Virus record (IMG/VR): IMGVR_UViG_3300027956_000008
Span: 1 to 62,186 of that record
Origin: a virus
Lineage: Duplodnaviria > Caudoviricetes
Length of the DNA: 62,186 nucleotides
Reading direction: 5' to 3' (one strand)
The notes beneath the pieces were generated by a model. The model saw only the letters and a list, made by a program, of their open reading frames with translations. It did not search any database and had not been told where the DNA came from. Every line of letters starts with the position of its first letter. Positions within the stretch are counted from its first letter, which is position 1. The position numbers were made by a program, and so were the translations under genes. This document shows positions 1 through 62,186 of this stretch, in pieces.

Positions 1-104
1 CCTGACCCTGACCGTGACCCTGACCGTGACCATGACCCTGACCGTGACCCTGACCATGACCGTGACCATGACCATGACCATGACCGTGACCCTGACCCTG
101 ACCG
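1..104. repeat. Tandem hexamer array CC[C/G/A]TGA (minus strand TCA-[G/C/T]GG), left part
   Basis: 16 complete units plus partial units read directly; only one position per unit varies. The same array is at the other window end. Confidence 0.98.
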
Positions 105-137
105 ATCAAGACCAACTCTTAAAGCTGAAATATTCAT
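1..137 (-). CDS. 5' part of a Ser-(Gly/Arg/Trp) dipeptide-repeat peptide, MNISALRVGLDR-SGSGSRSWSWSWSRSWSG...; runs off the window edge
   Basis: ATG at 137-135 overlaps the TGA of the upstream gene (ATGA). GGAG RBS at 147-144. The frame is open to position 1. Not in the ORF track. Confidence 0.85.
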   Translation of the reverse strand, partial: MNISALRVGLDRSGSGSRSWSWSWSRSWSGSRSGSWSRSGSRSGS

Positions 138-493
138 TTAAGACTCCGTTGAATTTTAGTAATTTCAACAGCATCAATCACGCAACCACGATTAATAATT
201 ACTCTTCCACTTGGGAAAGGTTCAACTTCATTGAATTCTGCTTTTTTAATTGCTTCACTAAAGCGTCCTGTATCTGGAATCCAAGCCGCTTCTTCAAGAA
301 CAAGTTCTTTGTCTGTTGCTGCGACTAGAATACCTGTATCAATCATTGTGACTGTACGGATTAGATACACTTTACCAATAATCCAAGGGGCAACAATATT
401 GTCTTGGCAAATAATAGGAGCCAAAATGTTTTGCTTAATAGAATCTTCACGAACATACTTTATATCATCAATCATTATGGTTTCGGGTTTCAT
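134..493 (-). CDS. Sm/LSm-like fold protein (resembles the phage DUF6948-type family)
   Basis: IGKVYLIRTVTMIDTGILVAATDKELVLEEA resembles Sm1 and GRVIINRGCVIDAVEI resembles Sm2. AAAGG RBS; ATGA coupling at both ends. Confidence 0.65.
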   Translation of the reverse strand: MKPETIMIDDIKYVREDSIKQNILAPIICQDNIVAPWIIGKVYLIRTVTMIDTGILVAATDKELVLEEAAWIPDTGRFSEAIKKAEFNEVEPFPSGRVIINRGCVIDAVEITKIQRSLK

Positions 494-1044
494 ATATCAA
501 CCTTTCGTTTTTGTTGTGATTCTCTCCGTGCCAATGACCATGGTTTGCCTTTCATGGCCAGCGAAATATTATTTTTATGTGCCTCTGTACGTATTGGCTT
601 TTTTCTCCCTTTGTTTGCAATTGAGTTTTTTTGTCGATGCTCTAATGATTGCTCTTTATTGCGTAAATTGTCCTTAAATGCTTCTGTTCGTTTACGACCC
701 TTTGCATATTGGTTATTTTTGTTGGCGTTACTTATCTTCCTTTTATGATCTTCAGATAGGACACGCCCACCCCTTCCTTCTCCACCATCGCATACATTTG
801 CTAATGGAAATCCTAAATTCCTCAATAAACATATTAGTTTAATTTCTATTGCAAACGAATGTTCTTCATCTATGCATTCAATTGTTTCTATCCCAATATT
901 TTCTTTGCCATATTTATTTACGACAAATCTATGATGCCGATTACGACCATTCCAAAAATCTTTAGTTCTTTTCATTGAACCTTTCCCAACATAAAAAGGA
1001 ATCCCATTAGGTTTATAATGTATATAAACATAAAATTGTTTCAT
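490..1044 (-). CDS. GIY-YIG homing endonuclease with NUMOD3-like repeats
   Basis: FYVYIHYKPNGIPFYVGKG...R and AIEIKLI...LANVCDGGEG; C-terminal SEDHKRKIS / SLEHRQKNS / TEAHKNNIS repeats. Probable start is MKQFYVY at 1044. Confidence 0.9.
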   Translation of the reverse strand: MKQFYVYIHYKPNGIPFYVGKGSMKRTKDFWNGRNRHHRFVVNKYGKENIGIETIECIDEEHSFAIEIKLICLLRNLGFPLANVCDGGEGRGGRVLSEDHKRKISNANKNNQYAKGRKRTEAFKDNLRNKEQSLEHRQKNSIANKGRKKPIRTEAHKNNISLAMKGKPWSLARRESQQKRKVDI

Positions 1045-1145
1045 TGCATAAGTTCCCATTTGTATGTTTTGCATCTTGGGCATTGGACGGGTTTTTTTAC
1101 CCTAGCAATCTAGACATGGTTACATTTTTTACATTTACAATTCAT
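1041..1145 (-). pseudogene. Zinc-ribbon microprotein with in-frame TAG: MNCKCKKCNHV*IARVKKPVQCPRCKTYKWELMQ
   Basis: GGAGG RBS, CxxC...CPxC, TAG at 1112-1110; the terminal TGA overlaps the GIY-YIG ATG. Confidence 0.75.
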
Positions 1146-1146
1146 A

Positions 1147-1201
1147 GTGTTTTCCTCCAAATTAGATGTTTACATAATATTATATTAAGGAAGAAAAACA
1201 C
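1147..1201 (-). promoter_or_regulatory. RBS-sequestering hairpin with a TATAAT in its loop
   Basis: Minus-strand GTGTTTTTCTTCC (1201-1189) pairs with GGAGGAAAACAC (1158-1147); TATAAT at 1184-1179. Confidence 0.55.
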
Positions 1202-1208
1202 CAAATCA

Positions 1209-1241
1209 TTATACCCACATCATAGTTTCTGGCTTGTTCAT
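1209..1241 (-). pseudogene. Orphaned original N-terminus of the Sm-like gene (MNKPETMMWV*)
   Basis: AAGGA RBS, then AAG CCA GAA ACT ATG ATG versus AAA CCC GAA ACC ATA ATG at the start of 134..493. Confidence 0.7.
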
Positions 1242-1322
1242 TTTATTTTCCTTTTGAGTTAGTTGTTTAAAAAACCGGCTAGACATTGTTAAGAGGTATG
1301 GACGGTTTGTTGTCTTTATCTT

Positions 1323-1973
1323 TTAGTTAAACGGCAAATCTTCAACAGATGGTTCGCTATTCTGTGTTACGCTTGAATTTGGAACTCCACTAAAATAAGC
1401 CATACCTTCATTAGAGGTCATAACTTTCTTCTTTTCAAAAGGCCAAAGCTTGTTAAGCTTCTCTTCATTGCCTAAATCAGTTGATAGATCAAAGGTTACT
1501 AAGTCATTAACCCTGTCAGCAGTCGGCATACCTTTAGGTAATTGCATAACCGATTGAACATTGTTGTAGAACTTCTTACCGTCTTTACTCGGTGTCTTAG
1601 TGACATTCACCAAACAGCACTTATCTAGGATAAGATTCAAGTCAAAGGACTTCAATTCATCGGGTGTAAAGGGCTTACCTCTCCAAGCAACCAACATCTT
1701 ATGAAGGTTACTTTTCTCATTGATACTCGGTGTCCCTGTCCAACTCACAACAAACGGCTTACCGTCTTCCATAAGTTCACTACCAAGTTCAAAGGTAACT
1801 TGAATCTCGTGCTTAGTGACTTCTGCCCCTGTTTCTTTGTCTCGGTAAGGCATAACATGAGTACCCATATCAACGATACGAATACAACGACCTACATAAG
1901 CACCACCTTCGCACCTCTGATAATTCTTTTCTTCACCGCTTGTTCCACTGGACTTCCCGCCGTCTACAATCAT
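1323..1973 (-). CDS. Phage replication/ssDNA-binding-type protein (NGO0469-like family)
   Basis: GAYVGRCIRIVDMGTH...VTFEL...SINEKSNLHKML.AWRGKPF motif; acidic SSB-like tail EDLPFN; GAGG RBS before ATG 1973. Confidence 0.7.
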   Translation of the reverse strand: MIVDGGKSSGTSGEEKNYQRCEGGAYVGRCIRIVDMGTHVMPYRDKETGAEVTKHEIQVTFELGSELMEDGKPFVVSWTGTPSINEKSNLHKMLVAWRGKPFTPDELKSFDLNLILDKCCLVNVTKTPSKDGKKFYNNVQSVMQLPKGMPTADRVNDLVTFDLSTDLGNEEKLNKLWPFEKKKVMTSNEGMAYFSGVPNSSVTQNSEPSVEDLPFN

Positions 1974-2425
1974 ATGTTTTCCTCGCAAGCTATGACCTCT
2001 GGATTTCGAGAGATCGGTCTATGGTTCGGCATTACTAACGTCCCATTACTATAAGTGAGACTAACGATGCCATTGTGTTTAATGATGTGATCTAAGTAGT
2101 TCTTGATCGTGCTTTTATGTCTTAAGTAAGTTGTGTAACCGTATAGAGTTTCTTGAGCAACGCCATCTGGAAGAGTTTTGAGTATTGCTTGAAGGTGATT
2201 TATTTTAGCAGATTCTAGCTTTATGTCAAACCAATTTCGAAAATAAACCTTTGTTTTTGCGAAGCTATTCCAATTAATATCACACGGTAGTTCTGATAAA
2301 ATAAACTCAATGTTTTCTTCAAGGTTTTGTTTCAATTCCTTTATCTTTGAAAGGTTGTAAATAATTACAGAATTGTCCAAATTCTGAGAAGTAGCTTGCT
2401 TCCCAATGTCCGTCCCTATCAGCAT
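1970..2425 (-). CDS. Hypothetical protein (true start probably downstream of the ORF start)
   Basis: ORF track; stop overlaps the next start; its 5' part overlaps 2319..2510. Confidence 0.55.
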   Translation of the reverse strand: MLIGTDIGKQATSQNLDNSVIIYNLSKIKELKQNLEENIEFILSELPCDINWNSFAKTKVYFRNWFDIKLESAKINHLQAILKTLPDGVAQETLYGYTTYLRHKSTIKNYLDHIIKHNGIVSLTYSNGTLVMPNHRPISRNPEVIACEENI

Positions 2426-2510
2426 GAAGATACCTCAAACAGATTTTTCGATAATGGCATTTATTATTCTCTCTTGAACAAATTGTGTCTTCTTCATCAA
2501 AAATTGTCAC
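2319..2510 (-). CDS. Small Cys-rich hypothetical protein
   Basis: TICSRENNKCHYRKICLRY pattern; GAGG RBS. Confidence 0.6.
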   Translation of the reverse strand: MTIFDEEDTICSRENNKCHYRKICLRYLHADRDGHWEASYFSEFGQFCNYLQPFKDKGIETKP

Positions 2511-2520
2511 TTTTCACCTC

Positions 2521-2700
2521 TTAATATGGCGATTCTTCTTGCCAGAAATCTTTCTCCCATTGCATTTCATCCCCAATATTCTTTCTAAGTCGTCTGTGCT
2601 TTCGGATAATCATTCTTAGCGCATTTCGTAAATGTTCTATATCCATATCTCCGACTGCTATTTTGTTACCATTTTCTTTGATCCAATATTCTTCTGTCAT
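2521..2700 (-). CDS. Small phage protein MTEEYWIKENGNKIAVGDMDIEHLRNALRMI...
   Basis: Translated by hand (59 aa); ATG overlaps the upstream stop. Not in the ORF track. Confidence 0.7.
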   Translation of the reverse strand: MTEEYWIKENGNKIAVGDMDIEHLRNALRMIIRKHRRLRKNIGDEMQWEKDFWQEESPY

Positions 2701-2912
2701 AGAATTAACTTCGCCTTTCTAGCTAAAGACTGCATAGTTGTGTGAAAACAATTATTCCAATTGTTATTCCATTTTTCTTTAATAACTTCAGTTACGTATT
2801 TATCAGGTTTAGGAAACTCTTTGTACGCTAATTTCTCTGCTTGAGGAATAAGGCTAATCCGAGCAGTTTCATAAACATAATCCTCTTTAGTCTTTTGATA
2901 AGCTTGTTTCAT
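2697..2912 (-). CDS. Hypothetical protein
   Basis: AGGAGG RBS; fits the operon packing. Confidence 0.7.
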   Translation of the reverse strand: MKQAYQKTKEDYVYETARISLIPQAEKLAYKEFPKPDKYVTEVIKEKWNNNWNNCFHTTMQSLARKAKLIL

Positions 2913-3066
2913 TTAGACCTCCTTGGTTACAATCCCAAAATCTATTTTTGTTATGTGCTTTGAATGAGACAATCTTTCCATTAATGTCATTGCATCTTCA
3001 TAGGTCTTTACAAATACCTTATTGCCAAACTCTGTGCTGTTATAAGTATTATAAACAACATAAAAC

Positions 3067-3255
3067 TCACAAGCACTCATCCTTTATCCTTTTTATCAAT
3101 CTTTCATTATGAGAAGGGTTATAAAAGTAATTAAGGTATTTTGTATAGTCTTTATTGGGATTATATTTCAATGGAATAAACCTATAGCCAGCTTGTTCCC
3201 AAAGGTAAACTTTATATCCTATTTCATTGTCAGTCATTTCTTTCTCCTGAACCAT
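3067..3255 (-). CDS. Hypothetical protein
   Basis: ORF track; operon packing. Confidence 0.55.
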   Translation of the reverse strand: MVQEKEMTDNEIGYKVYLWEQAGYRFIPLKYNPNKDYTKYLNYFYNPSHNERLIKRIKDECL

Positions 3256-3472
3256 TATCTAATTCCTCAAAACCAAAATAACGTATTAGCCTGAATTCTA
3301 ACCTTGTGTTACAACCAATACATTTCCTAATCATTTTTGACCCATTAACAATATATTCAGCTTCTTCTTCAGAAGAAACCGTTACCATGTAAATAGCATC
3401 TTCTTGTTCAGCAATACCCCAATCATTTTGGAATTCATCAGGGCGCATACATTCTAATCTGTAATTTTTCAT
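3230..3472 (-). CDS. Hypothetical protein
   Basis: ATGA overlap with the DUF968 gene; GAGG RBS. Confidence 0.65.
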   Translation of the reverse strand: MKNYRLECMRPDEFQNDWGIAEQEDAIYMVTVSSEEEAEYIVNGSKMIRKCIGCNTRLEFRLIRYFGFEELDNGSGERND

Positions 3473-3753
3473 TTTTTACCCTCTCTAAAATATCCATCAG
3501 TGATTGCTTGCCCTAAAGTCCTAGCGATATATTCCCATTGGTCATTCCAAAGATCGGGGTCAGCATGACATTCGGCGTGGTGCTCATGGCAGTAAGGCAT
3601 AACAGCCCAATCAGGAGCCTTTAATCCACCTCCTGACATGTTGCCTACGCCCTTAATATGGTGTGGTTCAGCTTCCTTTCCGCAAATAACACAAGGCAGG
3701 GTTTTGACATAACCAAGATAACGCTTACTTCTCCATCTTTCTTGTTTTTGCAT
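3469..3753 (-). CDS. DUF968-like HNH-fold zinc-binding protein
   Basis: RWRSKRYLGYVKTLPCVICG..AEPHH...KAPDWAVMPYCHEHHAECH. Confidence 0.8.
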   Translation of the reverse strand: MQKQERWRSKRYLGYVKTLPCVICGKEAEPHHIKGVGNMSGGGLKAPDWAVMPYCHEHHAECHADPDLWNDQWEYIARTLGQAITDGYFREGKK

Positions 3754-3755
3754 CT

Positions 3756-4088
3756 TTACCTCCCAAATAGCAGCCGATCTTCTTTAAAACTTTCATAGCA
3801 GTAATCAGCGTAATCAGCCTCATCATCTTGTATTTTATTCTCTAAATACTCCCAAGCTTTCTCTTCAATTTTCTCAAGAAAACGATCATATTCATTACTT
3901 TGAAATTCAAAACCTGTTTCGACATAAATAACTTTAGTAATTTCTAATTCTTCAGGATCATCAGGTTCTTCAGGACAACCATATTTATCTCTGTGACCTC
4001 TCATAGCAGGGAAGTAATCAAATTCAACTTCTATATCAATTTCTTCACCTTCTACTTCAATTTCTGTTGTAAAGGTATAGCTATTCAT
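3756..4088 (-). CDS. Highly acidic hypothetical protein
   Basis: GGAGG RBS before ATG 4088; about 34 D/E versus 11 K/R in ~110 aa (hand count). Confidence 0.75.
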   Translation of the reverse strand: MNSYTFTTEIEVEGEEIDIEVEFDYFPAMRGHRDKYGCPEEPDDPEELEITKVIYVETGFEFQSNEYDRFLEKIEEKAWEYLENKIQDDEADYADYCYESFKEDRLLFGR

Positions 4089-4278
4089 CATCTTCCTCCA
4101 ACTTAACAGATTCATTTCTTACCCATTGACTACGTTTAAGGCAGTTTTTACAGATTAAAGCAATCTTGTTATAGACTAATTTATCAATGTAGAAATCTTC
4201 AGAGCCACAACGAGAACAATTCCAAGGAACTTCTTTTTCAAATGTTTCTTCAGATGCTTCTTTAATCGACATTATCAA
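4081..4278 (-). CDS. Zinc-ribbon protein
   Basis: CSRCGS...ICKNC. Confidence 0.65.
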   Translation of the reverse strand: MIMSIKEASEETFEKEVPWNCSRCGSEDFYIDKLVYNKIALICKNCLKRSQWVRNESVKLEEDDE

Positions 4279-4393
4279 TTACTCCCATTTCTGTTGCGCT
4301 TGAAAGATAATCAAAAATCCAGCCACAAGCAACACATTCTTTGTAGTTATCTCTTTGTCTAACACCGTATGATTCTGAGCAGTGAGGACACAT
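4262..4393 (-). CDS. Zinc-ribbon microprotein MCPHCSESY...KECVACGWIFD
   Basis: Translated by hand (43 aa); AAGGAG RBS. Confidence 0.65.
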   Translation of the reverse strand: MCPHCSESYGVRQRDNYKECVACGWIFDYLSSATEMGVIDNVD

Positions 4394-4666
4394 CTTTCAC
4401 TCCTTTCTATCATTCAAGAAAGATTCAAGTGCTAAGATAATACCAAAGCAGCCTTGTGCTTGATTAATCCTTTGGTGGTATTCATGTCTTTCATGCTCTC
4501 TTTTGGCAATTCGTAAAGCACACCGAATTCCTAGTTCAAATTGTGAATCTCCATCCATATTGATACCTTCCTATCACTTGAAATAGTTAGCTCTTAAACC
4601 CTCGCATTTAATAGACGGAATTGAGCAAGATTTACAGATGTGAAGTCTGCTCCTCTTGCTATTATT

Positions 4667-4915
4667 CTATTCTTCTTCGGACTGTTCTTTTTTGCTTTCT
4701 TTAATAGCTTCCAGTTCTTCACTAGAGGTAATGTCTTGAGAACTCAAACTTGGAATAGGTTTCTTTCCAACCAAGTAAACCATTCCGTGATCTGAAATAT
4801 ATTCTGTTTGAATCCCTTTCGCCTTCTCTATGAGTTCAAAAAACTTAGCTGCGTCACTTAATTCATCAAAGCCAAACTCATTACCCCAATAACCTTCAAT
4901 TTTCACGATTCGCAT
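4667..4915 (-). CDS. Hypothetical protein
   Basis: AGGAG RBS; follows the DUF932 gene. Confidence 0.7.
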   Translation of the reverse strand: MRIVKIEGYWGNEFGFDELSDAAKFFELIEKAKGIQTEYISDHGMVYLVGKKPIPSLSSQDITSSEELEAIKESKKEQSEEE

Positions 4916-4917
4916 GT

Positions 4918-5802
4918 TTAGTTACTCCTGAATACGTTAGAGGTTTTGAAAATCTTATCCCAATTCTTCACTTCTTGGTTCAGTTTATCCATCATGTTCG
5001 CCTTGCTAGAGTATTGATTACCGTAAGCATGGCTAATGATGTTCGTGTTTAAGTTATACAAGTCCCAAAGTCCAGCAGGTTCACCTTCTTGTTGCCACTT
5101 CTCCAGCAGCTTCCTAGCCCAACGCTCACCTTTAAACAAGCTCGACTTGGTAAACTCACCGTCACCAATGTATTCTTTAACGGCTTGCTTATCTCCATTT
5201 GTTTCGCCCAACCGATGAATGATCTGCTTATTCTTTTGCCAAGTAGAATCAAAGTCTTTGTAAAGCTCAATAGCGTCTTTACTCTTCGCTTGAATATCTC
5301 CTTTGTGAATCATTCTCATTTTGAAGTCTTGTTCAAAGGCTGTCATGCCATTAGTACAAATAAGCCTTAACCAGCCTAGCAGGGTTTCAGCACTCAAAGT
5401 AGTATCAAGACTGTTTGAAATACGAAGTTCAGCGTCTTGTGCTTCTCTAGTCCCGCTAAACAAAGAAAACTGAGGCAAGGTCACAATCATCGTCGTTTTC
5501 TTACCATTTCCTGCTACATGAACCTGCTTAGGAATGTAATCAATACCACTTTCATCAAGAGCGTGAACAATTCCACTGAAATACTCTTCATTGTCTACGA
5601 TAGAGTAGTTAGTCCCTACTGTAGAGATATAACTACCGTCTTCTGAGTTTATAATAGATTTTTTATCTGGTGACCTGTGAAAGAGTCCATCAAGCCCCAT
5701 ATAAGCAGCCGGAACAGTCTGTACCTTGAAGAAAGCCGCTCTAGTGAAAGCCTCTTTAGTCAAAACGTCTTTAGTCAATGAAGTTGCCTGTCTCTGTCTC
5801 AT
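4918..5802 (-). CDS. DUF932/DUF945-family phage/plasmid protein
   Basis: STVGTNYSIVDNEEYF, ISNSLDTT and LRLICTNGM motifs; AAGGAG RBS before ATG 5802. Confidence 0.8.
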   Translation of the reverse strand: MRQRQATSLTKDVLTKEAFTRAAFFKVQTVPAAYMGLDGLFHRSPDKKSIINSEDGSYISTVGTNYSIVDNEEYFSGIVHALDESGIDYIPKQVHVAGNGKKTTMIVTLPQFSLFSGTREAQDAELRISNSLDTTLSAETLLGWLRLICTNGMTAFEQDFKMRMIHKGDIQAKSKDAIELYKDFDSTWQKNKQIIHRLGETNGDKQAVKEYIGDGEFTKSSLFKGERWARKLLEKWQQEGEPAGLWDLYNLNTNIISHAYGNQYSSKANMMDKLNQEVKNWDKIFKTSNVFRSN

Positions 5803-5821
5803 GTTTGTTTCTCCTTTTTGT

Positions 5822-6052
5822 TTATTTACACAGTTCGTTAACATCTTTAGTCCAATCAAGGACTGCTTCAGGATATGCAATATAAAGCAATGTACGTTGT
5901 TCTTGTATTACTTGACATAGTTCATTTGTTTCAATCTTTTTTGAATTAGCTTGATCAAGCAGGGTAATACAAGTTTCTGCCATTCGATCTGAAGTTGACC
6001 AAGAGCCAAGTAAAAGCATGGTTAAAGTTGCTATGGCTACGAGTCTTATCAT
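5822..6052 (-). CDS. Small protein with an N-terminal signal/TM segment
   Basis: MIRLVAIATLTMLLLGSWS; AAGGAG RBS. Confidence 0.65.
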   Translation of the reverse strand: MIRLVAIATLTMLLLGSWSTSDRMAETCITLLDQANSKKIETNELCQVIQEQRTLLYIAYPEAVLDWTKDVNELCK

Positions 6053-6142
6053 TATTTCTCCTTTAAATTCTCTCCCCTACTGCACTATGCAGATTACCAA
6101 CTATCCGCCGTCTAAGCAGCGTTTATGTCAGTGAGGGGAGAA

Positions 6143-6193
6143 TTATAACTAAACGCTTGACCCGATGAAACGGGTCAGCTCAAGGCGTTATAA
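6143..6193 (+). other. attC-like recombination site
   Basis: TTATAAC-TAAAC-GCTTGACC-CGATGAAACG-GGTCAGC-TCAAGGC-GTTATAA, matching an R''/L''/L'/R' layout with one extra base in L''. Confidence 0.5.
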
Positions 6194-6197
6194 TGCT

Positions 6198-6413
6198 TCA
6201 AGTAGTCGGAATCCAACCATCGAGCATGTGTTCCGCGTTTGCCCATTTTATCTGTCCCTCCGCCTCCAGTTTTGCAAACTCATCTTCAACCAGAGTAAGC
6301 GGTAAATCTAGATTTCTTGCTACATCGTCGGGATTACAGGGGTGATCGAATAGAGCGTAAAAACAGCCGATTTCTGTCATAACTCTTGATTCCAAAATGT
6401 ACCTCCGTGGCAC
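6198..6413 (-). CDS. Small winged-helix-like protein
   Basis: PDDVARNLDLPLTLVEDEFAKLEAEGQI pattern; start uncertain. Confidence 0.55.
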   Translation of the reverse strand: MPRRYILESRVMTEIGCFYALFDHPCNPDDVARNLDLPLTLVEDEFAKLEAEGQIKWANAEHMLDGWIPTT

Positions 6414-6648
6414 CTCCGCACTATAACCAGCGGCAGGTGAGTGATTATTTTACGGGCCGTGTATTATTTTTAAAAACCAGACAAACAACGGTGCGCCGAC
6501 CATCACGCCGACAAGAAAGCCCCCCATCATACCTGCCCAAAATGCGTACTCGCGCTGTGTCATAACTACCTCCTTATCGTTTCATTAGAAAACATCCCAA
6601 TAGCCCAAGTAGACATACAAGGTAAATGGCTATTTCTTCGGTTGTCAT

Positions 6649-7359
6649 TTATTCCTCCCATTCAGCAATTATTTGTGCTGTTTTTGGTAGATTTGGAGTA
6701 CCGTCTAACTCTCTATATTTCTCGGCTAGACCTATTGGTATCCGTCTCAACACCTTCTTCTTGCGAGGGATGCGGTCGATTCCTTTGAGTTCAATTATGC
6801 TCCATCCAATACAACAACCATTCGGTCGCTTGCCGCTGCTGAACGTGCCACACTTAGAACATTTGTAAGCTGTCACCTCCACCTCGTCATACTCTGGCTC
6901 TGGTGGATAGGCGATATGATACATTCTTTGAAACTGTGCAGCTCTTCCAGTAATGGAAGCAGCAACAGATTGATTTCCAAACCATTCAATCGCCGCATCA
7001 CGAGCGGAGAGTTGCGCTGTGAGCTGTTCAACGTCATCCTCCAGCCCTGCGATAATCTTTGACAGGTCAGTGTGAATGGTGAGGTTTTCAGCGAGGAGTG
7101 TGGCGTTTTCTGCTCTAAGTCCCTGAGCGCAAAGTGCATCAAGTTGCAGTTCTGCTACATTAAGATGGTCGTATGTATCTATCTCTTTTTTAGTTTTCAC
7201 CACTTGATAAATCCAATCTTCCTCTTTTGTCTTACAAATAGGCAGCTTCAAACAGAGTGCCCTGTTATCGTCTCCTGCACATCCGGCGCACATAGCAACT
7301 GGGGTAGTTTCGACGCCGAAATATTCGACGCCGTCAATGGTTATTCTATCTCCGCTCAT
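6649..7359 (-). CDS. Hypothetical protein (Cys motifs and coiled coil)
   Basis: CAGC...C..LPIC N-terminus, central coiled coil, CSKC; GGAGG RBS. Confidence 0.7.
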   Translation of the reverse strand: MSGDRITIDGVEYFGVETTPVAMCAGCAGDDNRALCLKLPICKTKEEDWIYQVVKTKKEIDTYDHLNVAELQLDALCAQGLRAENATLLAENLTIHTDLSKIIAGLEDDVEQLTAQLSARDAAIEWFGNQSVAASITGRAAQFQRMYHIAYPPEPEYDEVEVTAYKCSKCGTFSSGKRPNGCCIGWSIIELKGIDRIPRKKKVLRRIPIGLAEKYRELDGTPNLPKTAQIIAEWEE

Positions 7360-7727
7360 AAATCCTCCATTTTGGCTTCAATCAACCTAGCATAGTAGGT
7401 CGATGGATGATGACTTATGTTTCCGCTTGTGTAGAGAGTTCTTAGGTAATTAGCCGCATCCAACATGCCGCGTTTGTATTCTCCTTGAAGTCTCCCTATC
7501 TCCTTATCCCTGTGTTTAATCATCTCCATCTGGTCATCATGGAGGTGATAGAGTTGGTGGTTTTCCTTGGTTAGTCTCTCCATTTCTGCGCGGAGTTCGG
7601 TGATTTCTTTAACTCCCTCATCCAAAGCATCACAAATATCAGAGTAAAGTAATTGGAAATTAACATCTCCCATAGTTTTTGGAAGTTCTTGCTTAAGCAT
7701 CCGTAAAATTGATAGTTCTTTCATCAC
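7356..7727 (-). CDS. Coiled-coil hypothetical protein
   Basis: ORF track; ATGA coupling to the next gene. Confidence 0.7.
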   Translation of the reverse strand: MMKELSILRMLKQELPKTMGDVNFQLLYSDICDALDEGVKEITELRAEMERLTKENHQLYHLHDDQMEMIKHRDKEIGRLQGEYKRGMLDAANYLRTLYTSGNISHHPSTYYARLIEAKMEDL

Positions 7728-7799
7728 TCACCTTCCTTCTCTGTCCCCATATAAAGCATTTACAACCACTGTATTTCCCACACTTAGGGCATGGCCTCA

Positions 7800-8174
7800 T
7801 TATTCACCTTCCTTCCATCCCAGAAACTCCGTTAAGAACTCCGCGAGGAGTATAGGGAATGTTTGAGGGTTTATAAACTTTAAATTATCTCTGGAACATT
7901 GGCATATAGACGGCATAGTAGTTCTTAGGAATTTATCCCACCACTCTTCCTTCTGGGCTTTCTCCCAGAGGATGCCTAAGCCGGACCAAGTGAAGAGGTC
8001 TTGGACAGGTTCTCTGGCGAAGCCGTCTTCACCGGTGTACACAAACTCATCAGCTTTACATTTCACGCACGTAAACGTAGTTGAGGTTGGCCTTGTGTGT
8101 GCATTCCACTCATGCCAACAGCCACCAAGGAACTTCTCAGTGAGGAACTTACTGATTGCTTCTTGTTTGTTCAT
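7800..8174 (-). CDS. Hypothetical phage protein
   Basis: GGAGG RBS before MNKQ at 8174; CWHEW...CVKC. Confidence 0.7.
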   Translation of the reverse strand: MNKQEAISKFLTEKFLGGCWHEWNAHTRPTSTTFTCVKCKADEFVYTGEDGFAREPVQDLFTWSGLGILWEKAQKEEWWDKFLRTTMPSICQCSRDNLKFINPQTFPILLAEFLTEFLGWKEGE

Positions 8175-8518
8175 TTCAACCTCCCCATCTCTGCCCCTAC
8201 TCGGCAAGATGCAAGTCGTCTAGCGGCTGATTTGTCGGTTCCGTAGGGTTCATTAGTGTGTATGTGGTCAGATGGAGAAAACGAAGTAGGGGTTTTCCAG
8301 TAGTGAGCGGCAACTTCAAGTCTGTTCGTTATTGGATTTATTTTTTTCCACTCAATATCAATCTCCAACTGCGATTCCATCTCGGAACCGTCGGCGTTGG
8401 ATGTGAAGGGGTTCCACATTCTAGGCCCGTTGAGATAGAATTTATCATCTAGCCAGTAGCCTTCATACCCCATCGCCTTAGCGCACAGTTCGATGATTTC
8501 TTTCTGCTCGGTAGTCAT
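8171..8518 (-). CDS. Phage protein, NinX/ABA-sandwich-like
   Basis: LCAKAMG...WNPFTSNADG...AARRLASCRVGAEMG pattern. Confidence 0.55.
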   Translation of the reverse strand: MTTEQKEIIELCAKAMGYEGYWLDDKFYLNGPRMWNPFTSNADGSEMESQLEIDIEWKKINPITNRLEVAAHYWKTPTSFSPSDHIHTNEPYGTDKSAARRLASCRVGAEMGRLK

Positions 8519-8775
8519 AGTGGTTTACCTCCAAGGCCACAGTAGCCAGTTCTCGTTTGTTTATCGTTAGGGATTCCGGTTAGATATTCGTTCCATCTCC
8601 ACATCATACACTCAGAGGCGATGCATAGACACGAGGCTGGGACGATAAACCCTTCAGGTTGGCTTACTTTATTATAAGCACTTTTTATATCTGTAATCTC
8701 ATCTGATTCATTCGTGATAATAGCTGCTGTCCTCGCCATCGGACACCATTTAGTCTTAGCTTCTTCGGTAGTCAT
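8515..8775 (-). CDS. Cys-containing phage protein
   Basis: EEAKTKWCPMAR...CIASECMMWRW...GYCGLGGKP. Confidence 0.7.
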   Translation of the reverse strand: MTTEEAKTKWCPMARTAAIITNESDEITDIKSAYNKVSQPEGFIVPASCLCIASECMMWRWNEYLTGIPNDKQTRTGYCGLGGKPL

Positions 8776-9081
8776 TACTTCCTCCTAGTAGCAGTTTTTT
8801 ATACGTTTTCATAAGCAAAGGAATCTACAATGTGTTGTTTAACTTTAATCTTTGTTGAATAAAGGAATATTACTGTGTTCATACTATCCCCTACGTTTGC
8901 CCTTATACGGCTTAATTGTTTACAGAAATCCATATTTTTCAAGAAATTATGTTTAGTTGCATATTCTCTGATAACCTCTATGGGAATATCGTTAATCTCC
9001 CACCAAGTTGTATTTAAGTAAAGCTTTTCTATCTTGAGTTACTTATGAGTTTCTTTGATTGTATTGATCTTATCCTCTAAG

Positions 9082-9381
9082 TCAATGAGATTCATTTAGT
9101 TTCTCCTTTTTTTGTTGAAGTGTATTTTCATTAAGGTCTACATCGGAAAGGAGAGGTTCATTTAGATTCACCTCATAGTAGTCAATAGTTTGGGCTGCTA
9201 TAATTACCGAGAAGATAAAGAATAGCAGGACAAAACCTTTCATTTTTTTGTTCATTTTCTTCGCACCTTTCCATTGCTTCACAATTTTCACATTTAATTT
9301 CCGGTTCAATCGGTTTGAGGAATCTAGCATCTTTACCGCCGAAATTGATAAAGAAATCCCCGCAACAATCACACTTTTCAC
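9082..9381 (-). CDS. Small membrane/secreted protein (probable start MNKKMKG)
   Basis: Hydrophobic segment FVLLFFIFSVIIAA; 5' part overlaps 9182..9406. Confidence 0.5.
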   Translation of the reverse strand: MKSVIVAGISLSISAVKMLDSSNRLNRKLNVKIVKQWKGAKKMNKKMKGFVLLFFIFSVIIAAQTIDYYEVNLNEPLLSDVDLNENTLQQKKEKLNESH

Positions 9382-9438
9382 GACTTTTTATCGCTTTGAT
9401 TTTCACATTTGTTACTCCTTTTTACATTTGTTACTCCT

Positions 9439-9738
9439 TTAATATTCATCCCAAGCAATGTCATTCTCTTCCAAAAAGCGGGTAAGTGGGGCATAGGTTT
9501 GACCCCACTTATTAGCTCTGACAATTAAATTGCCAATATTTGTTTCTTCTGTTATTACCTTGTGGTCGGCATAAGGTACTTGTAATACTAAGCTAGACTT
9601 GCAAAGCCAAGAAGCATAAGACCTGTCATCATTCTCCATTGCATATTTAATTTCTTCTTCAGTACCATTCTGCTCATACGTTAAAATTAGCCCTGCTTTA
9701 ACTGCTTTGTCTTTGTTAAACAAAATATCTAAGCCCAT
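9439..9738 (-). CDS. Hypothetical protein
   Basis: AAGGAG RBS; first gene of this leftward block. Confidence 0.75.
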   Translation of the reverse strand: MGLDILFNKDKAVKAGLILTYEQNGTEEEIKYAMENDDRSYASWLCKSSLVLQVPYADHKVITEETNIGNLIVRANKWGQTYAPLTRFLEENDIAWDEY

Positions 9739-9886
9739 GATGTTTACTCCTTACAGTTAGAGAAATAAAAGAAAGAAACCAAATAAACGGACTAATGGGT
9801 TTTGATCTGAAAGAGAGTTAGATGGGAGAAGGGAGCGGAAGAAGAAAGAAGTTGACAATCTGACCTGCTTATGAGATTATCTTCTT

Positions 9887-9990
9887 GTCTTTCGCGGGAC
9901 AAAGCATTACAAAACAATTTCAACAAAGTCCCACTTAACCCTGCTTTCTACCTCCCCGCGAAGGACGTAAGAAGTGGGGCTTTGTTTTTG
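9887..9990 (+). ncRNA. Candidate structured RNA (pseudoknot or attenuator)
   Basis: 14-bp stem 9923-9936/9972-9985 followed by a U-run; loop segment 9955-9966 is complementary to 9887-9898; TTGACA at 9852. Confidence 0.45.
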
Positions 9991-10750
9991 TAAGACATTC
10001 ATGTTGGACAGGGTAACAGTCAGCAGCATGAATGGTTTGGTCTACACTGGGCTGGGCGCAAAGTAGACGACGTGGGTAAATTCTAGAGCGTGCGTGAATG
10101 GTGCTAGCAGCACTCGATAGTCTAGGAAGAAGGTTAGCAACTGCTAGGGATGCTAATCCGTCTAGGGATGCTGAGATGGAACTCAGAAACATATCCTTAA
10201 GACGTAAATCTGAACAGTACACTTCCTTAATGGGTTGCTACTGGATGGATTTTTACGTCTTGAACACTAAACAGAATCTAGAAACATATTAAACTTCAAA
10301 AACATATAAACAAACTTAGTTAAAAATCCCTCAATTTCTAGTAAGAAATTCTGCTAATATCCTTTGATTATCTCTTCTTAGCTAATAGAGTACATAAAAC
10401 CAACCTAAATACTGTCAAATAAATGACACCTTACAATAACGGCAAAACTCCCTTCTCAAAATCCTATCAATACTGACAAATCCTGCTCAGCCTGCTTATC
10501 TGCCTGCTAGTCTACTAATTACATAGGATAGAGTAAACAACTTAGGTTCATCCAAAAGGTAACTAAAAGACAATTAAACTTAAAGATAAATACCTAAATA
10601 CATACTAAAATACATACCTTTCCAATGTGATAGTACGCGTATATTCTGTTTACTTATTAATAGATACGAGAAGCAGCCTATCAATGAATAGTAGGAAGGG
10701 CAAGCATATCAGTAGTTTAGCCCCACCCAATGAAGGGCAGGGCTATTGGT

Positions 10751-10894
10751 TCACCTGTCAGCATATTTCTCATTATCGTTGGGATAGCGCACAGGAGTCA
10801 GTACTTTGGCGTTCCCTTCTGTTACCTTTGCAGACTGGTTACGACGAAGAATGTGGCCTTGAGCAGTCCTTTTATCATCATTTTTGTCGAGCAT
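10751..10894 (-). CDS. 47-aa protein MLDKNDDKRTAQGHILRR..., divergent from the RHH gene
   Basis: Translated by hand; AAGGA RBS; hairpin downstream at about 10720-10745. Confidence 0.5.
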   Translation of the reverse strand: MLDKNDDKRTAQGHILRRNQSAKVTEGNAKVLTPVRYPNDNEKYADR

Positions 10895-10914
10895 AAGGCT
10901 ATTCCTTTCTTGTT

Positions 10915-10955
10915 TTGTGTACACAAGCATGATAAAGTATCTTCAACGTGTACAC
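10915..10955 (+). promoter_or_regulatory. Promoter with two GTGTACAC palindromic operators
   Basis: TTGTGT-17 bp-TATCTT; TTGTGTACACAA at 10915-10926 and GTGTACAC at 10948-10955. Confidence 0.6.
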
Positions 10956-10970
10956 ACTAAGGAGGTTGTT

Positions 10971-11240
10971 ATGGAAGGTCGTCTTGTTGTAAGAATGCCC
11001 GATGAGCAAAAGAGAGTTTATGAGGAGACTGCTAAGGTCAGAGGATTATCTTTGTCTGACCTAGTGAGAACCCTGCTTGATGAAGCTAGCGGTGTTCGCC
11101 TTGCTTCTATCCCTTCCAAACCCACCAAGATTATCAAAACAGTTCAAGACATACCAAAGAAGGAAAGTCAACGTTTGTGCTATTGTATATACTGCAAAGC
11201 ACAAAGAGCAAAGGGTAGTTCAGATACTTGTGGAAGGTGA
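10971..11240 (+). CDS. Ribbon-helix-helix (CopG/Arc-like) regulator with C-terminal CxCxxC
   Basis: RLVVRMPDEQKRVYEETAKVRGLSLSDLVRTLLDE; AAGGAGG RBS before ATG 10971. Confidence 0.8.
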   Translation: MEGRLVVRMPDEQKRVYEETAKVRGLSLSDLVRTLLDEASGVRLASIPSKPTKIIKTVQDIPKKESQRLCYCIYCKAQRAKGSSDTCGR

Positions 11241-11247
11241 GAGTCTA

Positions 11248-11284
11248 AGCCCTAGAGACAGCAATTACACTGCCTGCTAGGGCT
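11248..11284. terminator. Hairpin between convergent genes
   Basis: AGCCCTAG...CTAGGGCT; no clear U-tract. Confidence 0.45.
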
Positions 11285-11304
11285 AAGAGAAGGATCAGTT
11301 CCAA

Positions 11305-11685
11305 TTACTTCTTCTTGCCTGAAGAAGCGAAGGGGTCTTCAGCAATCTCTTCGACTGTTGAGCCGATTAAGCTGTTCAAAGCATCCTCGTCATAAGCAGG
11401 AGCTTCATATTTCGGAGCCGAGTAAGCAAGGTTCTTCGCATTAGCAGGAACGAGGTAAAGAGCAGAGCCAAGAACTTCCTTGTCAAAGCCGTCAGCGTCA
11501 AAGGCAATCGAAGCCTTCTTGGTCAGTTTAGCAGGGAGCAGATGAGCAGGAATCTTAGCGTTTGGAACAGTGAGGTAGTTCCCTTCTCCGTCTTGCATTT
11601 TCAGTCGAGCGAACGCAAACTGCTCGCCAGTGGTGAAGTCAGTGAACAAACGGTCGGAATTCAGCTCTGCGAAGTATCTGGACAT
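11305..11685 (-). CDS. Hypothetical early protein, possibly OB-fold/SSB-like
   Basis: AGGAG RBS before MSRYF; beta-rich N-terminus and acidic tail EEIAEDPF. Confidence 0.7.
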   Translation of the reverse strand: MSRYFAELNSDRLFTDFTTGEQFAFARLKMQDGEGNYLTVPNAKIPAHLLPAKLTKKASIAFDADGFDKEVLGSALYLVPANAKNLAYSAPKYEAPAYDEDALNSLIGSTVEEIAEDPFASSGKKK

Positions 11686-11715
11686 GGGAATCTCCTGCGC
11701 TGAGTCACAGCTTGC

Positions 11716-11796
11716 GGGTTGTTGGACTGCTAATAAACAAAGAAAACTCACACCAACGGACTATTAGGTTCTGACCTCTAACTAACAAGATAAGAG
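11716..11796 (-). repeat. Duplicated leader/promoter module, copy 1
   Basis: GGGTTGTTG.ACTGCT-AATAAACAAA-CTCAC-ACGGACTA.TAGGT..TGACCT-AACTAACAAG-AAGAG shared with 12109-12206. Confidence 0.85.
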
Positions 11797-11820
11797 TAGA
11801 TAGACTACGGAGATGGGGTC

Positions 11821-11925
11821 TTAGAATGGACAAGCAGCATCACGGAACTCAATGATCTTCCCTGTGAGTCTCTTGTTGCGGTTACGAGCACGTTTACACA
11901 TTGAACAAAGATCAAACTTTTCCAT
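11821..11925 (-). CDS. 34-aa microprotein MEKFDLCSMCKRARN...ACPF
   Basis: Translated by hand; AAGGAG RBS. Confidence 0.6.
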   Translation of the reverse strand: MEKFDLCSMCKRARNRNKRLTGKIIEFRDAACPF

Positions 11926-11936
11926 GACAGTTCTCC

Positions 11937-12092
11937 TTAGTTAGTGTTTGGTTTATTGAGCCAATCATAAATATCGCTAACGGTTGCCTCTTTGTTCACG
12001 TAATCAACTGCCTTTACAGTTGTAGCCCAATCCATAAATGAAACTGAGTAGAACCCGTTGTTTTCGTTAATCCTCACATAATACTGCTTCAC
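11937..12092 (-). CDS. Small hypothetical protein (GTG start, MKQYYVRIN...)
   Basis: AAGGAG RBS 7 nt upstream of GTG at 12092. Confidence 0.7.
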   Translation of the reverse strand: MKQYYVRINENNGFYSVSFMDWATTVKAVDYVNKEATVSDIYDWLNKPNTN

Positions 12093-12108
12093 GGCTAATC
12101 TCCTTGTT

Positions 12109-12206
12109 GGGTTGTTGACCTGCTTATCTTCTTTTAGATGAATAAACAAACTCACTAACACGGACTAATAGGTCTTGACCTATACATAACAACTAACAAG
12201 GAAGAG
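12109..12206 (-). repeat. Duplicated leader/promoter module, copy 2
   Basis: See copy 1; contains the perfect palindrome ATAGGTC-TT-GACCTAT. Confidence 0.85.
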
Positions 12207-12442
12207 AACCGACGAAGGCTGGTGTAACAATACATACGAAGACGAGAGGCCCCCACACCCACACCCCCCCGTTCTGTGACTCTGGTTTTACCACTAGCAT
12301 GCACAACACCATCATTTTTAGCTTTGAACATATTTCTACACATATTTGACAAAGAAACCCTTTAAGGAGTAGCCTTTCTGTAGTTTTACACAAGCATTTA
12401 ATAAGGGTTTGAAGAGATAAAAAACAAAAGGTAGGTAATGAT

Positions 12443-13099
12443 ATGGGTAAACACGGTGCTCCTATGAAAAAAGCTCCTAAGAGGGCGATTAGAGAGAAAG
12501 ATGGTGCTGAGGTTTTGATTGACCCTAGTAATGGTCAGTTTCTTCCTAAGCCAGAGAACGAACAATATTGTGAAGCTAAGAAAAGACTTGGAGAAACTAA
12601 TAAGGTAGTCAAGAAGCCTATCTCTAGGATAGATGCCGGTATGACCCGTAGGGGGAATAAGAAGAAGTACAGTCCTACCCGTATGGCTAATATGATAAAC
12701 AAATACTTTAAGTGGTGTGAAGATGAAGATGAAATACCCTCTACTAAAGGTATGATGATTCATTTAAAGATGAGCAGGGATATGTTCTATATCTATGCGA
12801 AGTATCCAGAGTACACAGACATAATGGATCACGCTCGTATGATTATGACCAATTGGATAGAGAACGATATTTATAATACTCAAGGGTTGGCAGCCGGGAA
12901 GATAGGTTGGGCTAAGAACAATCTAGGTTGGGCCGACAAGCTAGAGACAAGCAATACAAGTACCGTAACTACTATTTCCACAGAAGAGGCTAGGCTTAAG
13001 ATTGAGTCTTTAGCTCCTATGCTTCTTGAACTCTTGAAGAACTCAAATCTAGTCAACCAATTAAGCCCACCTATAAACATTACTCCTGAGAAAGAATAA
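12443..13099 (+). CDS. terS: Terminase small subunit (DNA-packaging gp3-like)
   Basis: INKYFKWC...PSTKGMMIHLKMSRDMFYIY...AKNNLGWADK pattern; upstream of TerL. Confidence 0.75.
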   Translation: MGKHGAPMKKAPKRAIREKDGAEVLIDPSNGQFLPKPENEQYCEAKKRLGETNKVVKKPISRIDAGMTRRGNKKKYSPTRMANMINKYFKWCEDEDEIPSTKGMMIHLKMSRDMFYIYAKYPEYTDIMDHARMIMTNWIENDIYNTQGLAAGKIGWAKNNLGWADKLETSNTSTVTTISTEEARLKIESLAPMLLELLKNSNLVNQLSPPINITPEKE

Positions 13100-13103
13100 C
13101 TTT

Positions 13104-13379
13104 ATGCTTGAAGCTTCTATTATTAAATGTTCTATCCTTCAAGATCAAAAGACTAATGGCACTGTAGTTATGGGTGTAGCTCAATACGGTGAAGATATGA
13201 TTAACTTCAAGGCCGCTTACGATTGGGAGACTTTAGATAAAGATGGTTTCATAGAAGACCTGAGGCAACAGATAGCAGAAGGGTTTGATCTACCTGTTTA
13301 CAGGGTAGATGTTAGGTCTAAAATGCTGTTAGATAAGATGTGTCATTATGGAGTGGCTAATAAAGGAACTAGACAATGA
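13104..13379 (+). CDS. Hypothetical protein
   Basis: Operon packing. Confidence 0.65.
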   Translation: MLEASIIKCSILQDQKTNGTVVMGVAQYGEDMINFKAAYDWETLDKDGFIEDLRQQIAEGFDLPVYRVDVRSKMLLDKMCHYGVANKGTRQ

Positions 13380-13561
13380 GAATAGCGTGGCAAGGTACTT
13401 GTAAGTTCTGTAAAGGCCATGATTTTTTCTATCTTAAAGTAGAAGATAGAGACTGGGTAATGTGCTGCGATTATTGTGGGGAAGAACATTCTCGGAGGAG
13501 GCCACCTAAAAAGAACCGCTTATTAGCTTTAATTGATAAGGCTGTTGGAGCGATTAAATGA
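13376..13561 (+). CDS. Zinc-ribbon protein
   Basis: CKFC...CDYCG; ATGA overlaps. Confidence 0.65.
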   Translation: MRIAWQGTCKFCKGHDFFYLKVEDRDWVMCCDYCGEEHSRRRPPKKNRLLALIDKAVGAIK

Positions 13562-13788
13562 GATTAGAAACTATAAAAACTTGGGCTGCTAGAACGGATA
13601 AATGCGATCACAAGTGGGTGCGCTATGAAGGGCTTGTCAAGATTAGTGACGAAGCGGGTTTAAATAATGATTTTAAGGGACTAAGCTATTGTCCTTATTG
13701 TTTTTCTTTTTGTGTAAGAACTGCGAATAATCTTGTGTTGAATTTCAGAAGCCCGTATTTACAAGTTGAGGAAGACAACAATGAGTAG
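13558..13788 (+). CDS. Small Cys/His protein
   Basis: CDHKW...YCPYC. Confidence 0.6.
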   Translation: MRLETIKTWAARTDKCDHKWVRYEGLVKISDEAGLNNDFKGLSYCPYCFSFCVRTANNLVLNFRSPYLQVEEDNNE

Positions 13789-15262
13789 ACTTGACGATTT
13801 AACAAAGAACCTCGCTCAAACAATGCTTCAACATCTCTCTGACCAACAACAGTTAGAGTTAGCTCAATGCCTTCAAGTCTTAGCAGACGATCAAAAGTAT
13901 AATGTCTTTAAGAATACTTTCCCTGATAATGGAGAGTTTCGTAGAGAGCTTTATCATAAGCACCTAGAGTTTTTTAAGGCAGGCGATAAATACAAAGAAC
14001 GTGCTGTGCTGGCTTCTAATCGCTCAGGAAAAACTATCGCGGCGGTATATGAGGCAACTTGCCATACTACAGGTTTGTACCCTAGTTGGTGGGAAGGTCG
14101 CACTTATTCAAGACCTGTATCGCTTCTTATGTCAGGTGATACTGCTCAGACTTGTAGGGATATTCTTCAACAAAAACTCTTAGGAAATGCTGGTGACTTT
14201 GGTAGTGGGATGATCCCTAAAGACTGTATCCTAGAGACTAAATCTAAACGTAATATACCTGATGCGGTTGAGACTATCCGTATCAAACATAAGTCCGGTG
14301 GAGTTTCTACGATAGTCTTTAAATCGTATGACCAAGGACGAGAAATATTCCAAGGTAACGAATATGATGGGATTTTTTTTGATGAGGAAGCTCCTTTAGA
14401 TTGTTACTCGGAAGCCATGATTAGAACTATGACTACAGGCGGCTTCACTGTACTAACATTCACCCCCTTACGGGGCTTGACCGATCTTGTTATTTCTTTC
14501 TTGGAGAACTCGCAAGATTCGGATGTAAAATACCCTAAGCACGTAACAAACATTACTTGGTGGGACGTACCTCACCTTAAACCCGAAGAGATTGAACAAA
14601 TGCTTGCTGCTACCCCTCCTCAATTGAGGGATGCTAGAAGTAAAGGTGTCCCAACTGTAGGTACTGGCCTAATTTATCCTGTAGCTTTAGAAAATATCAC
14701 TGTAGATGACTTCCAGATTCCTAAGCACTGGATGAGACATAACGGAATGGATGTCGGGTGGTCAGCCACAAGTTGCGTTTTTGGTGCTTGGGACAAAGAT
14801 AATGACATAATTTATATTTATTCTGAGCACAAACAAGGGCAAGCAGAACCGATTATCCATGCTAAGGCCATAAAAGCTAGAGGAGAGTGGATAAAGACCT
14901 CAATTGACCCTGCTTCTAGGGGGAGAAGTCAGATAGATGGAGAAAACTTGTATAATCTCTACCAAAAAGAAGGATTGAAGCTAATTCCCGCTAATAACGC
15001 TGTAGAATCAGGTATTTTTACTATGTGGGAGCGAATGACCACAGGTAGATTGAAGATATTTAAGTCTTGCACTGGTATTTTAAGGGAATTAAGTCTTTAT
15101 CATAGGGACGAAAACGGTAAGATAGTAAAGAAGAATGACCATTTACTTGATAGTAGTCGGTATCTTTTGAACGCTGAACAGTCTTGCTGGTCTTATCCTC
15201 AAGCTCCTAGCAACCAACAGAAGGTAGTAGATATTAGGCAGTACATGAATGCAATGGTTTAG
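13781..15262 (+). CDS. terL: Terminase large subunit (P22 gp2-like)
   Basis: Walker A ASNRSGKT, Walker B IFFDEE, coupling motif TFTP, nuclease GMDVGW and NDHLLDSSRY. Confidence 0.95.
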   Translation: MSRLDDLTKNLAQTMLQHLSDQQQLELAQCLQVLADDQKYNVFKNTFPDNGEFRRELYHKHLEFFKAGDKYKERAVLASNRSGKTIAAVYEATCHTTGLYPSWWEGRTYSRPVSLLMSGDTAQTCRDILQQKLLGNAGDFGSGMIPKDCILETKSKRNIPDAVETIRIKHKSGGVSTIVFKSYDQGREIFQGNEYDGIFFDEEAPLDCYSEAMIRTMTTGGFTVLTFTPLRGLTDLVISFLENSQDSDVKYPKHVTNITWWDVPHLKPEEIEQMLAATPPQLRDARSKGVPTVGTGLIYPVALENITVDDFQIPKHWMRHNGMDVGWSATSCVFGAWDKDNDIIYIYSEHKQGQAEPIIHAKAIKARGEWIKTSIDPASRGRSQIDGENLYNLYQKEGLKLIPANNAVESGIFTMWERMTTGRLKIFKSCTGILRELSLYHRDENGKIVKKNDHLLDSSRYLLNAEQSCWSYPQAPSNQQKVVDIRQYMNAMV

Positions 15263-15267
15263 GTGAT

Positions 15268-15327
15268 TTGACATTAACTAAATTTATCCGTCATAATATT
15301 GACAAGTAAATCGTCATTTTTTTGACA
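15268..15327 (+). promoter_or_regulatory. Promoter/operator cluster for structural genes
   Basis: TTGACA at 15268, 15299 and 15322; CATAAT at 15292; alternating TGAC/GTCA half-sites. Confidence 0.5.
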
Positions 15328-15351
15328 CTTTTTCATAAGGAGTACGTAGTT

Positions 15352-16551
15352 ATGGCTGATGACAGCAATTTTGAAGCACTTAAAGATGCAGGGACTTTAT
15401 CAGGAACAGAACGTATTGCTGTTCAAGATGGTCTTCATAAAGAAAAAACTACTCTTGACGATATTAAGACTTTTGTTCTAGGAGGGGTTAGTGTTGCCGA
15501 GCTTGATAAACTAGATGGTGTTACCGCAGGAACCGTGACTGCGAGTAAAGCGATTGTCGTAGATGCTGATAAAGCTGTAACAGGCTTTACCAATATTGGC
15601 TCTGATAAGTTTACTGGACAAGCAACTGCTTTATTTGATGGTGGTGCTGATCCTGTTAATGCCGTCTATGCTACGAATCGTCTGACCTCTACAGGTGCTT
15701 TTGTTCCTGCTGCTCACGCTTGGACTACTCTTACTTCTACAGGTGTGAATGTAACTGATGGAGATACGGTTACACTTAACACAACTATCTATAGATTTAA
15801 GGATGTTCTAGCGCAAGCTTATGATGTAAAGATTGCTGCTAGTGCTGCTCTGACTCTTGACAATCTCAGGGCTGCTATAAATGAATCTGGTACTGACGGT
15901 GTTGAATACTTTGCCGGTACTGCCTTTCACCCTACGATGTTTGCAACAATCAATGCTGATACAACTCAACGGGTAGTAGCTCGGACAGTTGGAGTGACAG
16001 CCAATGATTATCCTTCGACTTCAACGGCTGCTACTCTATCTTGGACAGATGCAACGGTTGGTGCTGCAAATGCCGGTGCTGCTGAAACTGCCGCTACTGT
16101 AACAATTGGTGCTAAGACCTATACATTCTATGCAATTCTACCTGAAACACACGCTTCCAATTGGGCAGCTAGTAACCAAGTGTTCTGGAATACCAATACA
16201 GAGAACGCTTTTGTTAATTTTAAGAAAGCCGTTAATCTTAGTGGAGCTATAGGTACGGATTATTCAACAGGGACAACGATCAATACAACCGTGACAGCTA
16301 CTACGATTGATGCTACACACCTAACTTTTCAAGCGAATACAATGGGCGTAACGGGTAATGAAATTGTTGTTGCTGAGACTTTGGCTAATACTGCATTTGA
16401 TGATTTGAGTGGATTCTTGGTTGGTGGAGTAGATGGTACAGTAGGGGTTGATGGTGAGATTAGATACAGCACTTCACTTCTTTATCTTTGCATTGGTGGA
16501 AATACTATCACGACTGCTAACTGGTATAAAGCATCTTTGACAGCAGTTTAA
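15352..16551 (+). CDS. Virion fibre-like structural protein with two internal repeats
   Basis: Thr/Ala/Gly-rich; repeats VTLNTTIYRF..NLRAAIN.SG and VTIGAKTYTF..NFKKAVN.SG; C-terminal GEIRY..LLYLC...NW fibre motif. Confidence 0.65.
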   Translation: MADDSNFEALKDAGTLSGTERIAVQDGLHKEKTTLDDIKTFVLGGVSVAELDKLDGVTAGTVTASKAIVVDADKAVTGFTNIGSDKFTGQATALFDGGADPVNAVYATNRLTSTGAFVPAAHAWTTLTSTGVNVTDGDTVTLNTTIYRFKDVLAQAYDVKIAASAALTLDNLRAAINESGTDGVEYFAGTAFHPTMFATINADTTQRVVARTVGVTANDYPSTSTAATLSWTDATVGAANAGAAETAATVTIGAKTYTFYAILPETHASNWAASNQVFWNTNTENAFVNFKKAVNLSGAIGTDYSTGTTINTTVTATTIDATHLTFQANTMGVTGNEIVVAETLANTAFDDLSGFLVGGVDGTVGVDGEIRYSTSLLYLCIGGNTITTANWYKASLTAV

Positions 16552-16564
16552 AAGGAGAGAAGTA

Positions 16565-16969
16565 ATGGCTAGTCCTAAAGAAATGCTTAAGCCTGCTATT
16601 AAGACTGATAGTGGCATAAAGGAATTGATAGCCCGTACCTTCACTACAAGGAACCTACTTCATTTCTCGCATTGGGGTACGGGTAGTTTTGCTACACATC
16701 AAGCAGTCGGTGGTATGTATGACGACATTATTGGTAAAGTAGATTCAATAGTAGAAACATATATGGGCAAGTTTGGGAAATTGACTATTGAAGGTCAACC
16801 GTCTGCTACTATGCCTGTTTGTATCTGTACTCATTTGAAACAAGAAGCAGAATGGATGTGTAGCAATAAAGATAATATTGCTAATGGCTCTGCTCCTGTT
16901 AGAAATATGCTTGATGATTTGGAAGGTCTTTATGATTCCTGCGTCTACAGATTGGAGAATTTGAAATAA
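16565..16969 (+). CDS. Ferritin/Dps-like four-helix protein (DUF5856-like)
   Basis: LHFSHWGTGSFATHQAVGGMYDDI..KVDSIVETYMGKFG. Confidence 0.75.
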   Translation: MASPKEMLKPAIKTDSGIKELIARTFTTRNLLHFSHWGTGSFATHQAVGGMYDDIIGKVDSIVETYMGKFGKLTIEGQPSATMPVCICTHLKQEAEWMCSNKDNIANGSAPVRNMLDDLEGLYDSCVYRLENLK

Positions 16970-17100
16970 TGGGAACTCCTAAAGCGCAACTTGATAAATT
17001 CAAGGCAGAGCTAGACCGTATTCGTAAAGTTTCAAATGAGAATCAAGCGCCTATGACTAAGCCTATTATCACTGACGCTCCCAAGAAAAAGGTAAAATAA
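16969..17100 (+). CDS. 43-aa basic protein MGTPKAQLDKFKAELDRIR...
   Basis: Translated by hand; TAATG overlaps on both sides. Confidence 0.65.
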   Translation: MGTPKAQLDKFKAELDRIRKVSNENQAPMTKPIITDAPKKKVK

Positions 17101-19211
17101 TGGGTCTACCTATTAATACACCTAGCCTAGAAAGTAATCCGAGTGCTGACCTTGAGTTTCTTCGTGAGAACATGCCCAAAGAGGAAAACAATGTCACTAA
17201 GGAACTGTCTAAGCATATTGAAAAAATTTGGCAGAAAAATCAAGCTGACTTTAAATCTGTTCGTAAAGAAATGGTTCAAGCCCTTAGAAGGGTTCGTGGT
17301 GAGTATGATCCTATCAAACTAGCTGCTATTAGAGCCTTTAAAGGAAGTGAAGCCTTTATACGAGTAGGAGAGAATAAAGCTAGGGCTGCTGAATCTTGGA
17401 TTAAAGATATTTACCGAGGGGATATTGATATTCCTTGGACTCTTGAGCCTACAGAGATTCCTGACTTGCCAGATGAAACACTGGAAGCTATTAAACAGCA
17501 ATGCTTACAAGAAGCTGAACAAGCTCAAATGTTAATGGTAGAGCAAGGCATTCAAGCTGACCCTAATGAAATAGCTCGCTTGCTTAATGACTATTACCAA
17601 GAGAAACTAGACTACGCTAAAGAGGACTTAAAGAAAGAAGCTCAAGAGCGTTGCGATAGAGCCGCTAAAGAGATTAGAGATCAAAATCAAGAAGGTGGTT
17701 GGAATGATGCTTTTAAAGACTTCCTTTATTACTTTGTTCGTTTAAAGTTCGGTGTCATTAAAGGCCCAATCTTGACTAAGAAGAAGAAGCAGGTTTGGGT
17801 TCCTAGTGAAACAGGTACATATGAATTAACAACTATAGATACTCTTGTGAATGATGTGTATTGCGTTTCTCCATTTAACTTCTATCCGTCGAAAGGAATG
17901 AAGTCTATTAACGATGGTGACGTAATTGAAATACACGAATTAACTAAGCAGGCCATTACTGATCTAATAGGTGTTCCTTCTTACGATGAAGCAGAAATAA
18001 GAGCTGTCTTGGCTGAGTACGAAAAAGGGGAGCTTAAATCAAAATGGTTTTCCATAGAGGACGAGACAGAAGTAAGACAAGTTACAAAAGAAAAAATAAA
18101 CACTTACAGTTCTACACCTACAACATCGAATTCTTCTTCGACTATCATGGATTTTATTTTGGCACAGGAGTTCTACGGGACGGTTTCTGGCAAGATGCTC
18201 ATTGATTGGGGTGCTGAAGGTAATCTTGATCCTCAAATGGAATATCAAGCTAATTGTTGGAAAATAGGTAAGCACGTTATAAAAGCTGTTATCAATCCTG
18301 ACTCATTAGGAAGAAAACCTTATCATGTATCTAGTTGGGCTAAAAACCCTGAATGGATCGTAGGAGAAGGACTGATTGAGTTTGGGGCTGCTGTTGAAGA
18401 TAGTATGCAGGCCATTGTAAGGGCATTGATTAACAATATTGCTATTGCTTCTGGCCCTATGTGCGAAATAGATAAAGACAGAGTAGACATGAAGACTCCT
18501 ATTTATCCTTGGAGACAGATTGAATCTACTTCAATGCAAATGAAGAACAACGGCCCTGCTGTTAATTACTATCAACCTCAAATGCACTCTCAAGAGCTGA
18601 TAAATGCGTTTCAATTTTTTGGTAAACTCTTAGACGAAATGACGGTGCCTGCCTATGCACAAGGAGCAAGTCAATCGGGTGTTACTGCGGGTACTGCCAC
18701 TGTGTTTACTCAGTTGCTTGCTGCTGCTTCACGTTCTATTAAGGGTGTGGTAGCAAACATAGACGATGACATTATCACCCCTTATATGAAGATGTGTTAC
18801 GACTTCAATATGAAGTTCTCTGAAGATGAGACTTCCAAGGGTGACGCTAGAGTAGTGGCTAAAGGTGTAAGTGGGCTTCAAGCGAAAGAGCAACAAGCAC
18901 AGAGGAAAGTAGAGTTCTTGCAAGTTGCTATGACTCCTGTGCTTAGTCAGATTCTAGGTGCTAAGAACTTGGGTGCTTTGGCTGCTCAGATTGCTAAGAG
19001 TAACGATATTGTCCTACCTGATATGGCGAGACTGGAAGGGAGTGAATCAGCACAGATGCAACTAGAGATGTTGATAAACGCTCAAGCTGGTGTGGACATG
19101 TCTACTGACCCTAACCAAATGAACGGACAAAACTCTAATGGTGGCGGTGGTAAGAAGAAAGCCGCTGGCATGAATGTGGACGGCTCAAAGGCAGGAGTAA
19201 ACAATGGATAA
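17100..19211 (+). CDS. Portal protein
   Basis: 703 aa; position between TerL and scaffold; VSPFNFYP, GRKPYH..SW..NP..I.G.G and NNIAIASGP motifs. Confidence 0.85.
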   Translation: MGLPINTPSLESNPSADLEFLRENMPKEENNVTKELSKHIEKIWQKNQADFKSVRKEMVQALRRVRGEYDPIKLAAIRAFKGSEAFIRVGENKARAAESWIKDIYRGDIDIPWTLEPTEIPDLPDETLEAIKQQCLQEAEQAQMLMVEQGIQADPNEIARLLNDYYQEKLDYAKEDLKKEAQERCDRAAKEIRDQNQEGGWNDAFKDFLYYFVRLKFGVIKGPILTKKKKQVWVPSETGTYELTTIDTLVNDVYCVSPFNFYPSKGMKSINDGDVIEIHELTKQAITDLIGVPSYDEAEIRAVLAEYEKGELKSKWFSIEDETEVRQVTKEKINTYSSTPTTSNSSSTIMDFILAQEFYGTVSGKMLIDWGAEGNLDPQMEYQANCWKIGKHVIKAVINPDSLGRKPYHVSSWAKNPEWIVGEGLIEFGAAVEDSMQAIVRALINNIAIASGPMCEIDKDRVDMKTPIYPWRQIESTSMQMKNNGPAVNYYQPQMHSQELINAFQFFGKLLDEMTVPAYAQGASQSGVTAGTATVFTQLLAAASRSIKGVVANIDDDIITPYMKMCYDFNMKFSEDETSKGDARVVAKGVSGLQAKEQQAQRKVEFLQVAMTPVLSQILGAKNLGALAAQIAKSNDIVLPDMARLEGSESAQMQLEMLINAQAGVDMSTDPNQMNGQNSNGGGGKKKAAGMNVDGSKAGVNNG

Positions 19212-19437
19212 CATTCAAGCTCTGCTAAAGAGAATTAAGACTTCTACAGATGGCCCTGACTTTATTGATTATCTTAATGAATTGTCACGCCTTAACTATG
19301 AAGCGTACAAAAGAGATGGAATAGAGATGAATGATATTCACAAAGGGTATGCTATAGCTATTGACTCTTTGGTAGATTCTTTCCTCACTTGTGATAAAGA
19401 AGTAGTCCAACAAGATATTCAAGAGCATTGGAACTAA
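19204..19437 (+). CDS. Small head-associated protein
   Basis: Typical position between portal and scaffold; AGGAG RBS. Confidence 0.65.
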   Translation: MDNIQALLKRIKTSTDGPDFIDYLNELSRLNYEAYKRDGIEMNDIHKGYAIAIDSLVDSFLTCDKEVVQQDIQEHWN

Positions 19438-19520
19438 AGAGTATGAATACCAATAGGCTCATATTCTAAACTAAAACAACATGGGAAACGGACTTAGAGC
19501 CGCCCCAAAAGGAGTACAAC

Positions 19521-20441
19521 ATGATCCCGAAACAGGTAGAAGAACAAGCTGCTCTTGCTGAAGAAGTTCATAAAGGTTTGTTTGCCCCTAAAGAAGAAGA
19601 GGGAAACGAACAAATCGAAGAAGAAGTTCAAGAGGAAGAGACACAAGAAGAGGAAGATGTTGTAGATCAAGAAGAAGAAAAGTTTGCTACGAAGTACAAT
19701 ACTCTTAAAGGGAAGTATGATGCTGAAGTACCACGGCTTCATAGTGAACTAAAAGAACTGAAGCAAATGATCTTTGATAAACTTGGTCAACAGACTACTC
19801 CAAAGGAAGAGATTAAAGAAGTAAATCCTTACGAAGATAAATTGGCTAAATATCGTGAGGAATATGGTGATGAATTAGTTGAGATGAACCGGATGCTAGC
19901 CAAGATGGAAGCTGAAGCTATTCTCAAAGAACGTATGCAACCGATTACAGATCAAGTTGCAAGTGTTGAAGAGACACAAGTAAAGGCTGCTCAAAAGAAT
20001 TTTACTGATTATCTTGATACGAAAGTAGAGGGTGATTGGAAAGCTCTTTGGGCAGGCAAGGATGAGAAGTTTGTTAGTTTCCTTGATAGTGTTGAGCCAA
20101 ACAGCGGGTTTAAATATTCTGATATTGTTAAGCATCATAATGACAATTGGAATGCAGACGGACTTGCTCACGTGTTTAATGCTTATCTTGGTTCTGCTCC
20201 TGTGACTTCTGTTCCCGAGAAAGTAGTTAAACAGCCAAACCCTGCTAAAGAAGCTCTTGTAGCTCCAAGCAGAACCACAACTCACACAACTCCAAAGACT
20301 GAGGAAGCTCGTATTTGGACAAGAGAAACAATGGCAGAGTTCCAAAAGGAAGACCGAATGGGCAAATATACACCAGAAGAATCTAAAGCCCTTTGGGAAG
20401 ACCTTATGTCAGCTCCTAGCCAAAACAGAATGCGTAATTAG
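19521..20441 (+). CDS. Capsid scaffolding protein
   Basis: Acidic N-terminus, KYNTLKGKYDAEVPRL coiled coil, directly upstream of the MCP. Confidence 0.8.
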   Translation: MIPKQVEEQAALAEEVHKGLFAPKEEEGNEQIEEEVQEEETQEEEDVVDQEEEKFATKYNTLKGKYDAEVPRLHSELKELKQMIFDKLGQQTTPKEEIKEVNPYEDKLAKYREEYGDELVEMNRMLAKMEAEAILKERMQPITDQVASVEETQVKAAQKNFTDYLDTKVEGDWKALWAGKDEKFVSFLDSVEPNSGFKYSDIVKHHNDNWNADGLAHVFNAYLGSAPVTSVPEKVVKQPNPAKEALVAPSRTTTHTTPKTEEARIWTRETMAEFQKEDRMGKYTPEESKALWEDLMSAPSQNRMRN

Positions 20442-20514
20442 TTCTTTAACCCTATATTGTGAATAAATATCACAATCCTTTTTGCGGGAGAACACCCGCC
20501 CAAGGAGAAACAAA

Positions 20515-21549
20515 ATGAGTGTATATCCTGTTCAGCCTGGAAATCCTGATTACTCCACTGGTAGTTCTAGCCAGTATATTCCTGCTATTTATAGCGCACT
20601 TCTTATTAAGAAGTTCTATCCGAATACTGTCTTCTCAAAAATCAGCAACACCGATTATGAGGGTGATATTAAATCACACGGCGATACTGTTTACATTCGT
20701 ACTCGTCCGACCATTGAAACTTTCCGCTACAAAAAGGGTATGGTTCTTCCGGTTCAGAATCCTGAGTCTCCGTATGTCACTTTGAAGATTGACCAAGGTG
20801 AAGGCTTCTCGTTCGCTCTGGATAAGGTTGATGAGTTTCAGTCTGACATTAACTTGATGAATACTTGGGGTGAAGACGCTAGTAAGCAAATGGCACAGGT
20901 TATTGACCGTAATGTGCTTGTTTCTCTTGCCGCTGCTGGTGCTGTTGCTACTTCGGCTGCTGCTACTACAATCATGGGTTACACGGCTACTGCTGGCCCG
21001 ACCATGAGCGAATATACCATTGCTAAAGGTGCTCTTGTTAATGGTGGTACGACTGCTCGTGGTTCTGCAATTGTTCTTGGCACTTCGGGTACTTCTATTT
21101 CGGCTAACACCGGAGACAAGTTGACTGCCATTATCCTTGCATATGGTCGTCACCTTGACGAAAACAACGCACCTGATGATGGACGTTTTGTTATTCTTCC
21201 GACTTGGGCACGTTCTGTTTTGTTGTCCATGAGCAGCAATAACTTTGGTCTTGCGTATGCAACTGGTCAGAATACTGCCGGTATTATCTCTGGTGTTGTT
21301 CCGAAGATTGACCGCTTTGAGGTAATATTCTCTAACAACACTCCGTACTCCACTGAGGGTGCTGATACTGTTGGTAACGCTGTCATTTTCGGCTGTAAGT
21401 ACGCAACGACTTTTGCAACTCAGATTACTGAGTCCCGCATTATCGACAATCCGTTTGCTTTCGGTAAAATGATGCAAGGTCTTCAAATTTATGGTTTCAA
21501 TATCATTAAACCGCAGCTTGTTGGTGTTGACTTCATCAAAAACGCTTAA
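20515..21549 (+). CDS. Major capsid protein (HK97 fold)
   Basis: YIPAIYSALLIKKFY..TVFSKISNTDYEGDIK..GDTVYIR, LDENNAPDDGRFVILP and GLQIYG motifs; AAGGAG RBS before ATG 20515. Confidence 0.92.
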   Translation: MSVYPVQPGNPDYSTGSSSQYIPAIYSALLIKKFYPNTVFSKISNTDYEGDIKSHGDTVYIRTRPTIETFRYKKGMVLPVQNPESPYVTLKIDQGEGFSFALDKVDEFQSDINLMNTWGEDASKQMAQVIDRNVLVSLAAAGAVATSAAATTIMGYTATAGPTMSEYTIAKGALVNGGTTARGSAIVLGTSGTSISANTGDKLTAIILAYGRHLDENNAPDDGRFVILPTWARSVLLSMSSNNFGLAYATGQNTAGIISGVVPKIDRFEVIFSNNTPYSTEGADTVGNAVIFGCKYATTFATQITESRIIDNPFAFGKMMQGLQIYGFNIIKPQLVGVDFIKNA

Positions 21550-21564
21550 TAACTTTTAACAAAG

Positions 21565-21584
21565 GGGGGTTAGCAATAACCCCC
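21565..21584 (+). promoter_or_regulatory. GNRA-capped hairpin after the MCP gene (stabiliser or weak terminator)
   Basis: GGGGGTTA-GCAA-TAACCCCC; no U-tract. Confidence 0.5.
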
Positions 21585-21601
21585 AATAAAGGAGAATCAA
21601 T

Positions 21602-22069
21602 ATGTCTGCTTTTACTGTTGCCCCCATCACCACTGAGCTTCGGCCTAAGCGTGGTGCTCGTCAGTCCGATACTATCGGGCAAGTTTATACTCGCATTCTT
21701 AACATTAAGATTGCCGCTGGTTCTGCTTCTGGTGATACTGGCGCATTGTCGGCTTATATCCCTTCCGGTACGCATGTTCTCGGTGCTTACATCAAGTGCG
21801 ATACTGCTAATACCAACAGCACCACAGTAGAACTCAAAGCAACGACTTCTCCGAATGCTGTCTTTGTTGCTGCTACTGCTCCTGCTGCCACTGGTTGGAC
21901 TGTTGCAACGGTAACTACTGCCGGTGTTGCCTTACTTGGTGCTGATGATACCATTACCATTACTCTTGGCGTTGGTGCTAGTCCTGCTGTTGTTTGGAAT
22001 GTTCAAGTCCTTCTTGTTTGTGCTGAGATTGACTTTGCTTCTAACACTTATTCGACTTACAGCGTTTAA
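21602..22069 (+). CDS. Capsid decoration/cement protein
   Basis: Ala/Thr-rich beta protein immediately after the MCP, with similar codon choice. Confidence 0.6.
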   Translation: MSAFTVAPITTELRPKRGARQSDTIGQVYTRILNIKIAAGSASGDTGALSAYIPSGTHVLGAYIKCDTANTNSTTVELKATTSPNAVFVAATAPAATGWTVATVTTAGVALLGADDTITITLGVGASPAVVWNVQVLLVCAEIDFASNTYSTYSV

Positions 22070-22085
22070 CTCTTAACTGTATGAT

Positions 22086-22121
22086 AGGGGTAAGTTAGGT
22101 TACAGCCTAACCTCTGCCCCT
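22086..22121 (+). terminator. Hairpin after the capsid genes
   Basis: AGGGG..GTTAGGT-TACA-GCCTAAC..CCCCT. Confidence 0.45.
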
Positions 22122-22149
22122 TGACTCACACAAAAAAAGGATACCTCCC

Positions 22150-22560
22150 ATGAGGCCCAAAAAGATCGTTGAAGAAATCAAAGAGAACCCTATTGCTGAT
22201 CTAGTTAAAATTCTTTCTGAGTTGACTGAAGAAGTTGTTCAAATGCGTAATTCCTTGGTGATTTTGCACGATAAATACAGCACTTTGGAGAGAGAAGTTT
22301 TTAAACCTAAGGTTTCCTATCAGTCTATTGTGAAGAACGAGGATTTCAATGGAAAACCTTTAGAACTACGTGAAGAATCTAATATTAAGATGAACGAAGA
22401 GGATAAGCTTTTCTCTATTAGTAATTGCATAAAGATTCTTCCTCCTAATTTGATTGTTAATGGTAGGCACGTAAAAGAAAATGTGACTGCTATTTGTGGA
22501 TTCTTAGTAAGTGATGAACAACTTGACGAAGTATATAAGAACTTTAACCACGACATTTAA
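22150..22560 (+). CDS. Hypothetical protein
   Basis: ORF track; AAGGA RBS. Confidence 0.65.
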   Translation: MRPKKIVEEIKENPIADLVKILSELTEEVVQMRNSLVILHDKYSTLEREVFKPKVSYQSIVKNEDFNGKPLELREESNIKMNEEDKLFSISNCIKILPPNLIVNGRHVKENVTAICGFLVSDEQLDEVYKNFNHDI

Positions 22561-22571
22561 GGTTCACACCT

Positions 22572-23321
22572 ATGAACTTAAAAGATATACGCGAAGAATG
22601 TTGGCAAGAGGCTAGAGATGTTGCTTTAGTTGACTCCGATAGACTTTGGCCTGAACATGATATGAAGCGTTATATCAATCGCGTTTATCGTGAGATTGCC
22701 AGAGAAACAAAATGTATTAGGGATAACGAAACGGTTAGTATCTGTTTGATTCCGACTGCTACTGTTGACTATACAACCTATGTATCAGGAACAATGGATT
22801 ACATTTGGGCTAATGATCCTAACTCTTGGCTTTATCAGCAGGACGTAGCTCCATATCTCTATGACCTAGATAGACGTATTCTACAGATAGAAGAAGTCAA
22901 ATGGACTCTCAGACAGTGGAAACTTACTAAGGTTGGTTGTGCTAAGTGGCAAACTAATCCTTGGTGGGAACAAGTCATGGGGATGCCTACAGAGTATGCA
23001 ACTGATTTAACCAATGGCAAGATTGCTTTAAACTTTAGAGATAGTGAAACTGATTACCTCCGGTTAGTAGTTCGTAGACTTCCTTTGACTGACTTGATTT
23101 TAGATGATGATGAACCTGAATTTAGGATTCACTATCACGACTATTTCAAGAATGGCGTGTTAAGTCTTATGTTTAGGAAGCAAGACAGTGATGCTATCAA
23201 CCCTGCTAAGGCTGCTGAGTATCAAGCCCTTTATCTCCAAGACATAGACGAGATTAAACAACAGGAGACTATATTAAATACGATGCTTTCTCCTAACTTT
23301 GCTATGGGTGCTTTTCGATGA
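22572..23321 (+). CDS. Head-tail adaptor protein
   Basis: LWPEHDMKRYINRVYREIARET and PEFRIHYHDY..GVL..MF.KQD adaptor-like pattern; synteny. Confidence 0.7.
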   Translation: MNLKDIREECWQEARDVALVDSDRLWPEHDMKRYINRVYREIARETKCIRDNETVSICLIPTATVDYTTYVSGTMDYIWANDPNSWLYQQDVAPYLYDLDRRILQIEEVKWTLRQWKLTKVGCAKWQTNPWWEQVMGMPTEYATDLTNGKIALNFRDSETDYLRLVVRRLPLTDLILDDDEPEFRIHYHDYFKNGVLSLMFRKQDSDAINPAKAAEYQALYLQDIDEIKQQETILNTMLSPNFAMGAFR

Positions 23322-24055
23322 ATACAACTTGGACAATTCAAAGTTTTGACGGCATTAATAATATGCAAGAACCGTCAGCATTGAAACAACCAGCCAGTAC
23401 CAAGCAAGGAAACTTTGGTTCTTGTGAACTCGTTAAATGTATAAACTTTGATATTGACGATAATGGTGGATTAGTAAAAAGAGAAGTTAGCCCTGCTATT
23501 TTCTCTAAGACTTATGATGCTAAGCTTACTCAATCTCTTGGTGGAAGAACATTTACAGCTACAGGAGATACACTAAGATATACAAAACCATTTTCAAGTG
23601 AATATGAAGATAGACGTACTTCTATAAAATATTCGTCTGCTATTACTTTGATACAAGAGATAGAAACTGGAATGTGGGTTAGTACAACAACTAATCTTTA
23701 TTTTCACAAAGGTAGAAACCCTATTGAGGTAAGTGGATTCACACAAGTAGCTGAATATAATTATCCTGCCATTATGGGAACGGGAGAAAAGATTGCAGCT
23801 TCTAAGATGCTTCTTAAACAAGAAGGATTTGTTGCTATCTTTGCTACTACCTTTGGTATTTGCGTAGGTGATGCTAATGGAAACTTAACAAATATCTCTG
23901 AAGGGACTTTCTCTTACATAGCAGGACAAAGAGGAATTTCTTATATCCAAGAGAAAAATGGTATGATTCAATATCAAGTTCGCATGATTAATGATATTGG
24001 AGATTCTTATAACGAACAAACAAGTCAAGTAACCTTAGACGTAGACGCTTATTAA
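23318..24055 (+). CDS. Tail/stabilisation protein
   Basis: SFDGINN...L..C.NFDIDDNGGL.KR N-terminus typical of podoviral tail-nozzle-like proteins. Confidence 0.55.
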   Translation: MNTTWTIQSFDGINNMQEPSALKQPASTKQGNFGSCELVKCINFDIDDNGGLVKREVSPAIFSKTYDAKLTQSLGGRTFTATGDTLRYTKPFSSEYEDRRTSIKYSSAITLIQEIETGMWVSTTTNLYFHKGRNPIEVSGFTQVAEYNYPAIMGTGEKIAASKMLLKQEGFVAIFATTFGICVGDANGNLTNISEGTFSYIAGQRGISYIQEKNGMIQYQVRMINDIGDSYNEQTSQVTLDVDAY

Positions 24056-24070
24056 TAGGAGATAAAAGAA

Positions 24071-25003
24071 ATGGCTATTAGATTTAGTGACGCTGCAACA
24101 GCACTTATGGCGGGAGATGTAGGTTTGCGTAGGGCATTATCCGGTGCTCATTTGGTGTTTTATACAGGAACGCAACCGACCAGCGGAAATAGTTCCATAG
24201 GAACATCTCAACCAATTATCGCTTTCACTGTGAATGACGGTGTATATGTAGCTGATACTAAGGCACAGTGGAAAGTAACATTCACTGATACGACTGCTAA
24301 TGATACTATTACTTCTATCAAGATTGGTGGAGCCGCAGGAACAAACAGTTTTGATATTCTAGGTGGGACTGTAACGGCTTCTGCTACAGATGATACAACT
24401 TTGGCAATTCAGGTTGCTGCTGCTATTAATGCCAACATTGCTAACTGTGACTTTACTGCAACTTCCTCTTCGGGTGTTGTAACTATATCAGCTCCTAAAG
24501 GTTCTGGTACTGCTTTTAACTCCTGCCTTATGGTTGTTGCCGGTTCTGGTGTTACTTCTACCTACGATCCTGTTGGTGGTGGAGTATTTACTACAGGTGT
24601 AGCAAGTAGCAACGGCCTTACTTTTGGTGCTCCTCTTGATGGGGCGAGTCTGAGTCCTGCTGAAGATATTTTCTACATTGAAAAGAGTTCTACAGAGACT
24701 TGGAAAGGCAAGAACGGATTTGGCCCTGCTACTGCCGCTGCTACTGCTGTCTTTACGGGAATAGTCAATGGGACAACCTATACCGCAGGATGGGCTAGAA
24801 TCTGTGCTTCTAGTGGTGATGATGGTTCTACTGCTACTTCAGGTGAAACTGGCTATATCCGAGTTGACTTCTCTGTAGGAACAAGCGGGACTGATTTCGT
24901 TATGAGTCCGACTGCTACCTTTGCGGTCAATACGACAAGTGGGGCAGAGATAGAATCTGTCATTAATTCTTTCCGTCTTAAAATCAATAAGAAGATGGCC
25001 TAA
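24071..25003 (+). CDS. Virion structural (tail) protein
   Basis: MAIRFS...LVFYTGTQP...TAGWARI...IRVDFSVGTSG; Thr/Gly-rich. Confidence 0.65.
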   Translation: MAIRFSDAATALMAGDVGLRRALSGAHLVFYTGTQPTSGNSSIGTSQPIIAFTVNDGVYVADTKAQWKVTFTDTTANDTITSIKIGGAAGTNSFDILGGTVTASATDDTTLAIQVAAAINANIANCDFTATSSSGVVTISAPKGSGTAFNSCLMVVAGSGVTSTYDPVGGGVFTTGVASSNGLTFGAPLDGASLSPAEDIFYIEKSSTETWKGKNGFGPATAAATAVFTGIVNGTTYTAGWARICASSGDDGSTATSGETGYIRVDFSVGTSGTDFVMSPTATFAVNTTSGAEIESVINSFRLKINKKMA

Positions 25004-25018
25004 TAAGGAGAAAATATC

Positions 25019-25435
25019 ATGGCTGCTAAAGTATCTGATGTTGGTGGACAACTTCTGTTGAATATTCTGTTTGGAGCTACAGCTAAACCAACTGTCTTTA
25101 CATTGCAACTTTTTACAGACTCTAACGCTCTTGCTGATGCTGATATTTACACGACCCATACGCTTGCAAGTGGTGGTGGATATGCTGATTTAGCAATGGC
25201 GAATGATGCAACTATAACGACTAACAGTTCAGGTATTCCTATTGCTACTTGGGGTGCTGAGAGTTTTGTCTTTACGGGAGTTATTACAGCAGGGTCTATT
25301 AAGGGGTATCAAGTTATTACTGGTACGACTCTTTTGTTTGCTGAAACTCTTTCGTCTGCTTATACACCTCTTGTTAATGGTGATACGCTTACGATTACTC
25401 CGACCTTTATTCTTGGTAATGGTACTCCTACCTAA
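25019..25435 (+). CDS. Small tail/fibre structural protein
   Basis: LQLFT...SGGGY...LLFAE...NGDTLTITP pattern. Confidence 0.65.
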   Translation: MAAKVSDVGGQLLLNILFGATAKPTVFTLQLFTDSNALADADIYTTHTLASGGGYADLAMANDATITTNSSGIPIATWGAESFVFTGVITAGSIKGYQVITGTTLLFAETLSSAYTPLVNGDTLTITPTFILGNGTPT

Positions 25436-25447
25436 TAGGGGCTTAAT

Positions 25448-26317
25448 ATGAGTGTAGCAATAACAAAGCAAACAATAACAGGTAGTGAACTGCCTACGGG
25501 CGGTTTAATATCATATGTAAAAGATAGATCAACAGGTGCATATACCATATTAACATCTACCTCTGGTGGGGGTATTTCCATTCAGGGAGTCATACCTTTT
25601 CCCCCTACAGAGTTTACATCTGCACCTGTGTCTGTTGGTACGGCTAAGTATAATAATGGATCAGGACTTATTACATCTTTTACGTCTATTTCTAAAGTTG
25701 AATTTCTTAAAGATCAATTTGGTCATTATTCAGGGTTAATTGTTGGAACAGCAAGCGGCTTAACAGGAACTGCTGTCTTTAGCAATATTGTTACTTATAA
25801 TATTAATGAAAATTATTTTTATGATTCCTTTTATGTGAATTCACGAATTAGCCCTACCCTCTTAATCTGTGAAACTTATGGAACTACAGTTGACCGTCGT
25901 ATTTATGGATTAGGAAAGGATAGTGTAACAAGTCAACCTAATCTTTCTATTAAAAATGGAGTTTGGACTGCTAATGTTAATGTTGCATATGTAAAAACAT
26001 CTTCCAATTCTTGTTTAAATTATGGGTACTCTATTATAGGTGGTACTCTCTATGTTCTTCTGAATGATTCAACAGGTGCACTTGCAAAAATAGACAACAT
26101 TGATACATCTAATCAAGTAATATCTCCAACTTATAGCTATCTAACAATTCCTTCTGGTGGAGTTATAAAACAGTTATCAAAAGGATATTATCTCTGCACT
26201 AATGCTGCTGACGATCTGTTTCTTTACAGTATAAATAATGGTGGAGAATTTGTTTGTCAACTTGATCGTGATACCTACGATGAGGATACGGCGATAGAGT
26301 TTTTTGACGTAATCTAA
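25448..26317 (+). CDS. Structural hypothetical protein
   Basis: 289-aa ORF in the tail cluster. Confidence 0.65.
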   Translation: MSVAITKQTITGSELPTGGLISYVKDRSTGAYTILTSTSGGGISIQGVIPFPPTEFTSAPVSVGTAKYNNGSGLITSFTSISKVEFLKDQFGHYSGLIVGTASGLTGTAVFSNIVTYNINENYFYDSFYVNSRISPTLLICETYGTTVDRRIYGLGKDSVTSQPNLSIKNGVWTANVNVAYVKTSSNSCLNYGYSIIGGTLYVLLNDSTGALAKIDNIDTSNQVISPTYSYLTIPSGGVIKQLSKGYYLCTNAADDLFLYSINNGGEFVCQLDRDTYDEDTAIEFFDVI

Positions 26318-26328
26318 TAAGGATTCAT

Positions 26329-27585
26329 ATGTCTACACTTGTTCTTATAAATGAAACAGGAACATATGAAGCTCCTTCCATAACTCCTGTTACTGTTAGT
26401 TCTGTTGGGACACAATTACCTGCTGATATTCCAGATACATTCGTTATTGTTAATGGGACAGGAACATATACCTTCCCAAAAATTGTTTCAACAAATATAG
26501 TCGGTACTGTTTCTGCTGTATCTCAACCTGCATCTAGTCTTGAATCTTTTGGAACAACTGAAGTTACAGGGTTAGTCCCTTCTATTGGCAAACCAAACAG
26601 TATTGTTTCAAATGAAACAAATATTTTAGGTAGTATTGGTTCTGTAGCAACACCTTCTGCTTTTGTTGTTGCTTTAACAGGAATAGAGACAAAGTATATT
26701 GGTAAAATTAATGCTGTTTCAAGCGTAACTTCTACTGTTGTTGATAATGGTCATAGTATTCTTTTGGAAGTAATAGGAGATATTAAGGCTGTTGTAGGGT
26801 GTTATTCAGTTATAGAACGAATCAGTAATGGTGTTCTTTATGAAACGTCTATAGCAGCAGCAGGACAAACTCTTTCTATTTCAAGTAGTGGTTCATTATT
26901 TACAATCCCCTCTATAGTTTCAAAAGTTAATGTTTTAAATGTAAGTGGAACTTCGCAATTAGAAACAACTCCATATATTGGATGTGCTGTTACCGTTAAT
27001 AAGGTTTCACTGTCTCTTTTAAGCTACACTGCTAACAGCATTCAAGCTTCTCCTGTTGTTAATTCAATAGGAATGAGAGGTGGGGCTTATTCGTTAACGT
27101 ATATCGCTCTTAGTCAGCAGGCTTTCTTAGTTTCAACTAAGGCGACTGCTTCTTTAAGTTCTACACAAATTATCATTCCTGATGCAGATGATATATTTGA
27201 TTCTATTACAGGGAACAATTATATCGTTGTGAACTTAAGGACTAAATCCCATACAACTTACAGAGATGGAAGTAACATAGCAGCGGCACAAACTGGACTG
27301 CTTAACTTTGGAACTGTTAAAGACAAAAATATTAGTGATGCCTATCTATGGTCTAGGTCAAGTGAGAACATAGAATTTCACGTAAAGAATAATGAAATTA
27401 CAGAAAGAAAATATTTAGCTAATTTTGCTGAAGTAGGACAAGAGAACTTAAGCAATAAAAAGATTGTGTTGTCTAAAGGTCTTAAAGGTTCTAACTGGCA
27501 GTTTGCTATTGTCTCTAATGGAAATAATTATAGCGAGATAAGAACAATTGACTTGGTAGCTAATGAACTACAGAGAAGAGTTTAA
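26329..27585 (+). CDS. Structural protein (Ser/Thr/Val-rich)
   Basis: 418 aa; C-terminal TGLLNFG..KIVLSKGLKGSNWQF domain. Confidence 0.65.
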   Translation: MSTLVLINETGTYEAPSITPVTVSSVGTQLPADIPDTFVIVNGTGTYTFPKIVSTNIVGTVSAVSQPASSLESFGTTEVTGLVPSIGKPNSIVSNETNILGSIGSVATPSAFVVALTGIETKYIGKINAVSSVTSTVVDNGHSILLEVIGDIKAVVGCYSVIERISNGVLYETSIAAAGQTLSISSSGSLFTIPSIVSKVNVLNVSGTSQLETTPYIGCAVTVNKVSLSLLSYTANSIQASPVVNSIGMRGGAYSLTYIALSQQAFLVSTKATASLSSTQIIIPDADDIFDSITGNNYIVVNLRTKSHTTYRDGSNIAAAQTGLLNFGTVKDKNISDAYLWSRSSENIEFHVKNNEITERKYLANFAEVGQENLSNKKIVLSKGLKGSNWQFAIVSNGNNYSEIRTIDLVANELQRRV

Positions 27586-27588
27586 TCA

Positions 27589-28596
27589 ATGGCAACGAAT
27601 CAAGAATTATATAATGAATTAGCAGATGAAATGCGTTCTGTTAAATCAGAATACGAAACTAAACTTGATAACCTTCAAGATGTAGCGCAAGAAATAACTG
27701 CAATTTCTCCTAATGCTAACCTAATTCTTAACGAAATTCTTACTATTGAGTTTACTGGAATTGATACTTTACTTGATAAGGTTAAGTCTATTGAGTTTCT
27801 TCCCATTCAAGAACAACAAACTTTTGACGACACACTAACAAGAACAAAACAAAGAGTATGGCAAACAGAAGGAATAGACCAAACCTTAAATGAAATAGAG
27901 AATAAGATTATCTCTATTGTCTCGACTGCTGATGAAGGCATTCTTTATAGCTTAAACGCTATTATGATACCGGATGCTTTAAAGAGTATCTTGATACAAG
28001 CTCAAGATAAATCAGATCAAAGAGATTTAAATACTTTTATTTCTTTGGCTAATCTTTTTCCTTCAAACGATCAGACTGCTAATATTGATTGGTTGCAATC
28101 TAGGCATGACCTTAAGAGAAGTGATAGAGAACGTAACATCTTTGCTGAGTTGTTTAAATTAGCTCAAGGAAGTATGCAGTGGGCAAATAAAAACCAACTA
28201 CAGATACACGAAATGCACACAAACTATGTGAACCAATACAATAACCTCACTTTTAATTTAACCTCCGCAAACATAGCTATTTATAAGGCTGAATCAATGG
28301 CGAACATTGCTGAGTTTGAAGCTAGACTTCAAGAGATAAATGCAGAGTATCAATATGCTACGATTAACCTTGAAAGAGAATCGGCTGAATATGAATTGCA
28401 GATTAAACAGATTACTGCCCGTTTAGGGGAATACGCTAAACAGTATTCTTCTTATTTAGGGTCTAACTTTAAAAATCTTGATGCTCGTATCACTGGCAAC
28501 AAGAATGTAGCAGATGGGTTTAAATCTATATTCTCTGCTTACGGTGGTCAGGTTATGGGTATTTCTTCAGAGACAATAGGGGCAACCGAGGAATAA
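27589..28596 (+). CDS. Helical putative internal virion/ejection protein, paralogue A
   Basis: Coiled-coil-rich; shares motifs with 28601..29644. Confidence 0.6.
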   Translation: MATNQELYNELADEMRSVKSEYETKLDNLQDVAQEITAISPNANLILNEILTIEFTGIDTLLDKVKSIEFLPIQEQQTFDDTLTRTKQRVWQTEGIDQTLNEIENKIISIVSTADEGILYSLNAIMIPDALKSILIQAQDKSDQRDLNTFISLANLFPSNDQTANIDWLQSRHDLKRSDRERNIFAELFKLAQGSMQWANKNQLQIHEMHTNYVNQYNNLTFNLTSANIAIYKAESMANIAEFEARLQEINAEYQYATINLERESAEYELQIKQITARLGEYAKQYSSYLGSNFKNLDARITGNKNVADGFKSIFSAYGGQVMGISSETIGATEE

Positions 28597-28600
28597 ATTA

Positions 28601-29644
28601 ATGGCTGAAACTCTACCTACAGATGACATGGTTAATGTATCTTCTCTTTGGGATGCTCAAGCCAATGCTATAAGAGATGCTCAATCTGACTTTTTAAATG
28701 CCATAAATCAAGATGAAGCCTTTGTCTCTACTTATGGTTCTTTGTTTGCTTTGGACGATAGTGTTGCTGAGACTTTTGAAAATGCACTTACTTTCTCTAT
28801 TGCTAAAGTAGATGAAGTAACGACTGCTATAGATGGACTTAATTTTACTATCCCTGATCGTCCCCCTATTCTTGATGCGTTTCAAAATGAACGGTACAAG
28901 AATCATATTTATGACGATGGCAGCTTAAATAATTTCCAAAAGGTAATAAAGGATATTTATAATCAATTCTCTCTAGGAACTGGCTATTCATTCAATCAAG
29001 AGACAATAGAGAATGCTATTAACACAGCCCTTTATGATGAAGGGTTTGAACTTGATACAGATGATTTAACTCAAGAGGTTAATAACATAGCTGCTAAGTG
29101 GGCTTCTGATGGTTATCTAGCTCCTACAGGTGCTATGACCTATGACATAACTACAATGCTAGGGAAATATGATAGGCAAAGAACAGAAAAAACAAACAAT
29201 ATCTTTATTGAATTGTCTAAGACTATACAGCAGAATTTGCAGTGGGCTTTTGAAAATGGTATTAGTTTAGAAAAGTTACACATGGATTTTGCTATTAAAT
29301 ATGCTGAAGTTGCAAAGGTTATTATAAGTGCAGCAGTAGATTCTTATATCGCTGAGATTGAAAAGAGAACAAGTGAACTTAAAGCTTCTATCAGTTATAT
29401 AGGTGAATTTGTAAAAGTATCTAAATTGAGTCAAGATGCTGATATAAAAGCAAATGAATTTCTGCTTCAACAAAACTTAGCTCGTCTTGGAACTTTTATT
29501 TCTACTTCGACTGCTAATGTAGAAGCTCAAGCTAACTTAGTCTTAGAGAATATTAAACTAGCTTCTAATATAGCAGAAGGATATGGCTCTTTATTTGTTG
29601 CTCACGGCGGTAGATTCACAGGTATAAGACATGAGGAAAAGTAA
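28601..29644 (+). CDS. Helical putative internal virion/ejection protein, paralogue B
   Basis: WASDGYLAPTGAM and QQNLQWAFENGISLEKLH motifs. Confidence 0.6.
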   Translation: MAETLPTDDMVNVSSLWDAQANAIRDAQSDFLNAINQDEAFVSTYGSLFALDDSVAETFENALTFSIAKVDEVTTAIDGLNFTIPDRPPILDAFQNERYKNHIYDDGSLNNFQKVIKDIYNQFSLGTGYSFNQETIENAINTALYDEGFELDTDDLTQEVNNIAAKWASDGYLAPTGAMTYDITTMLGKYDRQRTEKTNNIFIELSKTIQQNLQWAFENGISLEKLHMDFAIKYAEVAKVIISAAVDSYIAEIEKRTSELKASISYIGEFVKVSKLSQDADIKANEFLLQQNLARLGTFISTSTANVEAQANLVLENIKLASNIAEGYGSLFVAHGGRFTGIRHEEK

Positions 29645-29674
29645 TACCTTTCTGAGATATGAGGAGAAATAGTA

Positions 29675-30697
29675 ATGACTAATACAGAAGATATAAATAA
29701 AAACGCACCGATTGGCGCAATGAAAATGCCTGCGTCTCTTTCTACTAAAGTTTCAACACCTTTAACTCCATTGCAAGCTATGAGCAAAATGAAGAGTCAG
29801 GTGTATTGGCCTAATAGAGATAAACAACATTTAGGTGGTGGTATTGCTGCTATGGGTGAACGTTTGCCTGATATACCGTTACCTGTTAAAGCTCCCGAAG
29901 TTCAAGAAGCTCCCGCTAAACAAGCTGTGGCAGCCTTAGAACCAATACCAGTTGTGAATAATGAGGTAGCTCCTCCGGTTATCAAAACACCTTCTCTTCC
30001 TCAATATACAACAAGTGGGTTTAAAGCCCCCACTATGGATCAAATTGAAATGCCTGAAGCCCCTAAGTATAAGCGTAGAAGCTTTGAAGAAAGACTAAAT
30101 GCTATTACAGGTGGGAAGAGAATTACAGATGGTGCAGGTGCTATAGCCGCCATGATGATTGATCCAAAAATAGCCAATGAAGATGCAGCACAAGAGAATT
30201 TTGAAAAGAGTATATACGGTAAACAGATGACTGCTCTTCCTCAGTTTGCTCAAGAGAACAGAGCTAGAACTTATGCCCCTGTTGAAGCAGAGCAAAAGAA
30301 AAGTGCTTTGGATGTTGACCGTTATCGTGCCGATCTAGTTAAATCTGGCTTAGGTATTCAACAAGGAGAACTTGACCTTAAACAGCAAGCGGCTCCTTAT
30401 AAATTAGCTATCGACAAGGCGGCTGCTCTTAATGCTCCTACGACTAAAGAAGAAGCAATGAAGCAAAATATGCTTGCCGATCTTTACAAGCAATCTGCTA
30501 ATAAAGACTTGAACGATGAACAGCTTGCTCAAATAAATGAACAGATTCGTATTTTATCTCAAGGTGGACTTCCTGAATATATTCAAGAAACTCCTGAAGT
30601 ACCTGCTGTAGACAGGTTTGGTTGGTGGAATGATAAAGACGCTTCCCCTCGTCAACGTGGACGTTATGTACCGGCTGCTCTTCCTAAACGTAAATAA
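29675..30697 (+). CDS. Putative internal virion protein (Pro/Ala/Gln-rich)
   Basis: Composition and position before the giant gene. Confidence 0.55.
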   Translation: MTNTEDINKNAPIGAMKMPASLSTKVSTPLTPLQAMSKMKSQVYWPNRDKQHLGGGIAAMGERLPDIPLPVKAPEVQEAPAKQAVAALEPIPVVNNEVAPPVIKTPSLPQYTTSGFKAPTMDQIEMPEAPKYKRRSFEERLNAITGGKRITDGAGAIAAMMIDPKIANEDAAQENFEKSIYGKQMTALPQFAQENRARTYAPVEAEQKKSALDVDRYRADLVKSGLGIQQGELDLKQQAAPYKLAIDKAAALNAPTTKEEAMKQNMLADLYKQSANKDLNDEQLAQINEQIRILSQGGLPEYIQETPEVPAVDRFGWWNDKDASPRQRGRYVPAALPKRK

Positions 30698-30713
30698 AGT
30701 TTGGAGTTTTTAA

Positions 30714-33700
30714 ATGGCTTCTCCTTTAGATAATAATGGTTTTTATAATTATGCTTCTAAGAAGATCAATCCTAACAAGGTAAGTGCTATTCCAAATGCA
30801 GGATTTTGGGATAGGACTAAAGACTTAGGGGTTGATGTTGCTAGGGCTGGTATTGGTGCTGGTGAAGCTGTAGTAGGATTGGCTTCTTTAGCTACAGGGG
30901 GAGTAGCGGGTAAAGGATTTCAAGAGTTAGGTTACAATCCAGAAGAAACACATAGGTTGTTGTCAGAGTTTTATTCTGATGAACGCAAGCAAGAGCAAAG
31001 GGATGTATCTAAGGCTTTTGATGAAAGCTTTTTAGGTGGTCTAGGGACTGCTGTTAGTGAACCTGCTGTAGCTATCGGTAGCGTTGTTCAATCTCTTCCT
31101 TCTATGTTCTTAGGGAGAGGGCTAGCAACAAAGATGGTTCCTGCTCTTGGTATATCTCCTAACTTAGCAGCCGGTCTAGGTGAAGGTCTTTTGACTGCTG
31201 GTACTTCCTTTGAATCTACCCGTAAAGAAACAGGAGAAGATTACGGTACACTAGAGAACTATGGTTACTCATTGGGTGCTGGTGCTTTAACGGCTGGCAT
31301 AGGTATGGGTAGTAGTAAACTAGGTCGAATGGCTGGTGTAGATGATATAGATATTGATTACACTGATCCGACTGCTATGCTCAAGCGTAAAATGATTACT
31401 GGTGCTACTCTCAAAGGTGCTGGCTTTGAAGCTGGTGAAGAACTTCTTCAGTCTGGACAAGAACAATCACTTCAGAATTTAGCTACTGGTAAGCCTTGGG
31501 ATAAAGGTGTTAGCGAAGCTATGGGTATGGGTGCTATCTCTGGTGGCTTAATGGGTGGCCCTATGGCTGGCTATAAAGCTATCGTAGATAATGAAAAAGT
31601 TAAGATAGAAGATATGTTCCATGAGACTAAAGCAGCGTTAGGTAGTGAGTTAGGGAATACTCTCACTGAGCAAGCTGAAGTTTTAGGAAGTGATATTGTT
31701 GGTGGCAAACAGCCGGTGTCTCTTATTCAAGGTGCTCCGACTATTGAAGAACAAAAGATACTTGTAGATGTGTCAAATAAGGTTAATCAGACTGCCCAAG
31801 CTGTAGATTCTATCACTCAAGACAAAGGACTGATGCAGGATTCTTTAGATAAAAAACTCAATGAAGCATCTACTATACCTTCCAGTGTTTTGTCCTTTGC
31901 AACTAAGATAAAAGCTGATCCGAGTGAACTGAATAGCCTCATTGTTCAAGTCTATTCACAGTCAAAGAATGCTAGTGACTTTAGAGAGAAGTTGAACGCT
32001 ACTCTAGGTACTAACACTCAAGGGCTTGCCGCTAAACTCTGGCCTAAGCTCAAAGAGGAAAGAGGTTCTTTTTCTAGGGTTACTGTTAGTAAGCTACCTG
32101 TAGAGCAACAGCTAGAAGTAAAGAAGTTGGATGATGAGATAGATGTTCTTAAAGAGCAGTTAAAGAATAAAACCTTAATAGCTAATCGTCCTGACCTGCT
32201 CATATCTAATCCTGTAAAGATGCAAGAGAAGCAAGATAGAATTAATGTTATCACTAAAGACAATGATGAAGTTCAAAAGTTCTATACACCAGAAGAACAA
32301 AAGACCGCTGTAAAGATCGTTGCTAATCCTTGGGAATCTCAATCTAAAGGAGAAGGTGTTAGTGTCTACCGTAAGTGGGGTAGCAAACAACATTTTGGCA
32401 ATCCATTTTCTAGTGAGAAGATAGCAGGAACAGTCCCGACTGCTAATACTGCTGAATCAGTTAAGATGTTTAAGGAATGGTTAGCAGGTAAGCATTCAGA
32501 CATAGAACCAGAAAGACAAGCTTGGGTTATAGATCAAATCAATAAAGGTGTTCTTGATGGTAAGACACTTCTTTATGGAAATACCAAAGCAACAAAGAAT
32601 AAAGAAGAATCACATGCTGATGCTTTAGCTGAATTTGTAAATAACAGATTGCAAAAGGAAGAAGTTTTTGAACTAGATGAACCTGAAGAAGTAGTACGTG
32701 ACGATGCTTATTATGATGAAATGGCAAAACACTATGAAGAATTAGAAGCTGCTGAAGAATATAGAAAAACCTTAACGCCTATCAAGAAATTCTCTGAACT
32801 TAAAGCAGAAGAAGTTAAAGCTCTTGATAACTCAAAGATGAAGAAGGTCTTTTATCATGGTGGTACTCTTGATAGAACTGGCCCTTCCGGTGGTGCTGGT
32901 CTACCTCCTAATGGTAGTGCTGGTATCTATTTGACCCTCAATAAAAAAGAAGCTGCTGAGTATGGCCCTGTTAAAGCGTATCGTGTCATTGTTAATAAAC
33001 CGGCAAAAGGCAAGGAACGTCACGCTATTGATGGTTTTAAAAGCACAGAAGTTTCACCGGCTGCTATAGCTGAAGCCAAAGCTAAGGGATTTGATGCCTT
33101 TGATAATAGTGAGGGTACTGACTCTGCTTATCTTATTCTCTTCGATAGATCACAATTAGTAGAAGATGATAGTGACACAACCAATATTTATCTTGCAAAA
33201 GAAGGTACTGGAAAACAAGTTAATACTAAGTATCATGTCATAGAAGATATAGCTTCAACCATAGGTCTGGATGCACGTAAAATGTACTCAGACACCGAAA
33301 GAATGTATTCCCAATCAGAGAACTTTGCTGACTTCACTAAGAAGTTCCGTAGTGCTTACAAAGTTGGAGGTACAAGCTCTATTCCTTTGCGTGTTTTTAA
33401 ATCTTTTGAGCTAGAGACTAGAGGTAAAGCTAAGCCGCTTAGTACGGTAGGAACTTATCAGCCTAAGCTTTCTTCTAGTGATTCAAAGAACCTAACAGTT
33501 AGTAACTTTGCTTATGCCGCTAAAGAACTCAAGCAAGAGTTAGAAGATTTCTTTGTTGCTACCAAGAAGATGTTTAAAGCTTCACCTAATTACAAAACAT
33601 TCCAAGATAAGTTCGTTCAACAGTTTGGAGAGAAAGCCAAGAAGTTTGTTAATGCTTCTTTCAAGATTCATAAGCAAGAAAAAGATTATCGTCAATTGAG

Positions 33701-36700
33701 AACAGGGAAGATAGAAGGTGGGAAGATTATTTCTCCTTTAGGGCAAGAAATTACTTCTACCAAAGGTGTTACTTTTGAATATGATTATCTACCTACCTTT
33801 GAATCTCCTACCGTTATCCGTAACATTACAAAGAAACCCCTTGAGCCTAACGTAAAGCATTTTGCTACCAAGGGTGAATATCTTAAAGCTCTTAACGCTT
33901 ACAACAAAGATCTTCAAGGTGATTGGTTTGATCGAGCTGGTAAGAAGATTGACATTACTCAATATGAAGCAGGTGAAGAACTTTATCGTAAGCCATTTAA
34001 CAAGGTTTGGGATGGTCAGAATATTACCGTTACCGTTAAACCTGAGAATGGTATTGCCTTTAAACTTGAAGTGACTGCTAAAGAGATGAACGACTTTTGG
34101 GCTAAACAACCCAAGAGAACAGTAGAAGATAAAGACAAGACCTTTGAAAGCTTCATGGATAAAAACTACGATAAGTGGTTGATGGATACCCAAAAGATAG
34201 AAGCAATGGAGGCACAAAGTCTTAAGCAGCGCAAAGAAGATATAGAGCGTGAAGATGATTTTGAAATGGAACAAGTTGAGTCTTTAGATGAATTCTCTCA
34301 GGCTGATGAAATTAACAGACAGCTAGTTGAAGAACGTGAAGATACAGACGATGACTACATGGAAGGTGGTCGTTCGTTTAGTCGGACTGCTACTAAGGGA
34401 GCTGATGCCCTAGAAGGCATAGGCATGAGCACCAAAAAAGCAGTTTGGGCTAAGACTGTATCTAAGCTTTGGGATTATGAGACAGAAAAGATACAAAAAG
34501 AATTTGAAGCTTCAAAGAAACGTAAGGCGATTGATTGGGATGCTAAATTCCAAGAGTTTGTTGAGAAGTTTCAAGCTAAGAACGAAAAGACCTTTGATCG
34601 TATATACAAAGAACTCTTAGCCAACAAAGCCCTTACCAAGAACAATGAACAAGTAGCTGAGTTTATGGCTAACTCCTTTGCGGAACTCGGTAAAGACTTT
34701 GACTTGAATGATGTGGTTGATTACGTCCTTGAGTATAACAATGTCGAAGGTAAGTCTTTGGCTGCTTTAGCTGAAGACCCGATAGATGCTATTGATGCTT
34801 TTAAAGAAGGATTAGCTCTAGCTCAAGAAGTAACGACTGCTAGAAAAGAAATGAGAGAACAAAGGGGGAAAGAAAAGTTAACTAAGAAACAAACTGATAT
34901 GGAGCCTAAGACTTTGGTTCGTAAGAAGTCAGGTGAAGTTAAAGTTATCACTAAAGAGAATATTAATAAAGAAGTTGAATCTACCGTTTTCTTAAGTGAA
35001 GAGGATATTCCTTTCTTTGAACAACTAGGCATACAGCCTATTGAAGATGCTCCCGCTAATGATAGTCCTTTTGAAGGTCGTGCTGTAAGACGTACTGAAG
35101 GTATCCCTCGTAAGACTATCCCTAAGACCGTAGAAGAGTTTAACAGCCTTACTCCTAAAGAGCGTGAAGCTATTAGGATTGAACACCAATACAATATCTT
35201 TAAGACTATTCAGCAACCTCAATACCGGATTGCTAGGGATAATGCTGCTCCTGTTTTGACTGCTATTGAAGAATTAAAGACAGGGGAAAAGGGTTTACTG
35301 ACCTTAGGCGAAGTAGATTCTTATTTAATGAAGCAGAATGGTACTGAAGACTTTAAGGCTATAACCGATAAGCAGTCTCGTATCAATATGATTGCTTTTA
35401 TTCTTCGCTCTGCTACGACTATGCAGTTTGTGAATAAATCTAATTATAGCCCGTTCAATCCTAACGTGAATTTCTATAAAGACGTTAGTTATGTTGCTGA
35501 GAACACGCAACTCATTAAAGAGTTTAGTGGAGGCTTTAACCCTGCTGATACTATTAACCTTAAAGAGTGGCAACAAGCACAGAATCAACCGATCTTTAGC
35601 TTAGCTCTGAATCAAAATTCATTTCTTCACTTAGCTTCGTCATTGACCGATGATCTTGTATCGTTAGGATTACTTGAAGACTTTATCGAAGCAAGAGGAA
35701 TATCTAAAGAAGATTATCTCGTTAACTTTACTGATCGTTTCAATAATCGTAAAACTGAGAATGATCTAAAAACTCTCAATGATGATCTTTATGTAATGCG
35801 ACTGCTCATAGCTAAGAAGAACCTAGAAATAAACACTGTCACTAACGAGAATTACTTTACGGCTTACCAACAGCAAATTGCGAGGGTTTTAGAACAAACT
35901 CCTCAAAGTGAGGTCAAAGTACCAACTGAAGCTGAACTCTATAATATCTACCTAAAAACAGGGGGCAAAAAAGACTCAGTGGCTATCTACGTGAACAATT
36001 TGGTAGAGGATATTATCTTAGACCAAGCTGCTCAGTTAAAAGCTAAACTTAAAGAGACTCCCAATAAGAATGACCTTCAATCTTTGGTCAAGCTCAATCT
36101 TGGTTTGGAAGAACAACAGATATTAGATGACGTTTGGGGTGGAAAAGAAATACCATCATATGTTTCTTTTACCTCTAGGCAAAGAATTAAGGCTGCCCAA
36201 AGTCTTTATGGTGAACTCCTTAGAGCTTCAAAGGTTAGCAATTTTACAACCGATAAGATTAGTGAGATTCAAATATCTTCGCTTACTGCTTCATTGGTTG
36301 AGCCTAGTCTTGAGAGTTACTTTGAAGAACAACCAACTGTTAATGAGTTTGAAAAGCAACTTAGAGAACAACATCCTAACCTTAAAATAGGTAGAACCCC
36401 TAGCTTTATCAAAAAGCTCTATACCAAGATTGCTAAGATATTCGATGCCGACTTGATCTTTGTTGCTGATGATGAATATAAGTCTAGGTTTATAGGTAAC
36501 TCTTCTGTAGACGGAAGAAACAAGATCATCATTAACTTCAAAGAAAAAGGTGGTCTTCATCGTATCTTTGCCCACGAACTCTTTCACGCTTTAGTCTTTA
36601 AAGCTTCTCCTAAAGCTTATGCTGAATTTAAAAGGGCAGTCATTGAAGTGGCAGGCCAAGATAAGTGGTATGACTCTGTGAAGTCTATGACTCAAGACCT

Positions 36701-39700
36701 TGGCTTAGAAGTGAAAGAAGAAGAAATCTTAGCTCAACTCTTTAGTCATGTTATTCACTCGAAAGAATTCTACGCTAATCTCGGTAAGAGTTTTGAAGGT
36801 AAAGGTTTGGCTGCTCGTTTGATTGGTCGTCTTATCAAGATGGTAGGGAGTGTCAATAAAGCCATTCAAACTGAAGGTGCTAACTTTGGAAGTGATAAGC
36901 TCATTAAAAATGAAGACATGGATAAGATTCACGATCTTATCAAGTCTCTCATTACTCAAGCGATAACAGGTAAAGATCGTAGTGAAATCTACGTTAATGA
37001 CATACTGAGGAATACTGGCAACGAATCCTTTGTGAAGTATTATACTCCGTCCTTAGGCAATGTTTACCTAGAAGAAGTTAAGGGTTGGCTTGCTAATCCT
37101 AATGGTTGGCTCGGTGGAATGTGGAGAAAGATATTCCCTAAAGGGACTAAGAACTACAAAGACGTAATGACGAACATAGAGAACCTTCTTGTTGATGCTG
37201 TCTTGTGGATAAAAGAGCATAAGCCTCAATGGGCTTTCTCTGACTTCTTGGGTGATCCTGCTCAAATGAAGATTGCTTATGAAGTGGCTAATATGTCAGA
37301 GAAGGCTGTTTACTTTGCTACTCAACAAGCAGCCAAGAACCATGTAGACACTTTCAAGAAGGTAACTGATAAACAGTTAGTTGAGATGTATGAATCTCTC
37401 CGTAAGAATAACTACGACTTTGGAACCAAAGAGAACCCAAATAACAATGACGTTACTTCTTTTATGCGTGACCTAAAGAAGCGTGGTATTCCGATTACTC
37501 AAGCAGGTGTGAATAACATTGTTGCGGCCCTTAGAGATTATCAAAAGATTACAGATGAACTCTTTGCCAAACTTCAAGCTATTCACCCCTTAGCTAACTA
37601 CGATAAGTTGAAGTACGGCTTTGTATTGAAGTTTAATGATTCTAAAGCCGCTAAGCAAGACAATGAATTCGATTGGACTGCTGATGATTCTTTCTCTCAG
37701 CTAACAGGTAGAGGAATAAGTGTAGAAGGATATAAAGCTAATGCTAAGAATAAAATAGCTAAAGGCTTTATACCTAAAGAACTGAACCCCAACAAAGTAT
37801 TCCTTGAGTTTGTCCGTGATGCTACTAGGGTTATCCTCGTTCGAGAAGCGATTGAAAAAGGTTTAACGACTAACGCTAAAAACGGCGAACCCATAATGAA
37901 GATGTTTGAATCCAGTAATGAAGCGAGAGAAGCTGGTTACTATGATGTAGATGATAACGCTTTTAAAGTCTTTGCTGATGTTCAAATCACCAAGAGTATC
38001 ATTGAAGGAATAGAAGAGACTCAAGACCTTAAGGCTGAGATGGGCCGTATCTATATGCAAAAGGATGCTGCTCGTATGTTTAAAACTCTTATGGGCAGAG
38101 ACATAATAAGGCGTACTAAAACAGGTGAATTGTTAATGAAAGTAAAGAACGCAATGACTTCTATTGAATTTGCTTTCTCTACTTTCCACGCCTTTACGAT
38201 TACTCAAGAGGCTCTAGCTTCTAATATGTCTTGGTTTCTAAAGAAAAATAAAGGAGCTTCTCTTTGGACTAAAAAGGCAGGGTTTAACCTTAAGCAGATT
38301 TCCTCTGATGCCCACAAAATAAACTTTATGTTTGAAGCGGCTGCAGGGGATAAGACATTACTCGATAAACCTGCTTTTATGAATGAACTGAAGTCCTTGC
38401 TTAAGACGGATGACATAGATGTTATTTCTATTCTTGATATGTATTTTTTCTCTGGAGGTCTAGCTAAACAAAGTGGTGATCTTCGGTCTAGTGCTCATGC
38501 TCTAGGAGACATGAAATACACAAATGCAAGTGAAGGTTACTTTAAAATTAGTGAAGACGGAACAGTTAGTAAAACAGGGAAGTCTTTTATTGCTCCTTCT
38601 CAGTGGAAAGCTAATGCGGCTGCTATTAAAGAATCTTTTGCAGAAGTCCACGCTGAAGCTATTAAGAATGAACCAAACAAGAAGATAGCCGCTATGTTCA
38701 AGGTAGCTAAGTTTGGTGCTCTTGAATCTACAACTGCTTGGCTTATGGAATACGCAATCCCTCAGATAAAGTTTGCTACCTTTGTAAAGGAATACACCCT
38801 TAAGATTGAGCAGCAAAAAGAAGCTATTGCTAATGGGACTACCACTAAAGAAGCTATAGCTATTGATACGATGAAGTTCCTAGAAGATCGTTTCGGTGAA
38901 GTTAACTGGCGCAATATGTGGATGAACCCTACTCTTAAAACAGGGCTTCAGTTTTTATTCCGTTCCTTTACTTGGTTTACTGGTTCATTCAAAGCTTTAA
39001 CAAAGGCAGGAATAGACCTTGGTAAAAAAGGTTGGTTTACGGTTAAGGGAGAACAATACGAACTCACTGAAAAAGGTTGGTGGGGTATCAATGCTCTACT
39101 TTCTCACTTTATGACAACGGGACTTATTGCTACAGCATTTGCAATTGCAGGGGCAGCTAGTGGAGGAGAGGAAGTACCGGATGATGAGGATATTCCACGT
39201 ATTACTAAATGGATGTTCCCTCGTATGGATAAATTTGATCCTAGTTCACGCGTCTCTATCCCTTCGTATATCACAGAGGGATACAAGATAATGATGCACC
39301 TTGGACTACTAGGGGAAGAAGCTCAATTCTCTAAGCTTTGGACTGGGCGTGTTAATAGTCTTATCTCTAAAGGATATGAAGCCCTTTGGACTGGGGAAGA
39401 TTGGAGAGGGGTACAGATAACAGACGAGAATGATATTGCTGCTAAAAGGGCTTTAGATACTTTTGCCCATATGTTTATTGTTGCTCCTATTTCTGTATCT
39501 ACTGCTTTTAAAGCTTTTGATACTAAAGGCATTCACGGTGCTAAGCAGATCATAGGTTCCTTTGCAGGCATGACTGGTGCTCCTGCTAGTGCCATGAGAA
39601 GTGAAGCAACAAATAAAGCATTTGAAATTAGACGAGAAGAAAACAAAGGTCGCAAGGTTTCACAAAGAGATATGGATATTAAAGAAGAGTTAAACTTAGC

Positions 39701-40037
39701 AACGCACCTTTATAAGATGGGTGATAAAGCCCCTCTTAATGCTTTGCTTAGTGAAGGAATTATCTCACAAAGACAGTATAAAAACGCTCTTGCTAAGGTT
39801 CCATACATAGATAATAGAAATAACCCTGATTATATTGATCCTCTTTCTAGTGCTATTAAAGGACTGACAATTAACGGTGCTCTTGAAGTTTGGGGTGTTA
39901 TGTCAGACAATGAGAAGAAGAAACATAAAAAAGAAATCATTAAGAAGTATTTGAATATGATGGCGCGTAAAGATAAGTCGGAGAAGTTTAAAAAAGAAAT
40001 TCGTATTGAAATGAATGAACTAGCAATACTTAGATAG
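30714..40037 (+). CDS. 3107-aa polyvalent internal virion (ejection) protein
   Basis: Gly/Ala-rich N-terminus (GFEAGEELLQSGQEQ); DUF4326-like HFGNPF...HADAL; ART-like FYHGG...GIYLT...AAEYG...GFDA; HELFH zincin motif; hydrophobic C-terminal segment. Confidence 0.8.
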   Translation: MASPLDNNGFYNYASKKINPNKVSAIPNAGFWDRTKDLGVDVARAGIGAGEAVVGLASLATGGVAGKGFQELGYNPEETHRLLSEFYSDERKQEQRDVSKAFDESFLGGLGTAVSEPAVAIGSVVQSLPSMFLGRGLATKMVPALGISPNLAAGLGEGLLTAGTSFESTRKETGEDYGTLENYGYSLGAGALTAGIGMGSSKLGRMAGVDDIDIDYTDPTAMLKRKMITGATLKGAGFEAGEELLQSGQEQSLQNLATGKPWDKGVSEAMGMGAISGGLMGGPMAGYKAIVDNEKVKIEDMFHETKAALGSELGNTLTEQAEVLGSDIVGGKQPVSLIQGAPTIEEQKILVDVSNKVNQTAQAVDSITQDKGLMQDSLDKKLNEASTIPSSVLSFATKIKADPSELNSLIVQVYSQSKNASDFREKLNATLGTNTQGLAAKLWPKLKEERGSFSRVTVSKLPVEQQLEVKKLDDEIDVLKEQLKNKTLIANRPDLLISNPVKMQEKQDRINVITKDNDEVQKFYTPEEQKTAVKIVANPWESQSKGEGVSVYRKWGSKQHFGNPFSSEKIAGTVPTANTAESVKMFKEWLAGKHSDIEPERQAWVIDQINKGVLDGKTLLYGNTKATKNKEESHADALAEFVNNRLQKEEVFELDEPEEVVRDDAYYDEMAKHYEELEAAEEYRKTLTPIKKFSELKAEEVKALDNSKMKKVFYHGGTLDRTGPSGGAGLPPNGSAGIYLTLNKKEAAEYGPVKAYRVIVNKPAKGKERHAIDGFKSTEVSPAAIAEAKAKGFDAFDNSEGTDSAYLILFDRSQLVEDDSDTTNIYLAKEGTGKQVNTKYHVIEDIASTIGLDARKMYSDTERMYSQSENFADFTKKFRSAYKVGGTSSIPLRVFKSFELETRGKAKPLSTVGTYQPKLSSSDSKNLTVSNFAYAAKELKQELEDFFVATKKMFKASPNYKTFQDKFVQQFGEKAKKFVNASFKIHKQEKDYRQLRTGKIEGGKIISPLGQEITSTKGVTFEYDYLPTFESPTVIRNITKKPLEPNVKHFATKGEYLKALNAYNKDLQGDWFDRAGKKIDITQYEAGEELYRKPFNKVWDGQNITVTVKPENGIAFKLEVTAKEMNDFWAKQPKRTVEDKDKTFESFMDKNYDKWLMDTQKIEAMEAQSLKQRKEDIEREDDFEMEQVESLDEFSQADEINRQLVEEREDTDDDYMEGGRSFSRTATKGADALEGIGMSTKKAVWAKTVSKLWDYETEKIQKEFEASKKRKAIDWDAKFQEFVEKFQAKNEKTFDRIYKELLANKALTKNNEQVAEFMANSFAELGKDFDLNDVVDYVLEYNNVEGKSLAALAEDPIDAIDAFKEGLALAQEVTTARKEMREQRGKEKLTKKQTDMEPKTLVRKKSGEVKVITKENINKEVESTVFLSEEDIPFFEQLGIQPIEDAPANDSPFEGRAVRRTEGIPRKTIPKTVEEFNSLTPKEREAIRIEHQYNIFKTIQQPQYRIARDNAAPVLTAIEELKTGEKGLLTLGEVDSYLMKQNGTEDFKAITDKQSRINMIAFILRSATTMQFVNKSNYSPFNPNVNFYKDVSYVAENTQLIKEFSGGFNPADTINLKEWQQAQNQPIFSLALNQNSFLHLASSLTDDLVSLGLLEDFIEARGISKEDYLVNFTDRFNNRKTENDLKTLNDDLYVMRLLIAKKNLEINTVTNENYFTAYQQQIARVLEQTPQSEVKVPTEAELYNIYLKTGGKKDSVAIYVNNLVEDIILDQAAQLKAKLKETPNKNDLQSLVKLNLGLEEQQILDDVWGGKEIPSYVSFTSRQRIKAAQSLYGELLRASKVSNFTTDKISEIQISSLTASLVEPSLESYFEEQPTVNEFEKQLREQHPNLKIGRTPSFIKKLYTKIAKIFDADLIFVADDEYKSRFIGNSSVDGRNKIIINFKEKGGLHRIFAHELFHALVFKASPKAYAEFKRAVIEVAGQDKWYDSVKSMTQDLGLEVKEEEILAQLFSHVIHSKEFYANLGKSFEGKGLAARLIGRLIKMVGSVNKAIQTEGANFGSDKLIKNEDMDKIHDLIKSLITQAITGKDRSEIYVNDILRNTGNESFVKYYTPSLGNVYLEEVKGWLANPNGWLGGMWRKIFPKGTKNYKDVMTNIENLLVDAVLWIKEHKPQWAFSDFLGDPAQMKIAYEVANMSEKAVYFATQQAAKNHVDTFKKVTDKQLVEMYESLRKNNYDFGTKENPNNNDVTSFMRDLKKRGIPITQAGVNNIVAALRDYQKITDELFAKLQAIHPLANYDKLKYGFVLKFNDSKAAKQDNEFDWTADDSFSQLTGRGISVEGYKANAKNKIAKGFIPKELNPNKVFLEFVRDATRVILVREAIEKGLTTNAKNGEPIMKMFESSNEAREAGYYDVDDNAFKVFADVQITKSIIEGIEETQDLKAEMGRIYMQKDAARMFKTLMGRDIIRRTKTGELLMKVKNAMTSIEFAFSTFHAFTITQEALASNMSWFLKKNKGASLWTKKAGFNLKQISSDAHKINFMFEAAAGDKTLLDKPAFMNELKSLLKTDDIDVISILDMYFFSGGLAKQSGDLRSSAHALGDMKYTNASEGYFKISEDGTVSKTGKSFIAPSQWKANAAAIKESFAEVHAEAIKNEPNKKIAAMFKVAKFGALESTTAWLMEYAIPQIKFATFVKEYTLKIEQQKEAIANGTTTKEAIAIDTMKFLEDRFGEVNWRNMWMNPTLKTGLQFLFRSFTWFTGSFKALTKAGIDLGKKGWFTVKGEQYELTEKGWWGINALLSHFMTTGLIATAFAIAGAASGGEEVPDDEDIPRITKWMFPRMDKFDPSSRVSIPSYITEGYKIMMHLGLLGEEAQFSKLWTGRVNSLISKGYEALWTGEDWRGVQITDENDIAAKRALDTFAHMFIVAPISVSTAFKAFDTKGIHGAKQIIGSFAGMTGAPASAMRSEATNKAFEIRREENKGRKVSQRDMDIKEELNLATHLYKMGDKAPLNALLSEGIISQRQYKNALAKVPYIDNRNNPDYIDPLSSAIKGLTINGALEVWGVMSDNEKKKHKKEIIKKYLNMMARKDKSEKFKKEIRIEMNELAILR

Positions 40038-40047
40038 GAGCATATAT

Positions 40048-40398
40048 ATGAGCTGCATTGCTGAAAAATATGATTTTGAATTCTGCCAAGGCAGTACGTT
40101 TAAATGGGATATATCAGTCAAAGACCCTGATGATATTTATACTGCTTTCCCTTTAAATGGATATACTCCTACTGCTATGGCAAGGACGAATTACAGTGAT
40201 GCTCTTCCTGCCTTTACCTTTACCTGTGCAGTGACGAGTAATGCAAATGGAACAATACGTATATCTTTAACTGATATACAGACTGCTGCTATTGCTAAAG
40301 GTCGTTACTATTACGATGTAGAATTGACCTCTCTTGAATTAGAAGTTATAAAACTATACAGAGGTAGTGTAGCAGTTCTTCCTGAAGCAACGAAATAG
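40048..40398 (+). CDS. BppU-like fibre adaptor protein
   Basis: QGSTF...LNGYT...NGTIRISLT..QTAAI..GRYYYDVEL...G.V.V.PEAT. Confidence 0.7.
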   Translation: MSCIAEKYDFEFCQGSTFKWDISVKDPDDIYTAFPLNGYTPTAMARTNYSDALPAFTFTCAVTSNANGTIRISLTDIQTAAIAKGRYYYDVELTSLELEVIKLYRGSVAVLPEATK

Positions 40399-40406
40399 GT
40401 ATTGTT

Positions 40407-40625
40407 ATGAGAAAGACAACGATACAATTCCCAAGTGATTTACAGATTGATGTTATTTTTGTACCTAACGAAACTAACTTGGCGACAGTTATCCAATTCT
40501 TGAATATTATGAAGTCTACAGTACAAATGGAACAAGGATTTACAGCTTATATTGATAACTTCATAGTCACTGAAAATGGTGATTTTCTTGTAACTGAAGA
40601 CGGAACATATTTGACTTGGATATAA
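40407..40625 (+). CDS. Small tail-associated protein
   Basis: IVTENGDFLVTEDGTYL motif. Confidence 0.6.
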   Translation: MRKTTIQFPSDLQIDVIFVPNETNLATVIQFLNIMKSTVQMEQGFTAYIDNFIVTENGDFLVTEDGTYLTWI

Positions 40626-40628
40626 CTT

Positions 40629-42731
40629 ATGGCTACTAAAACTATAAATGAATTAATAGCAGATACCGTTATTGCAGGAACAGAAGAGATTCCTGTTTGG
40701 GATATTAGTGGAGCTACGCTAAAAGCAACGGTAGATCAAATCAAAGCTTATATCTTAGCCAATGTAGATACTCTTTCGTTTAACATTGCTTTTGTAAGTG
40801 GTGATTTACCCGAAGGCTCTTTAACTTGGAATGCCGATGACCATACCCTAAACCTCCATACAGGTCTTGGTGGTGTTGTAGGACAAGTCAATCAAGAACT
40901 TCTCTTGCTTATTTGGAATCCTGCTAATGCGGCTGAAAATATTCTTGATGGTTGGCCTATCTCCTTGGATGGTTCAAGCGGCTTAAGACCTATAGGTTAC
41001 AGAACAGATGTAACAAGCGAAGCCTCTTGCCGTTGCTATATGGGTTTGTCAACTATGGCAATTCCTAAAGGTACTCATGGGTTTGTTAATAGAGGCGGGC
41101 TAGTAAGAGGCATATCTACTTCTGCTTTTGAGGAAGGGGATAGACTTTGGGTTCAAACTAATAGTCCCTACTTGACAAACGTAGAGCCAACTTTGGGGCA
41201 ACGTATCTTAGTAGGTATTGTTCTAACTAAAAGTGCAAATGGACTTGTCTATAGCAACCCTAACCACTACGAGTTAACTGCTGAGGGAAAGAGGGCTGTT
41301 GACAGTCTTGAGTACGCTATCAAAGAAAATCATGTTCCTTCTGGTTTCCCAACTAACGTAGGTTCTACTCTTTCAATGGTGGAGAACGTAGGAGCAGTCA
41401 ACGATACATTCAGTGTCACGATTACTGGAACGAACTTTCCTGTCTATATTGATGGGGAACGCTACTTAAAAAACACCGAGACAGTCACGCAGGTAGGAGC
41501 TACGAGTCGCAGGTACTTCATCTATTACGATGCTGATACACAACTCCTTACTGTGTCTTCTGCCGAATGGATATTAGAGCCTGATGGTGGGTATGACGGT
41601 AAAGCCTTTGTTGCAACTGTTCTATGGGATGCAGTTAACCACAGGGGTATTCTGGAGGAAGAACGGCACCATTCGTGGAGAGATATACATTGGCATCATT
41701 GGGCGCATCATTCCGTTGGAGCTAGGTATGTATCTGCTCATAACGCTAATGGATTGAATCTATCTAACCCTGCTGCTAATCAGTACGCAACGTTCTCTGT
41801 TACTGAAGGTGACATTTACGACGAAGACATTCTCAACAACATCGGTATTCACACTACTGCAAACCTTTTTTATCATCACTCTGATGGAACGATGGTCTTT
41901 GAAAGAGCTGTCACGGCTCCTTATAAACTCGTTGCAGGGATTCCGCAGTATGACAACGGAACAGGGTTAGCAGACAAAATAGCTAGTAACACCACGGGTT
42001 ATTTTGTTTCGTGGATGTACGGTACAAATGCTGTCAGCGCTAATGGAAACTCGCAACTTGCTATTGTAGTTGGTCAGGATGCCAACAACACCATGACTCT
42101 TGCTGAAGCTCAGTCTGTAGCACAACCAACACTCCCCGTTGACTTTGTTGTTGAGTGGCGGTTGCTCTGGAAAATAATCTATCGTTTTGGGGCAGGGAAT
42201 ACGCTGACATGGATTAGTAATACTGATTACCGAACTGCTTCCTCTCTCCCCTATGGACAAGTGCCAACGAGTAATATATCAGCAAGCTCCGTGACTACAA
42301 GCCCCTTCGACGACATAGCATCCACAAACCAACAAGCTGTTAATGAAGAGTTGGGGATCAAGCGGGTTAAGGTTGCACAAGGCTATATCAATGGTCAAAA
42401 AGACACAAGAACCGACATCGTGGCTAGTACCGATGGTGCTACATACGATGTTGATTGTTCTCTCGGCAACGCTTTTAAGGTGACTCCGACTGACACATCA
42501 GGATTTGATTATATCCTTAACTTCATAAACATCCCAACAGGTGCATTTGAGTTTTCTGTAGCCATATATACAGTTGTCGGAACGAATGCTCCGACTGTTG
42601 CGTACAAAGTAGCAGGCTCGGCTGTTACACCGATTGGCACTCCTGCGTTTGTGACAGGTAAGGTCAATCGGTTTATTTTCGACACTATCGACAACGGCCC
42701 AACTCTCTACGTCAACGGGAGTACATTCTAA
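40629..42731 (+). CDS. Tail fibre protein
   Basis: KTINEL...GTEEIPV...KATVDQIK anchor, EGSLTWN.DD.TL and G.V.RGGLVRGI.TS.F.EGD.LWV fibre modules. Confidence 0.75.
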   Translation: MATKTINELIADTVIAGTEEIPVWDISGATLKATVDQIKAYILANVDTLSFNIAFVSGDLPEGSLTWNADDHTLNLHTGLGGVVGQVNQELLLLIWNPANAAENILDGWPISLDGSSGLRPIGYRTDVTSEASCRCYMGLSTMAIPKGTHGFVNRGGLVRGISTSAFEEGDRLWVQTNSPYLTNVEPTLGQRILVGIVLTKSANGLVYSNPNHYELTAEGKRAVDSLEYAIKENHVPSGFPTNVGSTLSMVENVGAVNDTFSVTITGTNFPVYIDGERYLKNTETVTQVGATSRRYFIYYDADTQLLTVSSAEWILEPDGGYDGKAFVATVLWDAVNHRGILEEERHHSWRDIHWHHWAHHSVGARYVSAHNANGLNLSNPAANQYATFSVTEGDIYDEDILNNIGIHTTANLFYHHSDGTMVFERAVTAPYKLVAGIPQYDNGTGLADKIASNTTGYFVSWMYGTNAVSANGNSQLAIVVGQDANNTMTLAEAQSVAQPTLPVDFVVEWRLLWKIIYRFGAGNTLTWISNTDYRTASSLPYGQVPTSNISASSVTTSPFDDIASTNQQAVNEELGIKRVKVAQGYINGQKDTRTDIVASTDGATYDVDCSLGNAFKVTPTDTSGFDYILNFINIPTGAFEFSVAIYTVVGTNAPTVAYKVAGSAVTPIGTPAFVTGKVNRFIFDTIDNGPTLYVNGSTF

Positions 42732-43507
42732 TGGGAGCGCCTCAGAGACGATTGATGATGGGTGGTGCATTAGCATGGAATCCCCTATCGTTATCTCCGT
42801 CACTTTATTTATCTGCTGACTCTGGAATAACTAAAGATGGCAGTAATCTCGTTTCGCAGTGGGACGACATATCGACTAACGCGAGAAATTTGACACAAGG
42901 GACGGCGGCGGCAAAACCTTTATGGGTAGATAGTGTTATCAACGGGAATCCTGTTATCCGTTTTGACGGAACCGATGATGTAATGGTGAACGTATCGGCT
43001 ACTGGCATAGATAACTGCACATTATTTTTACTCGGGAAGTACACGGCAAGCGCAGGAGAAGATTTGAGTTTCAGTGTAGGTTGTGTCGGATCACTCTACA
43101 GAATGAGGGGATTCTATTCTGGATTTCCCGTGTTCCCAAATATTACTTTTAGTGATTTTGGAGAAGGGGCATTTTCAACGATCCCCTACGATGTAACAGG
43201 GTTCCATTTATTTGAGATAGTGCAGTCGGGGAAAAATGTAAAAATAAATAGGGATGGAGACACTCAGCAGTCTTTCACTCTCTCCAACGCTCCAGCGACA
43301 ACGGGTAATGATGCAAATTGTGGTTGGCAGATAGGGGGCGCGGTAGGAGCGGCATACTGGACAGCGATTGATGTTGTTGATGCCCTTGTTTTTAATTCAG
43401 CTCTCAGCGATGAAAACAGACAGAAGGTAGAGGGAAGCATACTCCACGGACGAGGTTTATCGTCACTGTTACCAGTTGGACATCCATATAAAGCCTCACC
43501 TCCATAG
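42731..43507 (+). CDS. LamG/ConA-like receptor-binding protein
   Basis: LYLSADSGIT....VSQWDDIS..ARNLTQ.....P, IRFDG.DD, FNSALSD..RQKVEG...LP..HPYK..PP. Confidence 0.75.
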   Translation: MGAPQRRLMMGGALAWNPLSLSPSLYLSADSGITKDGSNLVSQWDDISTNARNLTQGTAAAKPLWVDSVINGNPVIRFDGTDDVMVNVSATGIDNCTLFLLGKYTASAGEDLSFSVGCVGSLYRMRGFYSGFPVFPNITFSDFGEGAFSTIPYDVTGFHLFEIVQSGKNVKINRDGDTQQSFTLSNAPATTGNDANCGWQIGGAVGAAYWTAIDVVDALVFNSALSDENRQKVEGSILHGRGLSSLLPVGHPYKASPP

Positions 43508-43515
43508 GAGCTACC

Positions 43516-43941
43516 ATGCAACTCATTCGTAATGATGAAGAAATAGCCTACCCCTGCAAAGAGTACAACGGGGCAATTAATCCGACTATGGCGTATTTGC
43601 TGAAGATCGGGTTTACAGAAGTTGTTGTTCCTGTTGTGCCTCCGACAGATGAACAGATACAGGCACAGATTAATCAGAACATAGACAGATTATGGAATCA
43701 AGCTGCTGAGTACGAAAAAGGGTATATCTACGGCGCAGCGTTATCAATGCTGACTATCGGTGTTATCCAAGGGAAGCCGAAAGCTCTTGCAATTACCGCG
43801 TGGATTAGCTCGATATGGAACGAACACTACTACCCGCAAAAAGCACTTGTAGGCTATGAGTTTAGCGGATACGACTTCTCTGTTTGCGGCCCTATGCCTT
43901 ACAGTGTGCCAGAACTAAGCGTAGAGGTGTTTGGAGGTTAA
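43516..43941 (+). CDS. Tail fibre assembly-like protein
   Basis: Position after the RBP; C-terminal YDFS.CG.MPYSV.EL. Confidence 0.5.
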   Translation: MQLIRNDEEIAYPCKEYNGAINPTMAYLLKIGFTEVVVPVVPPTDEQIQAQINQNIDRLWNQAAEYEKGYIYGAALSMLTIGVIQGKPKALAITAWISSIWNEHYYPQKALVGYEFSGYDFSVCGPMPYSVPELSVEVFGG

Positions 43942-44161
43942 TATGTTTTTCTCTTGGCTGAAACGTTTGGATGTTTACATTACAGATAAATGGACTGGCA
44001 GAACCAGAATGTATTACTCGGCTGAACTTGGAAGAAAACAATTGATTCATGGAGGAAAAATTCCTTGGAAGGTTCACTTTGGTCAAGCTCTTGTAAGCAG
44101 GTTTCTTGATTTTATTGATACAGACCACTGTGCTAAAGCTAGAAAAGCTAAACTACCATGA
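43931..44161 (+). CDS. Small phage protein
   Basis: SAELG...FLDFIDTDHC pattern. Confidence 0.6.
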   Translation: MEVNMFFSWLKRLDVYITDKWTGRTRMYYSAELGRKQLIHGGKIPWKVHFGQALVSRFLDFIDTDHCAKARKAKLP

Positions 44162-44303
44162 GCTGTGAAGAGGTATCACTTAAAATTAGCAATTTAGTCT
44201 GGTGGTGCCTTTATGGACATAAAGTTGAAAAGTGTCCTGCTGATACCTGTAGACTCTGTAGTTCTTTAATCTGTGAAGATAGAAAAGAAGAGCAGGAACT
44301 TAA

Positions 44304-47279
44304 ATGACACAACGTATTGTTTTGAGTGAACAATCTAAGAAGTATCTCCCTTATGCTGAAGAAAAGCTAAGGGAGTTAATTTTATTACGTAAAAATGGAC
44401 ACCTTCCTTTTCTTCAAAAACCTCTTTTTATCAATGGTATTTATATTCTCTTAACATCTTCTGATACATTAGATCGTATTGTAATGTGGGGTGGTCAAGG
44501 GAATGTAGACCATATACTATTTTTAAGTATATTGAAGAAGCTGACGACTTCCTATAATTATCTGACAAAAAAATTAACGAATGCTTCTGGTGTATCTTTA
44601 GAGACTATAAATGATATTGAACTTAGTGCTTTGTTTAATGGAAGACTTCAGGTAGGAGAAAGAGAAGCTTATGAATTTGGGACTTCTTGGCAAACAAAGG
44701 AATTAGATAAATCTTCCCTTCTTACGTTACTTGCCAATATTGATAATTTTGAAATGTCTTTATTTATTGATCCTGCTTTATCTGTAAATATCTATGCTAG
44801 AATTAAAGATTCTTTTGGGCCATACCTAACCTTCCCTCGTACCCTTTTATCTTTTAAAACCTACATTGGTTCTTTGCTTGGATTGACAGGAATACCATCT
44901 TCTTTGTCTACTAGTTGGAATCTTTATAATCCTCTTAATGTTTATACGTTAACTCCTAATTCAAGAGCTTTAAATCCTTATTGGGCTTGGATACCTAGTT
45001 TTTATGTTGTCTTTCCTGCTGATACTTCTGGTGATCCTGTTGGGTTTCATTATGGAAAGTATAAAGGTGTTAATGAATATGGGACTCTTGAGTTTCTTCC
45101 TTTGTCTACAGCTCATGTTAGGTTTAGTGGATTAGTTGAGCAGCGTTTTACAAGTTCCGAAACAAGTCTATATGCTCAAGGATGGGCAGAGACAGTTTTA
45201 AATATCAATGGAGAAGGAAAGAACGATCTTTATTTTTATTTTGTTAAAGACCTTCCTCTTATTGGTAATGAAACACAAACATATCTAAGGACTATGGGTA
45301 TTCCTTTATTGGATGTTTATGTCAGTATGGGAGCAGACTTAAAAGGATTTGATAAGGCTTTTGTTTTAAAAGACTTAGATATGATTGATCCTGAAATAGA
45401 TATGTGGAGTTTTTCTTGTTGGTATAATGATAATACTACTGAGCTTGTTAGTAATAATGCAGTCGGGATTGTTCTTTCTAAAGGTAGTATTGTTAGGGTT
45501 TATAAGTATCATGATTATTATTCTTTGATCTTTGAAACAACTCAGTATCACTCTCATGCTGTTAGCAGTAATGGGCAATTATTAGCAGTCTTTGAAGGGG
45601 TAGATATTATTACTAGGTCTACCATTATTGATTTATATGGATACAAAGAGAATATAAAGAAAGATGTTTATATTAGCGGAGGGGTTACTACTCTTGATGT
45701 AAATGAAACTATTGGTTCTTTAAGTGCCTTGACTGCTGATTTTATCCCTTTAAGAGAAAACAAGTTTGTTCCTAATGTTCTTCCTTTTGATTTAAATACG
45801 AGTTCTTTTGAAACCCCTATTGATACAGAGATTACTGATTTATCTTCTATGTCTTTTGTTAACTTTAAGATAAGAGGAGATGAATCCCCTACTATCCAAA
45901 AAGTTATGTGTACTGATGGACTAAACGCTTTCTTTAGTATATCAGTTGATGATTGTTTTCAAAGCAGGTTTGTCTTAGAAGATACAACACCAGAGAACAG
46001 TCTTCACTTAGTAGGTTCTTGGGATGCAGGGGGAGTGAATAGGGCGAGGGTTAGAGGGAGTTTTATAGGGTCTATTGGAAGTACGTACTTTCAAGGTGAA
46101 GGAGTAGCAGGGCCATTAGGTGTGGCGACATTAGCTGATATGGGTTTATATGTTTACGAGAATGGTGATGTTGAAGCAGCGCATGTTTTAGGGGATGCTA
46201 TTATTGGTAATTGTATTGTAGAAAAAGAAGATGGAGGATGGGAGGTAGACCCTAGTTGTGCTGATGGTTGTGGTGGGGCTTATACTTTATCTGCTTCTTC
46301 TACTTGTGGACAGACAGTTACCTTTGATAGTCCTGAAGTAGAAATATCTCCTTTAGCAATCAACCCTAAAGAAATTTATGAAGGGTTTGCAGAAGGTAAT
46401 ATTTATTATGTAGCAGGCGGGGGTACAAGTCGTACGTTAAGTAGTACGTGCGATGCTATCTCTTTAACAGATACGTCGAGTGAAGCAGGTATAACCGAAT
46501 ATACTATTACCTCTATTGATCTTTGTTCTTTAACTCCTGAATCAGAGAATACTTGTTATTTAATAGCAACTGATAATTGTGGAAGTACACAAGCTTCTTT
46601 AGAGGGTACGGTGTACGGGCTAGATGTTTTAACTTTATCAGGAACTGAAGCTCCTTCTGTTGGGTCATTTTATTCTGCTTCAGGTGGTTTAGAACCTTAT
46701 ATGTACTCAATTAGTCAAGGTGCTATTGATAGCGAAACCGGAGAAGTTACAGATTTAACTGGTGCTTGTGGAATGGGGATAGTAACGGTAACTGATTCTT
46801 GTAATGAATCTGTATCTATAGACGTAAGAATGCCAACTGGTAAATGGATCATTGTTTCTATTAATAGATTTTCAGATTTGTCAGGGCTTGCGACCGGAAT
46901 TAGTGGTTTTACACTACCAACTTGTTGTGTGAGTAATCTTTTAAGTGGCTGCATTACTAATGCAGAAGATGTTTGTCCATCTGCTACAGTCAATACGACG
47001 ACCCAAACTGTTGGACAATATAGATATAAAGTCAACAATCTTGATACGCCGGTAGAAAGTACAGTTAATCCATTTACAGTGGGTGGACAAATTTCATATG
47101 ATAATGGTGTTGGTTGCCCTGCTGGATATACTCAATACTGGTCAAGAACGGCTAGATGCGTACCTCTTTATCCTCCTCAATGGGTAGAATGTAAGGTAGA
47201 AAAAACTTGTTCAGGTACTTATAGGTCATATGAAGTTCAACCTGCATCTATCACTAAATACCAATGGTATTGTTGTTAA
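44304..47279 (+). CDS. 991-aa tail-associated protein with Ig-like repeats and a Cys-rich C-terminus
   Basis: ASSTCG / ATDNCG / VTDSC repeats and SGG..PY.YSIS; many Cys in the last third. Confidence 0.65.
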   Translation: MTQRIVLSEQSKKYLPYAEEKLRELILLRKNGHLPFLQKPLFINGIYILLTSSDTLDRIVMWGGQGNVDHILFLSILKKLTTSYNYLTKKLTNASGVSLETINDIELSALFNGRLQVGEREAYEFGTSWQTKELDKSSLLTLLANIDNFEMSLFIDPALSVNIYARIKDSFGPYLTFPRTLLSFKTYIGSLLGLTGIPSSLSTSWNLYNPLNVYTLTPNSRALNPYWAWIPSFYVVFPADTSGDPVGFHYGKYKGVNEYGTLEFLPLSTAHVRFSGLVEQRFTSSETSLYAQGWAETVLNINGEGKNDLYFYFVKDLPLIGNETQTYLRTMGIPLLDVYVSMGADLKGFDKAFVLKDLDMIDPEIDMWSFSCWYNDNTTELVSNNAVGIVLSKGSIVRVYKYHDYYSLIFETTQYHSHAVSSNGQLLAVFEGVDIITRSTIIDLYGYKENIKKDVYISGGVTTLDVNETIGSLSALTADFIPLRENKFVPNVLPFDLNTSSFETPIDTEITDLSSMSFVNFKIRGDESPTIQKVMCTDGLNAFFSISVDDCFQSRFVLEDTTPENSLHLVGSWDAGGVNRARVRGSFIGSIGSTYFQGEGVAGPLGVATLADMGLYVYENGDVEAAHVLGDAIIGNCIVEKEDGGWEVDPSCADGCGGAYTLSASSTCGQTVTFDSPEVEISPLAINPKEIYEGFAEGNIYYVAGGGTSRTLSSTCDAISLTDTSSEAGITEYTITSIDLCSLTPESENTCYLIATDNCGSTQASLEGTVYGLDVLTLSGTEAPSVGSFYSASGGLEPYMYSISQGAIDSETGEVTDLTGACGMGIVTVTDSCNESVSIDVRMPTGKWIIVSINRFSDLSGLATGISGFTLPTCCVSNLLSGCITNAEDVCPSATVNTTTQTVGQYRYKVNNLDTPVESTVNPFTVGGQISYDNGVGCPAGYTQYWSRTARCVPLYPPQWVECKVEKTCSGTYRSYEVQPASITKYQWYCC

Positions 47280-47297
47280 CCGTTTTGGAGAACTGTT

Positions 47298-47600
47298 ATG
47301 GAAGACGATATTTTTGATAGAGGAGAAGGCGATATTGTAACGGTTCGAGCTAATGAACCAAGACAAGAACAACAAGTTATTCAATCTTTCCCTCCTTTAT
47401 TTGACCAAGCTAAAGATTTAGTTTTAACTATTAATGCGTGGAGAAAAGCTGGTCTTCCTATATCAGAAGAAAGAGAAGCTAGGTGGATTATCTGTCAGCA
47501 GTGCGAACAATTTATTGATGGACGGTGCAAAGCTTGTGGTTGTTATATGAGAACTAAAACTTATATTGAGACTATTAAATGTAAACTAGGGAAATGGTAA
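47298..47600 (+). CDS. Cys-rich protein (DUF6171-like)
   Basis: RWIICQQC...RCKACGCYM..K......CKLGKW. Confidence 0.65.
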   Translation: MEDDIFDRGEGDIVTVRANEPRQEQQVIQSFPPLFDQAKDLVLTINAWRKAGLPISEEREARWIICQQCEQFIDGRCKACGCYMRTKTYIETIKCKLGKW

Positions 47601-47634
47601 ACTGAAATGGACTTTGCTAGAAGGGAATGCTCAT

Positions 47635-47826
47635 ATGGACTTCGCTGATTATGTCAATGAAACAATGGAGCAGTTTGATAAACAGATACATTCTTACAGG
47701 TTTGAAATGAAACCTTTTATAGCAGGAGAGTGTAGAGAGTGTGGGGAGTTCACTAAGAGGTTGATAGGAGTTCTTTGTGTTCAATGTCTTGATGATTTAA
47801 GGAGAGAGCGTAAATGGAAGCGGTAG
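47635..47826 (+). CDS. TraR/DksA C4 zinc-finger protein
   Basis: MDFAD N-terminus and ECRECGE...LCVQC. Confidence 0.6.
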   Translation: MDFADYVNETMEQFDKQIHSYRFEMKPFIAGECRECGEFTKRLIGVLCVQCLDDLRRERKWKR

Positions 47827-48236
47827 CCTTAAGAAGACTTTGGACTTGTGATGAAGGTACTGGTGGAATTCTTATTATAGGAGACTCAGTATTTTGTAAT
47901 ACTTTTGAATTACCTTTGAGAGATAACAGACCTCAAATATCTTGTGTCCTTTGTGGTGAATATTTAGTTCAGTATGATCCTTCTCCTCGATTTGGTTGGG
48001 CTTATGAATTAAGGGAAGTTCCTAACCGTAGTACAATCTTAATTCACTCAGGGAACTTAGCAGGAGATGTAGCTAAGGGCTATAAGACTCATGTTCAAGG
48101 TTGTATCTTAGTAGGGAGCAAGTTTGGTGTTCTCAATGGACAAAAGGCTATTCTTAATAGCAGACCGACTCTTTCTAAGTTGTTGAATAAATTACAGCGA
48201 GAAGATTTTACACTAATTATAGAAGAGGAGTTTTAA
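47814..48236 (+). CDS. DUF5675-family putative endolysin
   Basis: CNTFELP.RDN...ISCV..GEY...VPNRSTILIHSGN...GCILVG; in the lysis position. Confidence 0.75.
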   Translation: MEAVALRRLWTCDEGTGGILIIGDSVFCNTFELPLRDNRPQISCVLCGEYLVQYDPSPRFGWAYELREVPNRSTILIHSGNLAGDVAKGYKTHVQGCILVGSKFGVLNGQKAILNSRPTLSKLLNKLQREDFTLIIEEEF

Positions 48237-48238
48237 TT

Positions 48239-48790
48239 ATGTTTACCTTAGCCGCAATCAAAGCTGTTCTTGGCCCTGTTGTTGCCTTGTTAGGTGCTGC
48301 TTGGCAAGCTAGAGAAACACGTTTAACTAAAGAAATTGAGTTTAAAGAAAGAGCATTAGAGCGTGACCATGAATTAAAGATAGGTATGCAAGAAGCAGAG
48401 AACGCTATGAAAAAGGTTGTCATAGAATCTGATGCTGCTATTAAGTTGTCAGAGATGGCTGCTTTCAATACAAGTCAAACCTCTATCAAGCCTATGCTTC
48501 AAGAAGGAACCAAGTTGACGGGTTGGCATAAGACTATAGCAGTCTTGTCTGATGTTATGACTTCTTCCATTCGTCCTTTTATGACTGTTTATTATCAACT
48601 CTTTGTTCTAGGTATTTTTATTTGGGTTATTATCCTCCTTAATAAATTAACTATAGATGTTATTGATGCTAACTTTGCTCAAGAGTTAGTGAAAGAGATT
48701 ATTTATTCAGTGCTTATGCTGGCAGAGACTACTTTACTTTGGTTCTTTGGTATTCGTATGTTGTCTGTCAAAGGGAAGAAACACAACTAA
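48239..48790 (+). CDS. Holin-like membrane protein
   Basis: N-terminal TM, SIRPFMT then two TM segments, WFFG.R end. Confidence 0.7.
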   Translation: MFTLAAIKAVLGPVVALLGAAWQARETRLTKEIEFKERALERDHELKIGMQEAENAMKKVVIESDAAIKLSEMAAFNTSQTSIKPMLQEGTKLTGWHKTIAVLSDVMTSSIRPFMTVYYQLFVLGIFIWVIILLNKLTIDVIDANFAQELVKEIIYSVLMLAETTLLWFFGIRMLSVKGKKHN

Positions 48791-48850
48791 GATTGCAATA
48801 TTACTTAGAATAATTTTATAATGGATTATCAAAAGTGCAGGAGTCTTAAT

Positions 48851-49141
48851 ATGTCAGAACCGTGTCAGCAGGTTAGCAGACTAGAAACAGTTGATGAAAA
48901 ACTAGATAAACTGACTGAAATATTAACGACTGTTGCAGTTCAAAAGAATGAGATTGAACATTTAGTATCAGCTTTATCAGATTTAAAGAATTGGTTAAAG
49001 CTATTAGAAGCTAGAATGCAATTACAAGAACAAGCAGGTGGACAATCAGCTAGTAAGTTTCTTTGGATTATCGTAACTGCTTTAGCAGCTAGTTGTATAG
49101 GGGCAGCAGTAACAGCAATATCTTTAGTCGCTAGAGGGTAG
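48851..49141 (+). CDS. Coiled-coil protein with C-terminal TM (XhlA/holin-like)
   Basis: Coiled coil followed by FLWIIVTALAASCIGAAVTAI; GGAG RBS. Confidence 0.6.
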   Translation: MSEPCQQVSRLETVDEKLDKLTEILTTVAVQKNEIEHLVSALSDLKNWLKLLEARMQLQEQAGGQSASKFLWIIVTALAASCIGAAVTAISLVARG

Positions 49142-49180
49142 GGCTGCAATAGTTTTCCTTACAAATTAAAGAAGAAAAAT

Positions 49181-49214
49181 AGCCACCCATAGGAAAGTAT
49201 CCCTAGAGGTGGCT
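49181..49214. terminator. Bidirectional terminator between the two genome arms
   Basis: AGCCACC...GGTGGCT with an A-run on the left and T-rich sequence on the right. Confidence 0.6.
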
Positions 49215-49747
49215 TTATGTTATTTCCTAAGTCAGTCCTTTGTTTTATTCGTAAAATTTACGATCTGTGACGTACTTTCCTCCGACTACTTCTCCCTCCT
49301 CATTGTAAATAGTCACAAAGAAACCTTGCCGAGGAGCTTCTTTGCTCCGCTCATACATTCTTTCTTCTTCAGTCTGTTTGCTTTTCAGGATCATCTTGTT
49401 TTCCTTTCCTAATGTCGTTTGAGGCTTGAAAAACTAATTGCATACAAATATCTTCACTGACACTGAGGGCTGAACGAATACAGCAATAGAGATAGATAAA
49501 AGGAATGCTCAAAATACTAACTGTATTACAAATGATAAAAGTTAAGCAGTAGATTCCTGTCGATACAAAGTGTCTCAAAATTTAGCTCCTAATAGGTAAG
49601 TTGACCAAGCAATCAAAGCAATATAAACCAATAAATCAATTCCTGCGGATACGGGATCGAATGGGTCATTTTTCCCATTATAAAGTTTTCCCGCTTTAGC
49701 AAAGCAACTTAAGGCAAAGATAAAGATCACTGTCCAGATATAAGCTT

Positions 49748-50023
49748 TCAAGATTTAGTTCCTCCATCTACATCATCTTCAATTAATTCATAAATAACTC
49801 TGTACTTCGCTATTTTATATATGTCTTTATCTTGGAACATTCCATGACAATTAGCACTCCTAGCAGAAGAACTACTTTGAAAATCATATTCGTCATGGCA
49901 AGAACGGCTATATGATCCAATATGTTTTTCTGTTTTTCTATCGACAATACGGAAGACTTCAACTGGTTCTATAGAAGATCGGTTTATCATTTTGTCCCCC
50001 TCGTAGCTATTTCTCCTGAACAT
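49748..50023 (-). CDS. Hypothetical protein
   Basis: ORF track; probable start MINRSS. Confidence 0.6.
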   Translation of the reverse strand: MFRRNSYEGDKMINRSSIEPVEVFRIVDRKTEKHIGSYSRSCHDEYDFQSSSSARSANCHGMFQDKDIYKIAKYRVIYELIEDDVDGGTKS

Positions 50024-50523
50024 GCACTATAACCCGCCTTATCTATGTAACTGTCAAGGTGGGATGGATTTGCTATCAAACGAGCAGTCTTCATAAGATC
50101 AAGAAGTAACCCAACATCAGCAGGGTCAAGAGCTATTTGAGATATTCCTCCAATCTTAAATCTACGATTAATGTAAGTTGACCAAAACTCTGCTATACAA
50201 TCAAAGTTATCTTCTGGTTCTCCGTAGGTAGAGTTTCTATCTTTGGATACATATTGAATAGCAGTCTCTAGTATCTCTTGTCTCTTTGTCTTTTGTTCCA
50301 TAAAATCCCCTAGTGTTTGTGATTGGATTGTTACAAAGAAGTTATTTAGTGTTTCCCCATCCGTAGCACTCACGTTTGATGCATAAGTCCTTGGCTCGGC
50401 TAGACCTGAACTCACATAAACCACCTCGTCCTCCGTTGTAGTTGCCACAGTATCCTCTCTCAAGCTCTTGTTCATTTCTCTTAAGTGTTTCACCCAATAA
50501 TCGTTCTGCTCTGGTGTATTCAT
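49987..50523 (-). CDS. DUF6378-family protein
   Basis: DRNSTYGEPEDNFDCIAEFWSTY...MKTAR...HLDSYIDKAGYSAC; alternative start at 50301. Confidence 0.8.
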   Translation of the reverse strand: MNTPEQNDYWVKHLREMNKSLREDTVATTTEDEVVYVSSGLAEPRTYASNVSATDGETLNNFFVTIQSQTLGDFMEQKTKRQEILETAIQYVSKDRNSTYGEPEDNFDCIAEFWSTYINRRFKIGGISQIALDPADVGLLLDLMKTARLIANPSHLDSYIDKAGYSACSGEIATRGTK

Positions 50524-50526
50524 TCA

Positions 50527-50997
50527 CTAACCCTCCTTGAGCCATGATAAAGGAATAGGTGTTTCTAAGCTGAAGATATGATATTGGAAACCATTCTTCT
50601 TGCACCAATCACTATACTTTGGTTTCTTAGCCGTCTCCTCTTTTGGTTTCCTCTTTCCTTCTTTCGTTTTACCTACCTTAGTCAGATAAGAGTCATACTG
50701 AAAAACAAACCTAATATCTTCTTTTGGATTCTGTTCTTTTACTTTTATCATTTTTTTTCTGTCTTCTACTGTGAATCTTCCTTTAGATTCTATAATCAAT
50801 CTTCCCTTTTTTCGTTCAAAGATAAAGTCAGGGGTGTAGATGTTATTCGTTATAGTCTCATTACAGTGAGGGCAAGAGAGTCCGATATAAGCAAGCTTAA
50901 TACTTTCAAAGCCGTACTTGATATTCCGTAAATCTAACCAAGCAGCAATCTTATCCTCTAAGCCGCTTCTATGATCTCCTTTGTATTTAGGTTTCAT
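50527..50997 (-). CDS. T7 endonuclease I-like Holliday junction resolvase
   Basis: RSGLED, YTPDF, IESKGRF...DRKKM, DIRFVF and YSDWCKKNGF motifs. Confidence 0.9.
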   Translation of the reverse strand: MKPKYKGDHRSGLEDKIAAWLDLRNIKYGFESIKLAYIGLSCPHCNETITNNIYTPDFIFERKKGRLIIESKGRFTVEDRKKMIKVKEQNPKEDIRFVFQYDSYLTKVGKTKEGKRKPKEETAKKPKYSDWCKKNGFQYHIFSLETPIPLSWLKEG

Positions 50998-51181
50998 TTC
51001 TTTTCCTTTAAAGTTTGATCCCTTCTGTTACGAAGAACTTTAACGCATTCAAAACAAACACCTAGATTTATTCCAAAGAGAATGAATTCTTTTAAACTAC
51101 TAGCAATAAATAGAAGGTTAGGTTGTTCAACTGAAGTTACTCCACAGTAGATACATTTACATTGTTTCATATGCTTCTCCT

Positions 51182-51403
51182 TTAGTAGTCTGTTCCATCA
51201 TTTTCATTTATTGGATAATAGATATTAACCCAACCTCTTTTAGCAGAGTCGGACATATTCCCTAAAAATCCACCTGTCTTATTCCTTTTTCTTTCTTTTT
51301 CAATGTAAGCTTGATTAATAGCAGCGTAATTATATTGGCAACCTTTACATTCTGGTTTGACATTAGCTCCACATTGTTTACATCTTGTTTTAACAGAAGA
51401 CAC
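51182..51403 (-). CDS. Small zinc-finger protein
   Basis: CKQCG...CKGC. Confidence 0.55.
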   Translation of the reverse strand: MSSVKTRCKQCGANVKPECKGCQYNYAAINQAYIEKERKRNKTGGFLGNMSDSAKRGWVNIYYPINENDGTDY

Positions 51404-51748
51404 TTATAATCTCCATTTACCACTTTTAATGATTTGATACATTAAATGACCTAGCATATCCACAAACTTCTCGTTGTTTCTAAGTTTCTCTTCTCCCATC
51501 ATCCAAAGGATATAATGCCCGCATTCATGGAAAAATGTTTGACGAATTGCTTGAGCAGGGCAAAAATCAGGATCAATAATAATCTTTAAGTTCTTATAGT
51601 CTGCCAACCCTAACATTCCTGTTTCTGCTGTAAAGCCTTCTCTTAGCTCTATCTCAATATCTAATCCACATAGAGAGATAGACATTGGAATACCAAGAGC
51701 ATCATGTTTGTCACTAACTACCAAACGTGTATCAATCCGTCCTGTCAT
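51404..51748 (-). CDS. Small HExxH metallopeptidase-like protein
   Basis: QTFFHECGH...NEKFVD. Confidence 0.7.
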   Translation of the reverse strand: MTGRIDTRLVVSDKHDALGIPMSISLCGLDIEIELREGFTAETGMLGLADYKNLKIIIDPDFCPAQAIRQTFFHECGHYILWMMGEEKLRNNEKFVDMLGHLMYQIIKSGKWRL

Positions 51749-51775
51749 TCAAACCTCTTTCGCTTAGTTGTTAAA

Positions 51776-51835
51776 AGCTCCCCCCGACACTATTATCGTT
51801 TCTGGCTTAGTCTCCACACCACCAGAAGGGGAGCT
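51776..51835 (-). terminator. Branched hairpin followed by a U-run
   Basis: AGCTCCCC/GGGGAGCT closing stem with two internal hairpins, then TTT. Confidence 0.5.
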
Positions 51836-51846
51836 ATCTTGATTAT

Positions 51847-52047
51847 TTATTTAGGCGGTTCTGGCAGAGTCATCCAATAAGTAGGTTCGTAATCAGACCA
51901 ACTATAATCTTCAGCATCATGGATTACTCGCCAATGAGGTTGCCTTGAATCTTCATCAAACTCAATGATTGCAGTGCCATCTGAAGGACTATACCCTAAA
52001 ACTTTGCAATCCTTTGGTGCTGTCTCTATTGGTTTCCACTCACTCAT
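51847..52047 (-). CDS. DUF551-family protein
   Basis: MSEWKPIETAPKD...PTYWMTLPEPP. Confidence 0.85.
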   Translation of the reverse strand: MSEWKPIETAPKDCKVLGYSPSDGTAIIEFDEDSRQPHWRVIHDAEDYSWSDYEPTYWMTLPEPPK

Positions 52048-52999
52048 TTTCTTTCTCCTTCAAATATTGTTTGAACTGCTGGCAATGCAAATTTACGTCG
52101 CACCATTTAAAGCACCGCTTACGTTCTGTCATTCTTTTCTCAATAACATACTTATCAAAGTCCATTTGTTTCTCTTGGAAATAAGCTTCTGCTTCTTCTT
52201 GTGTATCAAAGCATTTAGTAGCTCTATCAGCACCGATCTTGAGAATTGAATAATCCTTAACGTTACGCCAACATTCTTTATCTGAGCAGGGAAAGTATTG
52301 AGCTAAGTTGTGACAAGAAGAACCTTTGGGAGTTAATTCTTCAGCAGCCCTTAAAGCTTCAAGCCTGCTCTTGATATATTCTTCACACTTCTCTTGGCTC
52401 CACACAGGAATAGGAACGACTTGCCATTTACAGTCAGGATAGCCCTTATTGTAAGAGTTAGCTTCTGTCCAATCTCTAAGGTGCATTGTAATGCTGATCT
52501 TATTGACTGGATAACCGTTGATTCTTAGCAGGTAAGTCAATACTGCCATTTGGTTCTCCCAATCAGTGAAGTCCTTCTTCTGCCACTTATAGACCTTAGT
52601 GAACTTCCAATCTTTTATCTCACCGTCTATGTATCTATCCATCTTTCCAGAGATAGTCTTACCTAGCAGGGTTGCATATAATCTTTTCTCTGTTAGGCCA
52701 GCTCCGTTATCACTAGCTTCTTCTATCCGAGAATGACAGACTGCCCCGAAGAACGCCCATGAAAGTCCTGTAATATCCTGTACTTTCAGATTATTTTTGT
52801 GTCTTCGTTTTAGAATTGTTTGTTGTATTGGTGCAATTATGGTGGTGGCTGAGTAATCGCTTGGCTCCTCTCCATCGACACTGTATCTGTCCTTAAGAAT
52901 TGCATCACAAATTTCTTTTGGTAAATTAAAATTGTTGGTGTACTTTCGGCCATTTATTTCTGCATAAATTTTTTGTGGTTTTTCACTACTTATCTTCAT
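52040..52999 (-). CDS. Cas4-like PD-(D/E)XK exonuclease
   Basis: YSATTI, G..CH..IE, ISGKMD...IKDWK, Q...Y and C-terminal RC..WC....C motifs; GGAG RBS before MKISS at 52999. Confidence 0.8.
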   Translation of the reverse strand: MKISSEKPQKIYAEINGRKYTNNFNLPKEICDAILKDRYSVDGEEPSDYSATTIIAPIQQTILKRRHKNNLKVQDITGLSWAFFGAVCHSRIEEASDNGAGLTEKRLYATLLGKTISGKMDRYIDGEIKDWKFTKVYKWQKKDFTDWENQMAVLTYLLRINGYPVNKISITMHLRDWTEANSYNKGYPDCKWQVVPIPVWSQEKCEEYIKSRLEALRAAEELTPKGSSCHNLAQYFPCSDKECWRNVKDYSILKIGADRATKCFDTQEEAEAYFQEKQMDFDKYVIEKRMTERKRCFKWCDVNLHCQQFKQYLKEKENE

Positions 53000-53633
53000 T
53001 ATATTTGTATCTCCATGAACAGTTAGGATATGGTTCGAGAAACTTTCCTCGGCACATACGACCTTTGCACCAACGCAGTATAACTGTATAAGTCTTGTTA
53101 TGAGCCTTTGCAGCATCAAAGCAAGAGTTATAATCAATCCCATCAATTGTCCAAATTATAGATTTTTTCTTGTTTCTACTATTCTCACTTTGTGTAACCC
53201 ATCTACAGTTCTCTTTATAATACCCATCATTATTATTTATCCTGTCAAGCGTCATCCCTTCTGGTTTTACTCCCATGTCTTCAAAGAAATTTGAAAAAAC
53301 TTGCCACCGATCACATACAGTTATTCCGTTTTCTTTATAAGATTTATTTTTTTTGCCATTCCCTTCACAGCGTACTTTTAGATTAACCCAAGCATAGTAG
53401 GTTGGTGTCTTAACCATTCTATGTTTAAAATTAAGTCGAGACACCTCTTGATTTAGGCAACCACATGATTTTGATTTTCCATTTGCGATCCTTGAGCCAA
53501 GGATTATTTTTTCCTTACCACAAGAACAACGACATAACCAGCGAGAAGAGTTATTGACTGAGTTTTCTTCCCGCGATAAAACGGTTAGCCGATTATATGT
53601 TTGTCCTATTTTTAAACCTATGCAAATTCCCAT
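52986..53633 (-). CDS. HNH homing endonuclease
   Basis: WLCRCSCG, SCGC, ITVCDRW..F.NF..DMG and TLDRINN..GY.KENCRW.T. Confidence 0.9.
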   Translation of the reverse strand: MGICIGLKIGQTYNRLTVLSREENSVNNSSRWLCRCSCGKEKIILGSRIANGKSKSCGCLNQEVSRLNFKHRMVKTPTYYAWVNLKVRCEGNGKKNKSYKENGITVCDRWQVFSNFFEDMGVKPEGMTLDRINNNDGYYKENCRWVTQSENSRNKKKSIIWTIDGIDYNSCFDAAKAHNKTYTVILRWCKGRMCRGKFLEPYPNCSWRYKYNEDK

Positions 53634-53639
53634 AAAAAA

Positions 53640-53691
53640 CCTCCACGTAGTATTTTTTATTTAAAGTACCACATGGAGGCTATGAATGCAA
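53640..53691 (-). promoter_or_regulatory. Extended -10 promoter inside an RBS-sequestering hairpin
   Basis: TTGCAT (53691-53686)-17 bp-TACTTT (53668-53663); CCTCCATGTGGTACTTT pairs with AAAATACTACGTGGAGG. Confidence 0.7.
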
Positions 53692-53719
53692 TTATATTTC
53701 TTTTTTCTGTTTAGCAGCC

Positions 53720-53971
53720 TTACTTGATAGTATCACCTCGCACCCCCTTTGCGTCACTTAAAACACTTGTAAACCAATCGTAATAATAGCCATCATTATC
53801 CAATTCTACTAATTCATCCCAAGAAGGAAGTTCCATGTCGTGAGTATTTAAATAGCAAAGCTTTAGCATAATACTTTGAGTTCGTATGTCTTCTTGGTGA
53901 TTCTCAATAATCCCATGCAGCCGGTGAAACTCTTCAGCAACTTCTCTTACCACTTCAATCCTGCTACCCAT
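53720..53971 (-). CDS. Hypothetical protein
   Basis: GGAGG RBS; operon packing. Confidence 0.65.
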   Translation of the reverse strand: MGSRIEVVREVAEEFHRLHGIIENHQEDIRTQSIMLKLCYLNTHDMELPSWDELVELDNDGYYYDWFTSVLSDAKGVRGDTIK

Positions 53972-54218
53972 TCTTAGCCTCCTTCGCTTTCTTAAAGCGT
54001 TCTTTACTAGCTAGTCTGTTCTCTTCACTGACAAACTTCTTTTCTTTAAAGGCGTAACGTCCTTTACGGAAGTTATAGAGAGGGCATTTAGTAATGGTAC
54101 AAGCATCTACTTCAGACTGTAACCCATTACAGCAGTCCCACTTACATTTATACCGTACTGCTCTGCTAAGGGTTGTAATAGGTGGAAGTCCATCTCTTGA
54201 ATCTTCAGCTTTACTCAT
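53964..54218 (-). CDS. Cys-rich phage protein
   Basis: AVRYKC.WDCC.G...EV..C....CPLY.FR.G. Confidence 0.7.
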   Translation of the reverse strand: MSKAEDSRDGLPPITTLSRAVRYKCKWDCCNGLQSEVDACTITKCPLYNFRKGRYAFKEKKFVSEENRLASKERFKKAKEAKNG

Positions 54219-54232
54219 ATTAATTCCATCCT

Positions 54233-54871
54233 TTACAATGTTTTATAAATTTTAGGTTTAGTTTCTAAGGCTATAGCTAATTCCCAATTATTTCTAATAC
54301 GATTTCTTAGTGTTTGGTAATTTATTGAATACTTTCTCGCTAGCTCAGCAATAGTTAACCATTCATTGTTGTAATTATATTTTTTACAAAAATCTCTATT
54401 ATTGTTTTGTGTTATATTGTCAGCCCATCTGCAATTCTCCTTATTGTAATTTCCATTTGAATCAATGCGATCTATCGTCAAACCCTCAATATAGGTATTT
54501 CCCATGTCGTTTAAAAAAACCCTAAAATCATTCCATTCACTGCAAACGCATATTCCTTTAAGTCCATAATATTTGTATTCTGGTGTGTTAGGGTTATTGC
54601 ATCTTGATCTCATTCCCGTCCAAACGTGATAAAGTCTATGCCTAGATAACCCATGATTTGTGTTTCTTTCTTTTGCTACAATTGGAATTCTACATCCACA
54701 AGCCTTAGTATAATTCCCACGGATACTATCGCCCCTAATTACAACTTTTTTCCCACAGTCACAAATACAATTCCAAAATACACTATTGTTACTTTTACCT
54801 TTCTTACTTGAACGAGATATTATTAATAATTTATTAATCTTTTGTCCTGTTAAATCTACTAATCTAGACAT
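54233..54871 (-). CDS. HNH homing endonuclease
   Basis: DLTGQK, W.C.CDCG, HGLS..RLY..W..M..RC.NP and TIDRID.NGNY..ENCRW. Confidence 0.9.
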   Translation of the reverse strand: MSRLVDLTGQKINKLLIISRSSKKGKSNNSVFWNCICDCGKKVVIRGDSIRGNYTKACGCRIPIVAKERNTNHGLSRHRLYHVWTGMRSRCNNPNTPEYKYYGLKGICVCSEWNDFRVFLNDMGNTYIEGLTIDRIDSNGNYNKENCRWADNITQNNNRDFCKKYNYNNEWLTIAELARKYSINYQTLRNRIRNNWELAIALETKPKIYKTL

Positions 54872-54880
54872 ATAGACCTC

Positions 54881-54994
54881 CTAGACCCAAGCGCGACAGC
54901 TCGGACACCTATGTTCTTGATTAGGGCTTGCTAGTGTCACTTCATATTCTTTACCGCAAGACCAGCATTTCTTTTTGATCTTATAGAGGTTCAC
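54881..54994 (-). CDS. 37-aa zinc-ribbon microprotein MNLYKIKKKCWSCGK...HRCPSCRAWV
   Basis: Translated by hand; GGAGGAG RBS and GTG start; TAG overlaps the HNH RBS. Confidence 0.7.
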   Translation of the reverse strand: MNLYKIKKKCWSCGKEYEVTLASPNQEHRCPSCRAWV

Positions 54995-54997
54995 GTT

Positions 54998-55330
54998 TTA
55001 CTCCTCCCACTTTTCATAGTACGGATAATTAAGGGTCTTCCAGAAGAGGTCAGCCATTGCTTCTATTTGTTCTATGTTTTCGGAATGGAAAGTAACATCA
55101 GTCGTTGGGAAGGTATCTTCTGAGAATTGAATGGTAGGCATAAAGTGCCAGCCTTGTGTTGGCATTCTAGGTTCGTTAGTCCAGTCATAAGCGTAGACGG
55201 TAATGAAGTATTTCTTTCCTTTTGAATCGTCTATTCTCTTTTGTAGTCCTATATCAGCTAGCTTGTTAATGTCTGTTTTGTTGGTAGGCCAAGTCTTATA
55301 CCCTTTATCTATCCAATCTTGTATGTTCAT
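54998..55330 (-). CDS. Hypothetical phage protein
   Basis: QKRIDD..GKKYFI motif; ATGA overlap. Confidence 0.7.
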   Translation of the reverse strand: MNIQDWIDKGYKTWPTNKTDINKLADIGLQKRIDDSKGKKYFITVYAYDWTNEPRMPTQGWHFMPTIQFSEDTFPTTDVTFHSENIEQIEAMADLFWKTLNYPYYEKWEE

Positions 55331-55533
55331 TCTTTACTCCAAGGGTCAGGGTCTAAATCAGTGCTCCTAGAACAGATTGATTTTATAATCATATAAATAA
55401 TATAAGCAGCAACGCAATAACCAAAAATCTTCCATAAAGCGCTAGCAACAATGAGAAGCATTATTGTGTGTGTTACCATTATAATTAGGAAGATTATAAG
55501 ACAACTTCCAATAAAGCTAAGAAATACTTTCAT
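55327..55533 (-). CDS. Small two-TM membrane protein
   Basis: Two hydrophobic segments. Confidence 0.6.
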   Translation of the reverse strand: MKVFLSFIGSCLIIFLIIMVTHTIMLLIVASALWKIFGYCVAAYIIYMIIKSICSRSTDLDPDPWSKE

Positions 55534-55984
55534 CTTTATCCTCTTTCCCTTCGTAGCGCTTATAACTTAAGTACACATCAAGAAGCTCCTGCCTTTTATC
55601 CCCGTCTACCTTACAGGCGATAGCAGGGTTCAACATGAAAATACTTTGTGACCGCATACGGATAAAATCTAACGATAGTAATTGTGACCGTCCTCTTGAA
55701 ATTGAAGACCCCGCCAAACCTAAGCGTTCAACCATTTCACTTGTCGGCGCAATAGCAATGTTTTGTTTATCTGATACAACCATTAAATACTCAAAAACAT
55801 CTCTAGCCGATATAATCATTTCCTTGGGATACATTCTTTGTCCTTTCGTTGGTATGAAGATTTTTACAAAGTTAAGGTCTTGGACTGTTTTCTTATAGAT
55901 AACAGACTTTTGATATTCTCCGGTACTAGGCTTGTAAACTTCCTCAGTACCCACATATTTCGATTTATTCCGTGAATTTCCCAT
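55517..55984 (-). CDS. RepL-like replication/maintenance wHTH protein
   Basis: DLNFVKIF, VFEYL...D.QN, HTH SEMVERLGLAGSSISRG and FMLNP motifs. Confidence 0.7.
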   Translation of the reverse strand: MGNSRNKSKYVGTEEVYKPSTGEYQKSVIYKKTVQDLNFVKIFIPTKGQRMYPKEMIISARDVFEYLMVVSDKQNIAIAPTSEMVERLGLAGSSISRGRSQLLSLDFIRMRSQSIFMLNPAIACKVDGDKRQELLDVYLSYKRYEGKEDKDESIS

Positions 55985-55990
55985 AAATTA

Positions 55991-56019
55991 GTTATATCAC
56001 TGTGTCCATAATAATGCAA
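55991..56019 (-). promoter_or_regulatory. Sigma70-like promoter predicted to give a leaderless mRNA
   Basis: TTGCAT-17 bp-TATAAC with TGn; ATG lies 6 nt after the -10 box; no RBS. Confidence 0.65.
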
Positions 56020-56180
56020 GCGTTATTGCAAAAATACTATGTAGATATAGTTCTAGTGGAATCTGCAAGTGATATTCCTTAATGATATCAATAGTAATTA
56101 ATATTCCTTTCTACTCTATGTTTATAGTATGTTCTGTTTGTTGTTTAAAATTTGTTTGGCTAGGAGAAGGAACCAAATAA

Positions 56181-56224
56181 AAGACCGGAACCGATAAGTC
56201 AAAACCTACCGGAACCGGCCTTCT
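56181..56224 (-). terminator. Intrinsic terminator-like hairpin
   Basis: AAGGCCGG..CCGGTAGGT-TTTG-ACTTATCGG..CCGGTCTT then TTATTT. Confidence 0.6.
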
Positions 56225-56229
56225 TTATA

Positions 56230-56466
56230 CTATTTATTAGTATATCTTTTCCTCCCTCTCTTACTTAGTGGTAAAGACAAGTCAATACCTAGTTCTTCTC
56301 TCCTTCGTATTAATACGTTAACTCTGTTTATCTCTCTGTGTTCTTTGCATAAATGCCCACTATCAGCAGGTTTAGTACAAATCTGACAAATACCTATCTT
56401 AGATTTTCTTAGTTGGTGTTTCCTTTGTTTAGAGACAGGTGAATGAGTAAATTCATCTATTATCAA
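56230..56466 (-). CDS. Basic zinc-finger protein
   Basis: GICQIC...LCKEH. Confidence 0.6.
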   Translation of the reverse strand: MIIDEFTHSPVSKQRKHQLRKSKIGICQICTKPADSGHLCKEHREINRVNVLIRRREELGIDLSLPLSKRGRKRYTNK

Positions 56467-56641
56467 TACTTATTCTCCCAATATTTATCCCAACTTGTTT
56501 TCACTCCAAAGTTGTCATTAGGTTGAGTCTCTTGTTCAGCAAAGACTTCACAATCGTTACGGCAACGCAATAAATTATTTATAGGACATTCAGGTTCTTC
56601 TAAGCAGAGTACGTATTTTAAACATCTTATATTGCAGGACA

Positions 56642-56869
56642 TTACTCCATCTCCTTAATTAAATACTCACCACAAAACGGGCAATACTTAAACGATACGC
56701 TATCTGTCCATTCACTTTTCTGAGCTTCGTGATCTACTATTTGAATATCGAAATTTGGGTTTTCTGGATTATCAAGGTCTAGTCTTAACCTTATATCAAA
56801 ATCATGTGTGTGCATATCAACAGTACAATCTAAGATACTTGATGTTTCTTTGCATTGATTACAAGCCAT
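56642..56869 (-). CDS. Zinc-binding protein
   Basis: MACNQC...FKYCPFCGE. Confidence 0.7.
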   Translation of the reverse strand: MACNQCKETSSILDCTVDMHTHDFDIRLRLDLDNPENPNFDIQIVDHEAQKSEWTDSVSFKYCPFCGEYLIKEME

Positions 56870-57054
56870 TAGAATATACTCCTTACCATAGTTGTGTATG
56901 ATTCAATGCTAGCCAGCTTATTTTGATTTTCCTGCTCAAGTCTTAGTATCTCTTGGTAGAGAGCAAAGCAAGCTGCTCTTGATTTAAGCCTCTCTCTTGT
57001 TGACGGACAACTCGTATTCTTCTTAGTCCAAGCAATAGCTTCATCTAGTGTCAT
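56869..57054 (-). CDS. Hypothetical protein
   Basis: MTLDEAI start; AAGGA RBS. Confidence 0.6.
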   Translation of the reverse strand: MTLDEAIAWTKKNTSCPSTRERLKSRAACFALYQEILRLEQENQNKLASIESYTTMVRSIF

Positions 57055-57055
57055 C

Positions 57056-57358
57056 TTAATTCCTTTCGTTGTCTATAGGTTGAGAACGCACCTCGTAGTA
57101 ATTTCTCTCCACGTTCTTCCTTACGATTGAAGAGAAAAGATTATCAAGGTAGGGCTTACCCTTAGTTCTCTCTACTATCCTCCAAAATGTCTCAATAGAG
57201 TGTGTTAAGTCAGCCATCTCTTCAAAGAACTTATCTGATAAATTCCCATGCCATAAATATTCTTCTTCAGCTTCAAATTCTTCACTTCGTACATGCTCAT
57301 ATTGGTCTTGAATACAATTCTCTTTAGCAAACTTTATCTCAGGGAAATTAAACTTCAT
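57056..57358 (-). CDS. MazG-like NTP pyrophosphohydrolase-fold protein
   Basis: Q..HV.SE..E...EEMADL.HS.ET...KN..RNYY acidic helix pattern. Confidence 0.55.
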   Translation of the reverse strand: MKFNFPEIKFAKENCIQDQYEHVRSEEFEAEEEYLWHGNLSDKFFEEMADLTHSIETFWRIVERTKGKPYLDNLFSSIVRKNVERNYYEVRSQPIDNERN

Positions 57359-57371
57359 TTAAGTGCCTCCT

Positions 57372-57644
57372 TTAAACGATTTTTAAATGTTCTTTTACCC
57401 ACACCTTAGCAGCCTCTTGTGCTGCACATTGAACATAACCCCTGATTTCTGATCCGCTTACTCTTCCTCCTTCTCTCGTTTGTGTTAATAGTTCTCTTGC
57501 AATGATTTTATCTAAGTAGGCTTCAATATTTACTGCGTCAAGTCTTTTGGATACAATTTCTTTAACTATGTCATCAACAATATTCCTTACATATTCGCGG
57601 GTAATACCAAGATCATTCATAAGAATCTTTCTAACTTCATTCAT
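57372..57644 (-). CDS. Hypothetical protein
   Basis: AAGGAG RBS. Confidence 0.7.
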   Translation of the reverse strand: MNEVRKILMNDLGITREYVRNIVDDIVKEIVSKRLDAVNIEAYLDKIIARELLTQTREGGRVSGSEIRGYVQCAAQEAAKVWVKEHLKIV

Positions 57645-57780
57645 TCGTAGTCTCCTTTACACATTCTTTACATTGATAGTTCCAACATTGTTGCCCTAGA
57701 ATTCCTATCTTTGTTTTCTTGTAAGACTTCCTTCCTTCGCTAGTTTTAAATTCACCACATTTAGCACATTTAAAACGCAT
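57637..57780 (-). CDS. 47-aa zinc-ribbon microprotein MRFKCAKCGE...YQCKEC
   Basis: Translated by hand; GGGAG RBS. Confidence 0.65.
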   Translation of the reverse strand: MRFKCAKCGEFKTSEGRKSYKKTKIGILGQQCWNYQCKECVKETTNE

Positions 57781-57807
57781 AAAGCACTCCCTTTACATTG
57801 TTGAATT

Positions 57808-58239
57808 TTATTTCCTAATTCTTTTTATTTGTTGTTTACGCTGTATTTTCTTTATCTCGGCTATCCGTAAAGCTTGATCTTTAGGGTTCTCTGGAATAGG
57901 AAGATCAATAAGCATACAAGCAGGGCATTTATCTCTTGTCTCAGTCTTCATAAATCCAAAGCCACATTCACAGATTGTTATATTAGAAGGACAGAGTTGA
58001 GAGTTTGGTTTAATGGGTTGTTCAAGAATAGGTAGTTTATGTTTAACCAGAAGTTTATTTAACTCTTTACAGTTGTAAATGCAAGGGTTCCTGATTTTAT
58101 ATCGTTGTAAGCATTGTTTCTCCTCCATTGTAGGGTAAGTTGTTTTCATAGCAGGGCAGATAATAGTTAGAAATCTAGGAGCTTCTTCAGGGTTTATTCG
58201 CCCAAAATCACCGCTTGTTGATATTCCTTCTAAGCTCAC
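57808..58239 (-). CDS. Cys-rich hypothetical protein
   Basis: ICECG...KCPAC. Confidence 0.6.
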   Translation of the reverse strand: MSLEGISTSGDFGRINPEEAPRFLTIICPAMKTTYPTMEEKQCLQRYKIRNPCIYNCKELNKLLVKHKLPILEQPIKPNSQLCPSNITICECGFGFMKTETRDKCPACMLIDLPIPENPKDQALRIAEIKKIQRKQQIKRIRK

Positions 58240-58556
58240 ATTGGCTCCTTTACTTCAATACGAACAAGAGAGCTATCTTTAAATGTTTCTATTATCATTT
58301 GAACAACTACAGGTGATTCTTGGAATAAGATTTTTAAGTAAGGTGCATAGACTGAACAAGGTTTATTCTTGTATTGCTCTACGTACTTCTCTTGGTTAGA
58401 GACTATGAGTTGAATCTCTTCCTTGTCATTTCGGATTGCTGCTACAACAGGGAAACTAGAAGCACACATATAGTCAATGATTGAACTACCGATATAGTCT
58501 TTAGGTTCTATATCTACGAATTTAGTTTCTACTAGCTTCTTTACTTCGACAAACAT
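58236..58556 (-). CDS. Hypothetical protein
   Basis: GGAGG RBS. Confidence 0.7.
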   Translation of the reverse strand: MFVEVKKLVETKFVDIEPKDYIGSSIIDYMCASSFPVVAAIRNDKEEIQLIVSNQEKYVEQYKNKPCSVYAPYLKILFQESPVVVQMIIETFKDSSLVRIEVKEPM

Positions 58557-58564
58557 TTAACCTC

Positions 58565-59026
58565 CTAACGTAAGAATTTAACTGCTTCTACAAAGTTGTA
58601 GCCATGAAGTTCACGTACTACAGTTATTGAATCCATACTACGGTTGCACACAAAGCAATGGCATCTGTTATGTTTCTTGTTGAGAGTCAAAGAAGGGGAT
58701 GAATCTGCGTGGCACCAAGCTAAAGCTTTTCCTCGTTCAAATTTAACCAATTGCTCTACCGGATAACTCCTAGCTCGTTCTATGTCTTCTGGTGTTATGT
58801 CTAGCTTGCTTATCTTCTTTTCGTGGCATAAATAAGCTTGCTTAGTAATAGAAGCCATTTCTTTAAGAGCTTCCGTACACCAATAGTAACTAATAGCATC
58901 TCCTTTCTCTAAAAAGCGGTTGACTTCTTCTTGTAGGAATCTAAGCCTCATACGAGAGCAAGCCAACCTGCTTATGTTGAACTCTTTAGCATCTCTGAAT
59001 ATCTTATTCGGTTCGTGGTTATACAT
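58565..59026 (-). CDS. Stand-alone CHC2 (DnaG-type) zinc-finger protein
   Basis: DIERAR.YP...WCHADSSPSL.....RCHCFVC....DSI..V....GYNFVEAVKFL; no TOPRIM domain. Confidence 0.8.
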   Translation of the reverse strand: MYNHEPNKIFRDAKEFNISRLACSRMRLRFLQEEVNRFLEKGDAISYYWCTEALKEMASITKQAYLCHEKKISKLDITPEDIERARSYPVEQLVKFERGKALAWCHADSSPSLTLNKKHNRCHCFVCNRSMDSITVVRELHGYNFVEAVKFLR

Positions 59027-59188
59027 CCTCCTCTAGTTCCTCCTTTGTTATTGTTCTAGCCTTCTTGTCAAAGAAAGTTCTATTGTCCTTACAATATTCG
59101 CAAGCTCCGTGGTTTCTACAACTATGGTCAAATACTTTAGAGCCTCGCCAACCTTCTCCTTTTCTTCTTGAATCACTCATTTTGCCCC

Positions 59189-61084
59189 CTAGAATGGACT
59201 ATCTGCTTCACCAGCCAAGGTAAAGTCTATACTTGATTGGCATTTAAAGCGTCCAGAAGTCCATTCATAATCAAATATTTCAGTACCGACTTTTCCTAAG
59301 TGCTTTTTCTTTATTTTTTGGATATGAACGTGCATTTCATTTTTACCCATATCCGGTCTATGGCAAACAATTCCGTAGTCTGCTCGGTTGCGCCAGTTGG
59401 CACCTCCGCTAATGTCATATAGTGTTGGAGTAGGGAAATTACCATCTTTGTCTTTGATAGGATTTTTAGGGTGGGCAACAATAATTCCTAGCAACGTACT
59501 ATCTCTGGTAGTATTCAATACTTTGGTCAATGACTCCGCTAAGTATTCATCTACCATTTCACCCCCTCTTGTATTAGTGATTGCATTCCAAGGATCAAAA
59601 GTAAAGCTGTCTAAAGTCTGCTCATTTTGAAGTGTTTGGCAAGTAACAAGAAGAGAATCAATATTCGGTTTAGCAGGATGGAGCCAAGTGTAGTGTTCGT
59701 TAAGGAAGTTAAGAGATTTTTCTATTTCGTCATTAGTGAATTCTGTTATTCGTTTGCCAATGTATTTTTCTGCTATAGAAGCCATGTGTTCTTCTATCGG
59801 GTGGCTCTCTGGTGAATAGATAGCATGTTTCCAATTGTAAAGAATTGACATATTAAGATTTATTGCATCAACAAATTCAGAGTTATGCGTCGGAATGTAA
59901 GAACGAGTGCAAAGATACAAGTGAGAGCTAGAATCAACTTGAATACACTTAACAGCACGACTAGGAACAGGCTTACAGTTTTTTATAGTGCGGTGTCCTG
60001 TATAGCTATTTGTTTTTACCCTTTCTTGTTTTCTTTTAAGGCTAAAGACTTCAGTCCCATTTGGTGTAAATATAATTCTGTATTTAGGGCCGCAATCTTT
60101 TCCGTAAAGTGTTGCCCTTCCTTCGTTCATAACAGCCTTAAAACCCATTGAATTGATAAGGTCTAAGACTTGTTCTCCCAACTCCTTTCTTGTAGTGCAA
60201 TATTCACAGTTTCCACTTTTAGCACAATAACCATCTGAATCCATTAGCCCTTGAAGAAGAGCTAGTTTTTGCTCATAAGAAGCAAAGAGGTAATCATTGG
60301 GTATATGCTTATTATGTAAAACCCCTAACTCTCTTAGTTTCCCAACAAATCCTTTTATGATCCCATGATGGTGCGGAACTGCTTGCTCTCTTGTTATGTA
60401 CCCTTCAGATTGAATACGGCTTAACATTTCCGGTTCTTCGCAGTAGATAGAAGCGTAATCTGTACGACCATCACCTAACCAAGCACCTAAAGTATATGGC
60501 TCAATAATTAGGTCTTTTTTGATTCCATTGCAAGGCTTACAATTTTCAATTGAATGATTATTTTTCCTATCTTTAGCTAGGAGTGTATTAAATATTTCTT
60601 TGGTGGTTTTAACTGTTGGCAATATTCGTTTGTGTGACTGATCTGTTCCCTTAGGTTTAAGTGGCTGTCCTGCTCGTTTGTTTGCATTCTTAGCACTCAT
60701 TCTTGAAGCTACAGTGTCAGTAAACCATCTATGGTCTTCATCACAAACAATCTTTTCACCAGAAGAGAATTCAATCTCATAGCAAGGTCGGAAATATTGA
60801 ATGCCGGTACACGCAGTCACGTTACAAAGCTGGCCTTCTTCGTTAAACACTTTGTCACCAACTTTTATTTCGTACATAAACTTAAAGCCGGTGCTGGTTG
60901 GAATGTGAGTGTAAATATCTAGGGCTTTTCCGCTTGAAGGGTATCCAGTAACAATAGCCATTCTAGATTTTGATAGCAGGATTTTATCGTCTAACCCACT
61001 AAAGCCAGTAGATAGACCTTTCTTTATTATTCCTTTTTTTAATTTGGCAAATAAATCTCTTTTGTCAAATGGATGGATTATCAT
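59189..61084 (-). CDS. DnaB/Twinkle-like (SF4) helicase with intein
   Basis: Walker A TGYPSSGK|S, YSPE, FDPWN, VAHP and YDISGGANWRNRADYGIVCHR; 283 aa after splicing. Confidence 0.9.
   Translation of the reverse strand: MIIHPFDKRDLFAKLKKGIIKKGLSTGFSGLDDKILLSKSRMAIVTGYPSSGKALDIYTHIPTSTGFKFMYEIKVGDKVFNEEGQLCNVTACTGIQYFRPCYEIEFSSGEKIVCDEDHRWFTDTVASRMSAKNANKRAGQPLKPKGTDQSHKRILPTVKTTKEIFNTLLAKDRKNNHSIENCKPCNGIKKDLIIEPYTLGAWLGDGRTDYASIYCEEPEMLSRIQSEGYITREQAVPHHHGIIKGFVGKLRELGVLHNKHIPNDYLFASYEQKLALLQGLMDSDGYCAKSGNCEYCTTRKELGEQVLDLINSMGFKAVMNEGRATLYGKDCGPKYRIIFTPNGTEVFSLKRKQERVKTNSYTGHRTIKNCKPVPSRAVKCIQVDSSSHLYLCTRSYIPTHNSEFVDAINLNMSILYNWKHAIYSPESHPIEEHMASIAEKYIGKRITEFTNDEIEKSLNFLNEHYTWLHPAKPNIDSLLVTCQTLQNEQTLDSFTFDPWNAITNTRGGEMVDEYLAESLTKVLNTTRDSTLLGIIVAHPKNPIKDKDGNFPTPTLYDISGGANWRNRADYGIVCHRPDMGKNEMHVHIQKIKKKHLGKVGTEIFDYEWTSGRFKCQSSIDFTLAGEADSPF
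59882..60925 (-). mobile_element. 348-aa class-3 (Ala1) intein with LAGLIDADG endonuclease
   Basis: GK|ALDIYTHIPT...DHRW...LGAWLGDG...LQGLMDSDG...VKCIQV...IPTHN|S. Confidence 0.92.
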
Positions 61085-61090
61085 AGTATA

Positions 61091-61291
61091 TCAATCCTGT
61101 GGACTACGGGTTACGTGCCAATAATGACAGTGTTCACACTTGTAAGGGTAAAGTAATTCACTCCCTTCTTTCTTTCTTTTGTTAATGTAATCTAGGACGT
61201 TCTTTTTATTTGGATAGCAGGTCTTGTGCATAACGTCACATCGGACAATCTTTTCTTTCCATTTAGAAGTTCCTTTCAATTTTACTTTCAT
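61091..61291 (-). CDS. Small zinc-finger protein
   Basis: YPYKCEHCHYWHVT. Confidence 0.7.
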   Translation of the reverse strand: MKVKLKGTSKWKEKIVRCDVMHKTCYPNKKNVLDYINKRKKEGSELLYPYKCEHCHYWHVTRSPQD

Positions 61292-61758
61292 AGGCTTCGC
61301 TCTTTAATCTGCCCATTCATATCCATGTACGTCTCCGTCTTCTTGATAGCAATAGGTTCATCTTCAAACATTCTGTCTTTAAGGTAGTTCTCTGGTTTGC
61401 AAATGTATTTACCATCATCAGTAGTCCATTTGTCAGTGTGTTTTTGCCATTCTAAAGCTTTTAAGCAGTCGAACTTAAGTAGGTCAGTATTCAGATATGG
61501 TACTTTACACCATTCTTTCCAAGCAGCCCCTTTACCTGACTTATTAGCACAAGAAGGATAAGCAGCCCAAAAGCTCAAGAACTGCTCACTATAAGCTTCA
61601 TTAGGTTTTTTACGTCTTTGAACTTTAGGCTTAACCATCCAAGGCTCATTGACTTTACCAGCAAATAAATCAAGGGCTACTTGCTGAATGTAAGTTCCTC
61701 TTTCAAAGGCTGACAGGCCCAGTATTGTTGAAACAAATAACTTCTCATTTATTTCCAT
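61288..61758 (-). CDS. Phage replication initiator/replisome-organiser-like protein
   Basis: LSAFERGTYI N-terminus; F..FW.AYP....K..A...W and W....GKYI..P..YL...FEDE C-terminus; upstream of the helicase. Confidence 0.75.
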   Translation of the reverse strand: MEINEKLFVSTILGLSAFERGTYIQQVALDLFAGKVNEPWMVKPKVQRRKKPNEAYSEQFLSFWAAYPSCANKSGKGAAWKEWCKVPYLNTDLLKFDCLKALEWQKHTDKWTTDDGKYICKPENYLKDRMFEDEPIAIKKTETYMDMNGQIKERSL

Positions 61759-61956
61759 TTAATAACCCTCCTTTTTAACCATTTCAATAACTTGTTTTGA
61801 GTGTCGTTTACAAAACCAAATACCTCCAATTTCTTTGTATGGCTTTAATCGGCAACCCCTTATATTTTCTTCGCCACCACCGCAAGCATTGTCTGACACA
61901 ATCCAAGAACACTCCTTATTTTCACTCATACATACCCTTTCTATCAATTTATCCAT
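61759..61956 (-). CDS. Small Cys-rich protein
   Basis: CSW...C...C...WFCKRH. Confidence 0.55.
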   Translation of the reverse strand: MDKLIERVCMSENKECSWIVSDNACGGGEENIRGCRLKPYKEIGGIWFCKRHSKQVIEMVKKEGY

Positions 61957-61981
61957 TGATTTAATAACGGTTTCTTTAAAG

Positions 61982-62014
61982 AAAAAGGCAACCCTATAGT
62001 ACGAGCTGCCTTTT
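61982..62014 (-). terminator. Intrinsic terminator after the repeat-peptide gene
   Basis: GGCAGCTC-GTACTATA-GGGTTGCC (two G-U pairs) followed by TTTTTCTTT. Confidence 0.7.
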
Positions 62015-62040
62015 ATCCTTATCTCTTTGTCCTTCTTTTT

Positions 62041-62186
62041 TTATGACCCTGACCGTGACCCTGACCCTGACCCTGACCATGACCCTGACCGTGACCCTGA
62101 CCATGACCATGACCGTGACCCTGACCCTGACCCTGACCGTGACCCTGACCCTGACCGTGACCATGACCCTGACCCTGACCCTAACC
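62041..62186 (-). CDS. 3' part of the Ser-(Gly/Arg/Trp) repeat peptide (...SGSGSRSGS*)
   Basis: The array ends exactly in TCA TAA (62046-62041), in the Ser-X frame. Confidence 0.8.
   Translation of the reverse strand, partial: LGSGSGSWSRSGSGSRSGSGSGSRSWSWSGSRSGSWSGSGSGSRSGS
62044..62186. repeat. Tandem hexamer array CC[C/G/A]TGA, right part
   Basis: 23 units, one of them CCCTAA; same orientation as the array at position 1. Confidence 0.98.

Follow-up and report, generated by a model that had tools for sequence, protein, structure and literature searches.

A homing endonuclease cassette within the start of a conserved phage gene and a second start that probably rescues the gene

The window considered here (the whole stretch of phage DNA that was analyzed, 62,186 bases) contains a gene whose beginning is found twice, once on either side of a cassette encoding a GIY-YIG/NUMOD3 endonuclease. 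The cassette, which is not an intron, lies inside a conserved gene, after its eighth codon, and the start of the gene was probably duplicated through repair from a donor. The gene would now be read from a second RBS, an ATG, and six codons at the 3' end of the cassette. The element and the genes neighbouring it are all on the minus strand. From upstream to downstream, the features are:

1323..1988, minus strand: upstream neighbour, phage replication initiation protein of the NGO0469 family, likely start ATG at 1973 (NCBIfam, PHROG)
1242..1256, minus strand: original RBS region (A-rich, AAAAGGA, Shine-Dalgarno-like), now serving only the stub (read directly)
1209..1241, minus strand: dead-end stub ORF, MNKPETMMWV and stop (sequence reading, alignment, pattern count)
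1217..494, minus strand: inserted cassette, 724 bp, between stub and replacement start
1146..1217, minus strand: left non-coding part of the cassette, AT-rich (GC windows, RNA fold)
1041..1145, minus strand: broken zinc-ribbon-like mini-ORF, CxxC ... CPxC (translation, weak Pfam match)
490..1044, minus strand: free-standing putative GIY-YIG/NUMOD3 homing endonuclease, 184 aa, start MKQFYVYIH, intact (Pfam, PHROG, profile)
473..493, minus strand: replacement gene start, ATG and six codons homologous to stub codons 3-8 (sequence and alignment)
134..493, minus strand: interrupted and apparently rescued gene, encoding a conserved phage protein of 119 aa (homologues, AlphaFold model, fold searches)
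1..137, minus strand: downstream neighbour, start of a hexanucleotide-repeat ORF, MNISALRVGLDRSGSGS... (context, outside the element)

Two starts for one gene

The stub begins with ATG (1241..1239), continues with AAC AAG CCA GAA ACT ATG ATG (to 1218), and after TGG GTA is closed by TAA (1211..1209). The part from 1241 to 1218 is the original ATG with seven codons. The left junction falls after 1218, where homology to uninterrupted alleles stops; after the second methionine, relatives without the cassette read on as IDD or IDE. The downstream start consists of ATG (493..491), AAA CCC GAA ACC ATA ATG (490..473), and ATT GAT GAT..., translated as MKPETIMIDD.... The last codons of the endonuclease gene pass through a Shine-Dalgarno-like AAAGG and finish in a TGA (492..490) that overlaps this new ATG as ATGA. 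Six codons are shared by the two starts, and four of them differ (stub/downstream: AAG/AAA, CCA/CCC, ACT/ACC, and ATG/ATA), in every case at the third position; three of the differences are synonymous, and one changes M to I. The initial annotation had described the stub with its RBS, the MKPETIM start, the coupling through ATGA, and the four third-position changes, three of them synonymous, and in all of these details it was correct. It did not mention that the downstream start lacks an equivalent of the stub's codon 2 (AAC, Asn).

The resemblance of the two starts is unlikely to be accidental, since a degenerate K-P-E-T-x-M pattern finds exactly two sites in the 62,186 bases, the stub and the downstream start, where 0.01 would be expected, and two matches were reached in none of 100 shuffles. 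Independently of this count, the stub and its RBS align with the true gene starts of three cassette-free loci (L002, L033, and L056), the region 1242..1256 lining up with the Shine-Dalgarno regions of those uninterrupted genes. From the downstream ATG, the predicted start, the 119-aa frame is intact, with no coding gap, in keeping with the earlier proposal that the element rescues the gene with a start of its own. At the level of DNA, the duplicated-start arrangement is known from one instance, this window.

Relatives without the cassette

The cassette had been taken to split a gene that is continuous elsewhere, a claim to be checked in relatives lacking it. In about 70 distinct family loci (on viral, metagenome, and genome contigs) the gene is indeed continuous, with one start each and never a stub plus a start. 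Their N-termini include MKPETMMIDEVKYVRED (L002), MSKPETMMIDDVKYVRED (L033), and MSAPETMMIDS (L058). The endonuclease, sought by tblastn, gave 0 matches in 113 loci of the family and 0 in 9 more (0/122). Since relatives without the cassette carry one continuous gene with the same N-terminus, the cassette is evidently an insertion. The conserved site thus shows a presence/absence polymorphism (cassette in the window, none in the roughly 70 loci), and the comparison indicates that the cassette-bearing state is the derived one.

The closest relative, L002 (84% protein identity), has a different upstream gene, an unrelated 191-aa ORF occupying the place of the window's replication initiator. Upstream neighbours differ in this way between relatives, and homology on the left side would often be short as a result. 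Over the first 19 aligned codons, the window is nearer to L033 (51/57) than to L002 (44/57). No co-conversion tract could be defined against L002, L033, L034, and L058, codon-wise identity to them being too low (about 60-85%). Neither a near-identical cassette-free sibling nor a donor genome was found among viral contigs or GenBank phages: a scan of the former with the replication initiator, in search of a sibling with an empty site, gave no relative, and DNA similarity of the latter with 100-2000 brought up only MW202573, which matches inside the Sm-like gene, and no relative of the cassette. Only one sequencing run, probably that of the source, has the stretch; in its assembly a single contig extends over 130-2600 without joints or variants, a result that is neutral as to cassette-free variants, since contigs lose rare ones.

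The cassette and its endonuclease

The product of the 184-codon frame is, by its profile matches, a GIY-YIG homing endonuclease with a NUMOD-type C-terminal module, its activity being putative. It matches NUMOD3 in Pfam (E 2.1e-6, 28 bits, cut-off 20.4), as do 4 of 11 relatives, and phrog_314, "homing endonuclease" (E 9.1e-13). A profile of the endonuclease with 10 relatives matches the GIY-YIG domain of UvrC (E 0.0021). Against PF01541, the endonuclease of the window gives no match at E <= 0.1, and 2 of the 11 aligned family members do match (best E 3.3e-5). Residues 5-20 (YVYIHYKPNGIPFYVG) form the N-terminal GIY-(about 10 aa)-YIG region. Alignment with 10 relatives shows no variation at Y18, G20, and E67 and almost none at Y5, V6, Y7, R26, and N83; we take the catalytic roles of these conserved residues to be those assigned in I-TevI.

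The left part of the cassette is AT-rich (GC 0.285-0.295 in segments covering 1001-1300, as against 0.35-0.46 in most flanking segments), and equally low values occur elsewhere in the window, for example 0.295 at 2201-2400. A local stem in 1146..1217 pairs with the GGAGG that precedes the zinc-ribbon-like mini-ORF; the fold as a whole is not significant, the 221-nt region upstream of the endonuclease gene folding no better than shuffles (z -0.73). The mini-ORF is broken by an in-frame TAG (1112..1110), and its TGA overlaps the ATG of the endonuclease as ATGA. Its match to Pfam Zn_ribbon_PF0610 is below threshold (E 0.0018, 18.4 bits, cut-off 26). Recoding of the TAG was considered and rejected: there are no tRNA genes, and TAG closes 11 of 39 long open frames and is therefore an ordinary stop in the window. 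A search for terminal inverted repeats of the cassette gave just short, chance-level pairs, and no transposase was found. A scan of 100-2100 for promoters and terminators yielded nothing informative (4 promoter-like sites, against 6.5 in shuffles).

A second link between nuclease and site

Of the full-length relatives of the endonuclease, P0003 is the closest (54% identity over 98% of the query); it begins with MSKPET and passes directly, as an in-frame fusion, into the GIY motif region. No other natural N-terminus is as common in the target family as MSKPET, and among the 118 endonuclease relatives examined P0003 alone has KPET within the first 15 residues. Since P0003 begins with the first six residues of the target gene, the nuclease lineage appears to be tied to this site a second time. 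The two junctions, after codon 6 in P0003 and after codon 8 in the window, lie no more than 6 bp apart.

Among loci of the endonuclease family, the stop of the endonuclease gene overlaps the start of the next gene by 4 nt in 12 of 52, in 6 distinct contexts. Such recurrence fits a donor in which the endonuclease gene stood directly upstream of a start codon. Scans of viral contigs, with the endonuclease and with an alignment including P0003 and P0004, gave relatives of at most 45-48% identity, and 0 of 63 such loci had an Sm-like gene. Two candidate duplications of a downstream start, at L160 and L186, match at 5 of 8 residues each; about 1.2 such matches are expected by chance (a rough estimate), and they were not counted.

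How the second start may have arisen

In the account we favour, the nuclease itself, or one closely related to it from a co-infecting phage, would break both strands of a cassette-free allele within the first ~20-25 bp of coding sequence. Repair of the gene-body side would copy a donor in which the endonuclease gene immediately precedes the start of the gene, importing the donor's own RBS and first codons, and the other side would be sealed at the break or close to it, so that the resident start remained. The outcome would be a duplicated, non-identical gene start, in which the differences, confined to third positions, represent the divergence of two functional alleles, donor and recipient. 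In later rounds of homing, the stub and the gene body could then provide the homology arms on either side. For intron homing in T4, homology on one side only and illegitimate joins at microhomology are documented (PMC2988022); at the left junction here, we see no clear microhomology.

The new start is thus most simply a foreign allele that arrived with the cassette during double-strand-break repair. We infer this origin from the fact that three of the four differences and the missing codon 2 occur naturally: AAA, ACC, and ATA are each found at that codon in natural uninterrupted alleles (L002, L033, and L056), and natural variants with ETIM, as well as those lacking codon 2, are common. For the same reason, the earlier proposal that the start was recoded so as to destroy the cleavage site is not borne out. 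Synonymous-only divergence is what would be expected from two functional alleles evolving separately. Perhaps, nevertheless, the replacement start is an evolved part of the element, recoded against cleavage and against recombination with the stub, and moving as a unit; we hold this rather doubtful. The mobile unit would then be the endonuclease gene with the RBS, the ATG, and about 7 codons. A nearly full copy of the target region persists at the right junction, so an endonuclease-bearing genome would need differences there for self-immunity, and codon 2 is present in both known invaded alleles (MNKPET in the stub, MSKPET in P0003) and absent from the rescuing MKPET, a contrast of allele classes with n = 2. 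Furthermore, two endonucleases only 54% identical are both attached to the site, which suggests a long-lived association, and MobA offers a precedent, an element-encoded region homologous to the displaced host segment and containing the nick site (10.1101/2022.08.31.505936). However, three of the four substitutions belong to ordinary natural variation, as does the missing codon 2, the left junctions differ (a stub and a 170-nt spacer with a broken ORF in the window, a direct in-frame fusion in P0003), and the same right junction is found in no second DNA instance. It is quite improbable that the duplication arose in place, by target-site duplication or a slip in replication or repair, and that the copies then diverged. 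Direct repeats do flank the insert exactly, but they differ at 4 of 18 positions and by a 3-bp indel, while the endonuclease, the unselected stub, and the RBS of the stub have stayed intact, and the differences are all at third positions even though one copy would be under no selection. Moreover, GIY-YIG enzymes leave 2-nt overhangs and are not known to make duplications of ~20-40 bp, and neither terminal inverted repeats nor a transposase was found.

Still less probable is that the cassette is a self-splicing group I intron, or some other spliced element, with the stub as exon 1. Structured RNA does adjoin many relatives of the endonuclease (a group I intron 250 nt downstream in L017, a tRNA just upstream in L014), and one relative, P0071, was named "group I intron endonuclease" by its source. 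Rfam, however, gave no match at E <= 1 in positions 1-2544 of the window, the same search having found RF00028 in L017, and the 221 nt upstream of the endonuclease gene show no unusual folding. The endonuclease stop abuts the new ATG with 0 nt between them, which makes a 3' intron half impossible, and an intron would have no use for a second in-frame start preceded by a Shine-Dalgarno-like sequence of its own. The signature of an intron is absent, and the insertion appears to do without splicing, as the initial annotation held. As for the thought that the second start is a chance resemblance or a chimera of metagenome assembly, it is scarcely credible. The record does come from metagenome assembly and is broken within a repeat, but chance is opposed by the pattern count and by the match of the stub, RBS included, to homologues, and a chimera by the shortness of the exact matches between the two copies, none of which could mislead an assembler. 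A separate assembly of what is probably the source run, in Logan, has the identical stretch in one 30.7-kb piece; drawn from the same data, it is not independent support.

Comparison with known homing elements

At this locus, a strategy known from other homing elements takes a simple new form. The MobA element splits a T4-type topoisomerase gene into genes 39 and 60 (bioRxiv 10.1101/2022.08.31.505936), and MobE is inserted in nrdA of phage Aeh1 (10.1101/2022.08.31.505936; PMC10448857). MobA resembles the cassette of the window in being a free-standing phage endonuclease gene within a coding sequence, neither intron nor intein, in providing a new translation start for the downstream part, and in bearing sequence with homology to the segment of the host where the cut is made (here, 493..473 corresponds to 1241..1218). 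MobA avoids self-cleavage through an altered site, and the junctions in the window may likewise be immune. The nucleases differ, that of MobA being an HNH enzyme (a nickase) and that of the window GIY-YIG. With MobA, both halves of the gene remain functional as proteins that have gained new tails; the host has lost 55-75 nt, and the site is blocked by a bypass cassette of 50 nt. In the window, by contrast, the presumed cut lies so near the start that nothing more than a dispensable stub of 10 codons is left upstream; the host segment has not been lost, and the duplicated start makes the protein whole again.

In the classical fungal cases, duplicated 3' ends are fused in frame. The precedent invoked earlier, from GIY-YIG elements of fungal mitochondria, is in print (PMC7487136): there, the endonuclease adjoins a duplicated host-gene end, and a pseudogene fragment accompanies an intact gene, as in the window, though the genomes are those of eukaryotic organelles rather than of phage. 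The Seg and Mob endonucleases of T-even phages provide a third comparison, with intronless homing, co-conversion, and illegitimate one-sided double-strand-break repair, according to the available part of PMC2988022. There, too, the gene for the endonuclease stands next to other genes or between them; when a genome lacking it is broken, the genome that bears it serves as template for the repair and flanking markers are transferred, and one-sided homology leads to junctions at microhomology and to entry at new sites. Unlike the window, T4 normally has its endonuclease genes between genes, the neighbours being uninterrupted, and that part of the account describes no duplicated gene start rescuing a target. 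A search of the literature for a phage endonuclease insertion rescued by a duplicated 5' start found none; the supplementary tables of PMC7487136 and of the MobA study may hold closer precedents.

A portable N-terminal module

The first ~22 residues of the 119-aa protein recur on proteins with no other alignable similarity to it. This module, an RBS and about 22 codons (M-x-KPET-x-M-IDD-x-KYVREDS), heads proteins that are unalignable beyond it: the Sm-like protein, a DUF6948 protein (P0242, with 20 of 22 module residues identical), and the type represented by L056. The genes it heads are at the same position of phage replication modules. The initial annotation had considered the whole Sm-like gene to be the homing target; the evidence instead favours the conserved ~66-nt 5' module, as it is present also on the otherwise unalignable proteins.

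It is conceivable, and on present evidence unlikely, that the nuclease lineage is specialized on the portable 5' module rather than on one gene. The resident module would then act as the left homology arm (and in P0003 also as the nuclease's own translation start), the element would carry a resistant allele of the module as its right arm, which would also rescue the gene, and repeated homing with co-conversion would spread and homogenize the module across unrelated genes. If this were true, it would link endonuclease-driven gene conversion directly to mosaic boundaries in phage genomes and would explain a short N-terminal peptide common to otherwise unalignable proteins.

To our knowledge, homing endonuclease genes have been thought to persist in coding sequences only by means of an intron, an intein, or a split gene with new tails. 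The locus shows a cheaper route, insertion a few codons into a gene together with a spare start. It also illustrates in nature what break repair that is one-sided and partly illegitimate would produce, and the uninterrupted alleles and the two junctions make a clean substrate pair for mapping the specificity of a GIY-YIG enzyme.

The rescued protein and its neighbourhood

The 119-aa protein has 388 homologues at E <= 1e-15 and no match in Pfam, PHROG, or NCBIfam; against PDB sequences, the profile of its family finds nothing credible (best E 0.73). In its AlphaFold model (pLDDT 74.4 overall, above 90 over much of 41-70 and 91-110), the conserved N-terminal module (residues 1-22) is followed by a predicted Sm/LSm-like five-stranded bent beta-barrel (residues ~27-113). 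The top 20 rows given by VIA-align are all Sm/LSm-type domains or complexes containing them, spliceosomal and other, the best being 3jcm_h (Z 8.8, rmsd 2.9, 69 residues), with a Z barely above the stated background of 7-8. Foldseek also puts Sm proteins on top (TM on target ~0.7; best E 3.9e-3, none reaching 1e-3). With Sm/LSm chains heading both searches, the Sm-like label given earlier holds at the level of fold.

The upstream neighbour matches NCBIfam NF046043 (E 1.5e-45, 154.9 bits, cut-off 75) as well as phrog_862 and phrog_6599, and the presence of a replication initiator upstream places the locus of the interrupted gene in a replication module. The locus also draws attention to a widespread and unannotated Sm-like phage protein adjoining the initiator. 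Downstream, the start of the hexanucleotide-repeat ORF overlaps the stop of the Sm-like gene by ATGA. The repeat resumes at the other end of the record (62044-62186), and the same synteny is found in L002, L035, L037, L038, and L056.

Layout of the locus

The record under study, an IMG/VR virus record of 62,186 bases, is linear, with a completeness of about 80% by CheckV and the same hexanucleotide repeat at both ends. The minus strand carries every gene of its first 2.4 kb:

1988..1323, minus strand: replication initiation protein, NGO0469 family (NF046043, E 1.5e-45)
next after the replication initiator, minus strand: 81-nt spacer, with an AAAAGGA ribosome-binding site at its end
ATG 1241 to stop 1209, minus strand: stub ORF MNKPETMMWV*
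next after the stub, minus strand: 72 nt of AT-rich non-coding DNA
1145..1041, minus strand: zinc-ribbon-like small ORF, its frame broken by an in-frame TAG
1044..490, minus strand: endonuclease gene, 184 aa
493..134, minus strand: 119-aa gene, its ATG overlapping the endonuclease TGA

In this phage TAG serves as a normal stop, closing 11 of 39 long frames. The zinc-ribbon-like mini-ORF (CxxC...CPxC) has a TGA overlapping the endonuclease ATG and a local stem able to pair with its GGAGG; it probably represents either a passenger in decay or an ORF that once provided the element with an N-terminal or regulatory part.

The terminal repeat is a (GGTCAN)n array of at least 40 units, at positions 1-104 and 62044-62186, evidently the point where assembly broke. 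On the minus strand it encodes a dipeptide-repeat ORF (MNISALRVGLDRSGSGSRSWS...) starting at 137, whose start overlaps the stop of the 119-aa gene as ATGA. In relatives this place is again taken by a repeat ORF, built from different units: GR repeats at three loci (L035, L037, L038), GD/GY or PA/TA frames at a fourth (L056). The ORF could act as a protein, or as a DNA-level element such as iterons beside the replication initiator.

Insertion into an intact gene

The initial annotation took the cassette (1217..494, minus strand) for a GIY-YIG insertion that had split the 119-aa gene and supplied a replacement N-terminus. Every coordinate, codon, count and translation it gave holds up, but it overlooked that codon 2 of the stub (Asn) has no counterpart in the downstream copy. 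A degenerate K-P-E-T-x-M pattern matches the window exactly twice (1235..1218 and 490..473), where 0.01 matches are expected, and two matches were reached in none of 100 shuffles. Stronger still, an alignment places the stub and its ribosome-binding site, column by column, over the true starts of homologues that lack the cassette.

The 119-aa protein is a member of a large phage family that carries no annotation (388 proteins at E ≤ 1e-15). Its loci came from viral contigs (10, and with an alignment query 79 kept of 149 relatives), metagenome contigs (24) and genome contigs (9). The approximately 70 distinct genes that remained once duplicates were removed all have a single unbroken frame that begins at the gene's own start and reaches the conserved core. 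The endonuclease is absent from 113 of the loci by tblastn (none at E ≤ 1) and likewise from the other 9. The N-terminus predicted for an empty site was found in the closest cassette-free relatives, L002 (MKPETMMIDEVKYVRED), L033 (MSKPETMMIDDVKYVRED) and L058 (MSAPETMMIDS), and that of another family protein (P0149) begins MNKP, as in the stub. Homology of the window to uninterrupted alleles ends after 1218. Because the relatives are continuous, without the endonuclease and with the expected empty-site N-terminus, sequence comparison identifies the cassette as an insertion after codon 8 and the stub as the original start.

Other irregularities occur in the family. P0128, a close member (82% identity) on a 660-bp contig in the protein collection, has an unrelated 26-residue N-terminal extension, which meets the family sequence at TETITIDD, exactly where the window's gene is interrupted; this may be a further rearrangement at the same spot or an artefact of gene calling. 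On viral contig L098, the gene lies in two tandem copies (96-500 and 880-1446) with a repeat ORF between them, and a member in L010 (3860-4249) has an internal 20-residue tandem duplication in its N-terminal region (SDDLTLGQVRELAEQFSQPS, twice).

An intron was considered and rejected: a permissive Rfam search (E ≤ 1) of positions 1-2544 gave no match and detected a group I intron in a relative (L017) run alongside. Since zero nucleotides separate the endonuclease stop from the downstream ATG, there is no room for the 3' half of a ribozyme, and the fold upstream of the endonuclease gene is no better than that of shuffled sequence (z -0.73). Insertion without splicing, as originally proposed, agrees with this lack of an intron signature in the Rfam search of that interval and with the missing 3' gap.

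Endonuclease relatives with 38-45% identity (L013-L017, L020, L022-L029), have conserved, GC-rich, structured-looking flanks. The intron in L017 (RF00028, 90 bits, 3380-3659) lies 250 nt downstream of the endonuclease gene, and L014 has a tRNA gene (1834-1906) directly upstream of it. This branch may be intron- or tRNA-associated.

The nuclease and its relatives

The endonuclease ORF is intact and present in a single copy in the record. It carries a NUMOD3 motif (E 2.1e-6), matches phrog_314 'homing endonuclease' and contains a YVY...YVG motif; its relatives conserve the Arg, Glu and Asn columns. Combined with ten relatives in a profile, it matches the UvrC GIY-YIG domain (E 0.0021). The Pfam GIY-YIG family matches directly in 2 of the 11 sequences, and the window's endonuclease itself gives no such match at E ≤ 0.1.

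Within a collection of 5.8 billion proteins, 290 relatives were found at E ≤ 1e-10, and just two of them are close. One is P0003 (189 aa, 54% identity, 98% of the query covered), the other P0004, a fragment of 144 aa with 67% identity. P0003 opens with MSKPETRIFCSYLHCKPDG, in which the first six residues of the target gene's commonest natural allele run straight into the GIY motif region; other relatives have MKQ at that point. P0003 alone among 118 relatives examined has KPET within the first 15 residues. This N-terminus places its lineage at the same site, so a nuclease long diverged from the window's copy likewise lies in the first codons of the target gene, where it takes that gene's own start for its translation. 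The left junctions fall after codon 6 in P0003 and after codon 8 in the window, 6 bp apart and different in architecture. This is most simply read as two separate joinings close to a single break site.

The target protein and its N-terminal module

The AlphaFold model of the 119-aa protein has a pLDDT of 74.4 (18 sequences), with residues 1-3 and 12-32 below 50 and the core above 90. All top 20 VIA-align rows are Sm/LSm-type domains or complexes with them (best 3jcm_h, Z 8.8, rmsd 2.9, 69 residues), and Foldseek ranks Sm proteins of archaea and eukaryotes first, with TM about 0.7 on the target and no E-value reaching 1e-3. As far as the predicted model goes, the label Sm-like holds at the level of the fold.

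The first 22 or so residues (MKPETIMIDD.KYVREDSIK) are a separate module. P0242 shares 20 of the 22, followed by a DUF6948 domain, and a protein of L056 (1532-1840) begins with KPETIMIDDIKY, after which BLASTP yields no alignment. Neither downstream region aligns with the Sm-like protein; the L056 protein shows no alignment to it beyond residue 27. The module is common to different genes of phage replication regions. The nuclease is thus placed on a short, strongly conserved 5' segment that otherwise different genes have in common, which makes that segment a good homing target and a likely recombination boundary.

Comparison with known elements

The nearest phage precedent is MobA, which splits a T4-type topoisomerase gene, lies within the ORF without intron or intein, and supplies a new start and an element-encoded stretch with homology to the displaced piece of host sequence, the nick site lying inside that stretch (preprint 10.1101/2022.08.31.505936). 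MobE in nrdA of Aeh1 is similar. MobA differs in its HNH nuclease, whereas the window's is GIY-YIG, and in deleting the host segment, which the window keeps. Unlike MobA, the window cassette would need neither bypass nor protein tails: the entire protein would be restored from the duplicated start and the upstream piece discarded. Searches of the literature found no description of this arrangement in a phage; supplementary files might contain one. The architectural interpretation of the initial annotation is supported. The case would gain in interest were the same rescue seen in the contigs of P0003 and P0004, or were the idea of a spreading module true.

Proposed recoding and the probable origin of the duplicate start

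The stub and the downstream copy show four differences, all at third positions. Selection for nuclease resistance does not follow, as AAA (L002, L033, L056), ACC (L033) and ATA (L056) are natural, leaving CCC as the sole private codon; adaptive recoding is, on these sequences, unproven. At the protein level, ETIM and many further variants are natural, and among 119 listed family members codon 2 is absent in 15 and an extra residue present in about 20 (a looser pattern gave 22, 2 of them plainly other N-terminal types), so that both classes are common. Both copies still encode the conserved peptide, as expected of working gene starts that evolved in different genomes, which speaks for the downstream copy being of foreign origin. 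Immunity of the right junction through sequence changes is a reasonable suggestion, because an almost complete target is retained there and needs protection. Both known invaded alleles have codon 2 (MNKPET, MSKPET) and the rescuing copy lacks it (n = 2).

How might such a copy have arrived? Endonuclease genes of this family commonly lie directly upstream of a start codon and run through its ribosome-binding site, since in 12 of 52 loci, from six distinct contexts, a 4-nt overlap joins the endonuclease stop to the start of the following gene. The 3' end of the window's endonuclease runs through AAAGG, 7 nt before the ATG. Most likely, we infer, the donor had an endonuclease gene directly upstream of the target gene's start codon, and a break fell in the first 20-25 bp or so of the recipient coding sequence. 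The gene-body side would have been mended by homologous repair and the other side by end-joining. The left side would keep a ribosome-binding site and eight codons of the recipient, and the right side would gain a ribosome-binding site, ATG and codons from the donor, giving exactly the observed arrangement. Little homology can be expected on the left, given that relatives do not share their upstream neighbours (L002, for one, carries an unrelated ORF of 191 aa there). For T4, homing with one-sided homology and illegitimate junctions is on record (review PMC2988022).

At another locus, L160, a short ORF (MAHTVSTSPPEQN...) at about 1950 lies upstream of another relative of the endonuclease and weakly resembles the start, MNSPFEQN... 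(3046), of the gene overlapping that endonuclease's stop (5 of 8 residues, 13 of 18 bases). This may be another duplicated start, at a similarity that the screen would reach by chance.
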